From the NCBI RefSeq assembly GCF_002854065.1, contig NZ_CP024147.1: DNA of 64,000 bases; one strand, given 5' to 3'. The stretch comes from Escherichia coli. Its GTDB lineage: Bacteria > Pseudomonadota > Gammaproteobacteria > Enterobacterales > Enterobacteriaceae. Positions 1-64,000 of the stretch are shown piece after piece (positions within the stretch are counted from its first letter, which is position 1; every line of letters begins with the position of its first letter). Position numbers and translations under genes: made by a program. The notes under the pieces were generated by a model, which was not told the origin of the DNA, searched no databases, and saw nothing but the letters and a program-made list of their open reading frames with translations.

Positions 1-1262
1 CGCCTCCAGCAACAGTTGATCGAATTTTTCCCGCTCGGGGGAAACCAGACCGCAAGAGAGGCCAAAGCGGGTGTTGTTCGCCATCCTGATCGCCTCATCG
101 AAGGTGTCGTAACGCCAGACGCGCAATAGCGGCCCGAACACTTCTTCATCCGGCACGCCTGCAACACCCGTCATTTCAATAATCCCCGGCGTCAACAGCG
201 ATGTTCCTGCGCGCAGTAAACGTGGCGCAAGCAGCGTCCGTCCGCCCATCGCTTCCAGTTCCTGCCAGGCGGTAACCACCTGCTGTGCGGCCTGCTCAGA
301 AATCAGCCCGCCAATAAACGGCTGCGGTTCGTCGTCCCAGTTGCCCGGCGTTAACCTTTGGCTGACGGCAACCAGGCGGGCAAGAAATGCATCGCCCTGC
401 GCTCCACTTTTCAACAATAAACGGCGGGCGCAGGTGCAGCGTTGCCCGGCAGTGACAAATGCCGACTGAATGGTCAGATGGACAGCGGCATCGATATCCG
501 CCGCCTCATCGATAATTAGCGGGTTATTACCGCCCATCTCAAGGGCGAGAATTTTCTCCGGCTGACCGGAGAGCTGGCGATGCAGCTGGTAGCCGGTATT
601 GGCGCTACCGGTAAACAGCAAACCGTCGAGATCCTCCAGCGCACTCAGCGCCTGACCCGTTTCACGCCCGCCCTGCACCAGGTTCAGCACGCCCGGCGGC
701 AAGCCAGCCTGCTGCCATAAACGCATTACCGCTTCGCCACTCCACGGTGTCAGTTCGCTGGATTTAAAGATAATGGTGTTACCTGCCAGCAATGCCGGAA
801 CGATATGTCCGTTCGGCAAATGACCAGGGAAATTATACGGCCCAAACACCGCCAGCACGCCGTGCGGGCGATGTCGCAGGCTCGCCGCGCCGTCCGGCAT
901 TTCACTACGCTGCTCGCCGGTACGAACGTGATACGCCTTAATTGAAATCGCGATTTTATTGATCATCGCCGTCACTTCGGTTGCCGCTTCCCAGCGCGGC
1001 TTGCCGGTTTCTCGGGCAATGATTGCGGTTAATTCGGCTTTATTGCTTTCCAGCAATCCGGCAAAGCGTTCGACAACTGCCTGACGTTCAGCAAATGAGA
1101 GCCGCGCCCAGCGCGGAAACGCCGCACGGGCTGCGCGACAAGCCTGCCCGACCTGAACGGCATCGGCATCATTGCCTTGCCATAACACCTCGCCCGATAC
1201 CGGATTACGCTTCACACGCGATGCACCCTGGCCCGTTATCCAGTCACCGTTAATCCATAAAG

Positions 1263-1266
<4 letters not shown>
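1..1266 (-). CDS. astD: succinylglutamate-semialdehyde dehydrogenase, N-terminal ~420 codons (3' end lies beyond window start)
   Basis: Reverse-strand ATG at 1264-1266 gives [16 protein letters not shown]..., frame open to window edge; start overlaps astA stop (operon coupling). Confidence 0.85.
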
Positions 1267-3550
<2,284 letters not shown>

Positions 3551-3586
3551 TTAATAATAAGTAATGTTTGCGCTGTAAATGTAGAT

Positions 3587-3602
3587 TGCAGGGTTCGTGC
3601 CA
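3587..3602 (-). promoter_or_regulatory. sigma-54 (-24/-12) promoter element for astC
   Basis: Reverse complement reads TGGCACgaaccCTGCA, matching the TGGCAC-N5-TTGCA consensus, ~80 nt upstream of the astC ATG; astCADBE is known to be NtrC/sigma-54 and ArgR controlled. Confidence 0.5.
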
Positions 3603-3959
3603 GCCAGTGATAAAAGTGCATAAACCGCGGAGGCTAACTGGAAATCAAGGAGTTATAACCAAACCATATGCATTTAAAGTGCATATTAAGTGAATACGTT
3701 TGCGATGTGGGTGAATAAAAAGAATAAAAAACGCAATGTTATGCAGAAGTAAAATATAATTCTGGAATTGTGATCATTGACGAAATTTACTGGAAATTAC
3801 TGCGCCATTCTGACGCAGCGCGCACCAAAAGCGGGCATTTTTTGCGCCATCGTTGACATCATTAACAACCATCGATCAAATCACTTAACAACAGGCGGTA
3901 AGCAAAGCGAAATTCTGCTACCATCCACGCACTCTTTATCTGAATAAATGGCAGCGACT

Positions 3960-4766
3960 ATGAAATTTGTCTCTTTTAATATCAACGGCCTGCGCGCCAG
4001 ACCCCACCAGCTTGAAGCCATCGTCGAAAAGCACCAACCGGATGTGATTGGCCTGCAGGAGACAAAAGTTCATGACGATATGTTTCCGCTCGAAGAGGTG
4101 GCGAAGCTCGGCTACAACGTGTTTTATCACGGGCAGAAAGGCCATTATGGCGTGGCGCTGCTGACCAAAGAGACGCCGATTGCCGTGCGTCGCGGCTTTC
4201 CCGGTGACGACGAAGAGGCGCAGCGGCGGATTATTATGGCGGAAATCCCCTCACCGCTGGGTAATGTCACCGTGATCAACGGTTACTTCCCGCAGGGTGA
4301 AAGCCGCGACCATCCGATAAAATTCCCGGCAAAAGCGCAGTTTTATCAGAACCTGCAAAACTACCTGGAAACCGAACTCAAGCGTGAAAATCCGGTGCTG
4401 ATTATGGGCGATATGAATATCAGTCCTGGCGACCTGGATATTGGCATTGGCGAAGAGAACCGTAAGCGCTGGCTGCGTACCGGAAAATGTTCTTTCCTTC
4501 CGGAGGAACGCGAATGGATGGAGAGACTGATGAGCTGGGGATTGGTTGATACCTTCCGCCATGCGAATCCCCAAACAGCAGATCGTTTCTCATGGTTTGA
4601 TTACCGCTCAAAAGGTTTTGACGATAACCGTGGTCTGCGCATCGACCTGCTGCTCGCCAGCCAACCGCTGGCAGAATGTTGCGTAGAAACCGGCATCGAC
4701 TATGAAATCCGCAGCATGGAAAAACCGTCCGATCACGCCCCCGTCTGGGCGACCTTCCGCCGCTAA
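3960..4766 (+). CDS. xthA: exodeoxyribonuclease III (268 aa)
   Basis: [36 protein letters not shown]... within ORF 3948..4766; start taken at the internal ATG giving 268 aa. Confidence 0.9.
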
Positions 4767-4932
4767 TTTAGCAGCTCTCCTGGCTCAAACTGGGTCAGGA
4801 GAATTAACCTTGAGAAAAATCAACAAACTGTCAGTAATGATTTGTTGCCTGCCGTCCTTTGTTATACCGTCACTGCGTTTTTAGTTGTCTGACCACTTCT
4901 CTATTATCAAGTTTGATATAGGAAACACCACG

Positions 4933-5643
4933 ATGAACGCTGAGCGTAAATTTCTGTTTGCCTGTCTTATTTTTGCGCTGGTCATTTACGCTATCCACGC
5001 TTTCGGTTTATTCGATCTGCTCACCGATTTACCCCACTTACAGACACTCATCCGCCAGAGCGGATTGTTCGGTTATAGCCTCTATATTCTGTTATTCATC
5101 ATTGCCACCCTCTTTCTGTTACCAGGAAGCATACTGGTGATCGCGGGAGGAATAGTTTTTGGCCCGCTCTTAGGGACACTACTCTCATTAATTGCCGCAA
5201 CGCTGGCCTCCTCGTGCTCATTCCTGCTGGCGCGCTGGCTGGGACGTGATTTACTGCTGAAATACGTTGGCCATAGCCATACCTTCCAGGCCATTGAAAA
5301 AGGCATTGCGCGTAATGGTATTGATTTTCTTATTCTGACCCGCTTAATCCCGTTGTTTCCTTACAATATTCAAAATTACGCTTACGGATTAACCACAATC
5401 GCCTTCTGGCCTTATACCCTTATTTCGGCACTCACGACCCTGCCCGGTATTGTTATTTATACCGTGATGGCAAGCGATCTCGCCAATGAAGGCATTACGC
5501 TGCGCTTTATTTTACAACTCTGTCTGGCGGGCCTGGCGCTGTTTATTCTCGTCCAGCTCGCCAAACTCTACGCCCGACACAAACATGTGGATCTGTCTGC
5601 TTCGCGCCGCAACCCACTTACTCACCCAAAAAATGAAGGATAG
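4933..5643 (+). CDS. ydjX: DedA/TVP38-family inner membrane protein (236 aa)
   Basis: ORF 4885..5643; start at MNAERKFLFACLIF gives 236 aa; multiple hydrophobic helices. Confidence 0.8.
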   Translation: MNAERKFLFACLIFALVIYAIHAFGLFDLLTDLPHLQTLIRQSGLFGYSLYILLFIIATLFLLPGSILVIAGGIVFGPLLGTLLSLIAATLASSCSFLLARWLGRDLLLKYVGHSHTFQAIEKGIARNGIDFLILTRLIPLFPYNIQNYAYGLTTIAFWPYTLISALTTLPGIVIYTVMASDLANEGITLRFILQLCLAGLALFILVQLAKLYARHKHVDLSASRRNPLTHPKNEG

Positions 5644-5647
5644 AACG

Positions 5648-6325
5648 ATGTTGCAACATTATTCAGTGTCATGGAAAAAAGGACTGGCTGCACTCTGCTT
5701 ACTGGCTGTTGCTGGGCTTAGCGGCTGCGATCAAAAAGAGAATGCGGCGGCAAAAGTGGAATACGACGGACTTTCGAACAGCCAACCGCTGCGCGTCGAT
5801 GCCAATAACCATACGGTAACCATGCTGGTGCAAATTAATGGTCGTTTCCTCACCGACGACACTCGTCACGGTATTGTGTTTAAAGATGGCTCCAACGGAC
5901 ATAAATCGCTGTTTATGGGTTATGCGACCCCGAAAGCATTTTATGAAGCCCTGAAAGAGGCAGGTGGTACACCGGGCGAAAACATGACGATGGATAATAA
6001 AGAAACGACTCATGTCACGGGCAGCAAACTGGATATTTCGGTCAACTGGCAAGGGGCGGCAAAAACGTATTCCTTCGATGAAGTGATTGTTGACAGTAAT
6101 GGCAAGAAACTGGACATGCGCTTTGGCGGTAATTTAACGGCAGCAGAAGAGAAGAAAACGGGTTGCCTGGTATGTCTGGATAGCTGCCCAGTCGGTATCG
6201 TCAGCAATGCGACATACACTTATGGTGCGGTCGAAAAACGCAGCGAAGTGAAATTCAAAGGTAATGCGTCGGTTCTCCCGGCCGATAACACGCTGGCAAC
6301 GGTTACCTTTAAAATCGCCGAATAA
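5648..6325 (+). CDS. ydjY: lipoprotein with Cys-rich motif (225 aa)
   Basis: ORF 5486..6325; start at MLQHYSVSWKKGLAALCLLAVAGLSGC (signal peptide plus lipobox LSGC); CLVCLDSCP motif near C-terminus. Confidence 0.75.
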   Translation: MLQHYSVSWKKGLAALCLLAVAGLSGCDQKENAAAKVEYDGLSNSQPLRVDANNHTVTMLVQINGRFLTDDTRHGIVFKDGSNGHKSLFMGYATPKAFYEALKEAGGTPGENMTMDNKETTHVTGSKLDISVNWQGAAKTYSFDEVIVDSNGKKLDMRFGGNLTAAEEKKTGCLVCLDSCPVGIVSNATYTYGAVEKRSEVKFKGNASVLPADNTLATVTFKIAE

Positions 6326-6340
6326 CAACCTTGATTAAGG

Positions 6341-7048
6341 ATGATGAAGATGCAATCGCGTAAAATCTGGTACTACCGTGCCACCATCATCATCCTGTTG
6401 TTCGCTACGCTGCTTGCATGGGCGCTGCTTCCGGGCGTCCATGATTTTATCAATCACAGCGTTGCGGCGTTTGCCGCTGTGGACCAACAGGGTATTGAAC
6501 GTTTTATTCAGTCTTACGGCACGCAGGCGGCTGTCGTCTCATTCTTTTTGATGATTTTGCAGGCCATTGCCGCGCCGCTACCCGCATTCTTGATTACTTT
6601 TGCTAACGCATCACTTTTTGGCGCATTCTGGGGCGGCGTGCTGTCGTGGACCAGTTCTATGGCTGGCGCGGCGCTATGCTTCTTTATCGCCAGAATAATG
6701 GGCCGTGAAGTGGTGGAAAAGTTAACAGGCAAAACGGTACTCGACAGCATGGACGGCTTTTTTACCCGCTACGGCAAACACACCATTCTGGTATGTCGGT
6801 TATTGCCTTTTGTCCCTTTCGATCCAATCAGCTATGCTGCCGGTTTGACTTCAATACGTTTTCGCCAGTTTTTTATCGCCACCGGGCTCGGTCAGTTACC
6901 GGCGACCATTGTCTATTCCTGGGCGGGTAGCATGTTAACGGGTGGTGCATTCTGGTTTGTCACCGGACTGTTTATTCTGTTTGCCCTGACCGTGGTGATT
7001 TTTATGGCGAAAAAAGTATGGCTTGAACGCCAGAAGAGGAATGCCTGA
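6341..7048 (+). CDS. ydjZ: DedA/TVP38-family inner membrane protein (235 aa)
   Basis: ORF track 6341..7048; hydrophobic, paralogous in pattern to ydjX. Confidence 0.8.
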   Translation: MMKMQSRKIWYYRATIIILLFATLLAWALLPGVHDFINHSVAAFAAVDQQGIERFIQSYGTQAAVVSFFLMILQAIAAPLPAFLITFANASLFGAFWGGVLSWTSSMAGAALCFFIARIMGREVVEKLTGKTVLDSMDGFFTRYGKHTILVCRLLPFVPFDPISYAAGLTSIRFRQFFIATGLGQLPATIVYSWAGSMLTGGAFWFVTGLFILFALTVVIFMAKKVWLERQKRNA

Positions 7049-7596
7049 TGGGGTTACCACCGCTTAGCAAAATTCCTTTAATTTTACGCCCGCAGGCGTG
7101 GCTGCATCGTCGCCATTACGGTGAGGTGCTAAGTCCAATTCGCTGGTGGGGGCGAATTCCGTTTATCTTTTATCTGGTGTCGATGTTTGTCGGTTGGCTG
7201 GAGCGCAAACGCTCACCGCTCGATCCAGTGGTGCGATCGCTTGTCAGCGCGCGTATTGCGCAAATGTGCTTGTGTGAGTTTTGCGTGGATATCACCAGTA
7301 TGAAAGTCGCCGAGCGTACCGGCAGCACCGATAAACTGCTGGCAGTGGCTGACTGGCGGCAAAGCCCGCTCTTCAGCGACGAAGAGCGGCTGGCGCTGGA
7401 GTACGCCGAAGCCGCCAGCGTTACGCCGCCAACTGTGGATGATGCCCTGCGCACCCGACTGGCTACACATTTTGACGCTCAGGCACTCACCGAGCTTACG
7501 GCTTTGATCGGCTTACAAAACCTGTCGGCTCGTTTTAATTCTGCCATGGACATTCCTGCCCAGGGGCTGTGCCGACTTCCTGAAAAACGTTCTTAA
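7048..7596 (+). CDS. ynjA: AhpD-like / carboxymuconolactone decarboxylase family protein (182 aa)
   Basis: ORF track 7048..7596; ATG overlaps ydjZ stop (TGATG). Confidence 0.75.
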   Translation: MGLPPLSKIPLILRPQAWLHRRHYGEVLSPIRWWGRIPFIFYLVSMFVGWLERKRSPLDPVVRSLVSARIAQMCLCEFCVDITSMKVAERTGSTDKLLAVADWRQSPLFSDEERLALEYAEAASVTPPTVDDALRTRLATHFDAQALTELTALIGLQNLSARFNSAMDIPAQGLCRLPEKRS

Positions 7597-7602
7597 GGAG
7601 AG

Positions 7603-8772
7603 ATGATGCGCCATTATGTGTGGTTGCTGGGAATGTTATCGCTGTTTTCTTTGACAACGCATGCCAGCGACTGGCAGGAAATTAAAAACGAAGCCAAAGG
7701 GGAAACCGTCTGGTTTAACGCCTGGGGCGGCGACACCGCGATTAATCGCTATCTCGACTGGGTTAGCGGTGAGATGAAAACGCATTACGATATAAACCTG
7801 AAGATTGTTCGTCTGGCGGATGCCGCAGACGCGGTGAAGCGCATTCAGACCGAAGCTGCTGCCGGACGTAAAACGGGCGGCTCGGTGGATCTGCTCTGGG
7901 TGAACGGCGAAAACTTCCGCACCTTAAAAGAGGCCAAGTTATTACAAACGGGCTGGGCGGAGACTCTGCCCAACTGGCGCTATGTCGACACACAGCTGCC
8001 GGTGCAGGAAGATTTTTCAGTGCCTACAGAAGGGGCTGAATCGCCCTGGGGGGGCGCACAACTGACATTTATCGCCCGCCGCGATGTTACGCCACAGCCA
8101 CCACAAACGCCGCAAGCCTTACTGGAGTTTGCTAAAGCCAATCCCGGCACGGTTACCTATCCGCGCCCACCGGACTTTACCGGCACGGCGTTTCTTGAAC
8201 AGTTGCTGATTATGCTGACGCCCGATCCCGCCGCATTAAAAGAAGCGCCGGACGATGCAACTTTCGCCCGTGTCACTGCTCCCTTGTGGCAATATCTTGA
8301 TGCGCTGCATCCGTATTTGTGGCGCGAAGGAAAGGATTTCCCGCCTTCGCCCGCGCGGATGGATGCTCTGCTGAAAGCCGGAACATTGCGCCTGTCGCTG
8401 ACCTTTAACCCCGCGCATGCGCAGCAAAAAATCGCCAGCGGCGATTTGCCTGCAAGCAGTTACAGTTTTGGCTTTCGTGAGGGGATGATTGGCAACGTGC
8501 ATTTCGTCACCATTCCTGCCAACGCGAATGCCAGTGCTGCGGCGAAGGTAGTTGCCAATTTCTTGCTCTCACCCGATGCGCAATTGCGTAAAGCAGATCC
8601 CGCTGTCTGGGGCGATCCTTCTGTTCTCGATCCGCAAAAACTGCCTGATGGGCAGCGCGAAACATTGCAATCAAGAATGCCGCAAGATCTGCCGCCGGTA
8701 CTGGCTGAACCGCACGCAGGTTGGGTAAATGCGCTGGAACAAGAATGGCTACACCGTTACGGTACGCATTAA
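7603..8772 (+). CDS. ynjB: ABC transporter periplasmic substrate-binding protein (389 aa)
   Basis: ORF track 7603..8772; AAGGAG RBS; N-terminal signal peptide MMRHYVWLLGMLSLFSLTTHA. Confidence 0.8.
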   Translation: MMRHYVWLLGMLSLFSLTTHASDWQEIKNEAKGETVWFNAWGGDTAINRYLDWVSGEMKTHYDINLKIVRLADAADAVKRIQTEAAAGRKTGGSVDLLWVNGENFRTLKEAKLLQTGWAETLPNWRYVDTQLPVQEDFSVPTEGAESPWGGAQLTFIARRDVTPQPPQTPQALLEFAKANPGTVTYPRPPDFTGTAFLEQLLIMLTPDPAALKEAPDDATFARVTAPLWQYLDALHPYLWREGKDFPPSPARMDALLKAGTLRLSLTFNPAHAQQKIASGDLPASSYSFGFREGMIGNVHFVTIPANANASAAAKVVANFLLSPDAQLRKADPAVWGDPSVLDPQKLPDGQRETLQSRMPQDLPPVLAEPHAGWVNALEQEWLHRYGTH

Positions 8773-10280
8773 TCTTTTTGCTGTGGGCGATGGTGGCGGT
8801 GATTTATGCACCGCTGATCCCGGCAGCTCTCACGCTGATATCGCCTGCTTTGTCGTTGACACACTGGCAGGCGTTATTTGCCGATCCACAGTTACCGCAG
8901 GCATTACTGGCAACGCTGGTGTCGACAACCATCGCGGCGGTCGGGGCGTTGTTGATTGCCCTGCTGGTGATTGTGGCGCTGTGGCCTGGGCCGAAATGGC
9001 AGCGTATGTGCACCCGTCTGCCGTGGCTGCTCGCCATTCCCCATGTGGCTTTTGCCACCAGCGCCCTTCTGCTCTTTGCTGACGGAGGGCTGCTTTATGA
9101 CTATTTCCCGTATTTCACTCCGCCAATGGACAAATTGGGTATTGGGCTGGGCTTCACGCTGGCGGTGAAAGAAAGCGCATTTCTGCTGTGGATCTTAGCA
9201 GCAGTATTGAGCGAAAAACGGCTGTTGCAGCAGGTCATTGTGCTGGATTCGCTGGGCTACAGCCGCTGGCAATGCCTGAACTGGCTGCTGTTGCCCTCTG
9301 TCGCGCCTGCGCTGGCAATGGCGATGCTGGCGATTGTCGCCTGGTCGCTGTCGGTCGTGGATGTGGCGATTATTCTTGGGCCAGGTAATCCACCGACGCT
9401 GGCAGTAATTAGCTGGCAGTGGTTAACTCAGGGCGACGCCGATCAACAAACGAAAGGCGCACTCGCCAGCCTGCTGCTGATGTTGTTACTCGCCGCCTAC
9501 GTTTTGCTAGGCTATCTGCTATGGTGTACCTGGCGGCGTACTATTCCCCGCGTAGATGGCGTTCGTAAGCCTGCCACGCCTTTATTGCCAGGCATTACGC
9601 TGGCGAGTTTTTTACCCTTGACCGGTGTGCTGTGTGTGGTTCTGCTGGCGATCCTCGCGGATCAGTCGACGATCAATAGTGAAGCGCTCATCAACAGCCT
9701 GACAATGGGGCTGGTGGCGACATTCATCGCTTTGCTCCTGTTACTGCTGTGGCTGGAATGGGGGCCACAGCGTCGCCAGTTGTGGCTATGGTTGCCCATT
9801 TTATTACCCGCTCTGCCACTGGTGGCGGGCCAGTACACGCTGGCGCTATGGCTGAACCTGGATAGGAGCTGGACGGCGGTGGTCTGGGGGCATCTGCTGT
9901 GGGTAATTCCGTGGATGCTGTTTATCCTGCAACCCGCCTGGCAGCGCATTGATTCACGGTTAATTTTGATTGCACAAACACTGGGCTGGTCGCGGGCCAA
10001 AATCTTCTTTTACGTGAAATGCCCACTCATGTTGCGCCCTACGCTGATTGCCTTCGCGGTGGGATTTTCAGTCAGTATTGCGCAGTATATGCCGACGCTG
10101 TGGCTGGGCGCGGGGCGTTTTCCGACGCTCACCACTGAGGCGGTGGCATTAAGCAGCGGCGGCAGCAACGGTATTCTCGCCGCCCAGGCTTTATGGCAAC
10201 TGCTATTACCGCTTATTATTTTTGCCCTGACCGCGTTAGTCGCAAAATGGGTAGGTTATGTCAGACAAGGACTCCGCTAA
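8745..10280 (+). CDS. ynjC: ABC transporter permease, two-domain (511 aa)
   Basis: ORF 8721..10280; start placed at MATPLRYALIFLL; very hydrophobic; overlaps ynjB 3' end by 28 nt. Confidence 0.75.
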   Translation: MATPLRYALIFLLWAMVAVIYAPLIPAALTLISPALSLTHWQALFADPQLPQALLATLVSTTIAAVGALLIALLVIVALWPGPKWQRMCTRLPWLLAIPHVAFATSALLLFADGGLLYDYFPYFTPPMDKLGIGLGFTLAVKESAFLLWILAAVLSEKRLLQQVIVLDSLGYSRWQCLNWLLLPSVAPALAMAMLAIVAWSLSVVDVAIILGPGNPPTLAVISWQWLTQGDADQQTKGALASLLLMLLLAAYVLLGYLLWCTWRRTIPRVDGVRKPATPLLPGITLASFLPLTGVLCVVLLAILADQSTINSEALINSLTMGLVATFIALLLLLLWLEWGPQRRQLWLWLPILLPALPLVAGQYTLALWLNLDRSWTAVVWGHLLWVIPWMLFILQPAWQRIDSRLILIAQTLGWSRAKIFFYVKCPLMLRPTLIAFAVGFSVSIAQYMPTLWLGAGRFPTLTTEAVALSSGGSNGILAAQALWQLLLPLIIFALTALVAKWVGYVRQGLR

Positions 10281-10933
10281 TGCTCTGCGTGAAAAATGTT
10301 TCGCTACGTTTACCAGAAAGTTGCTTGCTGACAAACGTTAACTTTACGGTGGATAAAGGTGACATTGTCACGTTAATGGGGCCGTCTGGCTGTGGAAAAT
10401 CCACTCTGTTTTCATGGATGATTGGTGCACTGGCTGGACAGTTTTCTTGTACAGGTGAGCTATGGCTCAATGAGCAACGGATTGACATGCTACCCACCGC
10501 ACAGCGTCAGATTGGCATTCTTTTTCAGGATGCACTGTTATTTGACCAGTTCAGTGTCGGGCAAAATTTACTGCTGGCGCTACCGGCGACACTTAAGGGG
10601 AATGCCCGACGTAATGCCGTGAATGATGCACTTGAGCGTTCAGGCCTTGACGGAGCTTTCCATCAGGATCCTGCCACTTTGTCTGGCGGTCAGCGAGCGC
10701 GCGTTGCTCTGCTTCGCGCCCTTCTCGCTCAGCCAAAAGCGTTGCTACTGGATGAGCCATTCAGCCGTCTTGATGTGGCTCTGCGTGATAATTTTCGCCA
10801 GTGGGTGTTCAGCGAAGTTCGCGAACTGGCGATCCCCGTCGTTCAGGTAACGCACGATCTCCAGGATGTTCCTGCTGATAGTTCTGTTCTGGATATGGCG
10901 CAGTGGTCAGAAAATTACAACAAACTGCAATAA
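10280..10933 (+). CDS. ynjD: ABC transporter ATP-binding protein (217 aa)
   Basis: Walker A GPSGCGKST, signature LSGGQRARV, Walker B LLLDEP; ATG overlaps ynjC TAA (TAATG). Confidence 0.8.
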   Translation: MLCVKNVSLRLPESCLLTNVNFTVDKGDIVTLMGPSGCGKSTLFSWMIGALAGQFSCTGELWLNEQRIDMLPTAQRQIGILFQDALLFDQFSVGQNLLLALPATLKGNARRNAVNDALERSGLDGAFHQDPATLSGGQRARVALLRALLAQPKALLLDEPFSRLDVALRDNFRQWVFSEVRELAIPVVQVTHDLQDVPADSSVLDMAQWSENYNKLQ

Positions 10934-10999
10934 CGCAAAGTTTTTCTCAATGCGTCAGTTCAGAATGGCGCACTCAAAACTACAATGTCGGGATTTTCG

Positions 11000-12307
11000 A
11001 TGAAACGTGTTTCTCAAATGACCGCGCTGGCAATGGCTTTAGGGCTGGCTTGCGCTTCTTCGTGGGCCGCTGAACTGGCGAAGCCTCTTACACTTGACCA
11101 GCTTCAACAACAAAATGGCAAAGCGATAGATACTCGCCCCAGCGCGTTTTATAACGGCTGGCCACAAACCTTAAATGGCCCTTCTGGTCATGAACCTGCC
11201 GCCTTAAACCTCTCTGCTAGCTGGCTTGACAAAATGAGCACCGAACAGCTCAACGCGTGGATCAAGCAACATAACCTGAGAGCCGATGCCCCGGTGGCGC
11301 TGTACGGTAATGGCAAAGATGTCGACGCCGTCAAAACGCGACTGCAAAAAGCAGGTTTTACGCATATCTCCATTCTGAGTGACGCGCTAAGCGAACCTTC
11401 CCGTCTGCAAAAACTGCCGCATTTTGAGCAGCTGGTTTATCCGCAATGGCTGCATGACCTGCAACAAGGTAAAGAGGTTACGGCGAAACCTGCCGGTGAC
11501 TGGAAAGTCATTGAAGCGGCCTGGGGCACTCCTAAGCTTTACCTTATCAGCCATATTCCCGGCGCTGACTACATCGATACCAACGAAGTGGAAAGCGAAC
11601 CGCTGTGGAACAAAGTTTCTGATGAACAACTAAAAGCGATGCTGGCAAAACACGGCATTCGCCATGACACCACGGTCATTCTGTACGGGCGTGACGTATA
11701 CGCTGCAGCGCGTGTGGCGCAGATTATGCTGTATGCAGGCGTGAAAGATGTGCGCCTGCTGGATGGCGGCTGGCAAACCTGGTCCGACGCGGGTCTGCCC
11801 GTTGAGCGCGGTACGCCACCGAAAGTGAAAGCGGAACCGGATTTCGGCGTGAAGATCCCGGCGCAACCGCAGTTGATGCTCGATATGGAACAGGCCCGTG
11901 GACTGCTGCATCGCCAGGATGCATCGCTGGTGAGCATTCGTTCGTGGCCAGAATTTATCGGTACGACCAGCGGTTACAGCTATATTAAACCAAAAGGTGA
12001 AATAGCCGGAGCACGTTGGGGACACGCTGGTAGCGACTCGACGCATATGGAAGATTTCCATAACCCGGATGGCACCATGCGTAGCGCCGATGATATTACC
12101 GCTATGTGGAAAGCATGGAATATCAAACCAGATCAGCAAGTTTCATTCTACTGCGGCACCGGCTGGCGCGCGTCCGAAACCTTTATGTACGCACGAGCAA
12201 TGGGCTGGAATAACGTCTCCGTTTACGACGGCGGCTGGTACGAATGGAGCAGCGATCCAAAAAATCCGGTAGCAACCGGTGAACGCGGCCCGGACAGCAG
12301 CAAATAA
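11000..12307 (+). CDS. ynjE: periplasmic sulfurtransferase with rhodanese domains (435 aa)
   Basis: ORF 10985..12307; signal peptide; rhodanese-type active-site Cys (FYCGTGWRAS). Confidence 0.8.
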   Translation: MKRVSQMTALAMALGLACASSWAAELAKPLTLDQLQQQNGKAIDTRPSAFYNGWPQTLNGPSGHEPAALNLSASWLDKMSTEQLNAWIKQHNLRADAPVALYGNGKDVDAVKTRLQKAGFTHISILSDALSEPSRLQKLPHFEQLVYPQWLHDLQQGKEVTAKPAGDWKVIEAAWGTPKLYLISHIPGADYIDTNEVESEPLWNKVSDEQLKAMLAKHGIRHDTTVILYGRDVYAAARVAQIMLYAGVKDVRLLDGGWQTWSDAGLPVERGTPPKVKAEPDFGVKIPAQPQLMLDMEQARGLLHRQDASLVSIRSWPEFIGTTSGYSYIKPKGEIAGARWGHAGSDSTHMEDFHNPDGTMRSADDITAMWKAWNIKPDQQVSFYCGTGWRASETFMYARAMGWNNVSVYDGGWYEWSSDPKNPVATGERGPDSSK

Positions 12308-12315
12308 CATTGCAA

Positions 12316-12942
12316 TTACTGACGCTGGAGCGACTTCAGCGTCAGATACCCACTCCACACCCGCGTAAAGGTCGTCATCCAGCACAACGCACCGAAGATC
12401 CACGCAAACCACGCAAACCATGCAGGGAATAAACATCCCAGCACAAACAGTAAGATCGTTTCTGTGCCTTCGGTTAATCCCCCCAGATAATAAAACGATT
12501 TATGCGCATAACCGGGATTATCAATCTGATGTTTCGCCGCCAGCGCAGCAAAAGCGAGAAAACTGCTACCCGTGCCGATAAACGCAAATAGCAGCCAGCC
12601 GCCTGCCAGGGCGTTTTGCTGCGGTGCGGCGAGGATAAACCCAAAAGGCACCAGCGCGTAAAAAAGAAAATCGAGAGAAATATCAAGAAAGCCGCCCGCG
12701 TCGGTAAGCCCTCTGCGCCGCGCCAGCGCACCGTCCAGACCATCAAGCAGCCTGTTCAACAAAATGACGACTAGCGCCGCCAGATACCAGCCCAGCGCCA
12801 GAAACGGCAGAGCCAGCACGCCGATGGCAAATCCCACTAATGTTAAACCATCTGGCGTAATGCCCGGTTTATCAAGAACCCGCACGCACTGATGCAACAA
12901 CGGTTTAATCCGGGGATGAAGATGGCGGTCTAGCACAGGCAC
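12316..12942 (-). CDS. ynjF: CDP-alcohol phosphatidyltransferase family membrane protein (208 aa)
   Basis: ORF track 12316..12942; D-G-x2-A-R...G motif (DGLDGALARRRG). Confidence 0.75.
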   Translation of the reverse strand: MPVLDRHLHPRIKPLLHQCVRVLDKPGITPDGLTLVGFAIGVLALPFLALGWYLAALVVILLNRLLDGLDGALARRRGLTDAGGFLDISLDFLFYALVPFGFILAAPQQNALAGGWLLFAFIGTGSSFLAFAALAAKHQIDNPGYAHKSFYYLGGLTEGTETILLFVLGCLFPAWFAWFAWIFGALCWMTTFTRVWSGYLTLKSLQRQ

Positions 12943-13022
12943 TCCTTAAATATAAAGCCTTTCTGATTGAGCAACAGTGCGGATATTATGGCATTTTTCG
13001 CTTATCTGCCCGTGTGTAATTT

Positions 13023-13430
13023 ATGAAAATGATTGAAGTTGTTGCCGCCATCATTGAACGTGATGGCAAAATTTTACTCGCGCAACGCCCCGCCCAGAGC
13101 GATCAGGCGGGATTATGGGAGTTTGCCGGTGGTAAAGTCGAGCTGGATGAAAGCCAGCAGCAGGCGCTGGTGCGTGAGTTAAACGAAGAATTGGGCATCG
13201 AAGCAACTGTGGGTGAGTATGTTGCCAGCCATCAGCGAGAAGTTTCGGGCCGGATTATCCATCTTCATGCCTGGCACGTACCCGACTTCCACGGGACGTT
13301 ACAGGCACATGAACATCAGGCGCTGGTCTGGTGCTCACCTGAAGAGGCGCTGCAATATCCGCTGGCCCCTGCTGACATTCCATTATTAGAGGCGTTTATG
13401 GCTTTACGCGCCGCCAGACCAGCGGATTAG
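13023..13430 (+). CDS. nudG: Nudix hydrolase, CTP/dCTP pyrophosphohydrolase (135 aa)
   Basis: Nudix box GGKVELDESQQQALVRELNEELGI. Confidence 0.85.
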   Translation: MKMIEVVAAIIERDGKILLAQRPAQSDQAGLWEFAGGKVELDESQQQALVRELNEELGIEATVGEYVASHQREVSGRIIHLHAWHVPDFHGTLQAHEHQALVWCSPEEALQYPLAPADIPLLEAFMALRAARPAD

Positions 13431-13668
13431 TGCTAAGGGTTTTGTCATCCCGCTGGCATTGCAGCAGTATTCCCTCGGCTTTAATTACCGCGCCTTCAGA
13501 ATAATTTTTATCCTGATAAACGCAGCACTGAGTACAGGGCTGCGCTGATTGCCCGCCTGAACTGAACACTTCTGGCGGTACGTTTACCTCCACGTCCGGA
13601 CGATAATGCGGGTTAGCCAGTGCAATTAATGGAAATGCTAATACTACGGCGAACAATGCTCGACTCAC
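13396..13668 (-). CDS. ynjH: small secreted protein, DUF1496 family (90 aa)
   Basis: ORF track; signal peptide MSRALFAVVLAFPLIALA; 3' end overlaps nudG 3' end by 35 nt. Confidence 0.7.
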   Translation of the reverse strand: MSRALFAVVLAFPLIALANPHYRPDVEVNVPPEVFSSGGQSAQPCTQCCVYQDKNYSEGAVIKAEGILLQCQRDDKTLSTNPLVWRRVKP

Positions 13669-13903
13669 AGGGAACTCCTTAACGTTATTGTCTCTGCTAC
13701 TGATAACGGTAGCCGGGTGGCAAAACTTTAGCGTCTGAGTTATCGCATTTGGTTATGAGATTACTCTCGTTATTAATTTGCTTTCCTGGGTCATTTTTTT
13801 CTTGCTTACCGTCACATTCTTGATGGTATAGTCGAAAACTGCAAAAGCACATGACATAAACAACATAAGCGCAATCATATTAATATATAAGGGTTTTATA
13901 TCT

Positions 13904-15247
13904 ATGGATCAGACATATTCTCTGGAGTCATTCCTCAACCATGTCCAAAAGCGCGACCCGAATCAAACCGAGTTCGCGCAAGCCGTTCGTGAAGTAATGA
14001 CCACACTCTGGCCTTTTCTTGAACAAAATCCAAAATATCGCCAGATGTCATTACTGGAGCGTCTGGTTGAACCGGAGCGCGTGATCCAGTTTCGCGTGGT
14101 ATGGGTTGATGATCGCAATCAGGTACAGGTCAACCGTGCATGGCGTGTGCAGTTCAGCTCTGCCATCGGCCCGTACAAAGGCGGTATGCGCTTCCATCCG
14201 TCAGTTAACCTCTCCATTCTCAAATTCCTCGGCTTCGAGCAAACCTTTAAAAATGCCCTGACTACCCTGCCGATGGGCGGTGGTAAAGGCGGCAGCGATT
14301 TCGATCCGAAAGGAAAAAGCGAAGGTGAAGTGATGCGTTTTTGCCAGGCGCTGATGACTGAACTGTATCGCCACCTGGGCGCGGATACCGACGTTCCGGC
14401 AGGTGATATCGGGGTTGGTGGTCGTGAAGTCGGCTTTATGGCGGGGATGATGAAAAAGCTCTCCAACAATACCGCCTGCGTCTTCACCGGTAAGGGCCTT
14501 TCATTTGGCGGTAGTCTTATTCGCCCGGAAGCTACCGGCTACGGTCTGGTTTATTTCACAGAAGCAATGCTAAAACGCCACGGTATGGGTTTTGAAGGGA
14601 TGCGCGTTTCCGTTTCTGGCTCCGGCAACGTCGCCCAGTACGCTATCGAAAAAGCGATGGAATTTGGTGCTCGTGTGATCACTGCGTCAGACTCCAGCGG
14701 CACTGTAGTTGATGAAAGCGGATTCACGAAAGAGAAACTGGCACGTCTTATCGAAATCAAAGCCAGCCGCGATGGTCGAGTGGCAGATTACGCCAAAGAA
14801 TTTGGTCTGGTCTATCTCGAAGGCCAACAGCCGTGGTCTGTACCGGTTGATATCGCCCTGCCTTGCGCTACCCAGAACGAACTGGATGTTGACGCCGCGC
14901 ATCAGCTTATCGCCAATGGCGTTAAAGCCGTCGCCGAAGGGGCAAATATGCCGACCACCATCGAAGCGACTGAACTGTTCCAGCAGGCAGGCGTACTGTT
15001 TGCACCGGGTAAAGCGGCTAATGCTGGCGGTGTAGCAACGTCAGGCCTGGAAATGGCACAAAACGCTGCGCGCCTGGGCTGGAAAGCCGAGAAAGTTGAC
15101 GCACGTTTGCATCACATCATGCTGGATATCCACCATGCCTGTGTTGAGCATGGTGGTGAAGGTGAGCAAACAAACTACGTGCAGGGCGCGAACATTGCCG
15201 GTTTTGTGAAGGTTGCCGATGCGATGCTGGCGCAGGGTGTGATTTAA
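13904..15247 (+). CDS. gdhA: NADP-specific glutamate dehydrogenase (447 aa)
   Basis: MDQTYSLESFLNHVQKRDPNQTEFAQAVREV...; GGGKGG motif; full-length match. Confidence 0.95.
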   Translation: MDQTYSLESFLNHVQKRDPNQTEFAQAVREVMTTLWPFLEQNPKYRQMSLLERLVEPERVIQFRVVWVDDRNQVQVNRAWRVQFSSAIGPYKGGMRFHPSVNLSILKFLGFEQTFKNALTTLPMGGGKGGSDFDPKGKSEGEVMRFCQALMTELYRHLGADTDVPAGDIGVGGREVGFMAGMMKKLSNNTACVFTGKGLSFGGSLIRPEATGYGLVYFTEAMLKRHGMGFEGMRVSVSGSGNVAQYAIEKAMEFGARVITASDSSGTVVDESGFTKEKLARLIEIKASRDGRVADYAKEFGLVYLEGQQPWSVPVDIALPCATQNELDVDAAHQLIANGVKAVAEGANMPTTIEATELFQQAGVLFAPGKAANAGGVATSGLEMAQNAARLGWKAEKVDARLHHIMLDIHHACVEHGGEGEQTNYVQGANIAGFVKVADAMLAQGVI

Positions 15248-15249
15248 GT

Positions 15250-15352
15250 TGTAAATGCCTGATGGCGCTACGCTTATCAGGCCTACAAATGGGCACAATT
15301 CATTGCAGTTACGCTCTAATGTAGGCCGGGCAAGCGCAGCGCCCCCGGCAAA
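15250..15352. repeat. REP/BIME-type palindromic repeats downstream of gdhA
   Basis: GCCTGATGGCGCTACGCTTATCAGGCCTACA followed by inverted TGTAGGCCGGGCAAGCGCAGCGCCCCCGGCA; typical REP pair. Confidence 0.6.
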
Positions 15353-15363
15353 ATTTCAGGCGT

Positions 15364-16402
15364 TTATGAGTATTTAACGGATGATGCTCCCCAGGGAACA
15401 TTTCTTATGGGCCAACGGCATTTCTTACTGTAGTGCTCCCAAAACTGCTTGTCGTAACGATAACACGCTTCAAGTTCAGCATCCGTTAACTTTCTGCGAT
15501 AGCAGCAGATATGCCAGTAAAGAAATCCCATTAGACTATTTTTTTGATAATCTTCTTCGCTTTCGAACAACTCGTGCGCCTTTCGAGAAGCAAGCATTAT
15601 ATAATGCCAGGCCAGTTCTTCTTCAATTGTCCCGTTTTGAAAAGCTGTGCTTGATATCGAGATCATCCATGATAATTCCGCCGCCCATATTAGCTTCGCC
15701 GAGGATTTACCGGAGCTATGATTAGCGCAATCAGAGATATAGTCTGAGGGAAAACAGCAAATTTATTCAACAAGGCGATAACCTGCTCTGGGGCTTCCTC
15801 CATGTTTGCTTTAAAGGTATTGGCTCCATGGTCGCCAGAAAGAAAATGCTCCATTAAGGCACAATAACTTTCGCTATCTTCGATACCCCATTGATCCTCT
15901 AAAGACTCGCGTCTTTTACTTATGATATCGATCGAGTCAAAAGGAAGCACATGATATTGGAAGGTATCTTTGCCAGGTTCAGGCTTTCGCGGCCAGAACT
16001 CCAGCGTTTCAGACCATTGCTTATGATAGAATCGATAAGGTGCGATCAATTGTAGCGCCTGTAATTTCTCGATACTGAGCGGCTCAATACCTTTAGCCTG
16101 ATAATAATGCAGCTGTTCTTTTTTTGCTTTAAAACCGGCCCGAACAATAAGCCCCATCATAATTAATAGATAAAGAAAAGAGCATCCCGCGGTAATCAGG
16201 CCTCTTTCATTCAAACCTTTGGATGTTATCGCTGCGAATACAAACATTACAGCGACAACACATGTTAAATACCCCCCCACTTACAAAGCAGCATGGCCTT
16301 ATTTTCTTTAATCATCCGTTCAAAATTACTATTAAATATTTCCCAGCCATTAAAAGAATACTTCTCGCTCCCAGGATGGTTTTGTAATAAAACTTTTTTC
16401 AT
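15364..16402 (-). pseudogene. ynjI: ynjI-like inner membrane protein gene split across three reading frames (apparent pseudogene)
   Basis: Three abutting ORFs in three frames (16402..16265, 16280..15690, 15666..15364); span from MKKVLLQNHPGSEKY start to final stop is 1039 nt, two short of a 346-codon frame; first break at a C7 homopolymer (16272-16278). Confidence 0.55.
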
Positions 16403-16529
16403 CACATTCCCTGTTATTACATACTTTAGAGGCGATAATTTTATCCATGCAAAAAAAATATCCAACGAATTTTCTTGATCCGCTGGATATTTCAGAATAT
16501 GACTCGAATAGCACGAAAGATTCGCTCGC

Positions 16530-18491
16530 TTACGCTATCGCCCCGCTTCCGGCTTCATCTGCTGGCGGACTTTTTTTCGCACTACGTTTACGCGGTGTAG
16601 CCTTTTTCTTATCAGCACTGCCACCACTGCCCGGAGCCACAATGCCGCGAAACTGCCGCACCGGAGTACGTTTGGCTTGATCAATAAGCTGATATAGCGT
16701 CCCCACCAGCGGCTGCATAAAGTCCTGATAGCGACACTGCTTTTCGCTGATTTGCGTCAGCACCGATTCCCAGTGCGCGGTCATGTCCGGTCGCGTAGCC
16801 ATTTCTGGCAGCGAATGGAATAGCGCTTTTCCGGCGTCGGTGGAGTGGATATAGCGCCCTTTTTTGGTGAGGAAACCACGCTTGAACAACAGTTCAATAA
16901 TCCCGGCACGCGTTGCTTCTGTCCCCAGACCATCGGTCGCACGAAGGATCTTTTTCAGATCTTTGTCCTGCACAAAGCGCGCGATCCCGGTCATCGCCGA
17001 AAGCAGTGTTGCATCGGTAAAATGGCGAGGCGGCTGGGTTTGCCGCTCTACCACTTCACCTTTTTCACACAGCAACTCATCGCCTTTCGCCACCACAGGC
17101 AATGGCGTACCGTCGTTTTCTTCATCGCGCTCTTTGCTGCCTAACAGCGTGCGCCAGCCTGCTTCAGCAAGAAAACGGGCTTTAGCGACAAATTTGCCTT
17201 TGGCAATGTCCAGTTCGATAACACACTTGCGGAACACCGCATCCGGGCAGAACTGCATCAGATACTGACGGGCAATCAGGTTATAGACCTTCGCTTCGTT
17301 CTCCGTCAGGTTGATCGCAGAACTCCGTGCGGTCGGAATGATGGCGTGGTGCGCATCGACCTTTTTGTCATCCCAACAGCGGTTGCGTATATCTGGATCT
17401 ACCACTGGCTGCGGCAACAGATCCGGTGCATGAACGCTGATGGCATTCATCACCGCGTGGCGTCCGGCAAAATGTTCTTCTGGCAAATAGCGACAATCGG
17501 AACGCGGATAAGTGATTAGCTTGTGTGTTTCGTACAGCTTCTGGCAGATATCAAGCACGTTCTGCGCACTCAGACCAAAACGTTTTGCCGCTTCAATCTG
17601 CAACGTCGAAAGCGAAAAAGGCAGCGGCGCGGATTCTGATTCCCGTTTATCGTTATAGCTGGTGACAATAGCCGGTTGACCACTAATGCGGTTAACCACA
17701 TGCTCCGCCAGTGGACGATGTAACAAGCGCCCTTCTTCATCCTGGTACGGTTCACACGCTTCGCTCGGTTGCCAGATAGCGGTAAACCGCTCATCGGCAG
17801 GTGTCACGATATGTGCTTTGACTTCAAAGAAGTCTTTCGCCACGAAGTTTTCAATCTCTTCATCGCGGCGCACCACCAGCCCAAGCACGGGCGTCTGCAC
17901 GCGTCCCACGGAAAGCACGCCCTGATAACCGGCATTGCGACCGAGAATGGTATACGCACGGGTCATATTGATGCCGTACAGCCAGTCGGCACGCGCTCGC
18001 GCCAGCGCAGAAACGCACAGCGGTACAAACTCACTGTTGGAACGAAGACGGTCGATCGCCCGCTCAACCGCCTGCGGGTTCAGGTCGCTTATCAAGCAAC
18101 GCTGCACCTGCTGGCGCTTTTCCGGTGCCAGTTGTAGATAGTCCAGCACTTCATCCACCAGCAGTTGCCCTTCGCGATCCGGGTCCCCGGCGTGAACGAT
18201 TTCGCTGGCTTCATGCAGGTACCGTTTGATGACGTTAAGTTGTTTGGTCACGGAGGGTCGGGGCTGTAATTGCCACTTTTCCGGGACAATCGGCAAATCC
18301 GCAAGATTCCAGCGCGCATAGCGGCTGTCGTAGGCGTCTGGCTGCGCCTGCTCAAGCAGGTGACCGATACACCAGGTCACCACCTGACCATTACCGCACT
18401 CGATAAAGCCATCGCCTTTACGGTGCGGTTTGGGCAGGACATCAGCAATGGCGCGCGCCAGACTCGGTTTTTCGGCAATAAACAACCGCAT
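16530..18491 (-). CDS. topB: DNA topoisomerase III (653 aa)
   Basis: ORF 16530..18548; start at [19 protein letters not shown]; 4 nt downstream of selD stop (selD-topB operon). Confidence 0.9.
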
Positions 18492-18495
18492 TGAA

Positions 18496-19539
18496 TTAAC
18501 GGATCTCAACCATGGCACGACCGCCGCGCGCTGGCACCAGTTCGCCAATCGCCGTCAGTTCAATGCCAAACTCGGCGGCTGTAGCTTTAACCTCATTTTC
18601 TGCTTCCGGCATGACCGCCAGCAGCAAACCGCCAGAAGTTTGCGGATCGCACAGCAAATCGCGCACTTCACGCGGCATTTCACCCATCAGATGACCGTAG
18701 CTGGCAAAGTTACGTTCGGTGCCGCCAGGCACTGCACCCAACTTAATGTACTCTTCAACCCCCGGCAATTTCGGGATCGCGTCATAGTCAACGCGCGCCT
18801 GCACACCTGCGCCCTGACACATTTCGCTCAAATGCCCCAGCAGGCCAAAGCCCGTTACGTCGGTCATCGCTTTTACGCCTTCAATGTTGGCAAAGGACGC
18901 GCCTGCGATGTTCATCCGGCACATCACTTCCGTCGCCAGTCCCTGATGTTCTGGTTTCAGCAGTGATTTTTTCTCAGCCGTGGTAAGAACGCCGATCCCC
19001 AGCGGTTTCGTCAGGAACAGTTTACATCCGGCTTGTGCGGTACTGTTTTTCTTCACCCGCTCGGTCGGTACGATCCCCGTCACCGCCAAACCAAAAATCG
19101 GCTCCGGCGCATCGATGGAGTGACCGCCAGCCAGCGCAATACCCGCCTGACGACATGCATAGCGTCCACCTTCAGTCACTTCGCGGGCAATTTCCGGGGA
19201 AAGTTTGTTAATCGGCCAGCCGAGGATCGCAATCGCCATAATCGGTTTGCCCCCCATCGCGAAGATATCGCTGATGGCGTTAGTCGCCGCAATGCGGCCA
19301 AAATCGAAAGGATTATCAACGATCGGCATAAAGAAGTCGGTGGTACTGATAACGCTGGTGCCATTGCCCAGATCGTACACCGCCGCATCGTCGCGGGTTT
19401 CATTACCCACAAGCAAATTCGGATCAACAAACTTCGCCTGCTCACTGTGCAGGATGGTTTCCAACACTTTTGGGGAAATTTTACAGCCGCAACCAGCTCC
19501 GTGGCTGTATTGGGTCAAACGAATCGAGTTCTCGCTCAT
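18496..19539 (-). CDS. selD: selenide, water dikinase (selenophosphate synthetase), 347 aa
   Basis: [23 protein letters not shown]... (Cys at the catalytic position). Confidence 0.9.
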
Positions 19540-19655
19540 GGACATCTCCTGTCAATGCAATCCGGGTATGGTAACCCTCATTCCGTGAAGTGATAAGTGA
19601 GAGTGTCTGAATTCCTGCGCCTTTGCTCACAATCCAGACAGTTTCGCGACAATTA

Positions 19656-20207
19656 TCAGAAATAAGTGACAAACGGCGTCGGGTCCGGGACGTTTATCGA
19701 CGTAGATGCTTTCAGCTGCGGCGTGCCGAGGTAGAGAAAACCGACAATTTTATCCTGCTCACGGCAACCGAATGCTTCACGCACTACCGGACTTTCAGTT
19801 AATGCGCCACTGCGCCAGATGCCGCCAAACCCCTGGGCAACGGCTGCCATTTGCATCGCCATGACCGCGCATCCGGCAGACATTTCCTGTTCCCATCGCG
19901 GGACTTTATGATTTTCTTCGCATTTCGCCACCACCGTGATGATGAGCGGTGCGCGGAACGGCGCATTACGGGCTTTGTCGATAGCTTTGTCATCACTACC
20001 GGCAGCAATCGCCCCCTGTTCCAGTACGGCGCTGAAACGCTCGCGCCCTTCCCCTTCAATCACAAAAAAATGCCACGGTTGCATGGACTTATGGTCCGGC
20101 GCACGCATACCCGCACGCAGGATGTTTTGCAGTTGTTCACCCGTTGGCGCGGGTTCAGCCAGGCGGGAGGCGCTACGGCGATTGATCAATAGTTCGAGTG
20201 CATCCAT
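19656..20207 (-). CDS. ydjA: nitroreductase-family protein (183 aa)
   Basis: ORF 19656..20225; start at [16 protein letters not shown]. Confidence 0.85.
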
Positions 20208-20367
20208 TTGATTAACTCCTGTCATGATATTTATTCACAAAATTAACACGAGAGTGGATTTTGTTACAGCACAGTCCGCAATTCCTGCTGACAAGTGCCG
20301 GTTGGGTCATTACGATAACCACATCTATTGCGCCTGTGACAGGTGTGACCTTAAGTTGGGAGAATAC

Positions 20368-22224
20368 ATGCGAACCCTTTGGCGATTTATTGCCGGATTT
20401 TTTAAATGGACGTGGCGTCTGCTGAATTTCGTCCGTGAAATGGTACTTAACCTGTTCTTTATTTTTCTCGTGCTGGTTGGTGTGGGGATCTGGATGCAGG
20501 TCAGTGGTGGTGATTCGAAAGAAACGGCCAGTCGTGGTGCACTGCTGCTGGACATTTCTGGTGTAATCGTCGATAAACCCGACAGTTCTCAGCGGTTTAG
20601 TAAATTAAGCCGCCAACTACTTGGTGCCAGTTCCGATCGTCTGCAGGAAAACTCACTGTTTGATATCGTCAACACCATTCGCCAGGCGAAGGACGACCGC
20701 AATATCACCGGTATCGTGATGGATCTGAAAAACTTCGCAGGCGGCGACCTGCCGTCTATGCAGTACATCGGCAAAGCCCTGAAAGAGTTTCGTGACAGCG
20801 GGAAACCGGTTTATGCCGTTGGCGAGAACTACAGCCAGGGGCAATATTATCTCGCCAGTTTCGCCAATAAAATTTGGCTGTCACCGCAAGGCGTGGTGGA
20901 TTTGCACGGTTTTGCTACCAACGGTCTGTACTACAAATCGTTGCTGGATAAGCTGAAAGTTTCCACCCATGTGTTCCGCGTGGGTACGTATAAATCTGCC
21001 GTTGAACCGTTTATTCGTGATGACATGTCACCGGCAGCCCGCGAAGCTGACAGCCGCTGGATTGGTGAGCTGTGGCAAAACTATCTGAATACTGTTGCCG
21101 CTAACCGGCAGATCCCTGCTCAGCAGGTATTCCCTGGCGCGCAAGGGTTGCTTGAGGGTTTAACCAAAACCGGTGGCGATACCGCGAAATATGCACTGGA
21201 AAACAAGCTGGTCGATGCACTGGCATCGAGTGCGGAAATCGAAAAAGCACTGACCAAAGAGTTCGGCTGGAGTAAGACTGATAAAAATTATCGCGCCATC
21301 AGTTATTACGATTACGCATTGAAAACGCCGGCAGATACCGGTGACAGCATCGGTGTCGTCTTCGCTAATGGCGCAATTATGGATGGCGAGGAAACTCAGG
21401 GGAATGTTGGCGGTGATACCACTGCGGCACAAATCCGCGACGCTCGCCTTGACCCGAAAGTGAAAGCGATTGTCCTGCGTGTTAATAGCCCAGGCGGCAG
21501 CGTTACCGCGTCTGAAGTGATTCGCGCTGAACTGGCAGCAGCCCGGGCAGCGGGTAAGCCTGTGGTTGTATCGATGGGCGGCATGGCGGCATCTGGTGGT
21601 TACTGGATTTCCACGCCAGCTAATTACATTGTGGCTAACCCCAGCACCCTGACCGGTTCTATTGGTATCTTCGGCGTGATCACCACCGTAGAAAATAGTC
21701 TGGATTCGATTGGTGTTCATACTGATGGTGTCTCAACTTCACCGCTGGCAGATGTTTCTATCACCAGGGCACTGCCGCCGGAAGCGCAGCAGATGATGCA
21801 GTTAAGCATTGAGAATGGCTATAAACGCTTTATTACGCTGGTTGCTGATGCGCGTCATTCGACGCCGGAGCAGATTGATAAAATCGCCCAGGGCCACGTC
21901 TGGACCGGTCAGGACGCAAAAGCTAACGGGCTGGTCGATAGTCTCGGGGATTTCGATGATGCGGTCGCCAAAGCAGCAGAGCTGGCAAAAGTGAAACAGT
22001 GGCATCTGGAATACTACGTTGATGAACCGACCTTCTTCGACAAAGTGATGGACAACATGTCTGGTTCTGTCCGGGCAATGTTGCCAGATGCGTTCCAGGC
22101 CATGTTACCTGCACCGCTTGCCTCGGTAGCCTCTACCGTTAAAAGTGAAAGTGACAAGCTGGCCGCGTTTAACGACCCACAAAACCGTTATGCGTTTTGC
22201 CTGACCTGCGCCAACGTGCGTTAA
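20368..22224 (+). CDS. sppA: signal peptide peptidase A / protease IV (618 aa)
   Basis: ORF 20224..22224; start at [21 protein letters not shown]; duplicated ClpP-like S49 domains. Confidence 0.9.
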
Positions 22225-22237
22225 ATCCTGCAAAAAT

Positions 22238-23050
22238 GTGGTCGATATGCTGTCGGCCACACTCCTGAATCGGACTGTCTTTCACTCCCTCTCTCCACTA
22301 CATTCCCTTGCTCATTTAGCATCTGATATGGAGTCATCAGTGAACAAGGCCCCCTCTTTAATTGCCGCTATCGTCCTCGGACTGGGGATTAGCGCCTGTG
22401 GTTATTTTGTTGGTGATGGTGTTAAACATTTAAAAACCAACAACCGTTATGTGAATGTGCGCGGGCTTTCTGAAAAAGAAGTTCGCGCAGATACGGCAGA
22501 ATTAACAATTGCGATTAACTTTAAGGGTAATGTTCCCGGCGAACTGTTCCCGAAACTGGAAGACGCGCAGAAAAAAATTGTTGCCGAACTCAATGCTCAG
22601 GGGATTAACGAGAAAGAGATAATCCTGGGCCAATGGACAAGCAAGCGAACTGATTCCTTCTATCTGAAAGATGATCCCACAATGCCACGCTATAACGCAG
22701 ACGGGTCAGTGACGATAAAAACCCATAATGTTGCTGCTGTCGAAAAAGTCGTCGCGAAATTAAACGAACTGCAAGTCGCTACGGATGGCGCTATCGCTGA
22801 GAGCAAAGTCGCCTATCGCTTTAATGGTATTGGCGCACTGCGCGCTGAGATGATTGCTGCCGCCACCAAAGATGCACGCAACGCCGCACTACAATTTGCA
22901 ACGGACTCAGGTAGCCAGGTGGGGTCAATTAGCGATGCCTCACAAGGCGTATTCCAGATCTTTGCCAGTGGCAGTGATGAAGATGATCCTACGGCGATTA
23001 ATAAAACGGTACGCGTAGTCACGACCGTAACCTATGCGTTGCAGGATTAA
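22238..23050 (+). CDS. putative lipoprotein with SIMPL/DUF541-like sequence pattern (270 aa from GTG; more likely 240 aa from ATG at 22328)
   Basis: Uninterrupted ORF with E. coli-like codon usage; internal start MESSVNKAPSLIAAIVLGLGISA|CG carries signal peptide plus lipobox; C-terminal AxxxAxxxA...G..G.I pattern resembles the SIMPL fold (YggE, BP26). No gene at this position in the K-12 order as I recall it. Confidence 0.55.
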   Translation: MVDMLSATLLNRTVFHSLSPLHSLAHLASDMESSVNKAPSLIAAIVLGLGISACGYFVGDGVKHLKTNNRYVNVRGLSEKEVRADTAELTIAINFKGNVPGELFPKLEDAQKKIVAELNAQGINEKEIILGQWTSKRTDSFYLKDDPTMPRYNADGSVTIKTHNVAAVEKVVAKLNELQVATDGAIAESKVAYRFNGIGALRAEMIAAATKDARNAALQFATDSGSQVGSISDASQGVFQIFASGSDEDDPTAINKTVRVVTTVTYALQD

Positions 23051-23058
23051 CCACTTTT

Positions 23059-23100
23059 CTCCGGCGGGACACTAATCCCTCCGTCCTGCCGGACTTTTCT
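23059..23100 (+). terminator. candidate intrinsic terminator after the extra ORF
   Basis: Imperfect inverted repeat TCCGGCGGGA...TCCTGCCGGA followed by CTTTTCTC. Confidence 0.4.
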
Positions 23101-23181
23101 CATATCCACAGAGTATCCAGGTGCGCTCGCTGCCCCTCACGTATATACTTTTGCTCTTTCGATATCATTCATATCAATATC

Positions 23182-24198
23182 ATGCAAAAGAAATCAATTT
23201 ACGTTGCCTACACGGGCGGGACCATCGGGATGCAGCGTTCCGAGCAGGGTTATATACCGGTGTCAGGTCATCTACAACGCCAACTGGCGCTGATGCCGGA
23301 ATTCCATCGCCCGGAGATGCCAGATTTCACCATTCATGAATATACGCCGCTGATGGATTCTTCAGATATGACGCCGGAAGACTGGCAGCATATTGCTGAA
23401 GATATTAAAGCGCACTATGACGACTATGATGGTTTTGTCATTCTGCACGGCACCGATACGATGGCATATACCGCCTCTGCGCTGTCGTTCATGCTCGAAA
23501 ATCTCGGTAAACCGGTCATTGTGACAGGGTCACAAATCCCGCTGGCTGAGTTACGCTCTGACGGACAAATTAATCTGCTGAATGCGTTGTACGTTGCGGC
23601 GAATTATCCGATCAACGAAGTAACGCTCTTTTTCAATAACCGATTGTATCGCGGCAACCGCACTACCAAAGCCCATGCCGATGGTTTTGATGCGTTTGCC
23701 TCTCCAAACCTTCCTCCGTTACTGGAAGCAGGTATCCATATTCGTCGTTTGAATACGCCACCAGCCCCGCACGGTGAAGGGGAATTGATCGTTCATCCAA
23801 TCACGCCACAACCAATTGGCGTAGTGACGATTTATCCGGGGATTTCTGCTGACGTCGTGCGCAATTTTCTGCGCCAACCGGTGAAAGCATTGATTCTGCG
23901 CTCATATGGCGTGGGTAATGCGCCACAAAACAAAGCCTTCCTGCAGGAATTACAAGAAGCCAGCGATCGCGGTATTGTGGTGGTCAACCTGACACAATGT
24001 ATGTCCGGTAAAGTGAATATGGGTGGTTATGCCACCGGTAACGCCCTCGCCCATGCTGGCGTTATTGGCGGTGCAGATATGACTGTAGAAGCCACGCTAA
24101 CCAAACTGCATTACCTGCTTAGCCAGGAACTGGATACTGAAACCATTCGCAAGGCCATGAGCCAAAACCTGCGCGGCGAACTGACGCCGGATGATTAA
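23182..24198 (+). CDS. ansA: L-asparaginase I, cytoplasmic (338 aa)
   Basis: MQKKSIYVAYTGGTIGMQRSEQGYIPVSG...; TGGTIG active-site motif. Confidence 0.9.
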   Translation: MQKKSIYVAYTGGTIGMQRSEQGYIPVSGHLQRQLALMPEFHRPEMPDFTIHEYTPLMDSSDMTPEDWQHIAEDIKAHYDDYDGFVILHGTDTMAYTASALSFMLENLGKPVIVTGSQIPLAELRSDGQINLLNALYVAANYPINEVTLFFNNRLYRGNRTTKAHADGFDAFASPNLPPLLEAGIHIRRLNTPPAPHGEGELIVHPITPQPIGVVTIYPGISADVVRNFLRQPVKALILRSYGVGNAPQNKAFLQELQEASDRGIVVVNLTQCMSGKVNMGGYATGNALAHAGVIGGADMTVEATLTKLHYLLSQELDTETIRKAMSQNLRGELTPDD

Positions 24199-24208
24199 GG
24201 AGACTGCA

Positions 24209-24850
24209 ATGCCCCCTCGCGCCCTGTTACTGGTCGATTTACAAAATGATTTCTGTGCTGGTGGCGCGCTCGCCGTGCCGGAAGGTGACAGTACGGTGGA
24301 TGTCGCTAACCGCCTGATTGACTGGTGCCAGTCGCGCGGTGAAGCGGTTATCGCCAGTCAGGACTGGCACCCGGCGAATCACGGCAGTTTTGCCAGCCAG
24401 CACGGTGTAGAGCCTTATACGCCAGGCCAACTCGACGGTTTGCCACAAACCTTCTGGCCAGATCACTGTGTGCAGAACAGTGAAGGCGCACAATTACATC
24501 CGTTACTGAACCAAAAAGCGATCGCAGCGGTGTTCCATAAAGGCGAAAATCCTTTAGTTGACAGTTACAGTGCCTTTTTTGATAACGGCCGTCGGCAGAA
24601 AACCTTTCTCGATGACTGGTTACGCGATCATGAAATCGATGAATTGATCGTTATGGGCCTGGCTACTGACTATTGCGTGAAGTTTACCGTGCTGGACGCG
24701 TTACAGTTAGGTTATAAGGTAAACGTGATTACCGATGGTTGTCGTGGCGTGAATATCCAGCCCCAGGACAGTGCGCACGCGTTTATGGAGATGTCAGCAG
24801 CTGGGGCAACGCTATATACGCTGGCAGACTGGGAAGAGACGCAGGGGTAA
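24209..24850 (+). CDS. pncA: nicotinamidase/pyrazinamidase (213 aa)
   Basis: ORF 24191..24850; start at MPPRALLLVDLQNDF; isochorismatase-family fold; 10 nt after ansA stop. Confidence 0.9.
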   Translation: MPPRALLLVDLQNDFCAGGALAVPEGDSTVDVANRLIDWCQSRGEAVIASQDWHPANHGSFASQHGVEPYTPGQLDGLPQTFWPDHCVQNSEGAQLHPLLNQKAIAAVFHKGENPLVDSYSAFFDNGRRQKTFLDDWLRDHEIDELIVMGLATDYCVKFTVLDALQLGYKVNVITDGCRGVNIQPQDSAHAFMEMSAAGATLYTLADWEETQG

Positions 24851-24859
24851 TTTTACGCT

Positions 24860-24890
24860 GGCCTACAATTCTGTACTGGCATTGTAGGCC
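24860..24890. terminator. hairpin between convergent pncA and ydjE (bidirectional terminator candidate)
   Basis: Perfect inverted repeat GGCCTACAAT...ATTGTAGGCC. Confidence 0.35.
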
Positions 24891-24942
24891 AAATAAAACA
24901 CGTCAGTGGCACATCTGGCAATTGATGCCATCAACGAAAGAT

Positions 24943-26301
24943 TTAATTCACCTCAGAAATCTCTTCCAACGACACCTTCCGCGTTTCGATGCCAAAAATG
25001 GAGAGAACCAGCGCACAGAGCAATAACATGACACCAAGTACCATAAACACCGTGATCGACCCATAATGTGTTAATAATGCCGCAACGCCATAGGGCGTGA
25101 AGACTGCGACGATCCGTCCGACGGCATTAACGAAACCCGAACCGCGCAGGCGTAAATGCGTTGGCCAAAGCTCCGGGATATAAACCGCCGACGCGAAGCA
25201 AACATACATGTATAAAAAGAAGATCATCACCAGGCCATAGATTAAAATCGCCCACTCTGTAGTCTGAATTGAATAGATATAGCCTAACACGGCAATAATA
25301 ATAAGTAAGGTGGAGCCAAATAACCGACGAGGAAAATGATCAATAATTAATGCCGCAATAAATATTCCTACCGGAGCGCCAATCATAATAACAGCGGTCA
25401 TTAATATTGATTTATCGACATCAATGCCGGAGTTAACAAATATGGTCGGTATCCATACGGTGATGGTATAAAGCGAAATGTTCATTGCAATTAAAACAGT
25501 AATCGCGACTAATGTACGTCGTAACATTTCACCTTTAAACAGGAGCCAGAAAGTACCCTTGATTACTTTAACCTTGCTGTTGCTCTGATACGAAGTAAGC
25601 GGGGGTAAACGAATACTCTTCTCTCTTTCAATTTGCTGCTCTACTTCACGAAGTTGGCTTTCTGCACCTGCGATTTGCCCTTTCCCTGCCAGCCATCGTG
25701 GCGACTCAATAAAGTATTTACCTGAAAGAAACCAGGCTAACAGTATGCCAATACCACCCAGCAGAAACATTATCCGCCAACTAAAAAAAGCGATAACCAC
25801 CACACCTATCGCCGCAGACAGCATGGGCGACCAGTTACCAACAAATGAGAGCCGCGCGGACCATTTTCCACGCACCGTCGCGGGGATAAACTCCGTAAAT
25901 GAGGCATAGCCAACCATAATCAGCGCCCCCATTCCTGTTCCCATCAGGAAGCGAAAGAAGATGAGCCAGTACATATCAGGGACAAAAGCGGCCCCTGTTG
26001 CAGCAATACCGACGATGAGAAGATTTATGCGAAACGCCCTGCGCCGCCCAAAGTAATCACCGATGAACCCACCGGTAAGAGAGCCGATGAAATAACCAAA
26101 CATTAATGCCGAGGTAAAGGCGGCATTGAGGAAATTATTTGACCATCCATTGCTTACCAGCTTTGCTAAGACGACATTACCGGAGTAACTCAAAAACCCT
26201 GTTAATAACAGACTAAAGCTTATAATACCAAATATACGATAATGAAACCGGGCCAAAGGCAAGCGGTCCAGTCTTGCGCCAATTTGATCATATTGTTCCA
26301 T
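24943..26301 (-). CDS. ydjE: MFS transporter (452 aa)
   Basis: ORF 24943..26406; start at MEQYDQIGARLDRLPLARFHYRIF; 12 predicted TM-like hydrophobic stretches. Confidence 0.8.
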   Translation of the reverse strand: MEQYDQIGARLDRLPLARFHYRIFGIISFSLLLTGFLSYSGNVVLAKLVSNGWSNNFLNAAFTSALMFGYFIGSLTGGFIGDYFGRRRAFRINLLIVGIAATGAAFVPDMYWLIFFRFLMGTGMGALIMVGYASFTEFIPATVRGKWSARLSFVGNWSPMLSAAIGVVVIAFFSWRIMFLLGGIGILLAWFLSGKYFIESPRWLAGKGQIAGAESQLREVEQQIEREKSIRLPPLTSYQSNSKVKVIKGTFWLLFKGEMLRRTLVAITVLIAMNISLYTITVWIPTIFVNSGIDVDKSILMTAVIMIGAPVGIFIAALIIDHFPRRLFGSTLLIIIAVLGYIYSIQTTEWAILIYGLVMIFFLYMYVCFASAVYIPELWPTHLRLRGSGFVNAVGRIVAVFTPYGVAALLTHYGSITVFMVLGVMLLLCALVLSIFGIETRKVSLEEISEVN

Positions 26302-26418
26302 TGGGTGCCTCGGATTTGCTAAAAAAGGTAGCAATTGCGGCAAATTCACTTGCCGCATCTTTATCATCATTTTATTTCCAGGCGCAGGAACAAATAATAT
26401 TGACAACGTGTGCTTAAA

Positions 26419-27177
26419 TTACCACACCAGCTGGATATTATTGTCTTTGCAAAATGCTATCCACTCTGCACCCGGTGATTTATCAGTTATTATGTAATTA
26501 ATATGACTAAAGTCAGCTAACTGGACAAAAGCTTTGCGATCAAACTTAGAGTGATCAACCAATAACGCAACTTCTGTCGCCTGACGGATCATTGTCTTTT
26601 TGATTTCAGCTTCCGCTTCATTAGAGTCCAGCGCGCCGCTGTTAATATCAAGACCTTTACAACTCATTACCATGATATCGACATGGTAGCGGCTGATGAT
26701 CTCTTTAGTAATTCTTCCTTGCAGTGAAAGTGTATTTTTGTTTAGTTCCCCACCCGTTGAAACGACTTTAATTTCTGACTGAGCCAGAACATGAATCGCT
26801 TCCGCCGAGTTGGTTAGCAACGTCAGGTCACTACGGTCCTGTAACAATTTGAGCAATTCCATTACGGTACTACTGGAATCGGCTGCCATGGTGGTTTTAT
26901 TGTCGATAAAGGGTAGTGCCTTGCGTGCAATAAGCTGCTTCTCTTCATAAAACGATGAAGCGCGCTTATAAAAATGGATATTCTCCGTCAACATCGCTGT
27001 ATTTAAAACAGCACCACCATAGGTTCTGGTCAAAAAGCCTTCATCTTCCAGCTTCTCAAGATCGCGGCGAATGGTTTCTTCGGTTACCTGAAAAATCCCA
27101 CTCAAATTTGAGACTGTCACCTTTTTATCGTTGGCAACCATTTGCTTAATTGCCTGAATCCTGTCTTTTGCCGCCAC
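26419..27177 (-). CDS. ydjF: DeoR-family transcriptional regulator (252 aa)
   Basis: N-terminal HTH (VSNLSGIFQVTEETIRRDLEKLE) plus C-terminal sugar-phosphate-binding domain. Confidence 0.85.
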   Translation of the reverse strand: MAAKDRIQAIKQMVANDKKVTVSNLSGIFQVTEETIRRDLEKLEDEGFLTRTYGGAVLNTAMLTENIHFYKRASSFYEEKQLIARKALPFIDNKTTMAADSSSTVMELLKLLQDRSDLTLLTNSAEAIHVLAQSEIKVVSTGGELNKNTLSLQGRITKEIISRYHVDIMVMSCKGLDINSGALDSNEAEAEIKKTMIRQATEVALLVDHSKFDRKAFVQLADFSHINYIITDKSPGAEWIAFCKDNNIQLVW

Positions 27178-27313
27178 GATTACACCCCTGTATCTTTTTA
27201 CATCACATTAGCGCGATTATCGCATAACCGATGTTTACTTTCAAAATAACCTGTTTGAATCACAGATTTTCATCACAGTTTTCACAGAAACAGAGGTGAA
27301 TCGTGTTGAGTAT

Positions 27314-28294
27314 TTAACGCTCCAGGGCCTCTGCCATTTCCCTCATCAATGTTGCGTCTGCATCCGATAAGTTGATATTCAGTGCTGCGACATTTTCGCG
27401 TACCTGTTCCGGTGCAGTAGCCCCACTAAGAATGGAGATTAAATCACTCTGTTTTAATATCCACGCCAGTGCCAGAGTGGGAATTGTGCACTGATAACGA
27501 GCACAAAGTGGCTGCCACTGTTCAAGCATATCAATCACTTTCAGCATGTTTTCACGCTGGAACCAGACTTTATTTGCCCGAGCGCCGCCCGGAACGTAAT
27601 CACGAGTGATGGTGCCGGTCAACAATCCCTGCTCTAGCGGGGAATAAACCTGAACCACAATGCCATTATCACGACATAGCGGCAGCAGTTCGTTTTCCAT
27701 TGCCCGGTCGAGGATACTGTATTTCGCCTGAATAATATCCAGTTCACCATATTGCAGATACTCGCGGATATGGTCAGCATCGACGTTAGCAGCGCCTATA
27801 GCGCGAATTTTCCCTTCAGCCTTTAACTCATTAAGCACTGCGACAGTTTCAGCGATCGGCGTATAAAATGGCGGCACCGACTGCCAGTGCGTCATGTAGA
27901 TATCGATGTAATCAATACCCAGACGTTGCAAGCTGGCTTCTACCTCTTCGCGGATAGATTCCGGGGAAAGGTTTTTATACAACTGCCGATCGCCAACTTT
28001 GTTGAATAAACTTCCTTTTCGTTCCCAGACAATGCCGCATTTGGTTTCTACTACAACCTGTTCACGGGGCAGTTTTTTTAACGCCTGACCGACGATAACT
28101 TCACTATTGCCAAAGTTATATCCTGGTGCAGTATCAATCAGGTTAATGCCGCAACGATGGGCTTCAAGAATCGTATCAATACATATTTGCCGATCGAGAT
28201 CGCCATTCCATGCAGGACCGCCGCCAATGGCCCATGTCCCCAACCCCATTCGCGAAAGCGTAATATCCGTTGTGCCTAAAGGTATCTTTTTCAT
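27314..28294 (-). CDS. ydjG: aldo-keto reductase (326 aa)
   Basis: ORF track 27314..28294; AKR family pattern. Confidence 0.85.
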   Translation of the reverse strand: MKKIPLGTTDITLSRMGLGTWAIGGGPAWNGDLDRQICIDTILEAHRCGINLIDTAPGYNFGNSEVIVGQALKKLPREQVVVETKCGIVWERKGSLFNKVGDRQLYKNLSPESIREEVEASLQRLGIDYIDIYMTHWQSVPPFYTPIAETVAVLNELKAEGKIRAIGAANVDADHIREYLQYGELDIIQAKYSILDRAMENELLPLCRDNGIVVQVYSPLEQGLLTGTITRDYVPGGARANKVWFQRENMLKVIDMLEQWQPLCARYQCTIPTLALAWILKQSDLISILSGATAPEQVRENVAALNINLSDADATLMREMAEALER

Positions 28295-28303
28295 TTGCCT
28301 TCA

Positions 28304-29251
28304 TTATCCTTCGTATTCTTCCAGCAATTGTTCGACCAGCTTTCTGTTTTTTACGCCGGTGGTGGCACCGACGCTTAGAACCGAGATAGCCGCCGTTGCA
28401 TTGGCAAAGCGTGCGCATTCACGCAGATTTTTGCCTTCTAACAGTGCCGCAATAAAACCTGAAGCAAAGTTATCGCCCGCGCCAATGGTGTCGATGGCGG
28501 TTATTCCTGCGACCGCCGGCACCTTCATCGTCATGTCACCACGCTTGATAAAGCAGCCGTCTTTACCCGTTTTAATCACCACCGTTTTTACGCCGCACGC
28601 AAGAAAGCAGTCAGCAATTTCATCCAGTGTCTCTTTCCCGGTGAGTAATTTTGCCTCGGCATAATTAGGAAACAGATAATCGACATAACTCAATGCTTCG
28701 CAAATATCATCCAGCGTTTCATTCAACCGCGGTTTGATCATATCGGCACAGATAATCATCTGCCGGGCTTTAGCTTGCGTAAAAATTTCTGTTAGCGCTT
28801 TACCATCCAATAGTGGACTGTTGAAAATACTGGCCAGTGATAATAATTTCGCCTGGGAAAACCGCGCAAAATCAACATCGTCAATATTCAATTTCCACAG
28901 ACTGCCGTTACGGTTTGTGACAAACGTCCGCTCGCCATCCTCCGTCACCAGTCCAACATTAATAGAGGTATCTATGTTGACGTCCTGCTTCAGGCTTTGA
29001 ATATCAATATTCTCTTTGCGGCAATGGTCGAGAATAAACTGCCCTGCGGCATCTTTACCAATACGGCTCATTAATGCTGTACGATGGCCCAGACGAGAAA
29101 TAATTGTTGCTTCATTTATTGCATCACCCCCGGTGGTCATTGCGATTCTTTCAAGAGGATAAGAATCCACATCAAAGATATTTTTACTGACCGGTTGCAA
29201 TGGAATATCAACAATAGCGGCACCTATACAAATAACGTCGAGATTATCCAT
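28304..29251 (-). CDS. ydjH: PfkB-family sugar kinase (315 aa)
   Basis: ORF 28304..29272; start at MDNLDVICIGAAIVD; GAGD motif (DTIGAGDNFASGF). Confidence 0.8.
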   Translation of the reverse strand: MDNLDVICIGAAIVDIPLQPVSKNIFDVDSYPLERIAMTTGGDAINEATIISRLGHRTALMSRIGKDAAGQFILDHCRKENIDIQSLKQDVNIDTSINVGLVTEDGERTFVTNRNGSLWKLNIDDVDFARFSQAKLLSLASIFNSPLLDGKALTEIFTQAKARQMIICADMIKPRLNETLDDICEALSYVDYLFPNYAEAKLLTGKETLDEIADCFLACGVKTVVIKTGKDGCFIKRGDMTMKVPAVAGITAIDTIGAGDNFASGFIAALLEGKNLRECARFANATAAISVLSVGATTGVKNRKLVEQLLEEYEG

Positions 29252-29255
29252 ATCA

Positions 29256-30092
29256 TTATTCCGCTTTGCCATCAGAACCGAACAGTTTAATTTTTTCCAA
29301 TGCCCGTTCTTTTACAGCTTTACGTACTTCACGTTCTAAATGCAGGAAAGGCTGATCCTGGTTTTCTTTCACTGCGACCATTGCGGCCTGACAGAGCTCC
29401 GTATGGATGTTGATTTTCGCGATACCTAACGAAATTGCAGTTTTAATGTCGGCATCACTGATCCCCGATGCGCCATGCAAAACCAGCGGAACAGACACGG
29501 CATCGCGTACGCGTTTGACGACCTCAAAGTTCAATTGTGGCTCTGACGTATAAACCCCATGCTGGTTGCCGATGGCGACAGCCAATGAGTCACAGCCCGT
29601 ACGTTCAACAAATTCAGCCGCCTGGTCAGGATCGGTATAGTGATAGCCCGCCAGAGCTTCCTCATAAACGGTTTCATTACCGACATGCCCTAATTCCGCC
29701 TCTACCGGAATACCCAGCGGATGGAAGAAATCAACAGCCTCTTTGGTTAAACGAATATTTTCTTCGAAATCAAATGCGGAAGCATCACGCATTAATGAAT
29801 TCATACCATGAGTCCAGGCGTTATGAATAATCTCCATACTCCGACCATGATCCCAATGAGTTATTACCGGCACCGTTGCTTTTTGTGCCATTGATACCAT
29901 CATGTGAGAGAAATCTTCAAATGAGGTGTTGCCGACAAAACCTGTGCCAAAAGAAATAATAACCGGTGATTTCGCTTCTTCGGCTGCGTCGATAACGCCC
30001 ATCAACATTTCTGCATTCCATACATTAAAATGGGCAATAGCATAACGTTTATTTGTGGCATCGTTTTCCCAATATCTGATATCTGCGAGCAT
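29256..30092 (-). CDS. ydjI: class II (metal-dependent) aldolase (278 aa)
   Basis: ORF track; fructose/tagatose-bisphosphate aldolase class II pattern. Confidence 0.85.
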   Translation of the reverse strand: MLADIRYWENDATNKRYAIAHFNVWNAEMLMGVIDAAEEAKSPVIISFGTGFVGNTSFEDFSHMMVSMAQKATVPVITHWDHGRSMEIIHNAWTHGMNSLMRDASAFDFEENIRLTKEAVDFFHPLGIPVEAELGHVGNETVYEEALAGYHYTDPDQAAEFVERTGCDSLAVAIGNQHGVYTSEPQLNFEVVKRVRDAVSVPLVLHGASGISDADIKTAISLGIAKINIHTELCQAAMVAVKENQDQPFLHLEREVRKAVKERALEKIKLFGSDGKAE

Positions 30093-30112
30093 GTTCTGTT
30101 CTCCCGTATTAA

Positions 30113-31156
30113 TTAATCGCTAATCTTAATAACGCCTTTAATAATGTCGCGTTTGTTGTTAACTGACTCTTCAAATGCCTGTTGTACATCCCGATAATCG
30201 TAAATATGCGTCACCATCGATTTCACATCGAATCGCCCTGAAGAAATAGCTTCAATCGTGACCGGATAACGATTGGCATAGCGGAATACCGTCTGGATAG
30301 TGACTTCACGATTTATTTTGAGGAAATTGATTGCCGAATCGCCGGGTACAGTACCAACAATCATAATTTTACCGCCGCGCATTACCAGATAAGGTGCCTG
30401 TTTAACGGTGACCGCAGAACCCGCTGTTTCGAAAACAACATCTGCGCCCATGTCTTCGGTAAATTGCTGACAGCGTGCAATAGTGTCTTCTTTTGCGCCG
30501 TTAATAACCACTGTCGCACCAAGCTGTTCCGCCATTGCCAGACGTTTTTCCAGCACATCAACGACGGCAATTTCCGTTGCTCCCAGGCATTTGCACGCTT
30601 GCAACGTCATCAAACCAATACAACCTGATCCCAGAATAATTATCTTCTTACCCGGTTTAACATCTGCCAGCATCGCGGCATGCATCCCGACTGCGGCAGG
30701 CTCCACCAGCGCCCCTTCCATCGTGTCCATATTGTCGGGCAGTTTGTAAGTAAAGCTCTCCGGATGACACAGATAGTGCGTTAATGCGCCGCGGTAGTTG
30801 GGTTGTGTCGCCATAAAATCAACGTCCGGGCAGATGTTATATTTGCCTTCCAGACAGTAACGACAGTGACCGCAAGGAACGCCAGGTTCGATATTTACCC
30901 GATCCCCCGTTTTAAATTTGCGCACGCGGCTTCCCACAGCCACAACCGTCCCGGCGCATTCATGACCCAGGCCAATTTCTTGATTTGGGTCTTTAGGCGG
31001 AATAAACGGACCTGATTCAAAACCATGTACATCTGAACCACAAATACCGACATATTCTACTTTAATCAAAACTTCATCTTCTTTAGGCACTGGTATTTCT
31101 GCTGAAATAATTTTCATTGTGCCCGGCACCTGCAATATTGCTTTTGAATTTTTCAT
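30113..31156 (-). CDS. ydjJ: Zn-dependent alcohol/polyol dehydrogenase (347 aa)
   Basis: GHECAG catalytic Zn motif, structural Zn Cys cluster (CGHCRYC), GxGxxG NAD site. Confidence 0.85.
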   Translation of the reverse strand: MKNSKAILQVPGTMKIISAEIPVPKEDEVLIKVEYVGICGSDVHGFESGPFIPPKDPNQEIGLGHECAGTVVAVGSRVRKFKTGDRVNIEPGVPCGHCRYCLEGKYNICPDVDFMATQPNYRGALTHYLCHPESFTYKLPDNMDTMEGALVEPAAVGMHAAMLADVKPGKKIIILGSGCIGLMTLQACKCLGATEIAVVDVLEKRLAMAEQLGATVVINGAKEDTIARCQQFTEDMGADVVFETAGSAVTVKQAPYLVMRGGKIMIVGTVPGDSAINFLKINREVTIQTVFRYANRYPVTIEAISSGRFDVKSMVTHIYDYRDVQQAFEESVNNKRDIIKGVIKISD

Positions 31157-31172
31157 TTTGAATCCACCCGTA

Positions 31173-32552
31173 TTATTTATTGGCTACTGCATCAATACTT
31201 AAACTTTCAACGGAGACACCTTTGGTTTCGATTCCAATGGTGGCGATAGCAATTGCGACAATAATTGAAACCGCCCCCAGAAGAATAAAGACTCCCGTAA
31301 CGCCATAACTACTGAGCAGCACTGCAACGGCATAAGGTGCGGCAATACCACTGATTCGCCCTACCGCATTCGCCAGACCGGAGCCACGGAGTTTGGCCTC
31401 TGTCGGCCAGATCTCAGGGACATACACTGCCGAGGCATAGCAAACGTACATATAGACGAAAGTAATCAGGAAGAAACCAATCAACGTTATGAGCAACATG
31501 CTGGTTTGCAGTGAATAGATATATCCGAGCACCGCAATCAGGATTAATAGCCCCACACCCATTGTTTTACGCGGAATTTTATCCATCACCAGCATGGCAA
31601 TAAAAATGCCAAATGGCGCGCCAAACATACTCATGGTATTTAAAACAATCGAGTCTTTTAAATTAATCCCCTGGGTCATGAATATCGTTGGCAACCAGTT
31701 AATTAGTGTGTACTGCACAACGTTCATGGCAATCAGCACACAAGAGCCTAATATCACGCGTTTCAGTAATACTCCTGTCAGTAAGGCTGAATATGGCACC
31801 GCTTGTGGTGCTTTACCGTCATCAGCAATAACCACGGGCGGCAAAGGTTTACCTGTATGGCGTATGACGCCTTCTTCTATACTCCGCATGACTTTCTCGG
31901 CTTCCTGATACCGTCCGCGCGATTCCAGCCAGCGCGGGGATTCAGGAAAGTAGCGCCAGGCCAGCGCCGTAGCGATAAGCGACAATATTGCAGGGATAAG
32001 CAGTTGTACCCGCCAGTTCCACTCTGCACTAATCAGCGGCGTGAGTCCCATCGCTATCAATGAACAGAGCGGATATGACCAGTTGCCAATAAAGGAAACC
32101 CGACTTGACCACGTTCCACGATTTCTACCGGGCATATATTCGGTGAAACCAGCAAACAGCGTAACCAGTAAAGCTCCCAGCCCAACTCCCATCACAAAAC
32201 GGCAGGCAATAAGGAAATCCATATTCGGTGAGAAAGCACCGACAACCATCGAGGCAATATGAATGGCCTCATAGAGGATGAACGCATTTCTGCGACCGGT
32301 TTTGTCGCCAATGATGCCGCCCACCAGCGCACCGAGAAACATTCCGGCGGTCGTGATTGCTGAGAATGTGGCTGTGGTGGAATTATCTGTCCAGCCCAAC
32401 GCTTTCAGCTGCGCGAGGATCAAGCCACCAACGGCATTACTCCAGCAGACAAGCAAGCCAAACGCGACGATGGCAAACATTGACGAATGCCAGCGGCAAT
32501 CCGGTAAGCGATCCAGCCGTGCACCACAATGCGGTTTTGTTATCTGTTCCAT
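31173..32552 (-). CDS. ydjK: MFS sugar transporter (459 aa)
   Basis: ORF track; 12-helix MFS pattern. Confidence 0.85.
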   Translation of the reverse strand: MEQITKPHCGARLDRLPDCRWHSSMFAIVAFGLLVCWSNAVGGLILAQLKALGWTDNSTTATFSAITTAGMFLGALVGGIIGDKTGRRNAFILYEAIHIASMVVGAFSPNMDFLIACRFVMGVGLGALLVTLFAGFTEYMPGRNRGTWSSRVSFIGNWSYPLCSLIAMGLTPLISAEWNWRVQLLIPAILSLIATALAWRYFPESPRWLESRGRYQEAEKVMRSIEEGVIRHTGKPLPPVVIADDGKAPQAVPYSALLTGVLLKRVILGSCVLIAMNVVQYTLINWLPTIFMTQGINLKDSIVLNTMSMFGAPFGIFIAMLVMDKIPRKTMGVGLLILIAVLGYIYSLQTSMLLITLIGFFLITFVYMYVCYASAVYVPEIWPTEAKLRGSGLANAVGRISGIAAPYAVAVLLSSYGVTGVFILLGAVSIIVAIAIATIGIETKGVSVESLSIDAVANK

Positions 32553-32578
32553 GCGATAACGTTCCTTCAGGAAAGTTG

Positions 32579-33655
32579 TTATTCATCAAAGTCGTAAGTC
32601 ATGATCACTTTGATTGCGGTTTTATCGACCATCGCATCAAACCCTTCGCACCATTGCGACAGGCCGATACGATGCGTGATCATCGGTTTGACTTTGATAG
32701 CGCCGCTGGCTAATAGCCTGATAGCGTTACGCCATGAGGTGGAGTCATAGGCCATATGCCCAATGATGCTTTTGTTCCAGGCGGTAATGTCATTAATCGA
32801 GAAATCAAGAGGTTTGAAGCCCATTCCAACGCGTACCACTTCCCCGTTCGGGCGGAGCATTTCGATGGCTTGTTTCAGTGCGATATTGGCACCGGAGCAT
32901 TCAATCACCAGTCCCAGATTGTCTTTGCCACAAATTTGCTGGCAGCGCGCCACCACATCTTCGGTAGAACCATTTACTACTGCCGTCGCACCCAGTTCTT
33001 TTGCAACCGGGAAGCGGACCGCCACATCTTCTTGCAGACCAACGACGACGATATTTACCGCCCCCATAATTCGCGCCATTTGTACGGAGAACAGCCCGAG
33101 TGGGCCAGTGCCGATGACGACCACATCCTGACCAGGAAGGAATTTCGATTGCTGCGCGATGGATTTGTAGGCATTACAGATAGGGTCAAGTACGGCTGCG
33201 TCCTCATAATCAACACCATCAGGGATTTCCCACAACGCATGACGATGAATTTTGAGAATTTCACCAGGTACCAGACAATATTTGGAAAAACCACCGCCCC
33301 AGGTATTATTATCCAGACCAAGGTTTACTTTTTCTGTACAACACAGAAAATCACCTTGTTCACAGGCCGGACAAACGCCGCAAACGTGACCGCTGTTATC
33401 CGATACGACGCGTTGCCCCACTTTCCAGTCTTTGACTTTTTCACCAACCTGCGCAATACAACCTGCGAACTCATGGCCGCGGATAGAGTTAAACTCATCA
33501 GAATCGCTATCGACATTGTAGTGCTTCATGTCTGCGCCGCAGATTGCCGCGGCTTTAATTTCAATCACTACATCTTCCGGGCCACACATGGGTTGTGGGA
33601 CATCAATCATCTTGTAGCCGCCAAAGGCCTTGCCAAACCGAGCCAATGCTTTCAT
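32579..33655 (-). CDS. ydjL: Zn-dependent dehydrogenase (358 aa)
   Basis: GHEFAG Zn motif, CxxCxxC cluster; first gene of a minus-strand ydjLKJIHG array. Confidence 0.85.
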   Translation of the reverse strand: MKALARFGKAFGGYKMIDVPQPMCGPEDVVIEIKAAAICGADMKHYNVDSDSDEFNSIRGHEFAGCIAQVGEKVKDWKVGQRVVSDNSGHVCGVCPACEQGDFLCCTEKVNLGLDNNTWGGGFSKYCLVPGEILKIHRHALWEIPDGVDYEDAAVLDPICNAYKSIAQQSKFLPGQDVVVIGTGPLGLFSVQMARIMGAVNIVVVGLQEDVAVRFPVAKELGATAVVNGSTEDVVARCQQICGKDNLGLVIECSGANIALKQAIEMLRPNGEVVRVGMGFKPLDFSINDITAWNKSIIGHMAYDSTSWRNAIRLLASGAIKVKPMITHRIGLSQWCEGFDAMVDKTAIKVIMTYDFDE

Positions 33656-33730
33656 TGCGTCATCCTCTGTGTTTTGTTTTGCTTAGATGGCCATCATACT
33701 TACCCACATGATTTTTGAGGTCAACATTAA

Positions 33731-33747
33731 ATCTGTAAAACACAGAT
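33731..33747. promoter_or_regulatory. perfect palindrome upstream of ydjL (candidate operator)
   Basis: ATCTGT-aaaac-ACAGAT about 75 nt upstream of the ydjL ATG, adjacent to a TTGACC -35-like hexamer on the minus strand. Confidence 0.3.
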
Positions 33748-34024
33748 AATGATCTGCGTTTTACAACTTAGATCACAATTACGCAGAAAATGGCTCGGTC
33801 TGTTACAGGTTGATGGAAGGCGGGACGCAAAAAGAGCAAATTCGAGAGGGATTACCGGCCAAATAGGTCTGAGACTTAAGTTCAGGAGAAGTCATTCAGG
33901 CGTGAACGCGACTGCAAGAGATCGGACTGGGACTTAGCCAGGTCGGGGCGAGATAATTGAGACGAGTCGTGGGGTCATTGTTGGCTATCCCCTTCATAGC
34001 CGCGGCAAAAAGGGGATGAACCAC

Positions 34025-34297
34025 TTACTTAAACATGGCAATCGGCTTTGCTGAGATACCAAAATCTTCTTTTAACTGCTGTTTGCTCTTCATGACCATC
34101 TGACCATTTGTGTCAATTGTCATATGCTGCGCTTCGGTATTATTGCGGGCTTGCCACAGCATCACGAGTTGCAGGCAGTTCTCTTTTTGTTCCTCGGTCA
34201 ACGCAACGCCATCGGGCCATTTCCCCAGTTCAACGGCGGTCGACAAACGCTGGTATACCTCAGGCGTCATGCTGTTGATAATGTCATCAAGATTCAT
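34025..34297 (-). CDS. yeaC: DUF1315 family protein (90 aa)
   Basis: ORF 34025..34342; start at MNLDDIINSMTPEVYQRL. Confidence 0.8.
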   Translation of the reverse strand: MNLDDIINSMTPEVYQRLSTAVELGKWPDGVALTEEQKENCLQLVMLWQARNNTEAQHMTIDTNGQMVMKSKQQLKEDFGISAKPIAMFK

Positions 34298-34338
34298 AAT
34301 TTTTCCGCTCCTGTGGAATAAGCTGCTGAATCGTTTTT

Positions 34339-34752
34339 TCAACCGTTGATTTCTTCGCCGTTTTCGCCATCAGTGAAGCGTAAAGAGGCAGAGTTAACAC
34401 AATAACGTTCGCCCGTTGGCTGCGGCCCGTCGGGGAAGACATGTCCCAGATGGGCATCACAGTTACCGCAACGAATTTCTATGCGCTGCATTCCATGTGA
34501 CAAGTCTTTGATATAACGAATGGATTCTTCACTTACCGGTTCGTAGAAACTGGGCCAGCCACAGCCGGAATCATACTTGGTTTGGGAATGAAACAGCGGG
34601 GCATCGCAGATCAAACAGTGATATACGCCGTCACGCTTGTTATGCAGTAAACGACCCGTAAATGGCGGCTCTGTCCCATGATTCTGCGTCACGTAAAACT
34701 GCATCTCGGACAAATTTTTTTTCAGTTCTTCTGCCGAAGGTTTATTAGCCAT
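34339..34752 (-). CDS. msrB: peptide methionine-(R)-sulfoxide reductase (137 aa)
   Basis: ORF 34339..34782; start at [12 protein letters not shown]; two CxxC Zn-site pairs and catalytic Cys. Confidence 0.9.
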
Positions 34753-35081
34753 TTGCTCACATCTCACTTTAATCGTGCTCACATTACGTGACTAATTCTA
34801 ACAAAACATTAACACCAACTGGCAAAATTTTGTCCTAAACTTGATCTCGACGAAATGGCTGCACCTAAATCGTGATGAAAATCACATTTTTATCGTAATT
34901 GCCCTTTAAAATTCGGGGCGCCGACCCCATGTGGTCTCAAGCCCAAAGGAAGAGTGAGGCGAGTCAGTCGCGTAATGCTTAGGCACAGGATTGATTTGTC
35001 GCAATGATTGACACGATTCCGCTTGACGCTGCGTAAGGTTTTTGTAATTTTACAGGCAACCTTTTATTCACTAACAAATAG

Positions 35082-36089
<1,008 letters not shown>

Positions 36090-36111
36090 GTTGAGATGAC
36101 ACTGTGATCTA

Positions 36112-36142
36112 AAAAGAGCGACTTCGGTCGCTCTTTTTTTTA
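36112..36142 (+). terminator. intrinsic terminator of gapA
   Basis: AAAAAGAGCGACTTCGGTCGCTCTTTTTTTT: GC-rich hairpin plus U-run, 22 nt after the stop. Confidence 0.8.
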
Positions 36143-36172
36143 CCTGATAAAATGAAGTTAAAGGACTGCGTC

Positions 36173-37057
36173 ATGATTAAGAAAATTTTTGCCCTTCCGG
36201 TCATCGAACAAACCTCCCCTGTCCTCTCCCGTCGTAAACTGGATGAACTGGACCTCATTGTGGTCGATCATCCCCAGGTAAAAGCCTCTTTTGCATTACA
36301 GGGCGCACACCTTCTCTCGTGGAAACCTGCGGGTGAAGAAGAAGTTCTGTGGTTGAGCAACAACACACCGTTCAAAAATGGCGTCGCTATTCGCGGTGGC
36401 GTACCGGTTTGCTGGCCGTGGTTTGGTCCGGCGGCACAACAAGGCCTGCCTGCGCACGGTTTTGCCCGCAACCTGCCGTGGACGCTGAAATCACATCGTG
36501 AAGATGCTGATGGCGTAGCGCTGACTTTTGAATTGACACAAAGCGAAGAGACGAAAAAATTCTGGCCGCACGACTTTACGCTGTTAGCGCATTTCCGCGT
36601 GGGTAAAACCTGTGAAATCGATCTTGAAGCACACGGCGAATTTGAAACCACCTCTGCCCTGCATACCTACTTTAACGTGGGTGATATCGCTAAGGTAAGC
36701 GTCAGTGGGCTGGGCGATCGCTTCATTGATAAAGTAAATGACGCGAAAGAAGATGTACTGACCGACGGTATTCAGACCTTCCCTGACCGTACCGATCGCG
36801 TGTATCTGAATCCGCAAGATTGCAGCGTGATTAATGATGAAGCGCTGAATCGTATTATCGCCGTAGGCCACCAGCATCATCTGAACGTTGTAGGCTGGAA
36901 CCCGGGACCGGCGCTTTCAGTTAGCATGGGCGACATGCCGGACGATGGCTACAAGACCTTTGTTTGTGTAGAAACAGCTTACGCCTCAGAAATGCAAAAA
37001 GTGACCAAAGAAAAACCTGCACATCTGGCGCAATCCATTCGCGTTGCCAAACGTTAA
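36173..37057 (+). CDS. yeaD: glucose-6-phosphate 1-epimerase-family (aldose 1-epimerase-like) protein (294 aa)
   Basis: ORF 36152..37057; start at MIKKIFALPVIEQ. Confidence 0.85.
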   Translation: MIKKIFALPVIEQTSPVLSRRKLDELDLIVVDHPQVKASFALQGAHLLSWKPAGEEEVLWLSNNTPFKNGVAIRGGVPVCWPWFGPAAQQGLPAHGFARNLPWTLKSHREDADGVALTFELTQSEETKKFWPHDFTLLAHFRVGKTCEIDLEAHGEFETTSALHTYFNVGDIAKVSVSGLGDRFIDKVNDAKEDVLTDGIQTFPDRTDRVYLNPQDCSVINDEALNRIIAVGHQHHLNVVGWNPGPALSVSMGDMPDDGYKTFVCVETAYASEMQKVTKEKPAHLAQSIRVAKR

Positions 37058-37107
37058 TTTGCGTCAATGTTGTGTGCCGGGTGCGATGCATCCGGCACGT
37101 ATCAACA

Positions 37108-37962
37108 TCACACCATATCCAGCGCAGTTTTTCCTTTTGGTGCCGGATACGCTTTGTCCAGCATGGCTAATTCCGCTGACGAAAGTTCGACCTCAAGCAC
37201 AGCCGCATTCTGTTGGACATGGGCAATCGTGGCCGCTTTTGGAATCGCCATCACACCCTGATGGCTGATTACCCACGCCAACAATACTTGTGCCGCGCTG
37301 ATATTGTGAGCATGTGCAATTTCGTTGACTACCGCGTTTTTTAACAGTCCATTGCGCAACCGCCCGGCCTGGGCTAACGGACTGTAAGCCATCACCGGCA
37401 TCTGCTGTTGCTGGCACCAGGGGAGTAGATCGTACTCAATCCCTCGTGAACCGAGATGGTAAAGCACCTGATTAGTGGCACACTGATTTCCCCCCGGCAG
37501 CTGCCAGAGTTCCTGCATATCAGCATAATCAAGGTTCGAAACGCCCCAGCGGCGGATTTTTCCCTGGGCGATCATTTTTTCCATCGCTGCGACAGTCTCT
37601 TCAAAAGCGAAACTGCCAGACCAGTGTAATAAGTAGAGATCGAGATAATCAGTATTGAGACGGCGTAAACTGGCTTCGCATGCATTTATCGCTTTTTGCC
37701 CGCCAGCATTCCACGGATAGACTTTAGAGACGAGAAAGACGTTATCACGCAGACCGGTTAATGCTTCCCCAACCACCTTTTCGGCACCACCATCGGCATA
37801 CATTTCGGCGGTATCAATGAGGGTTAAACCGAGCTCAATGCCCGCGCGTAGTGCAGCAACTTCTGTTTTACACTTACTGGCATCTTCGCCCATATACCAT
37901 GTTCCCTGCCCTATGGCTGGCAGTGAGACATCGCCACTAAATTGAATCATTTTTTGTTGCAT
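37108..37962 (-). CDS. yeaE: aldo-keto reductase (284 aa)
   Basis: ORF track 37108..37962. Confidence 0.85.
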   Translation of the reverse strand: MQQKMIQFSGDVSLPAIGQGTWYMGEDASKCKTEVAALRAGIELGLTLIDTAEMYADGGAEKVVGEALTGLRDNVFLVSKVYPWNAGGQKAINACEASLRRLNTDYLDLYLLHWSGSFAFEETVAAMEKMIAQGKIRRWGVSNLDYADMQELWQLPGGNQCATNQVLYHLGSRGIEYDLLPWCQQQQMPVMAYSPLAQAGRLRNGLLKNAVVNEIAHAHNISAAQVLLAWVISHQGVMAIPKAATIAHVQQNAAVLEVELSSAELAMLDKAYPAPKGKTALDMV

Positions 37963-37995
37963 TGTTTCCTCCCAGGTATTGCACCACCGTAATGC

Positions 37996-38021
37996 AAAAC
38001 AGGGCGTGACGCCCTGTTTTT
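37996..38021. terminator. bidirectional intrinsic terminator between yeaE and mipA
   Basis: AAAACAGGGCGTGACGCCCTGTTTTT: perfect hairpin flanked by A-run and T-run. Confidence 0.6.
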
Positions 38022-38051
38022 ATGCACAAAATGCCCTGGAAAGATGCATTA

Positions 38052-38798
38052 TCAGAATTTGTAGGTGATCCCGGTAGAAATCAGGCCAGTCCAGGATTTA
38101 TCCACCATCGGGCTGTCAGTAACTTCATCAGACAGACGGGTGTAGCGCGCGGTACCGTAAACACTCCAGTCGCCGAGGAAGTTGTAGCTGGCGCTCAGCT
38201 CCAGGTAAGGGCTCCAGCTGTCGTTCGGGTTATAGCCACGCAGACCGCTGCGAGCGGACTCTTTGCGCGATACGCCATAATAGTATTCGTTCTGGTTTTC
38301 GCTGTTCCACTGCACACCAATACCCGGAGTCACGGTCAGGCCACCGTTGGTGTAACGATACAACCAGGCCATATCCCAGACGATGCCGTTGCTGTTATCC
38401 AGGGTATCGCCAGCCAGGGTGGTACGCAGGTAACCGTACTGGGTAAAGTGAGCATAAGACAGACCAGCCATCATGGTGCTCTTACGGTCATCCAGGTGAC
38501 GCATTTGGTGATCGCCACTGTCTTTAGCTTTGAAGTAAAGCGGCGACCAGTAAGCGGTAATTGAAAGTTTATCCGTTGCGTCATTCCACAGGTAGTAACC
38601 ACCACCTAAGCCACGGAACCAGAAGTTATCGCCTTCATAGTTGATTACCGGTACTGGGTAAACATCGGTATCGTAATCTTTATATGGGTGTTCAACGACA
38701 CCTACGCCTGCGCCCAGGGAAAATTTACCTTCAGCGTGCGCTACGCCTGCAGACGTTGCGATAAGCACTCCAAGTGCCAGAAGTTTGAGTTTGGTCAC
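38052..38798 (-). CDS. mipA: MltA-interacting outer membrane protein (248 aa)
   Basis: Signal peptide MTKLKLLALGVLIATSAGVAHA; beta-barrel-like alternating pattern; C-terminal aromatic residue. Confidence 0.9.
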   Translation of the reverse strand: MTKLKLLALGVLIATSAGVAHAEGKFSLGAGVGVVEHPYKDYDTDVYPVPVINYEGDNFWFRGLGGGYYLWNDATDKLSITAYWSPLYFKAKDSGDHQMRHLDDRKSTMMAGLSYAHFTQYGYLRTTLAGDTLDNSNGIVWDMAWLYRYTNGGLTVTPGIGVQWNSENQNEYYYGVSRKESARSGLRGYNPNDSWSPYLELSASYNFLGDWSVYGTARYTRLSDEVTDSPMVDKSWTGLISTGITYKF

Positions 38799-39114
38799 AA
38801 TTAATCATTCCTTAAACAAATGTTTAGCGGGCGACAAAGTTTACCCGTCAATACATCGAAACCCAACCTTTTTACGTTTTCATTTTTTAAAGTAACTGTT
38901 TAATTTTCCTGACGCAGATGACACCGCGCTTACAGCCAAATGAATTTAGCGTTACTGGCGAGCCTGGTCTTTACATTAATTATGCAAAATTTATGGATGA
39001 GTTGTTGATATGCCATTGAAATTAAGAAAGCCGTGTAGGCAAGTTTTCCATTTGCCATCTACGCTTAATTTTGAAGGTGTATCACCGGGCACGTTGTTCT
39101 CATCGTCGATAAAA

Positions 39115-39130
39115 TGGCATGAGAGTTGCT
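39115..39130 (+). promoter_or_regulatory. candidate sigma-54 promoter for yeaGH
   Basis: TGGCATgagagTTGCT, close to TGGCAC-N5-TTGCA, ~105 nt upstream of the yeaG ATG. Confidence 0.4.
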
Positions 39131-39233
39131 GTGTTTTAGCAAGAGACGTCGTTCAGTTTACCTCTTCCGGGAGCCTCTACTATTCATATGAACGGCTCTT
39201 AACCTGTGCTAAAAAACGAAAGGACGGCATACC

Positions 39234-41168
39234 ATGAATATATTCGATCACTATCGCCAGCGATATGAAGCTGCCAAGGACGAAGAGTTCACACTGCAGG
39301 AGTTTCTTACCACTTGTCGGCAAGATCGCAGTGCTTATGCCAACGCGGCTGAGCGGCTATTGATGGCTATCGGTGAGCCTGTCATGGTCGATACAGCCCA
39401 GGAACCCAGACTTTCTCGACTCTTTTCTAACCGGGTCATTGCACGTTATCCGGCGTTTGAAGAGTTTTACGGCATGGAAGACGCGATTGAACAGATTGTC
39501 TCTTATCTGAAACACGCGGCTCAGGGGCTGGAAGAGAAGAAACAAATCCTGTATCTGCTGGGGCCTGTGGGTGGGGGTAAATCATCGCTTGCTGAGCGAC
39601 TGAAATCATTAATGCAGCTCGTACCGATTTATGTATTGAGCGCCAACGGTGAGCGTAGCCCGGTCAACGATCATCCGTTCTGTCTTTTCAATCCGCAGGA
39701 AGATGCGCAGATTCTGGAAAAAGAGTATGGCATTCCTCGCCGTTATCTCGGCACCATCATGTCGCCGTGGGCGGCAAAACGTCTGCATGAATTTGGTGGC
39801 GATATTACTAAGTTCCGGGTAGTGAAGGTCTGGCCGTCCATTCTGCAACAAATTGCTATCGCCAAAACAGAGCCCGGTGATGAGAACAACCAGGACATCT
39901 CCGCGCTGGTAGGGAAAGTCGATATTCGTAAACTCGAACACTACGCGCAGAATGACCCAGACGCCTATGGCTATTCCGGCGCACTGTGCCGCGCCAACCA
40001 GGGGATCATGGAATTCGTTGAGATGTTTAAAGCACCGATTAAAGTGCTGCATCCCTTGTTAACCGCCACTCAGGAAGGTAACTACAACGGGACGGAAGGT
40101 ATCTCCGCCCTGCCGTTCAACGGGATTATTCTTGCCCACTCGAACGAGTCCGAATGGGTCACTTTCCGTAATAACAAAAACAACGAAGCCTTCCTCGACC
40201 GTGTTTACATCGTGAAGGTGCCATATTGCTTGCGCATTTCCGAAGAGATCAAAATCTACGAGAAATTGCTTAATCACAGTGAATTGACTCACGCCCCATG
40301 CGCCCCTGGCACGCTCGAAACACTGTCACGTTTTTCCATTCTTTCGCGCCTGAAAGAGCCAGAAAACTCCAGCATTTATTCAAAGATGCGGGTTTATGAT
40401 GGCGAAAGTCTGAAAGACACCGATCCCAAAGCCAAGTCATATCAGGAATATCGTGACTACGCCGGTGTCGATGAAGGGATGAACGGTCTGTCGACGCGTT
40501 TTGCGTTTAAGATCCTCTCCCGCGTGTTCAACTTCGATCATGTAGAAGTGGCGGCAAACCCGGTCCATCTGTTCTACGTCCTGGAACAGCAGATCGAGCG
40601 CGAGCAGTTCCCACAAGAGCAGGCAGAACGCTATCTGGAGTTCCTGAAAGGTTATCTGATCCCGAAATATGCCGAGTTTATTGGCAAAGAGATCCAGACG
40701 GCCTACCTTGAATCCTATTCCGAATATGGGCAAAACATTTTCGACCGTTATGTTACCTACGCGGATTTCTGGATTCAGGATCAGGAGTATCGCGATCCGG
40801 ATACCGGGCAGCTGTTTGACCGCGAGTCTCTTAACGCCGAGCTGGAGAAAATCGAGAAACCGGCGGGGATCAGTAATCCAAAAGATTTCCGCAACGAGAT
40901 TGTTAACTTCGTACTGCGCGCCAGAGCCAATAACAGCGGACGCAATCCGAACTGGACCAGCTATGAAAAACTGCGCACGGTTATCGAGAAGAAAATGTTC
41001 TCCAATACCGAGGAGCTGTTGCCGGTTATCTCGTTTAACGCCAAAACGTCAACCGACGAGCAGAAGAAACACGACGACTTTGTCGACCGTATGATGGAAA
41101 AAGGCTACACCCGTAAACAGGTGCGTTTACTGTGCGAATGGTATTTGCGCGTACGTAAATCGTCTTAA
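39234..41168 (+). CDS. yeaG: PrkA-family protein kinase (644 aa)
   Basis: Walker-A-like GPVGGGKSS near N-terminus; full-length ORF. Confidence 0.9.
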   Translation: MNIFDHYRQRYEAAKDEEFTLQEFLTTCRQDRSAYANAAERLLMAIGEPVMVDTAQEPRLSRLFSNRVIARYPAFEEFYGMEDAIEQIVSYLKHAAQGLEEKKQILYLLGPVGGGKSSLAERLKSLMQLVPIYVLSANGERSPVNDHPFCLFNPQEDAQILEKEYGIPRRYLGTIMSPWAAKRLHEFGGDITKFRVVKVWPSILQQIAIAKTEPGDENNQDISALVGKVDIRKLEHYAQNDPDAYGYSGALCRANQGIMEFVEMFKAPIKVLHPLLTATQEGNYNGTEGISALPFNGIILAHSNESEWVTFRNNKNNEAFLDRVYIVKVPYCLRISEEIKIYEKLLNHSELTHAPCAPGTLETLSRFSILSRLKEPENSSIYSKMRVYDGESLKDTDPKAKSYQEYRDYAGVDEGMNGLSTRFAFKILSRVFNFDHVEVAANPVHLFYVLEQQIEREQFPQEQAERYLEFLKGYLIPKYAEFIGKEIQTAYLESYSEYGQNIFDRYVTYADFWIQDQEYRDPDTGQLFDRESLNAELEKIEKPAGISNPKDFRNEIVNFVLRARANNSGRNPNWTSYEKLRTVIEKKMFSNTEELLPVISFNAKTSTDEQKKHDDFVDRMMEKGYTRKQVRLLCEWYLRVRKSS

Positions 41169-41268
41169 CAACCCTGGCCCGGTACACATGCTACCGGGCC
41201 TACAACGACAGCGAACCGTGGGCCAGAGAAATGGCAACACAGGCGTAGCATACAGTTGGCAAATGTAG

Positions 41269-42564
<1,296 letters not shown>

Positions 42565-42710
42565 AACTATCAGCCGGGTCATTATCGCCTGGCTGATTTT
42601 TAGCTTACTGTAAATTATCTCATTTATTACATACATTAGCTTACAATCGCTTTAAATATGACAGCATAACCTTTACATAATTTAGTTCCAGAAAACAATC
42701 ATTCGGAAAA

Positions 42711-44186
42711 ATGATTCAGTCAACACGTATTTCCATGGGGTTATTCTTTAAATGTTTTTTATCGTTAACGAAAATTGATCCTGGTCAAAACTATATATCT
42801 CTGCCATCAATAAAATCCAGCACTCACATTGCTCTCCTTTTTATGGTTTCTATGGGTACACAAAAATTAAAAGCTCAAAGCTTTTTTATTTTCAGTTTAT
42901 TGCTGACGTTAATTTTATTTTGCATTACTACCTTATATAACGAAAACACAAATGTAAAACTCATCCCACAGATGAATTACCTGATGGTTGTTGTGGCTTT
43001 GTTTTTCCTTAACGCCGTCATTTTTCTTTTCATGTTAATGAAATATTTCACTAACAAACAAATTTTACCAACACTCATTTTAAGCCTTGCATTTTTAAGT
43101 GGCCTTATCTATTTAGTTGAAACCATTGTAATTATCCATAAACCAATTAACGGCAGTACACTGATCCAGACAAAGTCGAATGATGTTTCTATTTTCTATA
43201 TTTTCCGCCAACTCAGTTTTATTTGTTTAACCTCGCTGGCGCTCTTTTGTTATGGAAAAGACAACATCCTTGACAACAATAAGAAAAAAACTGGCATTCT
43301 GTTGCTGGCGCTGATTCCTTTTTTAGTTTTTCCCCTTCTGGCACACAATCTGAGCAGTTATAACGCTGACTATTCTTTGTATGTCGTCGATTACTGTCCG
43401 GACAACCATACTGCGACCTGGGGAATCAACTATACAAAAATATTGGTTTGTCTGTGGGCATTTTTACTGTTCTTTATTATCATGCGTACACGATTAGCCA
43501 GCGAACTATGGCCGTTAATAGCATTATTATGTCTGGCATCGCTATGCTGCAACTTACTTCTACTGACTCTGGATGAGTATAATTATACCATCTGGTATAT
43601 CAGTCGCGGGATTGAAGTCTCCAGTAAACTGTTTGTTGTGTCTTTTCTGATTTATAACATTTTTCAGGAGCTGCAACTCTCCAGCAAACTGGCAGTTCAT
43701 GATGTGCTGACCAATATTTATAATCGGCGCTACTTTTTCAACAGCGTAGAGTCATTATTGTCGCGACCTGTTGTTAAGGACTTCTGTGTCATGCTGGTTG
43801 ATATTAATCAGTTCAAACGCATCAATGCCCAATGGGGACATCGTGTGGGTGATAAAGTGCTGGTTTCAATTGTCGATATTATCCAGCAAAGCATCCGCCC
43901 CGATGATATTTTAGCGCGACTGGAGGGTGAGGTGTTTGGCTTGCTATTTACCGAACTCAATAGTGCCCAGGCAAAAATCATTGCGGAACGTATGCGTAAA
44001 AATGTCGAACTCCTGACCGGCTTTAGTAACAGATATGATGTTCCTGAACAAATGACCATCAGTATTGGCACGGTTTTTTCAACGGGTGACACGCGTAATA
44101 TCTCGCTTGTCATGACGGAAGCAGATAAAGCCTTACGCGAAGCGAAAAGCGAGGGGGGCAACAAAGTGATTATTCATCATATTTAA
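42711..44186 (+). CDS. yeaI: membrane protein with degenerate GGDEF domain (491 aa)
   Basis: N-terminal multi-TM region; C-terminal GGDEF-like domain whose signature reads EGEVF (LARLEGEVFGLLF). Confidence 0.8.
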   Translation: MIQSTRISMGLFFKCFLSLTKIDPGQNYISLPSIKSSTHIALLFMVSMGTQKLKAQSFFIFSLLLTLILFCITTLYNENTNVKLIPQMNYLMVVVALFFLNAVIFLFMLMKYFTNKQILPTLILSLAFLSGLIYLVETIVIIHKPINGSTLIQTKSNDVSIFYIFRQLSFICLTSLALFCYGKDNILDNNKKKTGILLLALIPFLVFPLLAHNLSSYNADYSLYVVDYCPDNHTATWGINYTKILVCLWAFLLFFIIMRTRLASELWPLIALLCLASLCCNLLLLTLDEYNYTIWYISRGIEVSSKLFVVSFLIYNIFQELQLSSKLAVHDVLTNIYNRRYFFNSVESLLSRPVVKDFCVMLVDINQFKRINAQWGHRVGDKVLVSIVDIIQQSIRPDDILARLEGEVFGLLFTELNSAQAKIIAERMRKNVELLTGFSNRYDVPEQMTISIGTVFSTGDTRNISLVMTEADKALREAKSEGGNKVIIHHI

Positions 44187-44366
44187 GTGCAAAAATATTC
44201 AGAGCCATGCTTTTTGCGTGGCTTTTGCATACAATTTATTACTATTACCCCTAAATTTCCCCTCCCCAGCGGCGCAGAGATGAGTATAATTAGCGCCCCT
44301 GTGCCAGGCCGCAATCGAACTTTATCTGGTTTTCTCGTTTCACTAACCGAAGGAGTGCCATTTATC

Positions 44367-45857
44367 ATGAAATTGCACCATAGAATGCTCCGGCATTTTA
44401 TCGCCGCAAGTGTCATTGTGCTGACATCTTCCTTCCTTATTTTTGAACTTGTCGCCAGCGACAGAGCAATGAGTGCCTATCTGCGCTATATCGTGCAGAA
44501 AGCAGACTCCTCCTTTCTTTATGATAAGTATCAGAATCAGAGTATTGCCGCGCATGTGATGCGCGCTCTCGCTGCTGAGCAGTCGGAAGTGTCGCCAGAA
44601 CAGCGGCGCGCCATCTGCGAGGCTTTTGAGTCTGCCAATAATACCCATGGCTTAAACCTGACTGCCCATAAATACCCGGGCTTACGCGGCACACTACAAA
44701 CCGCATCCACTGACTGCGACACAATTGTGGAAGCTGCAGCACTATTACCCGCTTTTGATCAGGCAGTGGAAGGCAACCGCCACCAGGATGATTACGGTTC
44801 AGGTCTTGGGATGGCCGAAGAGAAATTTCACTATTATCTCGATCTCAATGACCGCTATGTCTATTTTTATGAGCCGGTTAATGTTGAATACTTTGCGATG
44901 AATAACTGGTCCTTCCTGCAGTCAGGAAGTATTGGCATCGATCGCAAAGATATTGAAAAGGTATTTACCGGGCGTACCGTATTGTCGAGCATTTACCAGG
45001 ATCAGCGTACTAAACAGAACGTGATGAGTTTGCTGACGCCGGTGTATGTTGCAGGGCAGCTAAAAGGGATTGTGCTGCTGGATATTAACAAAAACAATCT
45101 GCGGAATATCTTTTACACTCATGACCGCCCTCTCCTCTGGCGTTTTCTCAATGTCACGCTAACCGATACAGATTCGGGGCGCGACATTATCATCAACCAG
45201 AGCGAAGATAATCTGTTCCAGTATGTCAGTTACGTCCATGACTTACCGGGCGGCATTCGTGTCTCGTTATCCATTGATATTCTTTACTTTATCACGTCTT
45301 CGTGGAAAAGCGTTCTGTTCTGGATTTTGACGGCGTTAATTTTGCTGAATATGGTGCGGATGCACTTCCGCTTATACCAAAATGTGTCGCGAGAAAATAT
45401 TAGTGATGCGATGACTGGACTGTATAATCGCAAAATTTTAACCCCTGAACTGGAGCAGCGGTTGCAGAAACTGGTGCAATCCGGTTCTTCGGTGATGTTT
45501 ATTGCAATTGACATGGACAAGTTAAAGCTAATAAATGACACCCTCGGTCATCAGGAAGGGGATTTAGCGATTACGTTGTTAGCTCAGGCGATTAAACAAT
45601 CGATTCGTAAAAGTGATTATGCCATCCGACTCGGTGGCGATGAATTCTGCATCATTCTTGTCGATTCGACGCCGCAAATTGCATCACAACTACCTGAACG
45701 TATCGAAAAACGTCTGCAACATATCGCGCCGCAGAAAGAGATCGGCTTCTCTTCCGGTATTTACGCGATGAAAGAAAACGATACGTTACATGATGCGTAT
45801 AAAGCTTCCGATGAGCGTTTATATGTCAATAAGCAGAACAAAAACAGCCGTTCATGA
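44367..45857 (+). CDS. yeaJ: membrane-anchored diguanylate cyclase with periplasmic sensor domain (496 aa)
   Basis: ORF 44187..45857; start at MKLHHRMLRHFIAASVIVL; intact GGDEF signature (IRLGGDEFCIIL). Confidence 0.8.
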   Translation: MKLHHRMLRHFIAASVIVLTSSFLIFELVASDRAMSAYLRYIVQKADSSFLYDKYQNQSIAAHVMRALAAEQSEVSPEQRRAICEAFESANNTHGLNLTAHKYPGLRGTLQTASTDCDTIVEAAALLPAFDQAVEGNRHQDDYGSGLGMAEEKFHYYLDLNDRYVYFYEPVNVEYFAMNNWSFLQSGSIGIDRKDIEKVFTGRTVLSSIYQDQRTKQNVMSLLTPVYVAGQLKGIVLLDINKNNLRNIFYTHDRPLLWRFLNVTLTDTDSGRDIIINQSEDNLFQYVSYVHDLPGGIRVSLSIDILYFITSSWKSVLFWILTALILLNMVRMHFRLYQNVSRENISDAMTGLYNRKILTPELEQRLQKLVQSGSSVMFIAIDMDKLKLINDTLGHQEGDLAITLLAQAIKQSIRKSDYAIRLGGDEFCIILVDSTPQIASQLPERIEKRLQHIAPQKEIGFSSGIYAMKENDTLHDAYKASDERLYVNKQNKNSRS

Positions 45858-45899
45858 TAACCTTCTGTGATTGTTTGCTTGTAATCTCAGGAGCATGAA

Positions 45900-46403
45900 A
45901 TGACTGAAATGGCTAAAGGAAGCGTGACGCATCAGCGGTTAATCGCTTTATTATCACAAGAAGGTGCTGATTTCCGCGTCGTTACCCATGAAGCGGTAGG
46001 TAAATGTGAAGCGGTGTCAGAAATTCGTGGCACCGCTCTAGGCCAGGGTGCTAAGGCACTGGTATGTAAAGTCAAAGGCAATGGCGTAAATCAACATGTT
46101 CTGGCAATCCTCGCAGCCGATCAACAGGCCGATCTGAGCCAACTCGCCAGCCATATAGGCGGATTACGCGCTTCGTTGGCCAGCCCGGCGGAAGTCGATG
46201 AACTCACAGGCTGTGTCTTCGGCGCGATCCCCCCTTTCAGCTTCCATCCAAAACTCAAACTGGTTGCCGACCCTCTACTCTTCGAACGATTTGATGAAAT
46301 CGCCTTCAATGCAGGCATGCTGGATAAATCCGTTATTTTGAAAACCGCGGATTATTTGCGCATTGCGCAACCAGAACTGGTCAATTTCCGCCGCACTGCG
46401 TAA
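45900..46403 (+). CDS. yeaK: YbaK/ProX-type aminoacyl-tRNA deacylase-like protein (167 aa)
   Basis: ORF track 45900..46403. Confidence 0.8.
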   Translation: MTEMAKGSVTHQRLIALLSQEGADFRVVTHEAVGKCEAVSEIRGTALGQGAKALVCKVKGNGVNQHVLAILAADQQADLSQLASHIGGLRASLASPAEVDELTGCVFGAIPPFSFHPKLKLVADPLLFERFDEIAFNAGMLDKSVILKTADYLRIAQPELVNFRRTA

Positions 46404-46508
46404 CTAGCCTGTCCGTTCAATAAGCAGAACGGACAAAACCAGCACAACCGCAATGGCAAAAAACGATGACGTGATAATCAGTGTCTCGACGAACATTTGA
46501 TCGTTCAT
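46404..46508 (-). CDS. yoaI: small membrane protein (34 aa)
   Basis: Reverse strand ATG at 46506-46508: [34 protein letters not shown]; abuts yeaK stop. Confidence 0.6.
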
Positions 46509-46677
46509 AGCATGCCCCCGGGAGATAGCTGTTTTCACGTTATTGTTAGCGTGCACAAATGGCAGTTTGATGACAGTTCGCCTGATTTTTTATGCAAAAA
46601 ACGTAAAGATTTTCTACTTCCTTCCTGCAGCAAGCGTAAAGTAAGCAGGCTTATTATTTTTTGGCAAGGAAACCACG

Positions 46678-47124
46678 ATGTTTGATGTCACTTTGCTGAT
46701 CCTGCTCGGGTTAGCTGCGCTGGGCTTTATCAGTCATAACACCACTGTCGCCGTTTCAATTCTGGTGTTGATTATTGTCCGCGTCACACCGTTAAGCACC
46801 TTTTTCCCGTGGATTGAAAAACAGGGGCTAAGTATCGGGATAATCATTCTGACGATTGGCGTTATGGCCCCCATCGCCAGCGGGACGCTACCGCCCTCAA
46901 CCCTGATTCACTCGTTTCTGAACTGGAAATCGCTGGTGGCAATTGCAGTAGGCGTTATTGTCTCCTGGCTGGGGGGGCGCGGCGTGACGTTAATGGGCAG
47001 CCAGCCGCAACTGGTCGCCGGGCTGCTGGTGGGCACTGTTTTAGGCGTGGCGCTGTTTCGCGGCGTACCGGTTGGCCCGCTTATTGCCGCGGGTCTGGTT
47101 TCGCTGATTGTGGGGAAGCAGTAG
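46678..47124 (+). CDS. yeaL: UPF0756-family inner membrane protein (148 aa)
   Basis: ORF track; four hydrophobic helices. Confidence 0.8.
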
Positions 47125-47902
47125 TTAATCCCGCAATATATCGGCCTGGCGTTTGCCCCAGGCCTTTCTTAAACATAGTAATAAAGGCTGTTGTTGAATC
47201 ATACCCCAGCGTATGAGCAACTTTCTGTACAGTATCGCCTTTCACTAATCCCTGAAGCGCCATAATCAGCTGTAACTGCTGACGCCACTGGCGAAAACTC
47301 AACCCCGTCTCTTTTACTATCAGTCGGGCAAGATTGCGTTCACTCATCGCAAAAAAGCCAGCCCATTGCCCCAATGAGCCCCACTCGACGGGCTCTTTCG
47401 CCATCATCTCCACCATCGTGCGGATTTTAGGATGAGAAGAAACGGGCAAGTGCAGCTGTTGTTGTGGCTGCTGAGGGAGTTCATCAAACAGGACCTGAAT
47501 TAATCTGCAGGTCATCGGCTCAGCACGCTGAGTCGTCGTCCTGTTTGCCAGGGTTAAAATCAATTCCCGGCATAAGGGCGATATTTTCAATGTGCAACAT
47601 GTTGTCGGCATTGTCACTGCGCTGGGTTCGATAAACAGAAAACAGAGTTCAGCGTTAGCTGTCACTTGATTGCTATGCTTCACCCCGCCCGGTATCCAAA
47701 CCGCATATTGTGGCGGCACCATCCACAAAGCATTTTCCACCGTACAGGTAATTGCACCATGTAATGCTAGTATCAGCTGTCCTTTGCGGTGCTGATGTAC
47801 AGGACTGGTTAACTCATCCGTTCCGGCGTGAATACAAAATGCGACCGCGGCTTCATGGTGTCGGTCGGGTTCATAGCCATTGAGATTCAACCTGTGCATC
47901 AT
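47081..47902 (-). CDS. yeaM: AraC-family transcriptional regulator (273 aa)
   Basis: Cupin-like N-terminal domain plus C-terminal AraC HTH; 3' end overlaps yeaL 3' end by 44 nt. Confidence 0.8.
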
Positions 47903-47998
47903 TTTGTCCGAATATAGCGATAATTTGTCATTTTAGCTTGATTCAACATAACAATAAAAACGGTAAGGTACAGCCTCGTTTGTAACAATGAGAAGCAT

Positions 47999-49180
47999 AT
48001 GACCTGTTCAACTTCATTAAGCGGCAAAAACAGGATTGTCCTTATCGCTGGCATTCTGATGATTGCCACTACATTACGCGTCACCTTCACCGGCGCTGCA
48101 CCGTTACTCGATACGATTCGTTCCGCTTACTCGCTGACGACAGCGCAAACCGGCTTATTAACCACCCTGCCATTATTGGCCTTTGCGCTAATCTCACCTC
48201 TGGCTGCCCCGGTGGCGCGACGTTTTGGTATGGAACGTAGCCTGTTTGCCGCGTTACTTTTGATCTGTGCTGGTATCGCAATTCGCTCTCTCCCTTCGCC
48301 TTACTTATTATTTGGCGGTACAGCGGTCATTGGCGGTGGGATTGCATTAGGTAATGTCTTACTGCCAGGATTAATTAAACGCGATTTCCCTCATTCCGTC
48401 GCCAGACTTACCGGCGCATATTCCCTGACAATGGGAGCTGCGGCGGCCCTGGGATCGGCTATGGTAGTGCCGCTGGCTTTGAACGGTTTTGGCTGGCAAG
48501 GCGCGTTGCTCATGCTGATGTGTTTTCCTCTGCTGGCTCTTTTTTTATGGCTGCCACAGTGGCGAAGCCAACAACATGCAAATTTGAGTACTTCACGCGC
48601 CTTACATACTCGGGGTATCTGGCGTTCGCCGCTTGCCTGGCAGGTAACATTGTTTCTTGGGATCAACTCACTGGTCTATTACGTGATTATTGGCTGGCTT
48701 CCGGCGATCCTCATCAGTCACGGCTATAGCGAAGCACAGGCGGGTTCACTGCATGGTTTGCTGCAACTAGCCACAGCAGCTCCCGGTTTGCTGATCCCTC
48801 TTTTCTTACATCATGTGAAAGACCAGCGTGGTATTGCAGCGTTCGTTGCCTTGATGTGCGCAGTGGGCGCGGTTGGGCTCTGCTTTATGCCAGCGCACGC
48901 GATCACCTGGACTCTGCTTTTCGGTTTTGGTTCCGGCGCAACAATGATACTGGGGTTGACGTTCATTGGTCTGCGGGCTAGTTCTGCGCATCAGGCGGCG
49001 GCACTCTCGGGGATGGCACAATCCGTCGGGTATTTGTTGGCAGCCTGTGGGCCGCCGCTGATGGGTAAAATACACGATGCTAACGGTGACTGGTCCGTAC
49101 CACTAATGGGTGTTGCAATACTTTCACTACTGATGGCGATTTTCGGACTTTGCGCCGGGAGAGACAAAGAAATTCGCTAA
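47999..49180 (+). CDS. yeaN: MFS transporter (393 aa), divergent from yeaM
   Basis: ORF track 47999..49180. Confidence 0.8.
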   Translation: MTCSTSLSGKNRIVLIAGILMIATTLRVTFTGAAPLLDTIRSAYSLTTAQTGLLTTLPLLAFALISPLAAPVARRFGMERSLFAALLLICAGIAIRSLPSPYLLFGGTAVIGGGIALGNVLLPGLIKRDFPHSVARLTGAYSLTMGAAAALGSAMVVPLALNGFGWQGALLMLMCFPLLALFLWLPQWRSQQHANLSTSRALHTRGIWRSPLAWQVTLFLGINSLVYYVIIGWLPAILISHGYSEAQAGSLHGLLQLATAAPGLLIPLFLHHVKDQRGIAAFVALMCAVGAVGLCFMPAHAITWTLLFGFGSGATMILGLTFIGLRASSAHQAAALSGMAQSVGYLLAACGPPLMGKIHDANGDWSVPLMGVAILSLLMAIFGLCAGRDKEIR

Positions 49181-49234
49181 TATCCGGTGCTATAGTGACG
49201 TGACAAATCATGCGTGAAAGGGAGAACAAACACG

Positions 49235-49582
49235 ATGAATATTCAGTGCAAACGCGTTTATGATCCGGCAGAACAGAGCGATGGTTATCGCGTACTGGTC
49301 GACCGCCTCTGGCCGCGCGGTATCAAAAAAACCGATTTAGCCCTTGATGAGTGGGATAAAGAAATCACGCCGTCAACGGAACTGCGCAAAGCCTTTCACG
49401 GCGAAGTCGTCGATTTTGCAACCTTTCGCGAGCAATATCTTGCAGAACTGGCACAACACGAGCAAGAAGGAAAGCGGCTGGCGGACATCGCCAAAAAACA
49501 GCCGCTGACCCTGCTCTACTCAGCAAAAAACACCACGCAGAACCATGCGCTGGTGCTGGCCGACTGGCTACGTAGCTTGTGA
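49235..49582 (+). CDS. yeaO: DUF488 family protein (115 aa)
   Basis: ORF 49214..49582; start at MNIQCKRVYDP. Confidence 0.75.
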   Translation: MNIQCKRVYDPAEQSDGYRVLVDRLWPRGIKKTDLALDEWDKEITPSTELRKAFHGEVVDFATFREQYLAELAQHEQEGKRLADIAKKQPLTLLYSAKNTTQNHALVLADWLRSL

Positions 49583-49603
49583 TTTTAGTACAGCATCCGG
49601 CGG

Positions 49604-49858
49604 TTATTTTTCACCAGCCGGATGGTCCCGTCGCCACAATGCCCATTCATCAATCGTTTCACCGCCCGGTAATTTGCAATTGTTGCTGACCCCTTGCGCT
49701 GTCTGCACTGGAATGAGCGTCCCGCCCTTCTGCTGGCAATAGACCGACACCGGATTTGCCATACCAATCTGCGGCGGTTTAGGTGCTTCTGGCTGAGAAG
49801 GGGTTGAACAACCAGCCAGGACCAGCAAGCAAGGCAGAACAAAACTGATAATTTTCAT
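49604..49858 (-). CDS. yoaF: DUF333-family lipoprotein (84 aa)
   Basis: Signal peptide plus lipobox MKIISFVLPCLLVLAGCS. Confidence 0.75.
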   Translation of the reverse strand: MKIISFVLPCLLVLAGCSTPSQPEAPKPPQIGMANPVSVYCQQKGGTLIPVQTAQGVSNNCKLPGGETIDEWALWRRDHPAGEK

Positions 49859-50040
49859 TTATTGATCTCACATATGTATCCAAGCTTAGAGTATCGCGGT
49901 ATCGTTTTGTTTTGCAGCACTATTTTTATTACATTCACTCAAAACATATTACGTCTTATTTCATCTTTGTTGATGATGTTTTATCATGCCTGCAAAGATT
50001 AAATAATCAGCATTTACCCGCCGTATCCTGGAGTTGTTCC

Positions 50041-51066
50041 GTGTCAGATCAGATTATCGCCCGCGTCTCGCAATCCCTTGCCAAAGAACAGTCACTGGAA
50101 AGTCTGGTCCGACAGCTTCTGGAGATGCTGGAAATGGTCACTGATATGGAATCAACCTACCTGACCAAAGTGGATGTCGAAGCGCGCCTGCAGCATATTA
50201 TGTTTGCCCGTAACAGCCAGAAAATGCACATCCCGGAGAATTTTACCGTCTCGTGGGATTACTCGTTATGCAAACGCGCCATTGATGAAAACTGCTTTTT
50301 CAGCGATGAAGTCCCTGACCGTTGGGGCGACTGTATTGCGGCACGCAATCTTGGCATCACCACATTTCTGAGCACGCCAATTCACTTACCGGATGGATCA
50401 TTCTATGGCACGCTTTGCGCCGCCAGCAGTGAGAAGCGCCAGTGGAGTGAACGCGCGGAACAGGTTTTACAGTTATTCGCCGGACTGATTGCACAATATA
50501 TTCAAAAAGAGGCATTGGTTGAACAGCTGCGCGAAGCTAATGCTGCGCTGATTGCGCAATCGTATACCGACTCGTTAACCGGGCTACCGAATCGGCGGGC
50601 GATTTTTGAAAATCTGACGACGCTGTTTTCCCTCGCCCGGCATCTTAACCATAAGATAATGATCGCGTTTATCGATCTGGATAACTTCAAATTAATCAAT
50701 GATCGTTTTGGTCATAATAGTGGCGATCTGTTTCTCATTCAGGTTGGCGAGCGCCTTAATACGCTCCAGCAAAATGGCGAAGTTATTGGTCGTCTCGGTG
50801 GTGATGAGTTTTTGGTTGTTTCACTAAACAACGAGAATGCGGATATTTCGTCGCTGCGAGAACGTATTCAACAGCAAATACGTGGAGAATATCACTTAGG
50901 TGATGTTGATTTGTATTATCCCGGTGCCAGTCTTGGCATAGTAGAAGTCGATCCTGAAACGACCGATGCAGACAGTGCCCTGTATGCTGCCGATATCGCG
51001 ATGTATCAGGAGAAAAAACACAAACAGAAAACACCTTTTGTCGCGCATCCAGCGCTACATTCCTGA
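50041..51066 (+). CDS. yeaP: GAF-GGDEF diguanylate cyclase (341 aa), GTG start
   Basis: ORF 49912..51066; annotated-length start at GTG 50041 (VSDQIIARVSQ); intact GGDEF (GRLGGDEFLVV). Confidence 0.8.
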   Translation: MSDQIIARVSQSLAKEQSLESLVRQLLEMLEMVTDMESTYLTKVDVEARLQHIMFARNSQKMHIPENFTVSWDYSLCKRAIDENCFFSDEVPDRWGDCIAARNLGITTFLSTPIHLPDGSFYGTLCAASSEKRQWSERAEQVLQLFAGLIAQYIQKEALVEQLREANAALIAQSYTDSLTGLPNRRAIFENLTTLFSLARHLNHKIMIAFIDLDNFKLINDRFGHNSGDLFLIQVGERLNTLQQNGEVIGRLGGDEFLVVSLNNENADISSLRERIQQQIRGEYHLGDVDLYYPGASLGIVEVDPETTDADSALYAADIAMYQEKKHKQKTPFVAHPALHS

Positions 51067-51098
51067 GGCGTATTCACATCCTTTTGATTGGTGATAAC

Positions 51099-51197
51099 AT
51101 GCGAATCGGTATTATTTTTCCGGTTGTAATCTTCATTACAGCGGTCGTATTTTTAGCATGGTTTTTTATTGGCGGCTATGCTGCCCCGGGAGCATAA
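51099..51197 (+). CDS. yoaK: small hydrophobic protein (32 aa)
   Basis: MRIGIIFPVVIFITAVVFLAWFFIGGYAAPGA*; single TM helix. Confidence 0.5.
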   Translation: MRIGIIFPVVIFITAVVFLAWFFIGGYAAPGA

Positions 51198-51199
51198 AG

Positions 51200-51274
51200 A
51201 TGAAAAAAACAACGATTATTATGATGGGTGTGGCGATTATTGTCGTACTCGGCACTGAGCTGGGATGGTGGTAA
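51200..51274 (+). CDS. yoaJ: small hydrophobic protein (24 aa)
   Basis: MKKTTIIMMGVAIIVVLGTELGWW*; 2 nt after yoaK stop. Confidence 0.5.
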   Translation: MKKTTIIMMGVAIIVVLGTELGWW

Positions 51275-51331
51275 CGTCACCTCTAAAAATAGCAAAGGCT
51301 GCCTGTGTGCAGCCTTTGTGCAATTTAAGCG

Positions 51332-51580
51332 TTAACTTTTAATCTTCCTGTAGATAAATAGCACGACAATCGCACCAATAACGGCAACCACGAAGCTGCC
51401 AAAATTGAAGCCATCAACTTTACCAAAGCCAAACAGCGTGCTGATCCATCCGCCGACTACGGCACCGACTATCCCCAGCAGGATAGTCATAAAGAATCCA
51501 CCACCATCTTTACCTGGCATGATCCACTTCGCCAGAATACCGGCAATAAGCCCAAAAATAATCCATGACAGAATGCCCAT
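51332..51580 (-). CDS. yeaQ: GlsB/YeaQ/YmgE-family small membrane protein (82 aa)
   Basis: ORF track; Gly-rich two-helix pattern. Confidence 0.8.
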   Translation of the reverse strand: MGILSWIIFGLIAGILAKWIMPGKDGGGFFMTILLGIVGAVVGGWISTLFGFGKVDGFNFGSFVVAVIGAIVVLFIYRKIKS

Positions 51581-51727
51581 TGTTTCCTCACTTATCTGTT
51601 TTGCATTAGCGGGTTAGTCGCTGATAAAAAGCATAGCACAACATCGGGAGGGCAAGATTTGTGACGAGCATCACGGAGGATTTTTTTGCGATGGCGCAGA
51701 AATTGCGCCATCAACGATCAGTGATAA

Positions 51728-51910
51728 TTACCAACCACAAACATCATGTTCGTTTTCCGTGTCATAAGAACGCACGGTATTCACCAGATCTTTTATCACT
51801 TCAGCCGCCACTTCTGGCACCAGCAAAGTCATCGGCGTCTCTGTTTCATAATCGACAGAAACGCCATTGCTGTTATTGGTGACGGTCACGGTATACGTTG
51901 CTTTGCCCAT
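51728..51910 (-). CDS. yoaG: DUF1869 protein (60 aa)
   Basis: ORF track 51728..51910; 3 nt downstream of yeaR. Confidence 0.75.
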   Translation of the reverse strand: MGKATYTVTVTNNSNGVSVDYETETPMTLLVPEVAAEVIKDLVNTVRSYDTENEHDVCGW

Positions 51911-51913
51911 GAT

Positions 51914-52273
51914 TCATTTCCCGTTATGAATGACTTTCCGTTGTTGCGCACCTTCCATCAGGACTTCAGGAGCCACGAAGAAGTCAATGTTGAAATAAGT
52001 ATCGTCAGTCATGGCTTCAATGTTGTGCCACTTTTCTGGAGGGAACACCGCAAACTGCCCCGCTTCGATAAGGATCACCTGATCAGGCTCTGCACTGTGT
52101 TCATCAGCGTAGCCGAGATATTTGACCGCCCCATGCATAACGGAAAGGCGTGGGTAAACCCCCGGGCGCGTTCCTTTATCAAGATGACGTTCGAATATTC
52201 CGGCAGGCGCAGTTTGTTTATTCCAGAAAGGCGTTGAGCGCGTATGAATATAATTCTGTGGGATTTGCAGCAT
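51914..52273 (-). CDS. yeaR: DUF1971 protein (119 aa)
   Basis: ORF track 51914..52273. Confidence 0.8.
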   Translation of the reverse strand: MLQIPQNYIHTRSTPFWNKQTAPAGIFERHLDKGTRPGVYPRLSVMHGAVKYLGYADEHSAEPDQVILIEAGQFAVFPPEKWHNIEAMTDDTYFNIDFFVAPEVLMEGAQQRKVIHNGK

Positions 52274-52336
52274 CCTTTTCCCTCCTTCGGTGAATGCGCT
52301 GAAAACGGTTTATTCCAGCCGTTTCAGGGTACGCCT

Positions 52337-52363
52337 GATAATTTGCATTTTAAATACCATTTA
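52337..52363. promoter_or_regulatory. candidate NsrR operator upstream of yeaR
   Basis: ATAATTTGCATTTTAAATACCATTTA resembles the AT-rich inverted repeat recognised by NsrR; yeaR-yoaG is a known NsrR/NarL target. Confidence 0.4.
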
Positions 52364-52445
52364 TTGGTTATTTTTTAGCACCATATCAGAGAAGAATCAG
52401 GGAGGATTATAGATGGGAAGCCCGCGACAACGCGGGCTGAAAGCA

Positions 52446-53153
<708 letters not shown>

Positions 53154-53210
53154 TTAGAAAGGAGAAAATCAGGTTTTAACCTGATATCAACCCGATAATT
53201 GAATCATTAA

Positions 53211-54134
53211 TCAGGCATGCTCCAGTGAAAAATTCGGGTAGTGCTCGGCAAAATACTGGCGTAAAAATTCTACCGTTATCCGCACTTTCGCTGACGTCGC
53301 CAGCCTTGAAACATAAACGGCCCAGACGTTCGCTGGCTGGTAATATTCCGGTAGCACTTGCACTAAATGACCACTGGCAATGTTTTCGCTAACATCCCAC
53401 CAGGAACGCAGAGCAATCCCCTGCCCATCGAGACACCACTGATGGACAATTTCTCCATGATTAGACGACAGTGGGCCGGTGACTTTAATCGCATGGTGGC
53501 CTTCTTTATTGCGTAATTGCCAGACACCAAAAGGATGATCGCGCTCTTTAATGACCAGGCACGGCAATGCAGAAAGATCGGTTAAATGTTTCGGCGCGCC
53601 ATGTTGCGCAATAAATTCCGGCGACGCGCAGAGAATGCGGTAATTGGTCGCCAGTTTGCGGGCGATTAAATTAGGGGAGATGTCATCGCCAATGCGAATA
53701 TCGAGATCGACACCTTCATTGACCAAATCGACCAGCCGGTCTTCCACATCAAAACGTAATTCCAGTTGCGGATACGCCTTCGCCAGCGCTGATAACGCCG
53801 GAGCCACCACCTGTCGTCCAAAACCAAAGCTGCTGATAATACGCAGCATCCCCTGTGGCACCTGACGCACGTCAGAAAGTTCGTCCATCATCTGACCGAC
53901 ATCCTGCAAAATCCGCTGCGCCCATTCATAAATCCGCTCTCCTTCTTCGGTAATGGTGACGCGGCGTGTGGTGCGGTGTAACAACACCACGTTTAGCGTT
54001 TGCTCCAGCAAGGCGATGCGCTTGCTGACGAACGCCGGTGAAACGCCCAGTTCTTCCGCCACGGCGGCAAAACCAGCCCGACGAGCCACCAGCATAAAGA
54101 CGCGCAAATCATTCAGCAGCGGTAAATTATTCAT
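53211..54134 (-). CDS. dmlR: LysR-family transcriptional regulator (307 aa)
   Basis: ORF 53211..54155; start at MNNLPLLNDLRVFMLVARR; divergent from dmlA. Confidence 0.85.
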   Translation of the reverse strand: MNNLPLLNDLRVFMLVARRAGFAAVAEELGVSPAFVSKRIALLEQTLNVVLLHRTTRRVTITEEGERIYEWAQRILQDVGQMMDELSDVRQVPQGMLRIISSFGFGRQVVAPALSALAKAYPQLELRFDVEDRLVDLVNEGVDLDIRIGDDISPNLIARKLATNYRILCASPEFIAQHGAPKHLTDLSALPCLVIKERDHPFGVWQLRNKEGHHAIKVTGPLSSNHGEIVHQWCLDGQGIALRSWWDVSENIASGHLVQVLPEYYQPANVWAVYVSRLATSAKVRITVEFLRQYFAEHYPNFSLEHA

Positions 54135-54239
54135 GATTCGTGTTTTATGTTTCACCAGTTATGGGGATTAATTCCTTTTCAGTCAATTATAGGATAGTGA
54201 TGTTGTCAATTTTGATGGTCAGGAAGTGAGAACCCAATA

Positions 54240-55322
54240 ATGAAAACGATGCGTATTGCTGCGATCCCGGGAGACGGGATTGGCAAAGAAGTCCTTCCTG
54301 AAGGGATTCGCGTGTTACAGGCTGCCGCTGAGCGCTGGGGCTTCGCCTTGAGTTTTGAGCAAATGGAGTGGGCGAGCTGCGAGTATTACAGCCATCACGG
54401 TAAAATGATGCCGGACGACTGGCATGAGCAACTTAGCCGTTTCGACGCCATCTATTTTGGTGCCGTCGGCTGGCCGGACACCGTTCCGGACCATATTTCG
54501 TTGTGGGGTTCGCTGCTGAAATTTCGTCGTGAATTCGACCAGTACGTCAACCTGCGCCCGGTTCGTCTCTTTCCTGGCGTTCCCTGCCCGCTGGCGGGAA
54601 AACAGCCTGGCGACATCGATTTTTACGTGGTCAGGGAAAACACCGAAGGCGAATATTCCTCGCTCGGCGGTAGAGTGAATGAAGGTACAGAGCATGAAGT
54701 CGTCATTCAGGAATCGGTATTTACGCGTCGTGGTGTCGATCGCATTTTGCGTTATGCCTTCGAACTTGCGCAAAGCCGCCCACGTAAGACGCTAACTTCT
54801 GCCACTAAATCAAACGGTTTAGCCATCAGCATGCCGTACTGGGATGAGCGAGTGGAAGCAATGGCCGAGAATTACCCGGAGATCCGCTGGGACAAGCAGC
54901 ATATTGATATTCTCTGCGCGCGTTTTGTGATGCAGCCGGAACGCTTCGATGTGGTGGTGGCGTCCAATTTGTTTGGCGATATCCTTTCCGATCTTGGCCC
55001 GGCCTGCACCGGCACCATTGGCATTGCCCCATCCGCCAACCTGAATCCGGAACGCACTTTCCCGTCGCTCTTCGAGCCTGTCCACGGTTCCGCGCCGGAT
55101 ATCTACGGGAAAAATATTGCTAACCCTATCGCCACAATTTGGGCCGGGGCAATGATGCTCGATTTTCTCGGCAATGGCGATGAGCGTTTCCAGCAAGCGC
55201 ATAACGGTATTCTGGCAGCGATTGAAGAAGTGATTGCTCACGGGCCGAAAACACCGGATATGAAAGGCAGTGCCACCACGCCACAGGTTGCCGACGCGAT
55301 TTGCAAAATTATTTTGCGTTAA
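54240..55322 (+). CDS. dmlA: D-malate / tartrate dehydrogenase, decarboxylating (360 aa)
   Basis: Isocitrate/isopropylmalate dehydrogenase family pattern (MKTMRIAAIPGDGIGKEV...). Confidence 0.9.
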   Translation: MKTMRIAAIPGDGIGKEVLPEGIRVLQAAAERWGFALSFEQMEWASCEYYSHHGKMMPDDWHEQLSRFDAIYFGAVGWPDTVPDHISLWGSLLKFRREFDQYVNLRPVRLFPGVPCPLAGKQPGDIDFYVVRENTEGEYSSLGGRVNEGTEHEVVIQESVFTRRGVDRILRYAFELAQSRPRKTLTSATKSNGLAISMPYWDERVEAMAENYPEIRWDKQHIDILCARFVMQPERFDVVVASNLFGDILSDLGPACTGTIGIAPSANLNPERTFPSLFEPVHGSAPDIYGKNIANPIATIWAGAMMLDFLGNGDERFQQAHNGILAAIEEVIAHGPKTPDMKGSATTPQVADAICKIILR

Positions 55323-55342
55323 GGTCAAACCAGTTTATTTGA

Positions 55343-55368
55343 ACCGCGTCACTGACGCGGTTTTTTTA
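55343..55368 (+). terminator. intrinsic terminator of dmlA
   Basis: AACCGCGTCACTGACGCGGTTTTTTT. Confidence 0.6.
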
Positions 55369-55572
55369 TTCGTTCTTTGCAGTTAATAACCTGCGTCATT
55401 TCACCTTTTATTGTTTCCGTTTCGTGTTTTATGGCTTTCCGTATTCTTAATTGTTTAATTTATGTAACATGCAAATAATCAATTTGTTAAACACAACATA
55501 CAACTCATTACCCTGCAAATAATTACAACTGGCAAAAGCCAGAGACGGGCTTTTATGCCCAGGAGATGACTC

Positions 55573-57183
55573 ATGATGAGCAATGTTAAGAAAAAAGATG
55601 TGCCGCTGATAAGCATCAGCCTGGTGGCCATTCTTTTCATCGCAGCTGCATTAAGCCTTTTCCCACAACAATCGGCCGACGCGGCCAACGCAATATACAC
55701 TTTTGTTACGCGTACGTTAGGTTCCGCCGTACAGGTATTGGTTTTGCTGGCAATGGGACTGGTGATTTATTTAGCCACTAGTAAATACGGCAATATTCGT
55801 CTTGGCGAAGGAAAACCGGAATACAGCACGCTCTCCTGGCTGTTTATGTTTATTTGTGCCGGTTTAGGTTCTTCTACGCTTTATTGGGGGGTTGCTGAAT
55901 GGGCCTATTATTATCAAACGCCTGGATTAAATATCGCACCGCGTTCACAACAGGCACTCGAATTTAGCGTCCCTTACTCCTTCTTCCACTGGGGCATCAG
56001 CGCCTGGGCAACTTATACGCTGGCCTCATTAATCATGGCTTATCACTTTCATGTGCGGAAAAACAAAGGTCTGAGTCTTTCCGGCATTATTGCCGCGATT
56101 ACCGGCGTTCGCCCGCAAGGCCCATGGGGAAAACTGGTTGATTTGATGTTCCTGATCGCCACTGTCGGTGCACTGACTATTTCCCTTGTTGTCACCGCAG
56201 CAACCTTTACTCGTGGACTTTCCGCACTGACCGGTTTACCCGATAACTTCACCGTGCAGGCATTTGTGATCCTGCTTTCCGGCGGCATTTTTTGCCTAAG
56301 CTCATGGATTGGTATCAACAACGGTTTGCAACGTCTGAGCAAAATGGTTGGCTGGGGCGCGTTCCTGCTGCCATTACTGGTGCTGATTGTCGGTCCAACC
56401 GAATTTATTACCAACAGCATCATCAATGCCATCGGCCTGACCACGCAAAACTTCCTGCAAATGAGCTTATTCACCGATCCGCTTGGCGATGGTTCATTTA
56501 CCCGCAACTGGACCGTATTCTACTGGCTGTGGTGGATCTCATACACCCCTGGCGTAGCAATGTTTGTCACCCGCGTTTCCCGCGGTCGTAAGATTAAAGA
56601 AGTTATCTGGGGACTGATCCTCGGCAGCACCGTCGGTTGCTGGTTCTTCTTCGGCGTAATGGAAAGCTATGCCATTCATCAGTTTATCAATGGCGTAATC
56701 AACGTCCCACAGGTGCTGGAAACACTGGGCGGCGAAACAGCTGTACAGCAAGTTCTGATGTCGTTGCCAGCCGGTAAATTGTTCCTCGCCGCATACTTGG
56801 GCGTGATGATTATTTTCCTTGCCTCGCATATGGATGCAGTGGCCTACACCATGGCGGCGACCAGTACGCGTAATCTCCAGGAAGGTGACGATCCTGACCG
56901 TGGGCTGCGTCTTTTCTGGTGCGTGGTGATCACTCTGATCCCGCTTTCCATCTTGTTTACCGGTGCTTCGCTGGAAACGATGAAAACCACCGTCGTGCTC
57001 ACAGCCCTTCCCTTCCTCGTCATTTTACTGGTGAAAGTCGGCGGATTTATTCGCTGGCTGAAACAGGATTACGCCGACATTCCGGCTCATCAAGTTGAAC
57101 ATTATCTCCCGCAGACACCGGTTGAAGCCCTGGAAAAAACACCAGTGCTCCCTGCGGGAACCGTATTCAAAGGCGACAACTGA
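55573..57183 (+). CDS. yeaV: BCCT-family transporter (536 aa from ATG; a shorter internal TTG start is possible)
   Basis: ORF track 55573..57183 with AGGAG RBS before ATGATG; N-terminal 55 residues form a hydrophobic helix. Confidence 0.8.
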
Positions 57184-57214
57184 GCGCCATCATCCTAACG
57201 ATAAAGGTATCCCT

Positions 57215-58339
57215 ATGAGCAATCTGAGCCCTGACTTTGTACTACCCGAAAATTTTTGCGCTAACCCGCAAGAGGCGTGGACCATTCCTGCCCGTTTTTA
57301 TACCGATCAGAACGCCTTTGAACACGAAAAAGAGAACGTCTTCGCCAAAAGCTGGATTTGCGTCGCTCACAGCAGCGAACTGGCGAATGCCAATGATTAT
57401 GTGACGCGTGAGATCATTGGCGAAAGCATCGTGCTGGTACGCGGTCGTGATAAGGTTTTGCGCGCGTTCTATAACGTGTGTCCGCACCGTGGTCATCAGT
57501 TGTTGAGCGGTGAAGGAAAAGCAAAAAATGTGATTACCTGCCCATATCACGCATGGGCATTCAAACTCGATGGCAATCTGGCCCATGCACGTAACTGCGA
57601 AAACGTCGCCAATTTCGATAGCGACAAAGCGCAACTGATTCCGGTGCGTCTGGAAGAATATGCCGGATTCGTCTTCATCAACATGGACCCCAACGCCACC
57701 AGCGTAGAAGATCAGTTACCCGGTCTGGGCGCGAAAGTGCTGGAAGCCTGCCCGGAAGTCCACGATCTGAAACTGGCGGCCCGCTTTACCACCCGCACGC
57801 CTGCCAACTGGAAGAACATTGTCGATAACTATCTCGAGTGCTATCACTGTGGTCCGGCGCATCCAGGTTTCTCCGACTCCGTACAGGTTGATCGTTACTG
57901 GCACACCATGCACGGTAACTGGACGCTGCAATACGGTTTCGCCAAACCGTCCGAACAGTCGTTTAAATTTGAAGAGGGTACGGATGCGGCATTCCACGGT
58001 TTCTGGCTGTGGCCGTGCACGATGCTGAACGTCACCCCGATCAAAGGGATGATGACGGTCATTTATGAATTCCCGGTGGATTCTGAAACTACCCTGCAAA
58101 ACTACGATATTTACTTCACCAATGAAGAGTTAACCGACGAGCAAAAATCGCTGATTGAGTGGTATCGCGATGTGTTCCGTCCGGAAGATTTACGTCTGGT
58201 TGAAAGCGTACAGAAAGGGCTGAAATCGCGTGGCTATCGTGGTCAGGGGCGCATCATGGCCGACAGTAGCGGTAGCGGCATTTCCGAACATGGTATCGCC
58301 CATTTCCATAATCTGCTGGCGCAGGTATTTAAGGACTAA
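57215..58339 (+). CDS. yeaW: Rieske-type oxygenase subunit, carnitine monooxygenase-like (374 aa)
   Basis: ORF 57095..58339; start at MSNLSPDFVLPENF; Rieske motif CPHRGH...CPYHAW. Confidence 0.85.
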   Translation: MSNLSPDFVLPENFCANPQEAWTIPARFYTDQNAFEHEKENVFAKSWICVAHSSELANANDYVTREIIGESIVLVRGRDKVLRAFYNVCPHRGHQLLSGEGKAKNVITCPYHAWAFKLDGNLAHARNCENVANFDSDKAQLIPVRLEEYAGFVFINMDPNATSVEDQLPGLGAKVLEACPEVHDLKLAARFTTRTPANWKNIVDNYLECYHCGPAHPGFSDSVQVDRYWHTMHGNWTLQYGFAKPSEQSFKFEEGTDAAFHGFWLWPCTMLNVTPIKGMMTVIYEFPVDSETTLQNYDIYFTNEELTDEQKSLIEWYRDVFRPEDLRLVESVQKGLKSRGYRGQGRIMADSSGSGISEHGIAHFHNLLAQVFKD

Positions 58340-58394
58340 TGACATCGGCGGCGGTATTTTCCGCCGCCGGGCTGATTTTTGATGGAGTACAGCA

Positions 58395-59360
58395 ATGTCA
58401 GACTATCAAATGTTTGAAGTACAGGTGAGTCAGGTGGAACCGCTTACCGAACAGGTGAAACGCTTCACGCTGGTGGCAACCGATGGCAAACCATTACCTG
58501 CGTTTACTGGAGGAAGTCACGTCATTGTGCAGATGAGCGATGGTGATAACCAGTATAGCAATGCGTATTCACTGCTGAGTTCGCCTCTCGATACAACTCA
58601 TTATCAGATTGCCGTTCGACTGGAAGAAAACTCGCGCGGCGGTTCCCGCTTTTTGCATCAGCAGGTAAAAGTGGGCGATCGGTTAACGATCTCATCGCCT
58701 AATAACCTGTTTGCGCTAATTCCCTCAGCCAGAAAGCATCTGTTTATCGCGGGCGGTATTGGTATCACCCCTTTCCTGTCGCACATGGCAGAGTTGCAAC
58801 ACAGCGACGTCGACTGGCAGCTACATTACTGCTCGCGAAATCCAGAAAGTTGCGCATTTCGTGATGAGCTAGTCCAGCATCCGCAGGCTGAGAAAGTCCA
58901 TTTGCATCATTCATCAACCGGAACACGACTGGAATTAGCGCGATTATTGGCGGATATCGAACCTGGCACACACGTTTATACCTGTGGCCCCGAGGCGCTA
59001 ATTGAAGCGGTAAGAAGTGAAGCTGCGCGTCTGGACATCGCCGCCGATACGCTGCACTTTGAGCAATTTGCTATCGAAGACAAAACCGGCGATGCATTTA
59101 CCCTGGTGCTTGCCCGTTCCGGAAAAGAGTTTGTGGTGCCGGAAGAGATGACTATTTTGCAGGTTATTGAAAATAATAAAGCCGCGAAAGTGGAATGTTT
59201 ATGTCGTGAAGGGGTATGCGGAACCTGCGAAACGGCAATACTGGAAGGTGAAGCTGACCATCGGGATCAGTATTTTAGCGATGAAGAGCGTGCCAGCCAG
59301 CAAAGTATGTTGATCTGTTGTTCGCGTGCGAAGGGTAAACGCCTGGTGTTGGATTTGTAG
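58395..59360 (+). CDS. yeaX: oxidoreductase with FNR-like and 2Fe-2S ferredoxin domains (321 aa)
   Basis: C-terminal CREGVCGTCE 2Fe-2S motif. Confidence 0.85.
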   Translation: MSDYQMFEVQVSQVEPLTEQVKRFTLVATDGKPLPAFTGGSHVIVQMSDGDNQYSNAYSLLSSPLDTTHYQIAVRLEENSRGGSRFLHQQVKVGDRLTISSPNNLFALIPSARKHLFIAGGIGITPFLSHMAELQHSDVDWQLHYCSRNPESCAFRDELVQHPQAEKVHLHHSSTGTRLELARLLADIEPGTHVYTCGPEALIEAVRSEAARLDIAADTLHFEQFAIEDKTGDAFTLVLARSGKEFVVPEEMTILQVIENNKAAKVECLCREGVCGTCETAILEGEADHRDQYFSDEERASQQSMLICCSRAKGKRLVLDL

Positions 59361-59364
59361 TTTG

Positions 59365-59407
59365 CCGAAGCCGGATGTGGCGCTGAGCGCGCCCAGTCCG
59401 GCTTCGG
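59365..59407. terminator. hairpin between convergent yeaX and rnd
   Basis: CCGAAGCCGGA...TCCGGCTTCGG, 11-bp stem. Confidence 0.45.
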
Positions 59408-59413
59408 AAGATT

Positions 59414-60541
59414 TTACTGCGGATATTCCTGCAATAAATTGTGTAATGCTTCCGCCATCAGCTCACCACGCCAGCCGGAAATCAGCTCCGGCAAATTGTT
59501 CTGCGGTTTCAGTTTCCAGTGCCAGTTCAGCAGTTGGTTGATTTGCCGACGCGATGCCAGCAATTCGGCGCTGATCTTATGCGTTTCGCTCACATCAGTA
59601 ATCAGCGACTTAATCGCTTTAAACGCTTTACGATAACCCGGCATGTCCATCAGGTTAAGCATCGGCTGCGGTAAGGCATCTTCCGGCAATGTCTGCGCTT
59701 TTTCCACCAGCGCCAGCAGCGTTTTACCATGAAAGCGGATTTCGCTACCGGATAAACCCAGGCTGTCCAGTTCGCCTAAACTTCCCGGCATATAACGCGC
59801 TACCGACCACAAATGCTCTTCACGCACGACAAAGTTCACCGCCAGATCGCGCTCTCGCGCCTTGCGCAGTCGCCAGTCGGCTAACAGTTGCAGACAGGCC
59901 AGTTGGCGTGTGCGTAATTGCCAGGCATTGGTGATATCACGCCAGGCATCTTCCGGCGCAACGACTTCCTGACGACGCATTTGCATCAGGCGACATTCAT
60001 CCAGCGCCGCTGGTAGCCAGCCGGAGGCCTCCGTTTCTACCATAAGCTTGGCGGTGATCGGTAACAGATACCAGACATCCGCCGCTGCATATTCACACTG
60101 ACGTTCGGTCAGCGGTCTGGCCAGCCAGTCGGTGCGCGATTCACTCTTGTCCAGCGTAACGCCGGAATACTCTTCCACCATGGAAGCGAAACCCCATGAC
60201 ATCGGGCGTCCGCAGAAGGCAGCAAGGATTTGCGTGTCAATCAGGGGTTGTGGTAATTCGCCAAAGGCATTGAGGAACACTTCCAGATCTTCACTGCCTG
60301 CATGGAGAAATTTTGTGATGGACGGATCGCGCAGGATCGCTTTCAGCGGTGACCAGTCGGTGATCCCGAGAGGATCAATTAGCGCCAGATGCTCGCCATC
60401 GAAAAGTTGAATCAACCCCAGCTGCGGGTAATAAGTGCGCGTACGAACAAATTCAGTATCCAGGGCTATCGCCGGAAAGGCACGGACGGCTTCACACAAA
60501 GAAGCCAGCGCATCGTCCGTGGTAATCATTTGGTAATTCAA
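59414..60541 (-). CDS. rnd: ribonuclease D (375 aa), TTG start
   Basis: MNYQMITTDDALASLCEAVRAF...; codon at 60539-60541 is TTG on the coding strand. Confidence 0.9.
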   Translation of the reverse strand: MNYQMITTDDALASLCEAVRAFPAIALDTEFVRTRTYYPQLGLIQLFDGEHLALIDPLGITDWSPLKAILRDPSITKFLHAGSEDLEVFLNAFGELPQPLIDTQILAAFCGRPMSWGFASMVEEYSGVTLDKSESRTDWLARPLTERQCEYAAADVWYLLPITAKLMVETEASGWLPAALDECRLMQMRRQEVVAPEDAWRDITNAWQLRTRQLACLQLLADWRLRKARERDLAVNFVVREEHLWSVARYMPGSLGELDSLGLSGSEIRFHGKTLLALVEKAQTLPEDALPQPMLNLMDMPGYRKAFKAIKSLITDVSETHKISAELLASRRQINQLLNWHWKLKPQNNLPELISGWRGELMAEALHNLLQEYPQ

Positions 60542-60565
60542 ATTGTATTCTCTTTAGTGGGCGTC

Positions 60566-60591
60566 AAAAAAAACGCCGGATTAACCGGCGT
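60566..60591 (-). terminator. intrinsic terminator downstream of fadD
   Basis: Minus strand reads GACGCCGGTTAATCCGGCGTTTTTTTT. Confidence 0.6.
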
Positions 60592-60610
60592 CTGACGACT
60601 GACTTAACGC

Positions 60611-62296
60611 TCAGGCTTTATTGTCCACTTTGCCGCGCGCTTCGTCACGTAATTCTCGTCGCAAAATTTTTCCGACGTTAGATTTCGGTAACTCATCACG
60701 AAACTCCACCAGCTTCGGTACTTTGTAGCCCGTGAGCTGACGGCGGCAAAAGGTCACCAGTGACTCTTCGGTAAGCGATGGATCTTTTTTCACTACGAAG
60801 ATTTTCACCGCTTCACCACTGGAGCCGGAAGGTACGCCAACAGCCGCGACTTCCTGTACGCCAGGATGCTGCATGACGACATCTTCAATCTCGTTGGGAT
60901 AGACGTTAAAACCGGAAACCAGAATCATGTCTTTTTTACGATCGACAATGCGCAGGAATCCTTCTTCATCCATCACCGCGATGTCGCCAGTGTGTAACCA
61001 GCCATTTTTGATGATTTCATCGGTAGCATCCGGACGCTGCCAGTAACCCAGCATCACCTGCGGTCCTTTGACACAAAGCTCACCCGGTTGACCCGGTGGT
61101 ACTTCATTATCATCATCATCCACCAGTTTGGCTTCTGTTGACGGTACTGGTAGGCCGATACTGCCGCTGTGGTAATCAATATCGTACGGGTTAACACTTA
61201 CCAATGGCGCACATTCGGTTAAGCCATAACCTTCAAGCAGATATTGTCCGGTCAGTTTCACCCAACGCTCTGCCACCACTTGCTGCACTGGCATCCCACC
61301 GCCTGCGGAAAGATGCAGACTGGAGAAATCCAGCTGCTGGAAATCTTTATTGTTCAGCAACGCATTAAACAAGGTGTTAACGCCAGTGATAGCGGTAAAC
61401 GGATATTTCGCTAACTCTTTTACCAACCCTGGAATATCACGCGGGTTAGTGATAAGCAGGTTCTGCCCACCCAGTTCGATAAACAGCAGGCAGTTAATGG
61501 TCAGGGCAAAAATGTGATACAGCGGCAGTGCCGTTACTACCAGTTCTTTACCTGGATGCAGCAACGGCCCATAGGTGGCGTTGACCTGTTCCAGGTTCGC
61601 CAGCATATTGCGGTGAGTCAGCATCGCGCCTTTCGCCACACCTGTGGTGCCGCCGGTGTATTGCAGGAAGGCTAAATCTTCCGGCACCAGTTCGGGTTTG
61701 ACGTACTGCATCCGGTAGCCGTTATGCAGTGCGCTACGAAATGAAATGGCATCTGGCAGATGGTATTTCGGCACCAAACGCTTGATGTATTTAACAACGA
61801 AATTGACTACCGTGCCTTTTGCCGTAGATAGCTGATCGCCCATACGGGTCAGAATTACGTGCTGAACGGCGGTTTTATCAACCACTTTTTCCAGTGTGTG
61901 AGCAAAGTTAGACACGATAACAATCGCCGATGCGCCGCTATCGTTAAGCTGATGCTCAAGCTCACGCGGGGTATACAACGGGTTAACGTTTACGACGATC
62001 ATCCCGGCACGCAAAATGCCAAACAGCGCCACCGGATATTGCAATAAATTAGGCATCATCAACGCAACGCGATCGCCTTTCTTCAGCCCCAACCCTTGTT
62101 GCAAATAAGCGGCAAACGCGCGACTGCGTTCTTCCAGCTTGCGGAAGGTCATCACCTCCCCCATATTCACAAACGCAGGCTGATCAGCGTAGCGCGCGAC
62201 CGACTGCTCAAACATATCTACCAGAGATTGATAACGGTCAGGGTTGATCTCCGTCGGAACGTCCGCGGGATAACGGTTAAGCCAAACCTTCTTCAA
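60611..62296 (-). CDS. fadD: long-chain fatty acid-CoA ligase (561 aa), TTG start
   Basis: ORF 60611..62362; start at TTG ([17 protein letters not shown]) preceded by GAGGTGAAG RBS; AMP-binding motifs. Confidence 0.9.
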
Positions 62297-62370
62297 TTCT
62301 TCACCTCTAAAATGCGTGTTCGTCGTCATCGCAACCCCAAATGATATACATGCCGTTAACATAATACTAA

Positions 62371-62390
62371 CTCATCATACCAGCTTGATA
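62371..62390 (-). promoter_or_regulatory. candidate FadR operator in the fadD promoter
   Basis: Minus strand ATCAAGCTGGTATGATGAG resembles the FadR half-site pattern (CTGGT...); position ~75 nt upstream of the fadD start. Confidence 0.35.
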
Positions 62391-62500
62391 ATTACCCAAC
62401 GAAAAGGTTGCGAAGCGCGTCACTATTTATTTTTATCTTTACCGTAAGAATGCAGAAACAGCGGACCAGCCGCTGTTTCTTTTTCTTTAAAAACAAGCAA

Positions 62501-63082
62501 TTATTCAGTTACAACTGTTTGTACTCTCGCGGGGCCGGGATTATACCAGCCCCATCCGCCGTAGCCATAGGGCCAGCCACGACCGCCATAAAACCATGGA
62601 TCAATCGGCTGAGGCGGCATAATCACCTGCTGGGTTAAATGCCAACGTTTGTAACCCGTTACTTGCATCACCATAAATTTATAGGGCGTGTTGCCGATTT
62701 TTCCGTCAACCGTACCGGTGATTGGCCCGACAACCGTCACCAGTTGTCCACGGAAATCCACCGGGTCCAGAAAACCGTTCACATCGGCATAAATGCGACC
62801 GCGAGAAGGTTCTCCCAGCGTCGGTCTGGCTCCGCTGTCCAGCGGTACGGTAGCAATTTCCAGGCGGGTTTTCCCTTGCTGGTTTTGCACCGCAACCACT
62901 TTGCCACCAAAGCGTGCCTCCTGACCAACGTACAGCTGCGGCGCACTCATCACCCGAACTAAATCTTGTTGCGGCGTGGGACTGCTGCCTTTAATGGCGT
63001 CCGGCACAGTGACACAACCGCTCAGCATTAGCGCAAACGTACCTGCCAGTATGCCTTTGATAACATTCTTTTGAACCGCCAT
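62501..63082 (-). CDS. yeaY: Slp-family outer membrane lipoprotein (193 aa)
   Basis: Signal peptide plus lipobox (LMLSGC). Confidence 0.8.
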
Positions 63083-63121
63083 GATGCGACTCCTTTTTTT
63101 CTCAGGGCATACTCTTAAGAT

Positions 63122-63817
63122 TCATTCTTTGCCCGGAAGTTTCTTCCATGCGACGTTGTTACGTAAATAAACCGGTTCGGCATGTTCCACCGCCACCGTT
63201 TTACCCTCGGCAAACATCTGACAAGCAATCGGCAGCATATCTTCTGCAGCGGGCAGTAAAACTTCTCCGTCGCGCAAAACCAGCCCGCTCTCTTTACCGA
63301 GATCCGGCCAGGCTTGCCAGCCCGTCCCTACCGTCACCCATTCGCCGGAAAGCTGTTGCATTCGTTCATGAACGAGTTCGGGTTTGAGTACGGCTTCGGT
63401 TTCTTCACCGTGCCAGATACCGTTTTCATCACGCTGATATTCGGCCCAGTAAACTTCGCCCATCCGCGCATCAATGGCAGCCAGCACGCGCGTTGCGCCG
63501 TTTTTGCGCCACGCCCCCTGCGCCATCGTCATGAGCGTGGAGACGCCAATCATCGGCAGCGCCGCGCCAAGTGCCAGCCCCTGCGCAATGCCAATACCAA
63601 TGCGCACGCCGGTAAAACTACCGGGGCCGCGCCCGTAGGCCAGAGCATCAATATCAGAGAGGGAGGTACCGCTGGTGGTCAGGATATCCTGTACCATCGG
63701 TAAGATTCGTTGAGTATGTTCACGAGGGCAAAGCTCAAAATGAGCGTTGACAGTACCGTCGTTCCACAGGGCGACAGAGCAGGCCTCTGTCGCGGTATCG
63801 ATAGCCAGAATTCGCAT
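63122..63817 (-). CDS. tsaB: tRNA t6A37 threonylcarbamoyladenosine biosynthesis protein TsaB (231 aa)
   Basis: [21 protein letters not shown]...; ASKHA fold pattern. Confidence 0.9.
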
Positions 63818-63874
63818 GGGTCTTCGTGCTTAGATCAATAAAAAGGCGCGCATCATACCATACTCCGTAACAAA

Positions 63875-64000
63875 TTACCTGGAGGATGGTATCGCAAGGA
63901 AACGAACCGCACGGGCAATGTCACGGGTGCGTGGCGCGGGCGGCAGACTGGCGAGAAACGTCGCACCGTAAGGACGCATCACCAGCCGATTGTCACAAAT
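63875..64000 (-). CDS. yoaA: C-terminal 41 codons of a DinG-family helicase gene (5' part beyond window end)
   Basis: Reverse-strand frame open from window edge to TAA at 63875-63877 (...RPYGATFLASLPPAPRTRDIARAVRFLAIPSSR*); identity by synteny with tsaB. Confidence 0.6.
   Translation of the reverse strand: MCDNRLVMRPYGATFLASLPPAPRTRDIARAVRFLAIPSSR

Follow-up and report, generated by a model that had tools for sequence, protein, structure and literature searches.

Analysis of a 64,000-nucleotide stretch of the Escherichia coli chromosome (the window) indicates that CdgI (YeaI) is very probably a c-di-GMP receptor without catalytic activity, anchored in the membrane and able to bind other GGDEF domains, and that the nearby DgcJ (YeaJ) and DgcP (YeaP) are cyclases. 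The GGDEF domain of CdgI has lost its A-site; its fold and RxxD I-site are retained. The degenerate A-site, the intact I-site, and c-di-GMP binding are already known (published in 2017), and cdgI, dgcJ, and dgcP are named, studied genes of K-12 that carry little weight as a discovery. What is added here is modest: the timing of the loss of catalysis, purifying selection, and points of annotation.

Gene order and the membrane domain of CdgI

The genes lie in the order yeaG-yeaH-cdgI(yeaI)-dgcJ(yeaJ)-...-dgcP(yeaP), with all three ORFs on the + strand, a cdgI-to-dgcP span of 8356 bp, and seven unrelated genes separating dgcJ from dgcP. This stretch is part of the E. coli core genome. The 10 kb between 42000 and 52000 is 100% identical to strain CUWW06, and the RefSeq annotations of that identical strain and of K-12 MG1655 give the same genes and boundaries. 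The first-pass annotation had proposed a comparison with the characterized CdgI, DgcJ, and DgcP; these proved to be the same K-12 genes, with one residue difference in CdgI and two each in DgcJ and DgcP. Its description of three GGDEF-domain genes within 9 kb agrees with the ORFs, the RefSeq names, and the PF00990 matches. In the Pfam search used for domain assignment (listed matches E ≤ 0.01), these reached E = 9e-45 for CdgI (152.7 bits, profile positions 1–161 of 161), 1e-39 for DgcJ (136.2 bits), and 1e-40 for DgcP (139.3 bits), against a cut-off of 23.8 bits. CdgI, DgcJ, and DgcP alike pass TIGR00254, a generic GGDEF domain model, which is the only model that CdgI passes in the NCBIfam test. 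Since the three GGDEF domains are just 26–29% identical in pairwise comparison, local duplication is ruled out as the origin of the cluster. The features of cdgI and its upstream flank are as follows:

42569..42597, + strand: terminator-like hairpin and T-run 3′ of yeaH (consensus scan only)
42711..44186, + strand: cdgI (yeaI) coding sequence, 491 aa as annotated (ORF, RefSeq annotation)
42843..42854, + strand: internal Met45 and Met48 codons of cdgI (conserved start in other Escherichia and in Citrobacter)
42972..43667, + strand: MASE4 sensor domain, CdgI residues 88–319 (PF17158, E = 1.4e-48)
43692..44165, + strand: GGDEF domain, CdgI residues 328–485 (PF00990, E = 9e-45)
43896..43907, + strand: intact I-site RxxD (RPDD), residues 396–399 (motif scan, structure alignment)
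43923..43937, + strand: degenerate A-site EGEVF, residues 405–409 (alignments, motif scan)

The hairpin 3′ of yeaH, with an 11-pair stem (6 G-C) followed by TTTTT, is a putative terminator from the consensus scan that may divide the yeaGH transcription unit from cdgI. By comparison of orthologs, the 44-residue N-terminal extension of E. coli CdgI is not conserved: orthologs are 445–448 aa long, and outside E. coli the frame upstream of the Met45/Met48 start is open for only 10–23 codons. The annotated 491-aa start of cdgI is probably too far upstream. The window allele comes from a non-K-12 strain, and its sole difference from the K-12 protein (b1785), Y15C, falls within the extension; K-12 CdgI is also a 491-aa MASE4-GGDEF protein with EGEVF and RPDD, and nothing of substance differs. 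The MASE4 match scores 165.8 bits against a cut-off of 28.4, hydropathy indicates about seven hydrophobic segments between residues 57 and 287, and GC content over this region drops to 0.30–0.40, compared with about 0.50 in the flanks.

Catalytic and inhibitory sites of CdgI, DgcJ, and DgcP

The EGEVF reading of yeaI reported in the first-pass annotation was found at residues 405–409, and no GG[DE]EF occurs anywhere else in the protein. After realignment the gene still lacks an intact GG[DE]EF, and EGEVF occupies the same columns as the GGEEF of three solved cyclase-type structures (6zxm, 3ign, and 8wcn) and of CdgI homologs. Its codons, GAG GGT GAG GTG TTT, are two single-base changes away from GGEEF. 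Two further active-site positions are altered, with A in place of the D of xxND and G in place of the R of GRN, and a published table likewise gives KNAHDREGEVF for YeaI against the consensus KNDHDRGG[D/E]EF (Spurbeck 2012, PMC3484386). The RPDD I-site lies five residues upstream of the A-site and is matched in alignment by RKSD and RQSD in GGDEF structures that have been solved. Overall, the domain matches 41 distinct solved GGDEF-domain sequences, PleD and WspR among them. In a GGDEF dimer, the hairpin that formerly carried the A-site faces the partner.

The two other genes contain the following features:

44367..45857, + strand: dgcJ (yeaJ) coding sequence, 496 aa (ORF, RefSeq, NF040885)
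44457..45278, + strand: GAPES1 periplasmic sensor, DgcJ residues 31–304 (PF17155, E = 6e-151, 501.8 bits)
45606..45647, + strand: DgcJ I-site RKSD (414–417) and A-site RLGGDEF (421–427) (motif scan)
50041..51066, + strand: dgcP (yeaP) coding sequence, 341 aa, GTG start (ORF, RefSeq annotation)
50089..50505, + strand: GAF domain, DgcP residues 17–155 (GAF_2 E = 1.7e-10, GAF E = 8.7e-9)
50770..50811, + strand: DgcP QNGE (244–247) and A-site RLGGDEF (251–257) (motif scan)

Both RLGGDEF signatures expected for yeaJ and yeaP are present, and the A-sites are intact, with GGDEF beginning at DgcJ residue 423 and DgcP residue 253. The I-site alignment divides the proteins: RxxD is present in CdgI (RPDD) and DgcJ (RKSD) and absent from DgcP, which has QNGE at that position, in line with the deviating I-site listed for yeaP (Spurbeck 2012, PMC3484386). 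The tandem yeaI and yeaJ do carry distinct sensors, as the first-pass annotation held, an integral membrane MASE4 in one and a periplasmic GAPES1 in the other; the CHASE-like sensors it suggested did not appear, with no CHASE family among the Pfam matches at E ≤ 0.01.

DgcJ passes the NCBIfam equivalog NF040885 with 745.8 bits (cut-off 500), and by hydropathy its GAPES1 domain is bracketed by hydrophobic segments at about 11–29 and 312–334; the mechanical ORF extends upstream to a GTG at 44187. The GAPES1 domain of EHEC YeaJ binds AI-2, which activates Salmonella YeaJ, and Y210 and D239 of the Salmonella protein are reported to be needed for binding (PMC9637222). Window DgcJ has Y at 210 and D at 239, which would correspond to these residues if its numbering equals that of Salmonella YeaJ. 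The Salmonella and EHEC proteins are AI-2 receptor cyclases, and DgcJ, known here from sequence, shares their GAPES1 domain and passes the DgcJ equivalog. It would act as an inner-membrane diguanylate cyclase whose periplasmic GAPES1 senses a ligand (AI-2 in the Salmonella and EHEC homologs), and its RxxD motif suggests product inhibition.

In DgcP, the N-terminal GAF domain noted earlier was matched by the GAF_2 (41.6 bits, cut-off 28.6) and GAF (36.4 bits, cut-off 22.4) profiles. The GTG start is preceded by TGGAG, and the mechanical ORF begins at a TTG at 49912. Hydropathy finds no hydrophobic segment, and DgcP is therefore predicted to be cytoplasmic; it would act as a GAF-regulated cyclase lacking an I-site. 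Shigella DgcP produces a slow rise in c-di-GMP that depends on the GG motif (PMC11327459).

Evolution of CdgI across Escherichia and Citrobacter

All the Escherichia species sampled (E. coli, E. ruysiae, E. marmotae/whittamii, E. albertii, and E. fergusonii) have a degenerate A-site, which takes the form of six different pentapeptides: EGEVF, EGDVF, EGEEF, DGEVF, EGNVF, and EGKRF. Citrobacter genes located between yeaH and dgcJ encode orthologs with the same MASE4 and GGDEF domains, 57–62% identical to CdgI, but retain an intact GGEEF together with DID, IND, ALY, and GRN, where CdgI has EGEVF, DIN, INA, ALR, and GGN. Because the motif is unbroken in these syntenic orthologs, catalysis appears to have been lost at the base of the genus Escherichia, and CdgI to have been kept by selection since. 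In every degenerate ortholog, G[GS]N replaces G[RK]N and the Tyr of ALYxAK is lost; GGEEF homologs keep this Tyr in 33 of 33 cases and G[RK]N in 32 of 33.

The I-site was surveyed in sequences at least 64% identical to CdgI that cover it, and RP[DE]D is present in all degenerate orthologs but one partial sequence (CPDD). Estimates of dN/dS for cdgI are 0.07–0.09 overall and 0.07–0.10 for the GGDEF part, and over those genome pairs are 0.02–0.03 for dgcJ and 0.01 for yeaH. Between close Escherichia species, 3 of 5 A-site columns vary, compared with 21% for the rest of the domain, and this excess in variability is not significant (P = 0.06). On these comparisons, the A-site varies across the genus, and purifying selection acts on the I-site and the remaining protein.

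Proposed role of CdgI and alternative readings

According to Sarenko 2017 (PMC5635695), the A-site of CdgI is degenerate and its I-site intact, purified His6-GGDEF(CdgI) binds c-di-GMP (Fig. S4B), strong heteromeric interactions link GGDEF(CdgI) to several other GGDEF domains in two-hybrid assays, and overproduction of CdgI is toxic. Together with the comparative data, these experiments support the initial proposal of an inactive YeaI that may serve as a c-di-GMP receptor or scaffold. CdgI would be anchored in the membrane through MASE4, bind c-di-GMP at the I-site (in vitro binding was shown by others), and pair with GGDEF domains in other cyclases or in degenerate GGDEF proteins (two-hybrid data, likewise by others), and may titrate or modulate these partners in a c-di-GMP-dependent manner. 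Its production would be confined to restricted conditions, through CsrA repression and reported inputs from RstA and SrsR.

A comparable logic is found in PelD of Pseudomonas aeruginosa and PopA of Caulobacter, degenerate GGDEF proteins that have lost the A-site, kept RxxD, and bind c-di-GMP at the I-site. PelD is membrane-anchored, with an N-terminus of TM and GAF regions and Pel synthesis as its output, while PopA has a REC-REC N-terminus and acts on CtrA proteolysis. CdgI shares the I-site receptor logic with both and differs in its MASE4 N-terminus and in lacking a defined output; the solved structures closest to it in sequence are those of cyclase-type GGDEF proteins. Within E. coli, DgcT (YcdT) and DgcX are placed by the literature in the same MASE4-GGDEF family but, unlike CdgI, are described as functional cyclases (PMC10459773).

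We consider it very improbable that CdgI retains some diguanylate cyclase activity despite EGEVF and feeds the c-di-GMP pool directly. Most RefSeq genomes do call cdgI a "sensor domain-containing diguanylate cyclase", but this is an automatic, domain-based label. Several papers describe YeaI as enzymatically active and cite Sanchez-Torres 2011 for it. Spurbeck 2012 (PMC3484386) lists YeaI among enzymes with "verified" activity and reports that the heterologous cyclase WspR corrects the biofilm defect of ΔyeaI in no-salt LB; a 2019 paper in Gut Pathog (PMC6824119), citing Sanchez-Torres 2011, has yeaI raising c-di-GMP in BW25113; and the EGEEF of E. marmotae differs by the first Gly alone. However, rescue by WspR means that extra c-di-GMP compensates and is no proof that YeaI makes it, and the ΔyeaI defect in glycerol medium was not rescued by WspR (PMC3484386), which fits a non-enzymatic role and therefore leaves the ΔyeaI genetics mixed. 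The CdgI motif itself has both the first Gly and the fourth Glu replaced, alongside the altered ND Asp and GRN Arg, variants such as EGNVF and EGKRF in other species would be intolerable for an active site, and later work (PMC5635695, PMC10459773) treats CdgI as catalytically non-functional.

The view of cdgI as a functionless remnant, silent and decaying towards a pseudogene, is extremely improbable. It could draw on the undetectable CdgI in standard laboratory culture (Sarenko 2017, PMC5635695), its absence from S. flexneri 2457T (PMC11327459), an IS5 insertion in one complete genome (H12), many truncated database entries, and the A-site pentapeptide that differs between species. Most of the truncated entries, however, are tagged "partial" and are contig-end fragments; of 5426 complete E. 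coli genomes, 5418 carry cdgI, 5408 of them at a coverage of at least 80%; its frame is intact in at least five Escherichia species; low dN/dS (0.07–0.10) extends across both domains; the I-site is retained except in the one partial sequence; and deletion phenotypes are on record (including PMC3484386). A functional module, in which CdgI acts specifically on DgcJ (perhaps also DgcP) and the conserved clustering is thereby explained, is unlikely, although chance proximity is improbable: when 19 GGDEF gene starts were placed at random on 4.64 Mb, at least three fell within 7.33 kb in 0.7% of trials (P = 0.007), as 3 of 19 do here within 7.3 kb. E. albertii, E. marmotae, E. fergusonii, and Citrobacter all keep cdgI and dgcJ in tandem, some 170–190 bp apart, the first three of these have the whole trio within 6.2–6.5 kb, a consensus scan found no terminator between cdgI and dgcJ, and the CdgI domain does bind several other GGDEF domains. 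Yet those partners are unnamed in the available part of the Sarenko 2017 text (PMC5635695), which also indicates unlike expression, with CdgI undetected in standard culture; synteny in the core genome is expected from vertical descent alone; and the three domains are unrelated paralogs, with seven unrelated genes between dgcJ and dgcP. Quite doubtful, too, is a more specific version in which CdgI is a c-di-GMP-gated "anti-cyclase", kept since the origin of Escherichia, that forms dead heterodimers with particular cyclases, its tandem neighbor DgcJ (the AI-2 sensor) being the prime candidate and changes in the former A-site hairpin tuning partner choice rather than reflecting mere drift.

The preferred reading thus remains that of a non-catalytic receptor. 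Correction of the RefSeq "diguanylate cyclase" label, found on most records, and of the 491-aa start of cdgI would be worthwhile. Since CdgI appears to have been kept under purifying selection, its retention argues for a real, non-enzymatic role.

Three GGDEF-domain genes and their arrangement

Of 5426 complete E. coli genomes, 5424 have a match to the 10 kb at 42000-52000, and in strain CUWW06 the identity is 100%. In the RefSeq annotation of CUWW06 and K-12 MG1655 the genes follow the order yeaG, yeaH, cdgI, dgcJ, yeaK, yoaI, yeaL, nimR, nimT, yeaO, yoaF, dgcP, which includes three genes for GGDEF-domain proteins. The span first assigned to them, 42711-51066, has the cdgI start and the dgcP stop as its exact ends.

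Domains and motifs of the three GGDEF-domain genes (A-site, catalytic motif; I-site, RxxD inhibitory motif).
42711-44186, + strand: cdgI (yeaI); N-terminal MASE4; EGEVF at the A-site (residues 405-409); RPDD at the RxxD position
44367-45857, + strand: dgcJ (yeaJ); N-terminal GAPES1; A-site RLGGDEF (421-427); RKSD at the RxxD position
50041-51066, + strand: dgcP (yeaP), GTG start with TGGAG just 5′; N-terminal GAF; A-site RLGGDEF (251-257); QNGE at the RxxD position, no I-site

Relative to K-12, CdgI differs at one residue and DgcJ and DgcP at two each. All three proteins contain a full-length GGDEF domain according to Pfam, which detects no CHASE domain in any of them, so the CHASE-like sensors suggested by the first-pass annotation are not borne out. 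Hydropathy indicates about seven hydrophobic segments in CdgI, two in DgcJ, one on either side of GAPES1, and none in DgcP. Three of the 19 E. coli GGDEF gene starts lie inside 7.33 kb, as in 0.7% of random placements, and the three domains are not local duplicates, being just 26-29% identical in pairwise comparisons. Rfam searches of 40-53 kb at gathering thresholds returned no structured RNA or riboswitch.

In E. coli and Citrobacter, yeaL and yeaO flank the genes nimR and nimT (2-nitroimidazole regulator and exporter, 47081-49180). When the window was compared with loci of relatives (L005, L006 and L008), both were missing from E. albertii and E. marmotae, and the E. fergusonii locus carries an MFS gene there and lacks the AraC-type regulator. 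Hence, in these three species, all three GGDEF genes fall within 6.2-6.5 kb.

As annotated, at 491 aa, CdgI carries a 44-codon 5′ extension (region 42711-42854) relative to the start in other species. Its orthologues in E. marmotae, E. ruysiae, E. albertii, E. fergusonii and Citrobacter measure 445-448 aa, and the frame 5′ of their start closes within 10-23 codons; Met45 or Met48 of CdgI is the equivalent of this conserved start. In E. coli the frame of the extension stays open, some Escherichia sequences are likewise annotated at 491 aa, and the sole CdgI difference between the window and K-12, Y15C, falls within the extension. Neither candidate start has a clear Shine-Dalgarno sequence ahead of it.

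Downstream, cdgI and dgcJ share a reading frame across a 180-bp spacer (44184-44366), in which a 60-codon linker is open and a single TAA separates the two. As no further stop follows that TAA, a mechanically called dgcJ ORF begins at GTG 44187, right behind the cdgI stop. A read-through fusion was considered and ruled out: E. coli and E. marmotae alone have the shared frame and open linker; the two genes are in different frames in E. albertii, E. fergusonii and one Citrobacter, and the linker of the other Citrobacter has stops. Given this limited distribution, the shared frame looks like coincidence. The tandem itself is conserved, with a gap of about 170-190 bp across species and no terminator-like site found between the genes, and allows a functional link without proving one.

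Degeneration of the CdgI A-site

That one of three neighboring GGDEF proteins has a degenerate A-site was confirmed by Pfam, motif inspection and alignment. EGEVF occupies the same columns as the GGEEF of three solved GGDEF structures and of homologues, and no intact GG[DE]EF occurs elsewhere in the whole CdgI protein. The codons, GAG GGT GAG GTG TTT, are two single-base changes away from GGEEF. I-site assignments were taken from a three-way alignment of CdgI, DgcJ and DgcP and are consistent with the residue table in Spurbeck 2012, where YeaI appears as KNAHDREGEVF and the consensus as KNDHDRGG[D/E]EF. Most RefSeq E. coli genomes name cdgI a "sensor domain-containing diguanylate cyclase"; this automatic name is misleading for a protein without GG[D/E]EF.

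A search with CdgI recovered full-length homologues with identities ranging between 99% and 38%. Species were assigned by cluster names, and the A-site motifs are those of cluster representatives.

A-site motifs of CdgI and its homologues.
E. coli: EGEVF
E. coli, minor allele: EGDVF
E. ruysiae: DGEVF
E. marmotae / E. whittamii: EGEEF (representative); EGEVF in some cluster members
E. albertii: EGNVF
E. fergusonii: EGEVF
Lineage P0018 (a protein cluster): EGKRF
Citrobacter enshiensis and other Citrobacter: GGEEF
Enterobacter and more distant homologues: GGEEF

In a set of 104 sequences, all those that cover the site and are at least 64% identical to CdgI share three changes: Glu or Asp replaces the first Gly, G[GS]N replaces G[RK]N, and the Tyr of ALYxAK is gone. 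All 33 GGEEF homologues retain this Tyr, and 32 of the 33 have G[RK]N. The I-site reads RP[DE]D in every site-covering degenerate sequence but one, a partial sequence that has CPDD. In Citrobacter the genes are flanked by yeaH and a GAPES1-GGDEF gene, in a mipA-yeaG-yeaH ... yeaK-yeaL-nimR-nimT neighborhood, and are by this shared setting positional orthologues of cdgI; the Citrobacter enshiensis protein is predicted to be active. On the simplest reading of these alignments, the A-site would have been lost once, at the base of Escherichia, after which the dead motif varied freely and the I-site was kept.

Selection, retention and base composition of cdgI

Selection was estimated by the Nei-Gojobori method from codon-aligned sequences of E. 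coli, E. marmotae and E. albertii.

dN/dS estimates.
cdgI, whole: 0.07-0.09
cdgI, MASE4 part: 0.07-0.09
cdgI, degenerate GGDEF part: 0.07-0.10
dgcJ: 0.02-0.03
yeaH: 0.01

These values put the rate of cdgI evolution at two to four times that of dgcJ and six to seven times that of yeaH, still a long way from neutrality. Of 5426 complete E. coli genomes, 5418 have the gene, 5408 of them with at least 80% coverage. Since dN/dS is far from neutral and presence is near-universal, a decaying remnant is disfavored, which argues for a retained non-catalytic function. Within the A-site, three of five columns vary among close species against 21% domain-wide, an excess that is not significant (P = 0.063) and is absent once E. 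fergusonii and lineage P0018 are included. What we claim is that the A-site lost its constraint; positive selection is not claimed.

Truncated CdgI clusters were considered as evidence that pseudogenes are common and rejected as such, most named members being labeled "partial", that is, contig-end fragments. One complete genome, NZ_CP100909.1, has an IS5-family transposase inside cdgI. In clusters P0019 and P0023, hundreds of fragments from draft assemblies break off near CdgI residue 280-285 on long contigs, a pattern that would be compatible with a repeat or IS insertion recurring there in some lineage.

Distances from E. coli conflict between the neighboring genes: in lineage P0018 (locus L004) cdgI is far (dN 0.24) and dgcJ near (dN 0.10), whereas E. 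fergusonii (L005) shows the opposite pattern (cdgI 0.16, dgcJ 0.25). This suggests recombination or allele replacement inside the cdgI-dgcJ interval. Between E. coli and E. marmotae, dS is higher for cdgI (0.84) than for yeaH (0.50) or dgcJ (0.44).

GC content is 0.30-0.35 in the cdgI promoter region and MASE4-coding part (42600-43400) and about 0.50 in the flanking DNA. Recent horizontal acquisition is not supported: all orthologues, including syntenic Citrobacter, have a GC content of 0.36-0.39, and GC3 is 0.44, modestly under the 0.51-0.53 of neighbors. A membrane-protein composition with much Ile, Phe, Leu and Asn accounts for most of the low GC. DNA this AT-rich could be subject to H-NS silencing, which would fit the lack of laboratory expression.

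Activity and proposed role of CdgI

The claim of an active YeaI reportedly originated with Sanchez-Torres 2011, the source cited by other papers that repeat that yeaI raises c-di-GMP. Spurbeck 2012 likewise places YeaI among cyclases of verified activity, and found that WspR rescued the ΔyeaI defect in no-salt LB but not in glycerol medium; rescue by a foreign cyclase is in any case no proof that YeaI is one. Because the sequence evidence and later work both point away from activity, we consider it very improbable that CdgI is an active diguanylate cyclase. Within the set of papers searched as text, none contained YeaI together with the string EGEVF.

According to Sarenko et al. 2017 (PMC5635695), CdgI is a degenerate GGDEF protein whose A-site is degenerate and whose I-site is intact; its purified GGDEF domain binds c-di-GMP, and strong heteromeric contacts form with several other GGDEF domains. 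It is toxic when overexpressed and was undetectable under standard culture conditions. Their proposal is that CdgI may act as an inhibitor of cyclases via heteromeric pairing modulated by c-di-GMP. PMC10459773 also lists it as catalytically non-functional, in a MASE4-GGDEF family with DgcT and DgcX. The first-pass interpretation of an inactive receptor or scaffold is supported, matching both the Sarenko data and the sequence evidence. Reported inputs to cdgI are CsrA repression (PMC5635695), RstA binding at its promoter in EHEC, and an SrsR site between yeaH and cdgI.

For the neighboring cyclases, Li et al. 2022 (PMC9637222) report that AI-2 binds GAPES1 of Salmonella YeaJ and its EHEC homologue and activates c-di-GMP synthesis, with key residues Y210 and D239. 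DgcJ of the window has Y at 210 and D at 239 in its own numbering, correspondence with Salmonella being assumed, and scores 746 bits on the NCBIfam DgcJ equivalog (cut-off 500). Shigella DgcP raises c-di-GMP slowly and requires the GG motif (PMC11327459).

The essentials are already in the literature on the named K-12 genes; the minor additions here are the comparative dating of A-site loss, the estimate of selection, and comments on the start codon and the annotation. The compared sequences show A-site loss, I-site retention, membrane anchoring, purifying selection and a genus-wide distribution of CdgI, which may titrate or modulate partner GGDEF proteins in a c-di-GMP-dependent manner.

Follow-up and report, generated by a model that had tools for sequence, protein, structure and literature searches.

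Convergent overlap of yeaL and nimR

In the 64,000-nt stretch of Escherichia coli DNA analyzed here (the window), the genes yeaL and nimR (yeaM) run toward each other on opposite strands and share their 3′ ends (Table 1). Both open reading frames (ORFs) are genuine conserved genes, with orthologues across 80 Enterobacteriaceae loci. YeaL matches the Pfam family DUF441 over residues 7 to 145 (E = 2.7e-44). NimR has the architecture of the AraC/XylS family, with a C-terminal double helix-turn-helix (HTH) (HTH_18, residues 180 to 255, E = 1.7e-18; HTH_AraC, residues 224 to 256) and an N-terminal cupin/AraC-type ligand domain (AraC_binding, residues 22 to 150). It is a single-target regulator, whose target is the spacer between yeaM and yeaN (nimR/nimT) (PMC5934670).

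The original prediction, made from the letters alone, held that the two coding sequences (CDSs) share 44 nt. This length is exact: the ORF list, the sequence itself, and six E. coli annotations agree on it. On the yeaL side, the overlap comprises codons 135 to 148 and the stop codon (TAG, 47122-47124 on the plus strand), and encodes the terminal part of the protein's last hydrophobic segment. On the nimR side, it comprises codons 260 to 273 and the stop codon (47081-47083, reading TTA on the plus strand and TAA on the minus strand), and belongs to the tail beyond the HTH domain. yeaL and nimR are, by definition, convergent (tail-to-tail) overlapping protein-coding genes. Because the CDSs overlap, the full-length mRNAs of the two genes overlap as well; the accompanying claim that the transcript ends are antisense to each other thus also holds, with complementarity over at least 44 nt.

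Annotation shows the identical 44-nt overlap in K-12 MG1655 (yeaL, 1874352..1874798; nimR, 1874755..1875576), in strain 100416, and in four further E. coli strains, including ST131 and O157, which were picked down the identity ranking. The stretch 46400-48100 is 100% identical to that of strain 100416, and the 1.7-kb region is matched over at least 80% of its length in 5406 of the 5426 complete E. coli genomes.

Table 1. Features of the yeaL-nimR locus, in window coordinates
Feature	Position	Strand	Basis and remarks
yeaK	45900..46403	+	Upstream gene, with reported cotranscription with yeaL; annotation
yeaL CDS	46678..47124	+	148-aa ORF; DUF441/UPF0756 inner-membrane protein
nimR (yeaM) CDS	47081..47902	-	273-aa ORF; AraC-family regulator of nimT
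CDS overlap, 44 nt	47081..47124	both	Six-frame ORF list and sequence reading
NimR C-terminal tail, 18 aa	47084..47137	-	Beyond the HTH end (...GQTPGRY); Pfam domain end and tail table
nimR stop position of most other genera (17-nt form)	47108..47110	-	Alignments
Hairpin GGCCTGG-N8-CCAGGCC	47143..47164	+	Terminator scan; nimR codons 247-253 (GLGQTPG)
T-rich tract TTTCTTAAA	47165..47173	+	Directly after the hairpin; antisense of nimR codons F-K-K

Overlap length across Enterobacteriaceae

A scan for YeaL in one genome per species yielded the 80 Enterobacteriaceae loci, in which NimR was located by tblastn, its frame was extended to the stop codon, and the spacing was computed for each locus. The overlap measures 45, 44, 21, 20, 17, 6, 0, -1, -4, or -5 nt, with 17 nt being the commonest length. 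The 44-nt form is found in E. coli and in most of the Citrobacter freundii complex, and the 17-nt form in Klebsiella, Enterobacter, Raoultella, Kluyvera, Leclercia, Lelliottia, and others, as well as in C. youngae and in a record labeled E. coli E69. The genes overlap by 20 nt in the C. amalonaticus group, by 21 and 0 nt in two Salmonella subspecies, by 6 nt in Trabulsiella, and by 45 nt, in a different frame, in Yokenella. The values are negative in Cedecea (-1 nt), C. werkmanii (-4 nt), and Buttiauxella (-5 nt).

At the alignment columns that correspond to 47108-47110, the 17-nt species have TTA or TCA on the plus strand, which is TAA or TGA for nimR, and E. coli has TTG, which is read as CAA (Gln) on the minus strand. 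YeaL of the 17-nt species ends in ...L(F/L/I)IGK(S/Q), and it is the Ile codon (ATT or ATC), together with its neighbor, that forms the nimR stop codon; the YeaL codon at this place in E. coli is GTG (Val). Judged by this comparison, an Ile-to-Val change in YeaL (ATT/ATC to GTG/GTT) gave rise to the 44-nt form in E. coli and the C. freundii group, because it removed the antisense stop codon and let NimR extend by 9 codons.

In a general model of overlapping-gene origin in prokaryotes, reportedly set out, for example, by Rogozin et al. in 2002 and Fukuda et al. in 2003, tail-to-tail overlaps arise via stop-codon loss and C-terminal extension. The yeaL-nimR pair is a textbook instance of this model, with no notable difference from it: an antisense stop codon was lost via one yeaL codon change, and NimR was extended.

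The E69 record (CP089930.1), which carries the 17-nt allele, has a NimR that is only 88% identical, and its 83-nt junction has no match at ≥95% identity in 5408 complete E. coli genomes. It probably represents a divergent or mislabeled Escherichia lineage.

Constraint on the two reading frames

Among the 14 species with the 44-nt form, the YeaL amino acid sequence within the overlap is invariant (0 of 1274 pairwise differences). The amino acid divergence of NimR, in contrast, is 0.289 in the tail versus 0.064 in the HTH region (~4.5-fold) and 0.10 overall. Across genera, the tail varies not only in length (2 to 22 aa) but also in sequence.

Within the overlap, codon position 1 of nimR lies opposite position 1 of yeaL, and the wobble position of yeaL lies opposite position 2 of nimR, so that every synonymous change in yeaL alters the NimR tail. 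Such changes are frequent: in the same 14 species, the synonymous divergence of yeaL is about equal in the overlap (0.316) and in the rest of the gene (0.362). Because the synonymous sites of yeaL are not slowed in the overlap, the nimR frame adds no detectable constraint. On this pattern of substitutions, the constrained partner is the end of yeaL, and the NimR tail is its passenger.

The length of 44 nt does not exceed the chance expectation. When the YeaL protein was held fixed, its codons were resampled, and the nimR frame was followed into yeaL from where its HTH domain stops (20,000 trials), the median overlap to the first antisense stop codon was 68 nt, and 64% of the trials gave an overlap of at least 44 nt.

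Conservation of the gene arrangement

Most of the genera in which the two genes are neighbors keep them tightly packed, with a spacing of -5 to +45 nt. In several non-coli Escherichia (E. albertii, E. whittamii, and others), nimR is missing beside an intact yeaL. Five loci lack nimR there; in one of them (Escherichia sp. E1V33), nimR-nimT is absent and yeaO follows 61 nt after yeaL (4447..4508 of the locus), and in another one nimR is reduced to a remnant of ~40 codons. In Kosakonia, Phytobacter, and their relatives, a four-gene amino-acid ABC transporter operon separates nimR from yeaL. The operon of Kosakonia quasisacchari (4427..7518 of the locus, on the nimR strand) encodes SBP_bac_3, ABC_tran, and two BPD_transp_1 permeases. 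It places nimR 3.3 kb from yeaL, and the spacing is similar in seven further loci. The last ABC permease gene in K. quasisacchari itself overlaps the 3′ end of yeaL, by 21 nt. Taken at the level of gene order, the adjacency of yeaL and nimR is dispensable, and the 3′ end of yeaL is easily read into from the opposite strand.

Over the stretch that corresponds to the window, 11 convergent pairs are annotated in strain 100416. The genes nudG (+, 13023..13430) and ynjH (-, 13396..13668) have a 35-nt CDS overlap (13396..13430), yeaK and yoaI abut with a gap of zero (yeaK ends at 46403 and yoaI, on the minus strand, at 46404), and the spacing is 8 nt in the convergent pair ynjF/ynjE and 21 nt in yoaF/yeaO. 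The nudG/ynjH pair, which lies ~34 kb away, resembles yeaL/nimR in being a convergent CDS overlap of similar size that is also listed as an excludon (PMC12288877), and differs in the genes involved.

Strain 100416 (NZ_CM128593.1) differs from the window by 10 mismatches over 15521-52162. It carries IS1B in a DUF1266 gene and IS421 in yeaR, both of which are absent from the window; the insertion sites are at 15521..15528 and about 52152..52162 in window coordinates. The window thus derives from a different, though closely related, E. coli, and coordinates transferred from strain 100416 were used only within 15521-52162.

A candidate yeaL terminator within nimR

Starting 19 nt past the yeaL TAG, the plus strand of the nimR coding sequence contains a hairpin that is followed by a T-rich tract (Table 1). 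With a 7-bp stem (6 GC), an 8-nt loop, and then UUUCUUAAAC, the element has the layout of an intrinsic terminator. In the consensus scan (47143-47173), the loop reads cgtttgcc and the sequence after the stem reads TTTCTTAAAC. The hairpin has a ΔG of -12.7 kcal/mol in the window sequence and is present in the minimum free energy (MFE) fold of 47095-47180, a region whose z-score of only -1.25 indicates no unusual stability. Both arms contain a Dcm site (CCTGG, 47145..47149; CCAGG, 47158..47162). A second hairpin, across the yeaL stop codon (47107-47137), is also in the MFE fold, but 67% of its cells pair, which is not above controls, and it was rejected.

The stem is perfect in 17 of the 19 Escherichia/Citrobacter loci (-12.7 to -19.6 kcal/mol) and is followed there by 5 to 6 U; the hairpin is also intact in both Salmonella loci. 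The counterparts of the T-rich tract in Citrobacter and Salmonella are TTTTTTGAA/TTTTTTAAA, and U makes up five of the first eight bases of the tract in E. coli versus six of eight in Citrobacter. Most other genera have either a weak hairpin (-3.6 to -8 kcal/mol) or no U-tract. Across 44 in-register sequences, 78.6% of the stem cells are paired, and one pair covaries (CG to GC).

At four synonymous sites of the stem, the mean pairwise difference among the 19 Escherichia/Citrobacter sequences is 0.079, compared with 0.46 gene-wide and 0.65 at three sites of the loop. Only 0.036% of random four-site draws were as conserved as the stem sites (P = 4e-4), in a test that was chosen post hoc, after the hairpin had been seen. 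The codon for NimR K246 is AAA in 19 of 19 sequences. We regard the synonymous conservation of the stem as moderate evidence, from sequence comparison, for a maintained hairpin, and we predict that the hairpin and the T-rich tract are probably an intrinsic terminator of yeaL embedded in nimR.

Terminators embedded in the convergent neighbor, and bidirectional terminators of convergent pairs, were reportedly found with SEnd-seq by Ju et al. in 2019. The yeaL element resembles the embedded type, with its GC-rich hairpin and T-rich tract located just past the stop codon and within the convergent partner. It differs from bidirectional terminators: on the minus strand, the hairpin sits in the translated nimR ORF, 60 nt before the stop codon, and is followed by GATATATTGCGGG rather than by a U-tract.

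Alternatively, the hairpin could be a coincidence of the AraC motif G-L-G-Q-T-P-G-R and no terminator at all, in which case yeaL transcripts would end elsewhere, either through Rho or after running on antisense to nimR. Such a coincidence is possible because Gly GGN and Pro CCN are reverse complements, and the amino acids G-L-G...P-G-R indeed dictate three of the 7 stem pairs. The stems use the preferred codons GGC and CTG and both contain CCWGG, and very-short-patch repair could bias the conservation of Dcm sites (CCWGG) independently of RNA structure; the synonymous conservation might then reflect codon preference combined with Dcm/Vsr repair bias at the two sites. The modest z-score of the fold also fits a coincidence, as do a Citrobacter locus that keeps CCAGG yet breaks the pairing, the degraded hairpin of Klebsiella, Enterobacter, and Kluyvera despite the same gene arrangement, and the searched Term-seq tables, which list no 3′ end for yeaL or nimR. 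However, 18 of the 19 sequences encode this Pro by CCA rather than by the preferred CCG; Dcm does not distinguish T from A at the W position; and column 50, which is outside CCWGG, is conserved nonetheless. Moreover, just 6.7% of the other invariant Gly, Leu, and Pro codons of nimR are equally conserved at the third position. The location of the element so close behind the stop codon, the T-rich tract that follows it, and the invariant AAA of K246 likewise speak against chance. We therefore consider a coincidence unlikely, although by no means far-fetched, and retain the embedded terminator as the preferred reading of the hairpin.

Transcription through the locus

By SMRT-Cappable-seq, yeaK and yeaL form a novel operon (b1787|b1789) with a transcription start site (TSS) at K-12 position 1873543, and no transcription termination site (TTS) was reported near the overlap (PMC6131387). 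With an offset of 1827674 between K-12 and window coordinates, this TSS converts to 45869. Supplementary file 2 of Adams et al. 2021 contains a Rho-termination region between yeaK and yeaL that peaks at K-12 position 1874225 (+). This peak corresponds to 46551 (+), in the promoter and 5′ region of yoaI. Read counts upstream and downstream of the region are 73 and 36 without bicyclomycin (BCM) and 120 and 166 with it (Rho score, 2.8), and about half of the reads continue past the region without bicyclomycin (Adams et al. 2021). Because of the Rho region at 46551, only part of yeaK transcription would reach yeaL. The level of yeaL RNA is low (36 to 67 normalized counts in the PhoB study), and the supplementary tables of Adams 2021 and TERMITe 2025 contain no mapped 3′ ends of yeaL or nimR. 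To reach yeaL, the yeaK-yeaL transcript must cross, in antisense, all of yoaI, which encodes a PhoB-activated small membrane protein.

On the minus strand 3′ of the nimR stop codon, the consensus scan detected no terminator-like site, and folding gave no unusual structure (z = +0.53). Over 46900-47150, G exceeds C on the plus strand, and the RNA of the nimR strand is therefore C-rich and G-poor there, a composition that would be compatible with Rho-dependent termination. An Rfam scan of 44000-50500 gave nothing above threshold and two sub-threshold chance hits. A JUMPstart hit at 46884..46913 (-), antisense to yeaL, scored 21.5 bits against a gathering threshold of 35 (E = 0.35) and was taken as chance.

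Is the pair a selected excludon?

The yeaL-nimR pair is listed among the 165 convergent excludons that ExcludonFinder reported for E. coli MG1655 (Sanmartin et al., NAR 2025, PMC12288877), each of which was detected in half or more of 58 MG1655 RNA-seq data sets. Four other pairs from the window (yeaK-yoaI, yeaO-yoaF, nudG-ynjH, and ynjE-ynjF) are on the same list. In the same study, 146 of the 165 convergent pairs have predicted overlapping terminators, and excludon pairs show higher synteny and less single-cell co-expression, figures that describe the class and not yeaL-nimR itself; validation of double-stranded RNA (dsRNA) with p19 was not feasible for convergent excludons (PMC12288877). 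ExcludonFinder calls transcript ends from the coverage that flanks each CDS (PMC12288877), and because of this, expression of both genes would be nearly enough for a pair with overlapping CDSs to be called.

In its layout, the locus resembles convergent excludons, and is itself one of the listed loci: transcripts from opposite strands overlap, and a terminator-like signal lies inside the partner gene. It differs in that its listing is an RNA-seq coverage call, whereas mutual exclusion is the behavior that defines the class, and in that the overlap includes the CDSs rather than 3′ untranslated regions alone and is evolutionarily labile in length.

The original prediction had raised transcriptional interference or RNase III-dependent coupling between the two genes. 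As a selected convergent excludon, the pair would be subject to mutual interference between yeaK-yeaL and nimR transcription, through colliding RNA polymerases or through cleavage of the 3′ duplex by RNase III, and expression of the membrane protein and of NimR (and, through it, of the NimT transporter) would be mutually exclusive. The presence of the pair in the MG1655 excludome and the properties of the class (overlapping terminators, higher synteny, and lower single-cell co-expression) are in line with this explanation (PMC12288877), and so are the spacing of -5 to +45 nt, which is kept in most of the Enterobacteriaceae loci examined, and the synonymous-site conservation of the terminator-like hairpin within nimR. 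On the other hand, the caller would flag overlapping CDSs almost as a matter of course, dsRNA validation failed for convergent excludons generally, both overlap length and NimR tail are unconstrained, expression is low, and relatives with an intact yeaL have lost nimR-nimT or carry the 3.3-kb operon in between. No functional link of YeaL to nitroimidazole transport is known, and we found no support in the literature for interference or RNase III coupling that is specific to this pair. We judge a selected excludon to be improbable. Even less probable, in our opinion, is a more specific version, in which the zero-spacer arrangement and the maintained hairpin together constitute a regulatory excludon, with yeaK-yeaL transcription lowering NimR through polymerase collision or through RNase III cleavage of a ~90-nt 3′ duplex, and with its entry into yeaL gated by Rho at 46551.

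The chance that the overlap is an annotation artefact, with one frame really ending before its annotated stop codon, was considered because the NimR tail is unconserved, but it found no support and is negligible, given that each of the two ORFs has a strong family match and ends at its first in-frame stop codon, the C terminus of YeaL is kept to the last residues over 80 loci, nimR has no in-frame stop from the end of the HTH domain to 47081, and the NCBI annotation agrees in six genomes.

Gene packing as the likely origin of the overlap

We conclude that two real genes genuinely overlap here and that the overlap is most likely a by-product of gene packing, not a purpose-built element. The genes yeaL and nimR lie end to end with no spacer, and we propose that the nimR stop codon shifts its position along the antisense of the strongly constrained yeaL 3′ end, a drift that the unconstrained NimR tail past the AraC HTH domain would permit. 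In most Enterobacteriaceae, the nimR stop codon is found 17 nt inside yeaL; by comparison, its loss in E. coli and the C. freundii group let NimR read 9 codons further, to 44 nt.

Because there is no intergenic DNA, the termination signal of yeaK-yeaL appears to lie inside nimR. This would put the 3′ end of the plus-strand transcript near 47170-47173 and make it complementary to about the last 90 nt of the nimR mRNA. We infer that nimR, which has no intrinsic terminator past its stop codon, is probably terminated by Rho acting on the antisense RNA of yeaL, which is rich in C and poor in G. The resulting antisense overlap of transcripts is then an unavoidable side effect, and probably a weak one at the low expression of these genes. 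Mutual repression, if it occurs, should likewise be weak and should not be the force that maintains the 44-nt length.

Several observations weigh against the by-product explanation. The tight packing that most genera with both genes adjacent have retained, and the higher synteny and lower single-cell co-expression of excludons as a class (PMC12288877), make some selected antisense effect conceivable, and the hairpin and T-rich tract are weak in E. coli itself. Nevertheless, the variable overlap length, the passenger tail, and the loss or displacement of nimR argue, as far as comparative data go, that the 44-nt overlap is unlikely to be a selected device.

The overlap as such is already known: the reference annotation of E. 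coli has shown it for decades, and the pair is catalogued as a convergent excludon. What the present analysis adds is that the overlap length looks labile and neutral, apparently set by stop-codon drift in the unconstrained NimR tail, and that a likely terminator of yeaL is embedded in the coding sequence of nimR. If reciprocal regulation were true, the pair would be one more among about 165 and would, in addition, link DUF441 to a drug-transport regulon. A regulatory excludon, if true, would tune NimT-dependent nitroimidazole sensitivity and would provide the first functional handle on the uncharacterized DUF441 protein YeaL. The yeaL/nimR overlap is a real, ordinary, and known feature, and it cautions that neither a CDS overlap nor a coverage-based "excludon" call alone implies selected antisense regulation.

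Follow-up and report, generated by a model that had tools for sequence, protein, structure and literature searches.

The small membrane protein genes yoaK and yoaJ of Escherichia coli and the relatives of YoaK in lambdoid prophages

The yoaK-yoaJ locus and its products

We analyzed a stretch of 64,000 nucleotides from Escherichia coli (hereafter, the window), in which two very short genes, yoaK and yoaJ, lie back to back between dgcP (also called yeaP) and yeaQ, and a third, yoaI, lies in the same region (Table 1). In the initial annotation, the pair was described from the letters of the sequence as two micro-ORFs in this position. Our direct reading and the ORF list showed that its coordinates, codon counts and 2-nt gap are exact to the base, and the RefSeq annotation agrees with the placement between yeaP and yeaQ. 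The local RefSeq gene order is dgcJ, yeaK and yoaI, then yeaL, nimR, nimT, yeaO and yoaF, and then dgcP, yoaK, yoaJ and yeaQ. The distance from the dgcP stop codon to the yoaK start codon, read directly in the window, is 32 nt.

Table 1. Features at and near the yoaK-yoaJ locus, in window coordinates
Feature	Position	Strand	Description	Basis
yoaI	46404-46508	-	34 codons; stop directly adjoins that of yeaK, which is on the opposite strand	RefSeq; NCBIfam NF041475
dgcP (yeaP)	50041..51066	+	soluble GAF-GGDEF diguanylate cyclase; first gene of the dgcP-yoaK-yoaJ unit	RefSeq; Pfam GAF_2 + GGDEF
Shine-Dalgarno-like GGTGAT for yoaK	51090..51095	+	3 nt 5' of the yoaK ATG	direct reading
yoaK	51099-51197	+	ATG at 51099, TAA at 51195-51197; 32 codons plus TAA; product MRIGIIFPVVIFITAVVFLAWFFIGGYAAPGA	direct reading and ORF list
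Shine-Dalgarno GGGAG for yoaJ	51188..51192	+	inside yoaK codons Pro30-Gly31-Ala32; 7 nt 5' of the yoaJ ATG	
yoaK-yoaJ gap	51198-51199	+	2 nt, 'AG'	
yoaJ	51200-51274	+	ATG at 51200, TAA at 51272-51274; 24 codons plus TAA; product MKKTTIIMMGVAIIVVLGTELGWW	direct reading and ORF list
GC-rich hairpin	51292..51319	both	between the convergent yoaJ and yeaQ	terminator scan and RNA folding
yeaQ	51332..51580	-	convergent neighbour; GlsB/YeaQ/YmgE family membrane protein; landmark outside the unit	

Each of the three small proteins has one membrane-length hydrophobic stretch, with best 19-residue Kyte-Doolittle means of 2.79 (YoaK), 1.95 (YoaJ) and 2.72 (YoaI), and this supports the single transmembrane helix that had been predicted for each ORF of the pair. 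Across the six frames of the whole window, 320 ORFs of 20-40 aa start with ATG, and only two of these reach a Kyte-Doolittle mean of 2.0.

An RNA-seq study has called yeaP-yoaK-yoaJ an operon (PMC4620388), and vegetative sigma-70 controls DgcP, which is relatively abundant (PMC5635695). Our sigma-70 scan gave no convincing internal promoter for yoaK between dgcP and yoaK; the single plus-strand match has a -10 element that overlaps the yoaK start codon, and the match count was below that expected by chance. The hairpin that follows yoaJ folds with -21.7 kcal/mol on the plus strand (z = -4.2) and -20.1 kcal/mol on the minus strand (z = -2.9), and it has a good T-run on the minus (yeaQ) side only. 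It is probably a two-way intrinsic terminator common to yoaJ and yeaQ.

It is virtually certain that the two ORFs are the known, catalogued E. coli genes yoaK and yoaJ, and that these are real genes. The YoaK product is identical to the UniRef record 'Uncharacterized membrane protein YoaK', the window ORF being the E. coli type member, and the YoaJ product is identical to UniProt YOAJ_ECOLI, with 24 residues ending in GWW. The NCBIfam equivalog NF033821 (YoaK) matched residues 1-32 of 32 with 69.1 bits against a cut-off of 32, and NF011343 (YoaJ) matched with 60.4 bits against a cut-off of 54. Based on RefSeq, the exact sequence records and these NCBIfam scores, the two ORFs can be named yoaK and yoaJ outright, rather than 'yoaK-like' and 'yoaJ-like' as before, and the 'yoaI-like' ORF is likewise exactly yoaI. 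We found no family for YoaK or YoaJ in the Pfam copy searched, in PHROGs or in PADLOC; a newer family label, PF28021, is given to YoaK in the precomputed Pfam matches of public contigs. The family motif M[RK][IL]G..FP..[IV][FI][IV].A[VI].[FL][LM].WF[FIV].GGYA.P is present in the window YoaK, and the motif M[KR]K[TS]T..M...A.....G[TS][QE][LF]GWW is kept in the window YoaJ. Compared with the YoaK family, the window ORF is the same throughout, including the core FP...A....WF..GGYA.P and the length of about 32 aa; compared with YoaJ, it is the same in sequence, motif and place after yoaK, and we observed no difference in either case. YoaK and YoaJ show no detectable relationship to each other, and the idea that they are paralogues was therefore rejected.

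The locus belongs to the E. coli chromosome, and the window copy of yoaK is outside any prophage. At least 80% of a 751-base stretch around the ORFs is carried at 95-100% identity by 5402 of 5426 complete E. coli genomes, and a 264-base core also occurs in 5402 of 5426 (99.6%), with no obvious inactivation. Both genes were annotated in all 29 full-length E. coli genome rows taken as an evenly spaced sample of the ranking, which contradicts the earlier remark that such small genes are easily missed. The finding itself is not new: it consists of three annotated small-protein genes, and YoaK and YoaJ have been detected experimentally.

Translation of YoaK was reportedly first described in 2008. 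According to 10.1101/511675, quoting Hemm 2008/2010, YoaK and YoaJ first came to light through comparative genomics and models of ribosome-binding sites, and both were detected with chromosomal tags; in the same paper, tagged chromosomal YoaK stands at the lower end of abundance among the first-found small proteins, and accumulation of the tagged proteins is described both during growth and in stationary phase. YoaJ was experimentally confirmed to be a type II (Nin-Cout) inner-membrane protein (Fontaine 2011, as quoted in PMC4597795), and its N-terminal Lys-Lys agrees with this topology. An HA-MBP-YoaJ fusion is integrally membrane-associated, and YoaJ co-precipitates with the intramembrane protease RseP (PMC4597795). 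Both proteins are class II (assay-dependent) substrates of RseP; YoaK is predicted to be single-spanning and is cleaved in some assays (PMC10470546). In addition, YoaJ has been employed as a Nin-Cout periplasmic anchor tag (PMC7558204), and its level is raised by diamide treatment (PMC12542507). In M9 glucose, a strain from which the whole region had been deleted grew normally, with its fitness unchanged; the same report describes the functions of yoaK and yoaJ as unknown (PMC9769844).

The third gene, yoaI, had been placed by the initial annotation at exactly the position given in Table 1, abutting the yeaK stop on the opposite strand, and both our reading and RefSeq bear this out. NCBIfam NF041475 (YoaI) matched residues 1-34 of 34 with 79.8 bits against a cut-off of 45. 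Transcription of YoaI is induced by PhoR-PhoB, the protein activates EnvZ-OmpR, and it accumulates under low Mg2+ (PMC11429745; PMC12648545). The earlier statement that the functions of such proteins are mostly unknown therefore does not hold for YoaI, a published EnvZ activator (PMC11429745), but it does hold for YoaK and YoaJ (PMC9769844). YoaI, likewise a small inner-membrane protein, differs from YoaK and YoaJ in that its gene is a separate one, transcribed on its own at a distance of about 4.6 kb, and its sequence is unrelated to theirs.

Conservation and proposed translational coupling of the pair

For the comparative analysis, one genome per species was scanned with DgcP as bait, which gave 26 loci. 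A YoaK orthologue was found 34-58 nt past the DgcP match in 24 of them (Escherichia, Citrobacter, Enterobacter, Lelliottia and Pseudenterobacter), and a YoaJ orthologue was present in 25. In all 24 complete pairs, yoaK has exactly 32 codons and yoaJ exactly 24, with either 0 or 2 nt separating them. The length of YoaK is also 32 aa in Salmonella and is 33-34 aa in Klebsiella-like contigs; in the latter and in other contigs, the end of yoaK and the start of yoaJ form an ATGA or GTGA overlap or are separated by 1 nt. In every chromosomal locus examined, the junction from the yoaK stop to the yoaJ start thus falls between -4 and +2 nt.

The translation signals are conserved as well. In most of the 24 loci, a purine block of the GGTGA, GGTGG or GGGGA type lies 3-4 nt 5' of the yoaK start, the weakest blocks being GGTAAC (Pseudenterobacter) and GGGGAA (Lelliottia WAP21). 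The Shine-Dalgarno sequence of yoaJ lies within yoaK codons 30-32 as GGGAG, GGGGG or GGAG across the 24 loci, approximately 7 nt 5' of the start, and is weaker in Salmonella (GGGCG). The conserved spacing and the internal ribosome-binding site of the pair span at least seven genera or groups, including Salmonella and the Klebsiella-like contigs.

Nei-Gojobori counts were calculated over all distinct yoaK and all distinct yoaJ sequences. For yoaK, we obtained pS 0.61, pN 0.06 and a dN/dS of approximately 0.05, with variable columns at codon positions 1, 2 and 3 numbering 11, 9 and 31 of 33; for yoaJ, the values were pS 0.61, pN 0.17 and a dN/dS of approximately 0.15, with 14, 10 and 21 of 25 columns variable. 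In a 16-sequence family alignment of YoaK, M1, P8, A15, W21, F22 and Y27 are invariant and G4, F7, G26, A28 and P30 are nearly so, and in YoaJ, K3, T5, A12, G18, G22 and W24 are invariant, with W23 present in 25 of 26 distinct sequences. Between E. coli and Enterobacter, YoaK is far better conserved than DgcP (84-94% versus 68-70% identity). Given that length, frame and the pattern of third-codon-position variation are kept across genera, yoaK and yoaJ are more than chance ORFs, and the substitution patterns indicate that both truly encode proteins and are subject to strong purifying selection. The amino-acid conservation across Enterobacteriaceae that the initial annotation had proposed as a check is therefore present at the dN/dS values given above. 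It had also held that the genes should be doubted if they showed neither a translation signal nor such conservation; the published detection of the tagged proteins and the conservation across genera both speak for the genes.

The organization of the junction bears on how the two peptides would be made. Because the junction never falls outside the range of -4 to +2 nt and the last three codons of yoaK contain the Shine-Dalgarno sequence of yoaJ, we infer that yoaJ is translationally coupled to yoaK. The pair has the sequence features expected of a coupled pair, namely a close or overlapping stop and start, a ribosome-binding site in the upstream gene, and conservation of both across species. 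Ribosomes finishing yoaK would re-initiate on yoaJ, so that both peptides would be made together in a fixed ratio. The dual use of the 3' codons of yoaK, which would serve both as coding sequence and as the yoaJ site, may contribute to the strong conservation of Pro-Gly-Ala.

Both N-termini are predicted to be cytoplasmic, based on the basic residues Arg2 of YoaK and Lys2-Lys3 of YoaJ and on the published topology of YoaJ. The exposed parts would then be limited to 2-4 residues on the cytoplasmic side and 2-8 on the periplasmic side. With so few residues exposed, any activity would have to come from helix-helix contacts inside the bilayer. Similar small proteins with partners are known: MgrB-PhoQ, AcrZ-AcrB, CydX-CydAB and YoaI-EnvZ resemble YoaK and YoaJ in size, in having a single helix, in their inner-membrane location and in the near absence of a soluble part (PMC12648545). 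The likeness of YoaK and YoaJ to MgrB, AcrZ, CydX and YoaI, all of which have partners, is an analogy of mechanism without sequence similarity or membership. By this analogy, the helices of YoaK and YoaJ might pack against each other, against a larger inner-membrane protein, or against both; we consider this their likeliest mode of action, although the proposal is evenly balanced between being right and wrong. Each gene occurs without the other, YoaJ without YoaK in Kosakonia cowanii and 'Enterobacter sp. EA-1' and YoaK without YoaJ in phages, and an obligate YoaK-YoaJ heterodimer is therefore unlikely. Taken as a whole, the locus is very probably best explained as the known yoaK and yoaJ, genuine and putatively co-translated genes for one-helix peptides that would act within the bilayer.

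YoaK-type genes in phages and prophages

An exhaustive, profile-free search of 1.8 billion cluster representatives with YoaK gave 25 matches, several of which are frameshifted or over-extended gene calls. Two divergent members of 32-34 aa were located in lambdoid prophages, immediately 3' of a CI-type repressor (HTH_3 + Peptidase_S24). By tblastn against deposited phage genomes, we found a YoaK-type ORF in the Escherichia phages HK106, mEp234 and mEp506, in which no feature is annotated at that place, and another in the Klebsiella phage ST974-OXA48phi18.2, in which its annotation is that of a 39-aa 'CI transcriptional regulator'. The coordinates of the HK106/mEp234 ORF are 30467-30562 on the minus strand of NC_019768.1. 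For HK106, the curated record of the immunity region places the ORF (MRIGIVFPILVFIVAMGFMAWFIIDGYATPSG) 104 nt past cI and before hicA-hicB, inside the annotated unit that extends from pRM to the Timm terminator. In lambda, the equivalent slot of the cI operon is filled by rexAB. Phage YoaK thus shares with lambda rexA-rexB, and with the hicAB genes of HK106 and mEp234, the slot on the cI strand between cI and the Timm terminator, but lambda RexAB are much larger than phage YoaK and unrelated to it.

A scan of IMG/VR revealed at least 95 viral contigs with a member of the YoaK family. In 41 of the 54 loci with a phage-type yoaK, a same-strand ORF ends no more than 172 nt upstream; 26 representatives of these upstream ORFs were scanned, of which 24 contain HTH_3 and 21 contain Peptidase_S24. 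Records of phage-type YoaK also exist for more than 1000 Klebsiella pneumoniae contigs. Purifying selection acts on the phage copies as well, with a dN/dS of 0.12 and pairwise differences of 0.22, 0.15 and 0.57 at codon positions 1, 2 and 3, respectively. Following the phage copies of yoaK, we found no YoaJ-like ORF, and no YoaJ match was found in phage genomes. Separately, 24 viral contigs that end at the yoaK stop were first taken to represent phage cargo or an integration site; they proved to be provirus boundaries running into the host dgcP-yoaK, beside an integrase.

In bacterial genomes, for example in six E. coli genomes, on more than 1000 K. pneumoniae contigs and in Serratia and Cedecea, the prophage copies already bear the name 'YoaK family small membrane protein' from the NCBI pipeline, and the family assignment is therefore not new. 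In the literature searched, we found no paper linking YoaK to phages or prophages. Likewise, no PHROG family was found for YoaK, and at E <= 1 in PADLOC-DB v2 no defence model matched the chromosomal YoaK, three phage YoaK variants, YoaJ or YoaI.

The distribution of these genes indicates that neither YoaJ nor DgcP is needed for YoaK to work. The position of the prophage copies suggests a role that would be expressed in the lysogen, such as superinfection exclusion. We therefore considered the possibility that YoaK is first and foremost a mobile membrane peptide of the prophage type, expressed in lysogens, which would confer superinfection exclusion, defence or some other gain in lysogen fitness via a conserved inner-membrane target, and that the chromosomal copy is a fixed relative with the same activity. 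This is consistent with the intact YoaK-family ORFs of 31-34 codons that lie, with Shine-Dalgarno-like sites and on the repressor strand, just 3' of CI-type repressors in HK106, mEp234, mEp506, the Klebsiella phage and dozens of IMG/VR contigs, with the repressor domains of the ORFs upstream and the rexAB-like slot in HK106, and with the selection on the phage copies and their abundance in K. pneumoniae. However, position after CI shows the likely time of expression rather than the activity, the absence of any match to a PADLOC model, a PHROG family or a YoaK-phage paper in the collections searched counts against a prophage role, and the chromosomal yoaK forms a pair with yoaJ, a gene without phage relatives. 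On balance, we hold this reading to be possible but doubtful.

Alternative roles and significance

The conserved operon first raised the idea that the peptides serve DgcP, either as a membrane tether or by tuning local c-di-GMP, and that YoaK, YoaJ or both are dedicated partners of the cyclase, which would explain the shared operon. The regular order of the DgcP-anchored loci fits this idea, a dgcP orthologue preceding yoaK by 34-58 nt in 24 of 26 and yoaJ being present in 25 of 26. In Kosakonia cowanii and 'Enterobacter sp. EA-1', moreover, yoaJ lies between two GAF-GGDEF paralogues, and at one further locus a divergent yoaK also sits after a GGDEF gene. However, the strict test of co-occurrence with dgcP failed for yoaK and yoaJ in Salmonella, in Symbiopectobacterium and in phages. 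In Salmonella enterica, dgcP is entirely absent and the pair is intact at the same locus, in the order nimT, yeaO, yoaF, 196 nt, yoaK (32 codons), a 2-nt gap, yoaJ (24 codons, MRKTTMMLMGIALIAVLGTELGWW) and yeaQ; the Salmonella YoaK variant is present on more than 1000 recorded contigs. Conversely, Symbiopectobacterium has a dgcP orthologue without either small gene, and the phage copies of yoaK have no cyclase nearby. A tether is also difficult to reconcile with the proteins themselves, as DgcP consists only of GAF and GGDEF domains, with no transmembrane segment, and the peptides would show the cytoplasm only about 2-4 residues. Since Salmonella has the pair without dgcP, the pair is independent of the DgcP cyclase, and the idea was largely rejected on the basis of this locus; a dedicated partnership now appears improbable. 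Co-transcription with dgcP in E. coli looks like shared expression rather than shared function.

Small and very hydrophobic peptides of this kind also recall membrane-damaging type I toxins or holins, similar to Hok, Ibs or TisB, that would be mostly silent. The phage yoaK copies adjoin the hicAB toxin-antitoxin genes, and RseP, which cleaves YoaK and YoaJ in some assays, also detoxifies HokB (PMC10470546). Against this reading stand the co-transcription with a relatively abundant, vegetatively expressed cyclase (PMC4620388, PMC5635695), the accumulation of the tagged proteins in growing and stationary cells (10.1101/511675), the use of YoaJ as a benign production tag (PMC7558204) and the presence of the locus in 99.6% of E. 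coli genomes with no obvious inactivation. There is also neither an antisense RNA family nor a convincing antisense promoter at the locus: a Rfam scan gave no family at E <= 1, so that no type I antitoxin RNA was recognized, and the one minus-strand promoter-like match is within chance expectation (2 sites found versus 3.7 expected). We therefore consider a toxin or holin highly improbable. Finally, the notion that the ORFs are nonfunctional as proteins and that their translation serves only the mRNA, for example by keeping the 3' end of dgcP stable or by averting Rho termination, draws on the tiny size of the proteins and the lack of a known phenotype, but it is effectively refuted by the amino-acid-level constraint, that is, by dN/dS values of 0.05 and 0.15 with saturated synonymous change and by residues invariant across genera (P8, W21, F22 and Y27 in YoaK; K3, T5, A12, G18, G22 and W24 in YoaJ), and the pair is also kept in Salmonella, which lacks any dgcP mRNA for it to serve.

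As first noted, the yoaK-yoaJ pair is a rediscovery of annotated genes, which is ordinary and adds very little that is new. What our analysis adds is that Salmonella carries the pair without dgcP, and that YoaK frequently occurs by itself in the immunity region of lambdoid prophages, where several reference phage annotations lack it. Together, these two results narrow the hypotheses for the function of YoaK and YoaJ, and the phage lead is testable. Tentatively, and at a low level of confidence, we propose that YoaK is a portable one-helix module that temperate phages of enterobacteria would produce in lysogens from their repressor operon and that would act on a conserved inner-membrane component of the host, perhaps by blocking the DNA entry of other phages or by adjusting a membrane machine, and that chromosomal YoaK, paired and presumably co-translated with YoaJ, would be a fixed relative with the same job in the cell. 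If this proposal is true, then it would provide the first functional handle on the YoaK family.

YoaK-family ORFs in phages and viral contigs

A 32-codon YoaK-family ORF, which is unannotated, lies between the repressor gene cI and the toxin-antitoxin gene hicA in the lambdoid phages HK106, mEp234 and mEp506. In these phages it is preceded by a Shine-Dalgarno-like site and is enclosed by the pRM-to-Timm operon. The same ORF occurs in Klebsiella phage ST974-OXA48phi18.2 (retrieved locus L032, 2480-2599), where it is labelled 'CI transcriptional regulator'. We also found a YoaK-family ORF on dozens of IMG/VR viral contigs (L035-L088), with the match at approximately 2501-2596 in each, and these sequences fall into two subtypes, MRIGIAFP... 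and MKIGYLFP.... In the majority of these contigs, a CI-type repressor with an HTH or HTH plus S24 architecture is located directly upstream on the same strand, while in a minority (e.g., L038, L043 and L044) the YoaK-family ORF lies 531 nt from an opposite-strand ORF without a clear family.

A further 24 IMG/VR contigs (L090-L113; mostly about 38 kb, some only 7-20 kb) carry a host-type yoaK. All 24 terminate exactly at the yoaK stop codon, and their gene order is a tyrosine integrase, then a dgcP orthologue encoding a GAF-GGDEF protein, then yoaK. This arrangement resembles a provirus whose boundary was drawn too far out, into the host dgcP-yoaK region, more than it resembles phage cargo; the overshoot may be due to YoaK scoring as viral.

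Coordinates of yoaK, yoaJ and associated features in the retrieved loci
Feature	Source	Coordinates	Strand
yoaK	Salmonella enterica	L118 3001-3099	
yoaJ	Salmonella enterica	L118 3102-3176	
YoaK-family ORF	Phage HK106 immunity region (EF120461.1)	L033 1562-1660	
YoaK-family ORF	NC_019768.1	30467-30562 (= L031 2501-2599)	minus
Tyrosine integrase	IMG/VR contig	L093 134-1168	

Arrangements of yoaK and yoaJ in bacterial genomes

Over window positions 51067-51330, K-12 MG1655 (NZ_CP010443.1) shows 99.6% alignment identity and differs in length by one base. Strains 100416 and CUWW06 are identical to the window over the 751 bases tested; the window strain is not K-12. In Salmonella enterica (L118 2805-3240), both genes are intact between yoaF and yeaQ and dgcP is missing; a search of the 196 nt upstream of yoaK found no consensus sigma-70 promoter. 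Kosakonia cowanii (L023, ~4030-4210) and 'Enterobacter sp. EA-1' (L027, ~4124-4200) possess yoaJ without yoaK. In both, yoaJ has a dgcP orthologue on one side and another GAF-GGDEF paralogue on the other, and in L027 the stop codon of the upstream cyclase overlaps the yoaJ start.

The yoaK-yoaJ junction

The protein P0002 is a 57-aa YoaK::YoaJ fusion produced by a frameshift of one base close to the stop codon of yoaK. Because it derives from a single 1-kb Logan contig, an error in sequencing or assembly is its probable origin, and a natural fusion is unlikely. At window positions 51188-51197, the yoaJ ribosome-binding site, GGGAG, is formed by the three codons (Pro-Gly-Ala) that precede the yoaK stop. 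Two overlapping constraints may therefore explain why the C-terminus of YoaK is almost invariant.

Follow-up and report, generated by a model that had tools for sequence, protein, structure and literature searches.

The interval at positions 54135–59360 of the window (the whole 64,000-nucleotide stretch of DNA that was analysed) is in all likelihood the E. coli version of a conserved aerobic L-carnitine catabolic cluster. It is present as an intact allele comprising carR/dmlR, mdh/dmlA, bcct/yeaV, cntA/yeaW, and cntB/yeaX, and this explanation, which takes in both the pathway and a long yeaV start, is the best available. Publications already cover the gene content, the function of the enzymes, and their connection to D-malate, and the long yeaV start is already in RefSeq.

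Layout and enzymes of the cluster

The region belongs to the E. coli chromosome, with strain CUWW06 being 100% identical over 9 kb, and gene coordinates, apart from the dmlA start, are those of the RefSeq annotation of CUWW06 converted to window positions. The interval starts at the first base past the start codon of dmlR and ends with the yeaX stop. The LysR-type regulator gene dmlR lies on the minus strand (53211–54134; RefSeq, with Pfam HTH_1 and LysR_substrate), and the remaining four genes lie on the plus strand: dmlA, encoding a decarboxylating D-malate/tartrate/3-isopropylmalate dehydrogenase (54240–55322; TIGR02089 and Pfam Iso_dh); yeaV, encoding a full-length BCCT transporter of 536 residues (55573–57183; RefSeq, NF007412, and Pfam BCCT); yeaW (cntA), encoding the Rieske oxygenase subunit of carnitine monooxygenase (57215–58339; RefSeq and a match to PDB 6Y8J); and yeaX (cntB), encoding its FMN/[2Fe-2S] reductase subunit (58395–59360; Pfam and CntB homologs). 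D-malate is turned into pyruvate and CO2 by DmlA, and DmlR is a D-malate-responsive regulator. DmlA scores 563.9 bits with TIGR02089, against a cutoff of 470.4; the RefSeq dmlA start at 54237 reads ATA in the window and ATG in K-12. The initial annotation had placed these five genes, with dmlR–dmlA adjoining yeaV–yeaW–yeaX, and had read the latter as a CntA/CntB-like cassette forming a trimethylamine (TMA)-generating route. The RefSeq conversion, Pfam, and NCBIfam agree on the genes and their positions, and all family assignments hold (LysR; Iso_dh/tartrate dehydrogenase; BCCT; Rieske and Ring_hydroxyl_A; FAD_binding_6/NAD_binding_1/Fer2).

The CntA/CntB-like architecture and the TMA route also stand. 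YeaW matches the solved A. baumannii CntA (PDB 6Y8J) with E = 1.2e-196, and is 72%–73% identical to Acinetobacter CntA by tblastn. Tested for the CntA class, a group V Rieske oxygenase, YeaW retains every one of the 17 cofactor and substrate residues that the CntA structure paper gives, from which the residue roles are taken (PMC7948474). The Rieske [2Fe-2S] ligands C86, H88, C106, and H109 of A. baumannii CntA correspond to C89, H91, C109, and H112 in YeaW, and the mononuclear iron triad H208, H213, and D323, with bridging E205, to H211, H216, D325, and E208. Within the substrate pocket (A. baumannii numbering), Y203—which makes the pi-cation contact—Y225, F258, N270, Y295, Y315, F319, and the C206/C209 pair are all kept at the aligned YeaW positions. 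YeaX carries FAD_binding_6 (residues 9–103), NAD_binding_1 (117–207), and Fer2 (240–313) domains in Pfam, and is 45%–63% identical to CntB homologs in genera other than Escherichia and Citrobacter. [quoted passage not shown] A 414-residue yeaW reading frame from a TTG at 57095 was rejected: the CntA alignment starts at residue 4 of the 374-residue form, and the longer frame overlaps the end of yeaV.

The A. baumannii cluster (carR, mdh, bcct [aci01347], hyd, cntA, msadh, cntB) shares five orthologs with E. coli in the same order and orientation. [quoted passage not shown] The chemistry of the two species is equal as far as TMA and malic semialdehyde; A. baumannii, however, possesses hyd and msadh, whereas E. 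coli has neither. In Acinetobacter, a 324-residue Abhydrolase_3 reading frame lies between bcct and cntA; no hyd is present at this place in the window, where yeaV and yeaW are 31 bp apart. Likewise, msadh is absent between cntA and cntB in all Escherichia loci, where the YeaW and YeaX alignments are only 58 bp apart, whereas this distance measures around 1.5–1.8 kb in 60 of the 78 loci overall and holds an Aldedh-family reading frame in both of the two loci checked. Without msadh and hyd, the pathway is incomplete within the E. coli cluster.

The chromosomal cluster of Citrobacter occupies the same place next to rnd and is syntenic with that of Escherichia (dmlR–dmlA–yeaV–yeaW–(msadh)–yeaX–rnd). 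Citrobacter YeaV and YeaW are 88%–94% identical to their Escherichia counterparts, and the two genera share the upstream regulatory block; however, an aldehyde dehydrogenase of 488 residues is encoded between yeaW and yeaX in 7 of 11 Citrobacter loci and in no Escherichia locus. A GC-rich hairpin with a T-run between yeaW and yeaX (58345–58379, plus strand; sequence scan) is found in all Escherichia loci. Its interpretation as a scar of msadh deletion was rejected, the same hairpin lying between msadh and cntB in Citrobacter.

Transcription units and a candidate DmlR box

An intrinsic terminator follows dmlA (55341–55370, plus strand), comprising a 10-bp stem—a 100% complementary inverted repeat—and a T-run, and the hairpin is kept in Citrobacter. 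In E. coli, dmlA and yeaV are separated by this terminator and by 250 bp of regulatory DNA, compared with around 50 bp between mdh and bcct in Acinetobacter. dmlA and yeaVWX are separate transcription units parted by this strong terminator, and hence the enteric genes do not form one operon as those of Acinetobacter do.

The divergent region between dmlR and dmlA contains a conserved box, TTCGTGTTTTATG-TTTCACC (54137–54156, plus strand), that is a candidate DmlR site and is kept from Escherichia to Serratia. A second TTCGTGTTTTATG copy lies upstream of yeaV (55421–55441, plus strand), in a block kept in Escherichia, Citrobacter, an Enterobacteriaceae metagenome genome (L022), Serratia, Yersinia, and Xenorhabdus. 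Only two exact copies of the 13-mer of the box are present in the 64-kb window, where 0.20 would be expected. As the boxes of dmlA and yeaV stand at equal distance from putative -10 elements, this common motif suggests that DmlR may control both units. A literature search on dmlA, dmlR, yeaT, yeaU, and yeaW returned no DmlR targets beyond dmlA.

A promoter-like element for yeaVWX, TTGTTT-17 nt-AATAAT (55451–55479, plus strand), was read from the sequence in a block conserved across enteric genera. A sigma-70 scanner placed it below threshold and found 5 promoter-like sites against 5.7 in shuffled sequence; what points to this putative promoter is thus its conservation. An Rfam scan of positions 54000–59600 at a permissive E-value gave two sub-threshold chance matches only, both on terminator-like hairpins, and no known riboswitch or small RNA in the yeaV leader. 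The putative yeaV 5′ UTR folds into small hairpins (z = -2.75), a value that is suggestive but not distinctive.

Full-length YeaV and the K-12 deletion

The yeaV frame opens at an ATG (55573) lying 165 nt, or 55 codons, upstream of a TTG at 55738, and a Shine–Dalgarno sequence, AGGAG, is read 7 nt before this ATG (55561–55565, plus strand). An in-frame TGA at 55567, two codons upstream, makes the ATG the earliest possible start of the frame. The initial annotation had described the ATG 55 codons above the TTG with its AGGAG and proposed that the longer start is the real one, and this proposal holds. YeaV residues 14–499 match positions 3–485 of the 485-position Pfam BCCT profile (PF02028; E = 1.9e-121), TIGR00842 scores 548 bits (cutoff 407), and the YeaV equivalog NF007412 matches residues 1–536 of 536 with 1033.3 bits (cutoff 647). 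Alignments to solved BCCT homologs begin at residues 9–16. A simple hydropathy scan clearly places TM1 at about residues 7–35 (helix proper at about 12–30), so that the extension contains the first transmembrane helix, and TM2 at 43–73; the scan merged or missed some later helices, and solved 12-TM structures align over residues 9–502. The BCCT signature of TM8, for which we take the PROSITE pattern to be [GSDN]-W-T-[LIVM]-x-[FY]-W-x-W-W, was read directly in the translation. The N terminus and the Shine–Dalgarno sequence—whose counterpart in orthologous loci is CAGGAG/CGGAGG—are kept in Citrobacter, Yersinia, Xenorhabdus, Serratia, Pseudomonas, and Acinetobacter, and RefSeq gives a 536-residue YeaV both in this genotype and in O157:H7 Sakai.

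Among solved structures, YeaV stands closest to DddT-type transporters (E = 3e-100). The E. coli carnitine/gamma-butyrobetaine antiporter CaiT (PDB 2WSX, 3HFX) shares the BCCT fold and aligns at residues 26–502 (E = 8e-70); it is, however, a paralog rather than an ortholog, with YeaV scoring 346 bits on the NCBIfam CaiT model against a cutoff of 541, and, unlike YeaV, it belongs to the anaerobic cai operon. YeaV is instead orthologous to the A. baumannii transporter Aci01347, which moves carnitine and choline (PMC6562126), and the 53%–56% identity between the two suggests that YeaV, too, transports carnitine.

The K-12 gene (b1801, YEAV_ECOLI, 481 residues) occupies the same chromosomal position and is around 100% identical to the window gene over the 481 common codons (tblastn; Ka 0.001), but lacks window bases 55476–55700. 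Pairwise alignment and genome counts show this 225-bp plus-strand segment to be deleted in K-12 and BL21(DE3), and with it part of the likely -10 element, the 5′ UTR, the Shine–Dalgarno sequence, the ATG, and the first 43 yeaV codons, such that the protein has neither TM1 nor the loop connecting it to TM2. Since the upstream codons are deleted there, the K-12 annotation is forced to use the TTG (window 55738–55740), which is codon 56 here, falls midway through TM2, and lacks a Shine–Dalgarno sequence. The "shorter TTG start" is therefore no alternative start in this sequence but the K-12 annotation of an allele lacking 225 bp. RefSeq flags the deletion allele as "missing N-terminus" or pseudogene in MC4100 and BL21(DE3), whereas the curated MG1655 record still carries it as an ordinary CDS; no paper linking yeaV with truncation was found in the literature searched.

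Among 5,426 complete genomes, the yeaV segment is intact in 2,930, the K-12 junction is present in 1,439 (about one quarter, BL21(DE3) among them), and the cluster is lost in around 1,056 (about one fifth, e.g., CFT073) through a composite loss of around 5.75 kb. Intact and junction genomes sum to 4,369, against 4,370 with the yeaV body. The cluster is dispensable in E. coli, its copy being damaged or absent in around 46% of complete genomes. In E. whittamii, yeaV is disrupted.

Alternative readings and proposed pathway

That the 481-residue product from TTG 55738 is the physiological YeaV even here, with the upstream 55 codons untranslated, is highly improbable. This is the form given in Swiss-Prot (YEAV_ECOLI) and in the curated K-12 record, and transport-related phenotypes are reported for the K-12 allele (knockout and overexpression, untargeted metabolomics; PMC10971958), which also count against the best explanation; however, the TTG position within TM2, the fit of the extension to BCCT profiles and solved structures, its protein-level conservation across genera, the physical deletion of the upstream codons in K-12, and the RefSeq pseudogene label all argue for the long start. 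It is improbable, too, that dmlRA (serving D-malate/tartrate use and moonlighting in leucine synthesis) and yeaVWX (a quaternary-amine cassette) are functionally independent and merely side by side. The terminator and 250-bp gap between dmlA and yeaV would fit such independence, as would the description of DmlA as a generalist enzyme (PMC11353897) and the absence from Escherichia of msadh, the link between the two halves. Yet collinearity of the five genes is retained in 55 of the 74 loci with enough upstream DNA, spanning more than eight genera from Escherichia to Acinetobacter and Vitreoscilla; the 13-mer is common to both upstream regions; and dmlRA and yeaVWX are lost together in CFT073-type genomes. 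[quoted passage not shown]

Loss of msadh across the genus, the separate lesions (the 225-bp deletion, the composite loss, and the E. whittamii disruption), and the finding that no condition in GEO gives substantial cntA transcription (PMC11353897) are what would be expected if the cluster were a decaying remnant without a current role in E. coli, with the window copy merely not yet deleted. This reading is nonetheless unlikely. Ka/Ks between the window and E. albertii is 0.01–0.09 for all five genes, comparable to the housekeeping neighbour rnd, and values in this range at Ks up to around 0.8–1.0 within Escherichia, after msadh loss, are incompatible with long-term neutrality; the in vitro activity of YeaW/YeaX and the conserved block upstream of yeaV also speak against decay.

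Under the preferred reading of an intact carnitine cluster, YeaV (536 residues, ATG 55573) would import carnitine, as its orthology to Aci01347 suggests, and YeaW/YeaX would hydroxylate C4, freeing trimethylamine and malic semialdehyde, in keeping with the published biochemistry of the E. coli enzyme. Because msadh is missing from every Escherichia cluster, an unlinked aldehyde dehydrogenase would presumably convert malic semialdehyde to D-malate, which DmlA would turn into pyruvate and CO2 under DmlR. The tested E. coli strains differ from A. baumannii in having no reported growth on carnitine: BL21, B, and K12 did not grow (PMC11353897). These negative growth tests concern only strains with a truncated transporter, K-12 and BL21(DE3) both carrying truncated yeaV. 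K-12 and BL21 are nevertheless listed as forming TMA from carnitine (PMC6200775), and YeaV is therefore not essential for substrate entry. Like these strain data and the GEO result, the lack of msadh and hyd, the terminator behind dmlA, and the dispensability of the cluster weigh against the preferred reading.

A bolder proposal, which we regard as possible but doubtful, is that K-12 and B are natural yeaV-null mutants, so that a strain-specific lesion would lie behind YeaV's standing as an "orphan transporter," the resources that rely on the 481-residue reading frame, and the reported failure to grow on carnitine, with intact wild strains running a DmlR-coordinated route from carnitine to TMA and, via D-malate, to pyruvate, in which an unlinked aldehyde dehydrogenase fills the msadh gap. 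Nothing fundamental is added by the present analysis, the useful by-products being the candidate common DmlR box and a caveat on the K-12 yeaV annotation: the yeaV entered in Swiss-Prot and in the curated MG1655 record is truncated at its 5′ end, and the same presumably applies to TCDB and to the K-12 knockout and ORF collections. Counts of cntA/yeaW in metagenomes, or tests in K-12 or BL21, can thus misjudge the share of E. coli in the formation of TMA from carnitine.

The dmlRA–yeaVWX cluster and its enzymes

The 9 kb around positions 54135–59360 are E. coli chromosome, matched in 5,425 of 5,426 complete genomes, and strain CUWW06 is 100% identical to the window over this length. Its RefSeq annotation, carried over to window positions, places dmlR on the minus strand (53211–54134) and dmlA (54237–55322), yeaV (55573–57183; 536 aa), yeaW (57215–58339), and yeaX (58395–59360) on the plus strand, with leuE upstream of the cluster and rnd and fadD downstream. 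The range 54135–59360 itself comprises the dmlR–dmlA intergenic region and four genes. Pfam and NCBIfam confirmed the family of each of the five genes, and the initial annotation was thus correct in setting dmlR-dmlA beside yeaV-yeaW-yeaX.

Two start codons in this region vary between annotations. Codon 1 of dmlA at 54237 is ATA in the window strain, where K-12 reads ATG ATG (54237–54242); RefSeq keeps the ATA as the start (361 aa), and the real start is likely the ATG at 54240 (360 aa). For rnd, on the minus strand, RefSeq uses ATG 60529 (371 aa), and the curated K-12 record begins further upstream, at TTG 60541 (375 aa), the experimentally established UUG start. In BL21(DE3) (locus L086, 23966–25674), the IS4-like element IS421 sits within yeaR, a short distance upstream of leuE and dmlR; this insertion has no relation to the carnitine cluster.

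YeaW matches the solved CntA structure (6Y8J) with E = 1.2e-196 and retains the Rieske ligands, the His-His-Asp iron triad, the bridging glutamate, the pi-cation tyrosine, and the rest of the substrate pocket, residues whose roles in CntA have been described (PMC7948474). YeaX combines flavin-binding, NAD-binding, and [2Fe-2S] ferredoxin domains, as expected, and published work describes the purified E. coli carnitine monooxygenase and its properties (PMC9508527). The reductase is changing several times faster than the oxygenase: identity to the E. albertii protein is 85% for YeaX (Ka 0.084) and 98% for YeaW (Ka 0.011).

Linkage to D-malate metabolism and the missing msadh gene

A scan with YeaW, taking one genome per species, found at least 595 relatives. 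The best 80 were kept and searched by tblastn with the five E. coli proteins; 74 of these loci had enough upstream DNA. Within this best-80 subset of at least 595 relatives, a divergent LysR gene is present in 70 of the 74 loci, a dmlA homolog lies within 10 kb in 64, and all five genes are collinear in the E. coli order in 55—these last from Escherichia, Citrobacter, Yersinia, Xenorhabdus, Serratia, Pseudomonas, Acinetobacter, and Vitreoscilla. The dmlR-dmlA pair belongs to the same system as yeaVWX. Because the stereocentre of L-carnitine is kept through C–N cleavage and aldehyde oxidation, the product is D-malate, hence the need for a decarboxylating D-malate dehydrogenase. The route from carnitine to D-malate has been demonstrated in vitro and in vivo in A. 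baumannii (PMC11353897), and the link between dmlRA and carnitine is already published.

Eight Paraburkholderia/Burkholderia loci (L044, L046, L049, L061, L064, L067, L068, and L070) comprise LysR, cntA, msadh, and cntB genes and no BCCT gene, with the dmlA homolog 2–4 kb downstream on the opposite strand; these clusters presumably use another transporter.

Between cntA and cntB (yeaW and yeaX in E. coli), an insert of approximately 1.5–1.8 kb is found in 60 of 78 loci from the best 80 of at least 595 relatives. It encodes an Aldedh-family protein of 483–488 aa in both loci checked (Citrobacter sp. R56 and A. calcoaceticus), which is malic semialdehyde dehydrogenase (msadh). Among the same best 80, the insert is absent from all four Escherichia species, from 4 of 11 Citrobacter loci, and from the Yersinia and Serratia loci; in Escherichia, the aligned YeaW and YeaX segments are only 58 bp apart. 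In Acinetobacter, an additional gene (hyd), for an alpha/beta-hydrolase, lies between bcct and cntA. For the malic semialdehyde step, E. coli would have to rely on an aldehyde dehydrogenase encoded outside the cluster; GabD, with 62% identity, has been put forward as a candidate (PMC11353897).

A GC-rich, terminator-like 10-bp hairpin followed by a T-run lies between yeaW and yeaX (58345–58379). It is kept in all Escherichia, and Citrobacter has the same element in the msadh–cntB gap; attenuation of reductase expression or stabilisation of the mRNA would be possible roles.

The yeaV start and its upstream region

The initial annotation set a shorter yeaV frame, starting at a TTG, against an ATG 55 codons upstream with an AGGAG ribosome-binding site, and favoured the longer form. 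This geometry holds: the TTG is at 55738, the ATG at 55573, and the AGGAG at 55561–55565, with 7 nt separating the AGGAG from the ATG. Because of an in-frame stop codon, TGA at 55567, the frame cannot begin earlier than 55573. The evidence favours the ATG as the real start. The Pfam BCCT profile match begins at YeaV residue 14 (profile position 3), the NCBIfam YeaV equivalog NF007412 (536 positions) is matched over 1–536 with 1033 bits against a cutoff of 647, and the solved BCCT transporters DddT, CaiT, BetT, BetP, and a TMA transporter align from YeaV residues 9–33. The 55-codon extension encodes a Lys-rich N terminus and then a strongly hydrophobic helix at approximately residues 12–30; TTG 55738 falls in the middle of the helix that follows and has no Shine-Dalgarno sequence. 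Both the N-terminal sequence, which opens with M(M/L), and the Shine-Dalgarno sequence are kept in Escherichia and Citrobacter, and recognisably related N termini occur in Yersinia, Xenorhabdus, Serratia, Pseudomonas, and Acinetobacter. RefSeq already annotates the 536-aa protein in the window genotype and in O157:H7 Sakai.

The shorter form is that of K-12: databases hold both a 536-aa 'BCCT family transporter YeaV' and the 481-aa Swiss-Prot entry YEAV_ECOLI, and the curated MG1655 record gives yeaV (b1801) as 1,446 nt and 481 aa. Alignment of MG1655 with the window reveals a clean 225-bp deletion in K-12 of window bases 55476–55700, which takes the last 97 bp of the yeaV upstream region (most of the putative -10, the 5′ UTR, and the AGGAG) together with the ATG and the first 128 nt of coding sequence; annotators of K-12 were thus left without any upstream start to use. 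The RefSeq pipeline labels the truncated yeaV of MC4100 and BL21(DE3) 'incomplete; missing N-terminus'. The long form is present in the outgroups E. albertii, Escherichia sp. E1V33, and Citrobacter, and the deletion is therefore the derived state.

A strong intrinsic terminator after dmlA (55341–55363) implies that yeaVWX has its own promoter. An exact 13-mer, TTCGTGTTTTATG, occurs twice in the 64-kb window against 0.20 copies expected (2 of 100 shuffles of the sequence gave two matches): at 54137, abutting the dmlR start, and at 55421, upstream of yeaV. Both copies lie within blocks conserved across enteric genera, and a conserved TTGTTT-17 nt-AATAAT element follows the yeaV copy. In both regions, the centre of the box is approximately 55 bp upstream of the transcription start predicted from the putative -10, a spacing typical of LysR activators. 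This arrangement suggests that DmlR, the CarR ortholog, may control both the dmlA and the yeaVWX units.

Two small hairpins, CTGGCAAAAGCCAG and GGGCTTTTATGCCC, occupy 55529–55560, directly 5′ of the yeaV Shine-Dalgarno sequence. Pairing in the second is retained in Citrobacter with different sequences, and neither hairpin matches an Rfam family.

Three alleles and their consequences

Among 5,426 complete genomes—a set biased to clinical and laboratory isolates, in which allele fractions do not equate to population frequencies—the 225-bp segment is matched in 2,930 and a 60-mer spanning the K-12 junction in 1,439 (E-value limit 1e-12, set to keep out half-length matches). The yeaV body just downstream of the deleted segment is matched in 4,370, and the intact and K-12 alleles, together 4,369, thus cover essentially every yeaV-bearing genome. 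The other approximately 1,056 genomes cover only 29% of an 8.2-kb query. One of them, the blood isolate AH19K002, carries 168 bp of dmlR, an internal dmlA segment of 173 bp, and 37 bp from the 3′ end of dmlA, joined to the last 24 bp of yeaX, a composite loss of approximately 5.75 kb; CFT073 has annotated dmlR and dmlA fragments as in AH19K002. An exact 11-bp direct repeat, ATTTTGCGTTA, inside dmlA (54744–54754) and at its 3′ end (55311–55321), coincides with one junction of this deletion. In a spread sample, genomes with the 225-bp deletion (97% query coverage in two pieces) are 98.7%–98.9% identical to the window and those with the large deletion 97.2%–97.4%, which would fit a single origin of each lesion in its own clade. 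K-12 and B are presumably phylogroup A strains, and CFT073 a B2 strain.

These alleles bear on published phenotypes. BL21, B, and K12 were found not to grow on carnitine (PMC11353897); K-12 and BL21(DE3) carry the truncated yeaV, so these results apply to strains with that allele. The host used to assay Aci01347 was MKH13, which is said to have no compatible-solute transporters (PMC6562126). MKH13 presumably descends from MC4100, whose yeaV is truncated; this would be consistent with a null K-12 yeaV, though it is no proof of one. K-12 and BL21 are also listed as TMA producers from carnitine (PMC6200775), and a metabolomics screen gave phenotypes for K-12 yeaV mutants (PMC10971958); YeaV is thus not the sole entry route, and some function may be left in the truncated allele.

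Between the window and E. albertii, Ka/Ks is 0.02–0.03 for dmlR, dmlA, and yeaV, 0.01 for yeaW, and 0.08 for yeaX (Ks 0.7–1.0), with 0.02 for the housekeeping neighbour rnd. These low values indicate that purifying selection continued after msadh loss, and YeaX, though faster-evolving, is still subject to it. Against this, lesions have arisen in several lineages: E. coli has its two deletions, and yeaV is disrupted in E. whittamii (locus L005, 8448–9966). In the latter, two overlapping segments in separate frames (residues 1–190 and 214–536) make up the YeaV match, and the gene falls 89 bp short of its length in the other Escherichia loci; this looks like another transporter inactivation. GEO data had yielded no condition under which cntA is substantially transcribed (PMC11353897).

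The initial annotation is confirmed in its observation and supported in its interpretation. Neither the system nor the long yeaV start is new, the latter being the RefSeq annotation already; the additions made here are modest, namely an explanation of the K-12 start discrepancy, a census of the three alleles, the lack of msadh throughout the genus, and a candidate shared DmlR box. The picture is of a cluster that is conditionally useful and dispensable.

Follow-up and report, generated by a model that had tools for sequence, protein, structure and literature searches.

The Escherichia coli genes rnd, fadD and dgcP (yeaP) start at near-cognate codons, namely UUG in the first two genes and GUG in the third. 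We estimate the probability of this reading, in which three otherwise ordinary genes possess non-AUG true starts, at about 95%. The analyzed window is a stretch of 64,000 nucleotides from the E. coli chromosome, and all start coordinates given for it in a preliminary description were found to be correct by direct reading of the sequence. That description had assigned TTG to rnd and fadD and GTG to yeaP, an assignment which is now backed by comparative data, by profiling of initiating ribosomes in vitro (INRI-seq), by N-terminal data and by a mapped transcription start. The present analysis established where the three starts lie and excluded rival ATGs as sole starts. It also demonstrated, in a cross-species test which covered rnd and fadD, that the start column is conserved exclusively as start-capable codons. 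The initiator tRNA reads the UUG, UUG and GUG codons of rnd, fadD and dgcP as formyl-methionine. The curated record of strain MG1655 contains the same three lengths (rnd 1128, fadD 1686 and dgcP 1026 nt).

Table 1. Positions of the genes, start codons and control elements within the window.
Feature	Position	Strand	Basis
rnd coding sequence (RNase D, 375 aa), TTG start	59414..60541	-	translation; MG1655 (1128 nt); PDB 1YT3 chain
rnd TTG initiation codon	60539..60541	-	conservation, INRI-seq, review statement
rnd codon-5 in-frame ATG, automatic start of NCBI (371 aa)	60527..60529	-	RefSeq annotation
rnd Shine-Dalgarno-like AAGAGA, 7 nt 5' of TTG	60549..60554	-	column conservation
fadD terminator-like hairpin (60593-60571) and U8 run (60573-60566) in the rnd leader	60566..60593	-	terminator scan, fold
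fadD coding sequence (561 aa), TTG start	60611..62296	-	translation; identical annotation in MG1655 and by the NCBI pipeline
fadD TTG initiation codon	62294..62296	-	conservation, INRI-seq, EcoGene N-terminus
fadD Shine-Dalgarno GAGGTGA	62301..62307	-	conservation across 74 species
Conserved in-frame ATG (62329-62327) and GGGG (62338-62335) in the fadD 5' UTR	62327..62338	-	conservation
fadD promoter core (FadR operator, -10, transcription start)	62356..62385	-	literature and sequence reading
dgcP (yeaP) coding sequence, 341 aa, GTG 50041-50043, GGAG 50030-50033	50041..51066	+	sequence, annotation, peptides

Start codons of rnd, fadD and dgcP

As a test for non-ATG starts, a start column restricted to TTG and GTG was set against the drift of internal TTG leucine codons. 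In every species, the tblastn alignments of rnd and fadD extended to residue 1. Among 80 Enterobacteriaceae species, 76 had TTG and four had GTG in the start column of rnd; for fadD, the 74 species comprised 58 with TTG and 16 with GTG, and no other codon occurred in either column. The internal TTG leucine codons, seven in rnd and 13 in fadD, served as control; TTG or GTG persisted there in 1-38% of the species only, and most of these codons drifted to CTG.

The TTG of rnd opens a frame of 375 codons on the minus strand, which begins with LNYQMITTDD. Directly downstream of this codon, the variation among the 80 species was synonymous and three-periodic (positions +5, +8 and +11). Upstream of it, columns -13 to -8 (AAGAGA) were 89-100% conserved, and the spacer from -7 to -1 varied freely and aperiodically. 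Initiation at the TTG is expected to give an N-terminal peptide (f)MNYQMITTDDALASLCEAVR or (M)NYQMITTDDALASLCEAVR, and initiation at the ATG in codon 5 the peptide (f)MITTDDALASLCEAVR. The N-terminus of the protein is said to have been located at the TTG by Zhang and Deutscher in 1988. A UUG start in the rnd mRNA is also stated in a review, and the RNase D chain of PDB entry 1YT3 begins with MNYQMITT. By INRI-seq (Table S2 of that study), peaks were obtained 12-18 nt from the annotated TTGs of rnd and fadD in five out of five replicates, with heights of 13-26 CPM for rnd versus 234-335 CPM for fadD. Neither gene has an entry in its list of alternative starts (Table S3), for which constructs with just 30 nt of upstream sequence were used. 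Ribo-RET, performed in vivo, gave a value of 0 for both rnd and fadD, and the N-terminomics table of TRAINSPOTTER contains no peptide of either protein.

The automatic annotation of NCBI has rnd begin at the ATG in codon 5 (60529), by which the protein is shortened to 371 aa and the TTG becomes part of the upstream non-coding sequence. This start was annotated in all four RefSeq genomes checked, initiation is more efficient at ATG, and Met5 is kept in 79 of the 80 species. Nevertheless, we regard it as very improbable. Codons 2-4 (N-Y-Q) exhibited synonymous third-position changes only, which is a coding pattern, and the column of the TTG is limited to TTG or GTG. The conserved AAGAGA is separated from the TTG by 7 nt versus 19 nt from the codon-5 ATG, and in Enterobacter sp. 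RIT418 codon 5 is ATT (Ile). Moreover, the INRI-seq peak resides at the TTG with no alternative start listed, even though the construct contained the codon-5 ATG, and the protein is 375 aa long in the curated annotation of K-12 as well as in the PDB chain. The RefSeq pipeline appears to trim RNase D systematically by four residues, so that protein-family and pangenome resources inherit the 371-aa form.

On the minus strand, the fadD frame of 561 codons ends at 60611, and its TTG is preceded by GAGGTGAAG at 62307-62299, in which GAGG lies 7 nt from the start codon. The Shine-Dalgarno sequence previously described in front of this TTG was recovered as GAGGTGA, and AGAGGTG did not undergo a single parsimony change across 74 species. 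A TTG start of fadD in E. coli is reportedly given by Black et al. (1992). The set of N-terminally sequenced proteins in EcoGene includes fadD and identifies the TTG as its true start. Initiation at this codon is the sole possible source of a methionine at its position. A literature search for an explicit statement on the TTG start or for a fadD proteoform yielded nothing relevant beyond the Hon-yaku table.

The plus-strand GTG of dgcP opens a frame of 341 codons ending at 51066, and the GUG together with GGAG located 7 nt upstream represents a routine arrangement. The only upstream in-frame candidate is a TTG at 49912, which has no Shine-Dalgarno sequence, and no ATG occurs downstream before codon 29. 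Table S1 of TRAINSPOTTER lists the N-terminal peptides MSDQIIAR and SDQIIAR of dgcP along with support by Ribo-RET and INRI-seq. Of the two checks that had been proposed for the three starts, initiation profiling yielded INRI-seq peaks at the TTGs of rnd and fadD and was positive by two methods for dgcP. Experimental N-termini are available for fadD through EcoGene and for dgcP through matching peptides.

The automatic annotation of a near-identical strain assigned 54 ATG, seven GTG, one TTG and one ATA start to the 63 genes of the window; this census was made on the own sequence of strain CUWW06, because window coordinates drift against it by 1-3 nt beyond the matched 3.2 kb. After correction of rnd from ATG to TTG, the census comprises 53 ATG and two TTG starts, and the TTG share of approximately 3% is the normal rate in E. 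coli.

In-frame ATGs upstream of fadD

Reading of the minus strand revealed the FadR operator AGCTGGTATGATGAGTT at 62385-62369 and a -10 region (TATTAT) at 62366-62361. The fadD transcription start mapped in the literature is located 60 bp upstream of the TTG, near A62356. A simple promoter scan, which did not detect any minus-strand promoter for fadD or rnd, was uninformative.

Two in-frame ATGs compete with the TTG. The far one at 62362, the first ATG of a 583-codon open frame, opens the longest ORF in a mechanical ORF list. With the transcription start 60 bp upstream of the TTG, it is outside of the fadD mRNA; this ATG (62362-62360) shares nucleotides with the -10 region and remains untranscribed. 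In addition, a stop between this ATG and the TTG closes the frame in Klebsiella, Raoultella and Enterobacter lineages. Translation of fadD from the far ATG is therefore hardly conceivable.

The second ATG (62329) resides 11 codons upstream of the TTG and would give rise to a proteoform of 572 aa, which would either accompany or replace the product of the TTG. Since transcription starts at -60, it is contained in the fadD mRNA. All 74-77 species possess the codon in frame, with neither an indel nor an in-frame stop intervening, and a conserved GGGG is situated 5 nt upstream of it. Within the ten codons from the ATG to the TTG, 14, 18 and 41 parsimony changes fell on positions 1, 2 and 3, respectively, although with three frames only this is a weak test of periodicity. 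In the variable codons upstream of the TTG, TAA and TAG triplets occurred off-frame and never in frame. The conservation of the leader could not be attributed to a conserved RNA structure, which was rejected as its cause, as RNAalifold gave -3 kcal/mol and no covariation. Finally, a start-site predictor scored this ATG at 0.663 and the TTG at 0.013.

Against translation from this ATG speaks, above all, that the FadD N-terminus at the TTG belongs to the sequenced set, by which the ATG is refuted as the sole start. The triplets AGA GGT are invariant at the nucleotide level, which is Shine-Dalgarno-like and not codon-like, leader codons -7, -6 and -1 change non-synonymously, and the column of the TTG never turns into another leucine codon. 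In the study on the start-site predictor, the ATG bears the label '+11' and is taken for a false positive or a multi-start candidate. The assumption of the preliminary description that callers biased towards ATG misplace such starts was illustrated twice, by this prediction 11 codons upstream of fadD and by the codon-5 ATG which NCBI assigned to rnd. We consider it rather doubtful that fadD is wholly or partly translated from the ATG at 62329. At the same low level of confidence, fadD may be put forward as a candidate dual-start gene, in which the invariant AUG at -11 codons and the conserved GGGG within the 60-nt leader constitute a second initiation site. If so, the AUG would either yield an extended FadD (MTTN..FRG..) or load ribosomes that modulate the use of the UUG. 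The two starts can be distinguished by the N-terminal peptide, which is MKKVWLNR from the TTG and MTTNTHFR from the ATG. With regard to alternative initiation, the conserved upstream AUG offers a minor clue that can be tested.

Adjacency and strength of the TTG starts

The genes rnd and fadD are separated by only 69 nt, and both retain non-ATG starts in every species examined, which might point to a shared, co-evolved regulatory design, e.g., a coupled low-level translation. The E. coli genome contains approximately 130 TTG genes among approximately 4300 (Blattner counts of 1997). From these numbers, a genome should contain about four adjacent TTG-TTG pairs by chance, and two TTG genes among the 63 of the window would be neighbors with a chance of about 3%. 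The adjacency is thus within chance. Furthermore, the genes have unrelated functions and ribosome-binding sites of unequal strength, and their switches to GTG fall in different lineages of the tree. Between them lies a terminator-like hairpin of fadD within the rnd leader, which is kept in Kluyvera and Cedecea with compensatory changes on both arms. A common design of the two starts is accordingly most unlikely.

In rnd, the weak UUG is combined with a weak Shine-Dalgarno sequence (AAGAGA), 35 nt downstream of the hairpin and the U8 tract. Conversion of the rnd start codon to AUG reportedly raises expression, and the U-rich leader is said to be needed for translation, as attributed to Zhang and Deutscher in 1989 and 1992. 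The region of the U8 tract corresponds to the published U-rich translational enhancer of rnd mRNA. According to the published model, synthesis of RNase D would be limited by the UUG, with the U-rich tract acting as enhancer. In fadD, the UUG is accompanied by GAGGUGA, which is strong, invariant and optimally spaced, probably allowing efficient initiation, and control of the gene is mainly transcriptional through FadR, CRP and ArcA.

The weak codons may be retained to hold expression low. In a reporter, a UUG start lowered expression six to eight times below AUG or GUG. The preliminary description had referred to this role of weak initiation codons as known. It agrees with the published view for rnd, but applies to fadD in part only, where the Shine-Dalgarno sequence is strong and the in vitro INRI-seq peak was among the higher ones of its neighborhood. 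The start columns of the 80 rnd and 74 fadD species contained no ATG and showed seven switches between TTG and GTG; on the same tree, however, 45% of the fourfold sites with a majority of T never contained A, so that selection against ATG at the two starts is not demonstrable.

Comparison with known systems

All three starts are already known from the curated K-12 annotation, and the UUG of rnd, together with the U-rich enhancer, counts as a classic example. As the starts of rnd and fadD were established experimentally decades ago, the result is of little biological import and its practical value lies in annotation quality. In rnd, the window harbors the gene, codon, hairpin, U8 tract and weak AAGAGA of the known E. 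coli system; relative to K-12, the strain exhibits one substitution (V92A) and otherwise the same biology. What has been added to this case is the conservation of TTG/GTG across 80 species. FadD of the window contains NNKDFQQ in place of NNKEFQQ, presumably the only substitution in comparison to the K-12 protein. With the E. coli fadD gene, whose N-terminus was verified in EcoGene, the window shares the TTG, GAGGTGA, the FadR operator and the position of the transcription start, while the ATG at -11 codons was previously noted solely as a 'false positive' of the predictor.

Other near-cognate starts in E. coli that serve the control of expression are the AUU of infC, the non-AUG start of pcnB and, with support by N-terminal peptides, the TTG of rpsT and the GTG of cra. 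These four genes likewise possess a conserved start codon, a near-cognate one which the initiator tRNA reads. infC differs by its demonstrated autoregulatory circuit, in which start codons are discriminated via IF3. To our knowledge, there is no feedback of this type for rnd, fadD or dgcP. For genes of this kind, a start column restricted to TTG and GTG, compared with the drift of internal TTG codons to CTG, offers a cheap validation of non-ATG starts.

Start codons of rnd, fadD and dgcP

By megablast, 5425 of 5426 complete E. coli genomes contain the region 59300-62500, and the strains 100416 and CUWW06 match it with 100% identity. Since it is near-universal and its neighbourhood (yeaX, rnd, fadD, yeaY and tsaB, with dgcP about 9 kb off) is annotated, the start codons concern three well-known E. 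coli genes, whose non-ATG starts are already known. The preliminary description had assigned TTG to rnd and fadD and GTG to yeaP, now dgcP. Direct reading of the frames showed all three assigned positions to be correct, and the curated MG1655 gene lengths (rnd, 1128 nt; fadD, 1686 nt; dgcP, 1026 nt) match exactly.

Start codons of the three genes and competing in-frame candidates
Feature	Codon and position	Strand	Remarks
rnd start	TTG 60541-60539	-	opens 375-codon frame LNYQMITTDD..., ending 59414
rnd, rival start (ATG5)	ATG 60529	-	in frame, codon 5
rnd in CUWW06 annotation	L001 12115-13230		starts at ATG5
fadD start	TTG 62296-62294	-	preceded by ttaGAGGTGAAGaa; opens 561-codon frame ending 60611
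fadD, rival start ("+11" ATG)	ATG 62329	-	in frame, 11 codons upstream
fadD, rival start	ATG 62362	-	in frame, 22 codons upstream
dgcP start	GTG 50041-50043	+	GGAG 7 nt upstream; opens 341-codon frame
dgcP, upstream candidate	TTG 49912	+	only in-frame one; without Shine-Dalgarno

The first downstream in-frame ATG of dgcP is codon 29. Two N-terminal peptides of its product, MSDQIIAR and SDQIIAR, are recorded in TRAINSPOTTER Table S1 for GTG 1877715, in rows that also show support by Ribo-RET, INRI-seq and REPARATION.

Competing in-frame ATG codons

A single scan of species-representative genomes with an RNase D query yielded 80 Enterobacteriaceae loci, most of them also with fadD. Residue 1 of rnd was encoded by TTG in 76 and by GTG in four of the 80 species, that of fadD by TTG in 58 and by GTG in 16 of 74; ATG or another leucine codon occurred in none. 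As a control, internal leucine codons with TTG (seven in rnd, 13 in fadD) were followed in the same alignments; they stayed TTG/GTG in only 1-38% of the species and mostly turned into CTG. This drift, compared with the start columns, indicates that the latter are constrained to start-capable codons. Parsimony on a neighbour-joining tree gave two TTG-GTG switches in rnd and five in fadD, none to ATG. On the same tree, 45% of the majority-T fourfold-degenerate sites also never show A, and an avoidance of ATG at the two starts is not demonstrated by these alignments.

Within rnd, the sequence AAGAGA is invariant at -13 to -8 and, according to per-column counts, the spacer behind it varies freely and aperiodically. 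Three-periodic variation sets in right after the TTG, +5, +8 and +11 being synonymous and codon positions 1 and 2 near-fixed. Moreover, Enterobacter sp. RIT418 has ATT at codon 5. Thus, coding begins at the TTG, and ATG5 was ruled out as the start. The crystal chain of RNase D (1YT3) comprises 375 aa with the N-terminus MNYQMITT. In INRI-seq, a retapamulin ribosome profiling on synthetic transcripts (30 nt upstream plus 51 codons per MG1655 gene), a start counts as detected if a peak lies at a distance of 12-18 nt from its annotated position. Table S2 of that study gives an rnd peak at 1887991 that is scored TRUE, with 13-26 CPM across five replicates. The construct includes ATG5, and initiation there would shift the peak 12 nt downstream; the assay therefore separates the two codons. 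Shimwellia pseudoproteus (L082, ~3998-4003) has an in-frame ATG directly before the rnd TTG (TATATG TTG AAT); in no other of the 80 species could an ATG have replaced the start.

Regarding fadD, a mechanical ORF list gives a 583-codon frame from ATG 62362. When mapped onto the window, the transcription start known from the literature lies near A62356; immediately upstream of it are TATTAT (62366-62361) and the FadR operator (62385-62369). ATG 62362 therefore lies outside the mRNA and was rejected. Upstream of the TTG, AGAGGTG underwent zero changes on the tree, while non-synonymous changes occur in the two codons that separate it from the start; this is the behaviour of a Shine-Dalgarno sequence plus spacer. 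INRI-seq Table S2 reports a fadD peak at 1889746 (234-335 CPM, TRUE). Neither rnd nor fadD is among the alternative starts in Table S3, and in vivo Ribo-RET was zero for both.

The "+11" ATG resides in an unusually conserved part of the fadD 5' UTR (62327-62338, minus strand), where the sequence GGGGYTGNG-ATG-ACG-ACG-AAY is shared, essentially unchanged, by all species. It is preceded by the invariant GGGG and shares the frame of the TTG; none of the 74-77 Enterobacteriaceae loci has an indel or an in-frame stop in the 30 nt separating the two codons, and off-frame TAA/TAG triplets do occur in variable codons. Over these ten codons, parsimony gave 14, 18 and 41 changes at codon positions 1, 2 and 3, respectively, a bias towards the third position, and RNAalifold found no conserved RNA structure in the fadD leader. 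The "+11" ATG may be a minor upstream initiation site, though this conservation pattern is also compatible with a nucleotide-level (regulatory) element. INRI-seq constructs begin at -30, and their result for fadD thus covers only sequence downstream of this ATG. The Hon-yaku predictor table, based on the EcoGene set of N-terminally sequenced proteins, lists fadD with a score of 0.013 for the true site and 0.663 for a false-positive site at +11 codons. This listing implies that the FadD N-terminus at the TTG was sequenced and that an ATG-favouring predictor misplaces the start. The TTG start stands despite the "+11" ATG, because a sequenced N-terminal Met at this position requires initiation there. 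Black et al. 1992 are said to have sequenced the FadD N-terminus and to have named TTG as the initiator.

Both kinds of evidence to which the preliminary description had pointed, N-terminal data (FadD, DgcP) and initiation peaks (INRI-seq for rnd and fadD, Ribo-RET and INRI-seq for dgcP), agree with the TTG/TTG/GTG assignment, which is confirmed; its interpretation was essentially right.

Annotation and start-codon usage

The expectation that ATG-biased callers misplace such starts holds true for rnd in current RefSeq records, but not for fadD and dgcP, which the NCBI pipeline calls correctly. In all four RefSeq genomes checked (CUWW06, O157:H7 TR01, EC1515 and GDSC2227PM) rnd was annotated with 1116 nt (371 aa) from ATG5. 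The TTG start (375 aa) is backed by the curated MG1655 gene, PDB 1YT3 and the comparative evidence.

Automatic annotation of the window-matching strain shows 63 genes across the stretch, starting with ATG (54), GTG (7), TTG (1) and ATA (1); after correction of rnd there are 53 ATG and two TTG (3%). These frequencies are normal. The probability that two TTG genes among 63 adjoin is ~3%, and roughly four adjacent TTG pairs are expected per genome, an estimate that takes roughly 130 of roughly 4300 genes as TTG-initiated. The GTG switches of rnd and fadD fall in different lineages, which argues against a coupled design.

Some other genes of the window also differed between strains or annotations. 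At dmlA (54237-54242, plus strand; 11913-11918 in the MG1655 locus L002), ATG ATG of K-12 is ATA ATG in the window strain; the CUWW06 automatic annotation keeps the homologous position, hence the ATA start, and the initiator is obviously the adjacent ATG 54240. The gene yeaV (55573-57183, plus strand) has 1611 nt (536 aa), vs 1446 nt in K-12 MG1655 (L002 13189-14634), and genes downstream of it are offset by ~225 nt relative to K-12; there appears to be a K-12 deletion or a differing gene model. In the CUWW06 annotation ynjI is a frameshifted pseudogene (region 15363-16402 of L083), and a 1-nt drift between window and CUWW06 was found in the first ~16 kb.

Start codons and translation level

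It had also been proposed that weak codons keep expression low. For fadD this idea is weakly supported: its UUG follows a near-consensus Shine-Dalgarno sequence, and its in vitro INRI-seq peak relative to transcript abundance (~290 vs 338 CPM) exceeds that of rnd (~20 vs 54) and those of neighbouring genes. The established control of fadD is transcriptional. For rnd, the proposal corresponds to a published model.

The rnd leader contains, in this order, the terminator-like hairpin of fadD (60593-60571), eight U, 11 nt, AAGAGA and a 7-nt spacer before the UUG. The hairpin is retained across genera with both arms changed (ACGCCAG...CTGGCGT in Kluyvera, GATGCCGG...CCGGCATT in Cedecea). Sequences flanking it (60566-60600, minus strand; loci L003-L082) can pair across the U tract, CGUCA with UGACG in E. 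coli and CGCC with GGCG in Klebsiella and Enterobacter, which lengthens the stem and leaves the U run bulged out. This structure may be relevant to the effect of the U-rich leader on rnd translation. Zhang and Deutscher reportedly sequenced the N-terminus of RNase D and increased expression by changing UUG to AUG. A 2020 review, citing Zhang and Deutscher 1992, ascribes to the rnd mRNA an alternative initiator, UUG, as well as a translational enhancer, and a second paper cites its U-rich enhancer. In a reporter system, expression from UUG was 6-8 times below that from AUG or GUG. Following the model in this literature, RNase D synthesis would be limited by the weak UUG together with a weak Shine-Dalgarno sequence, and the U tract of the leader would recruit ribosomes.
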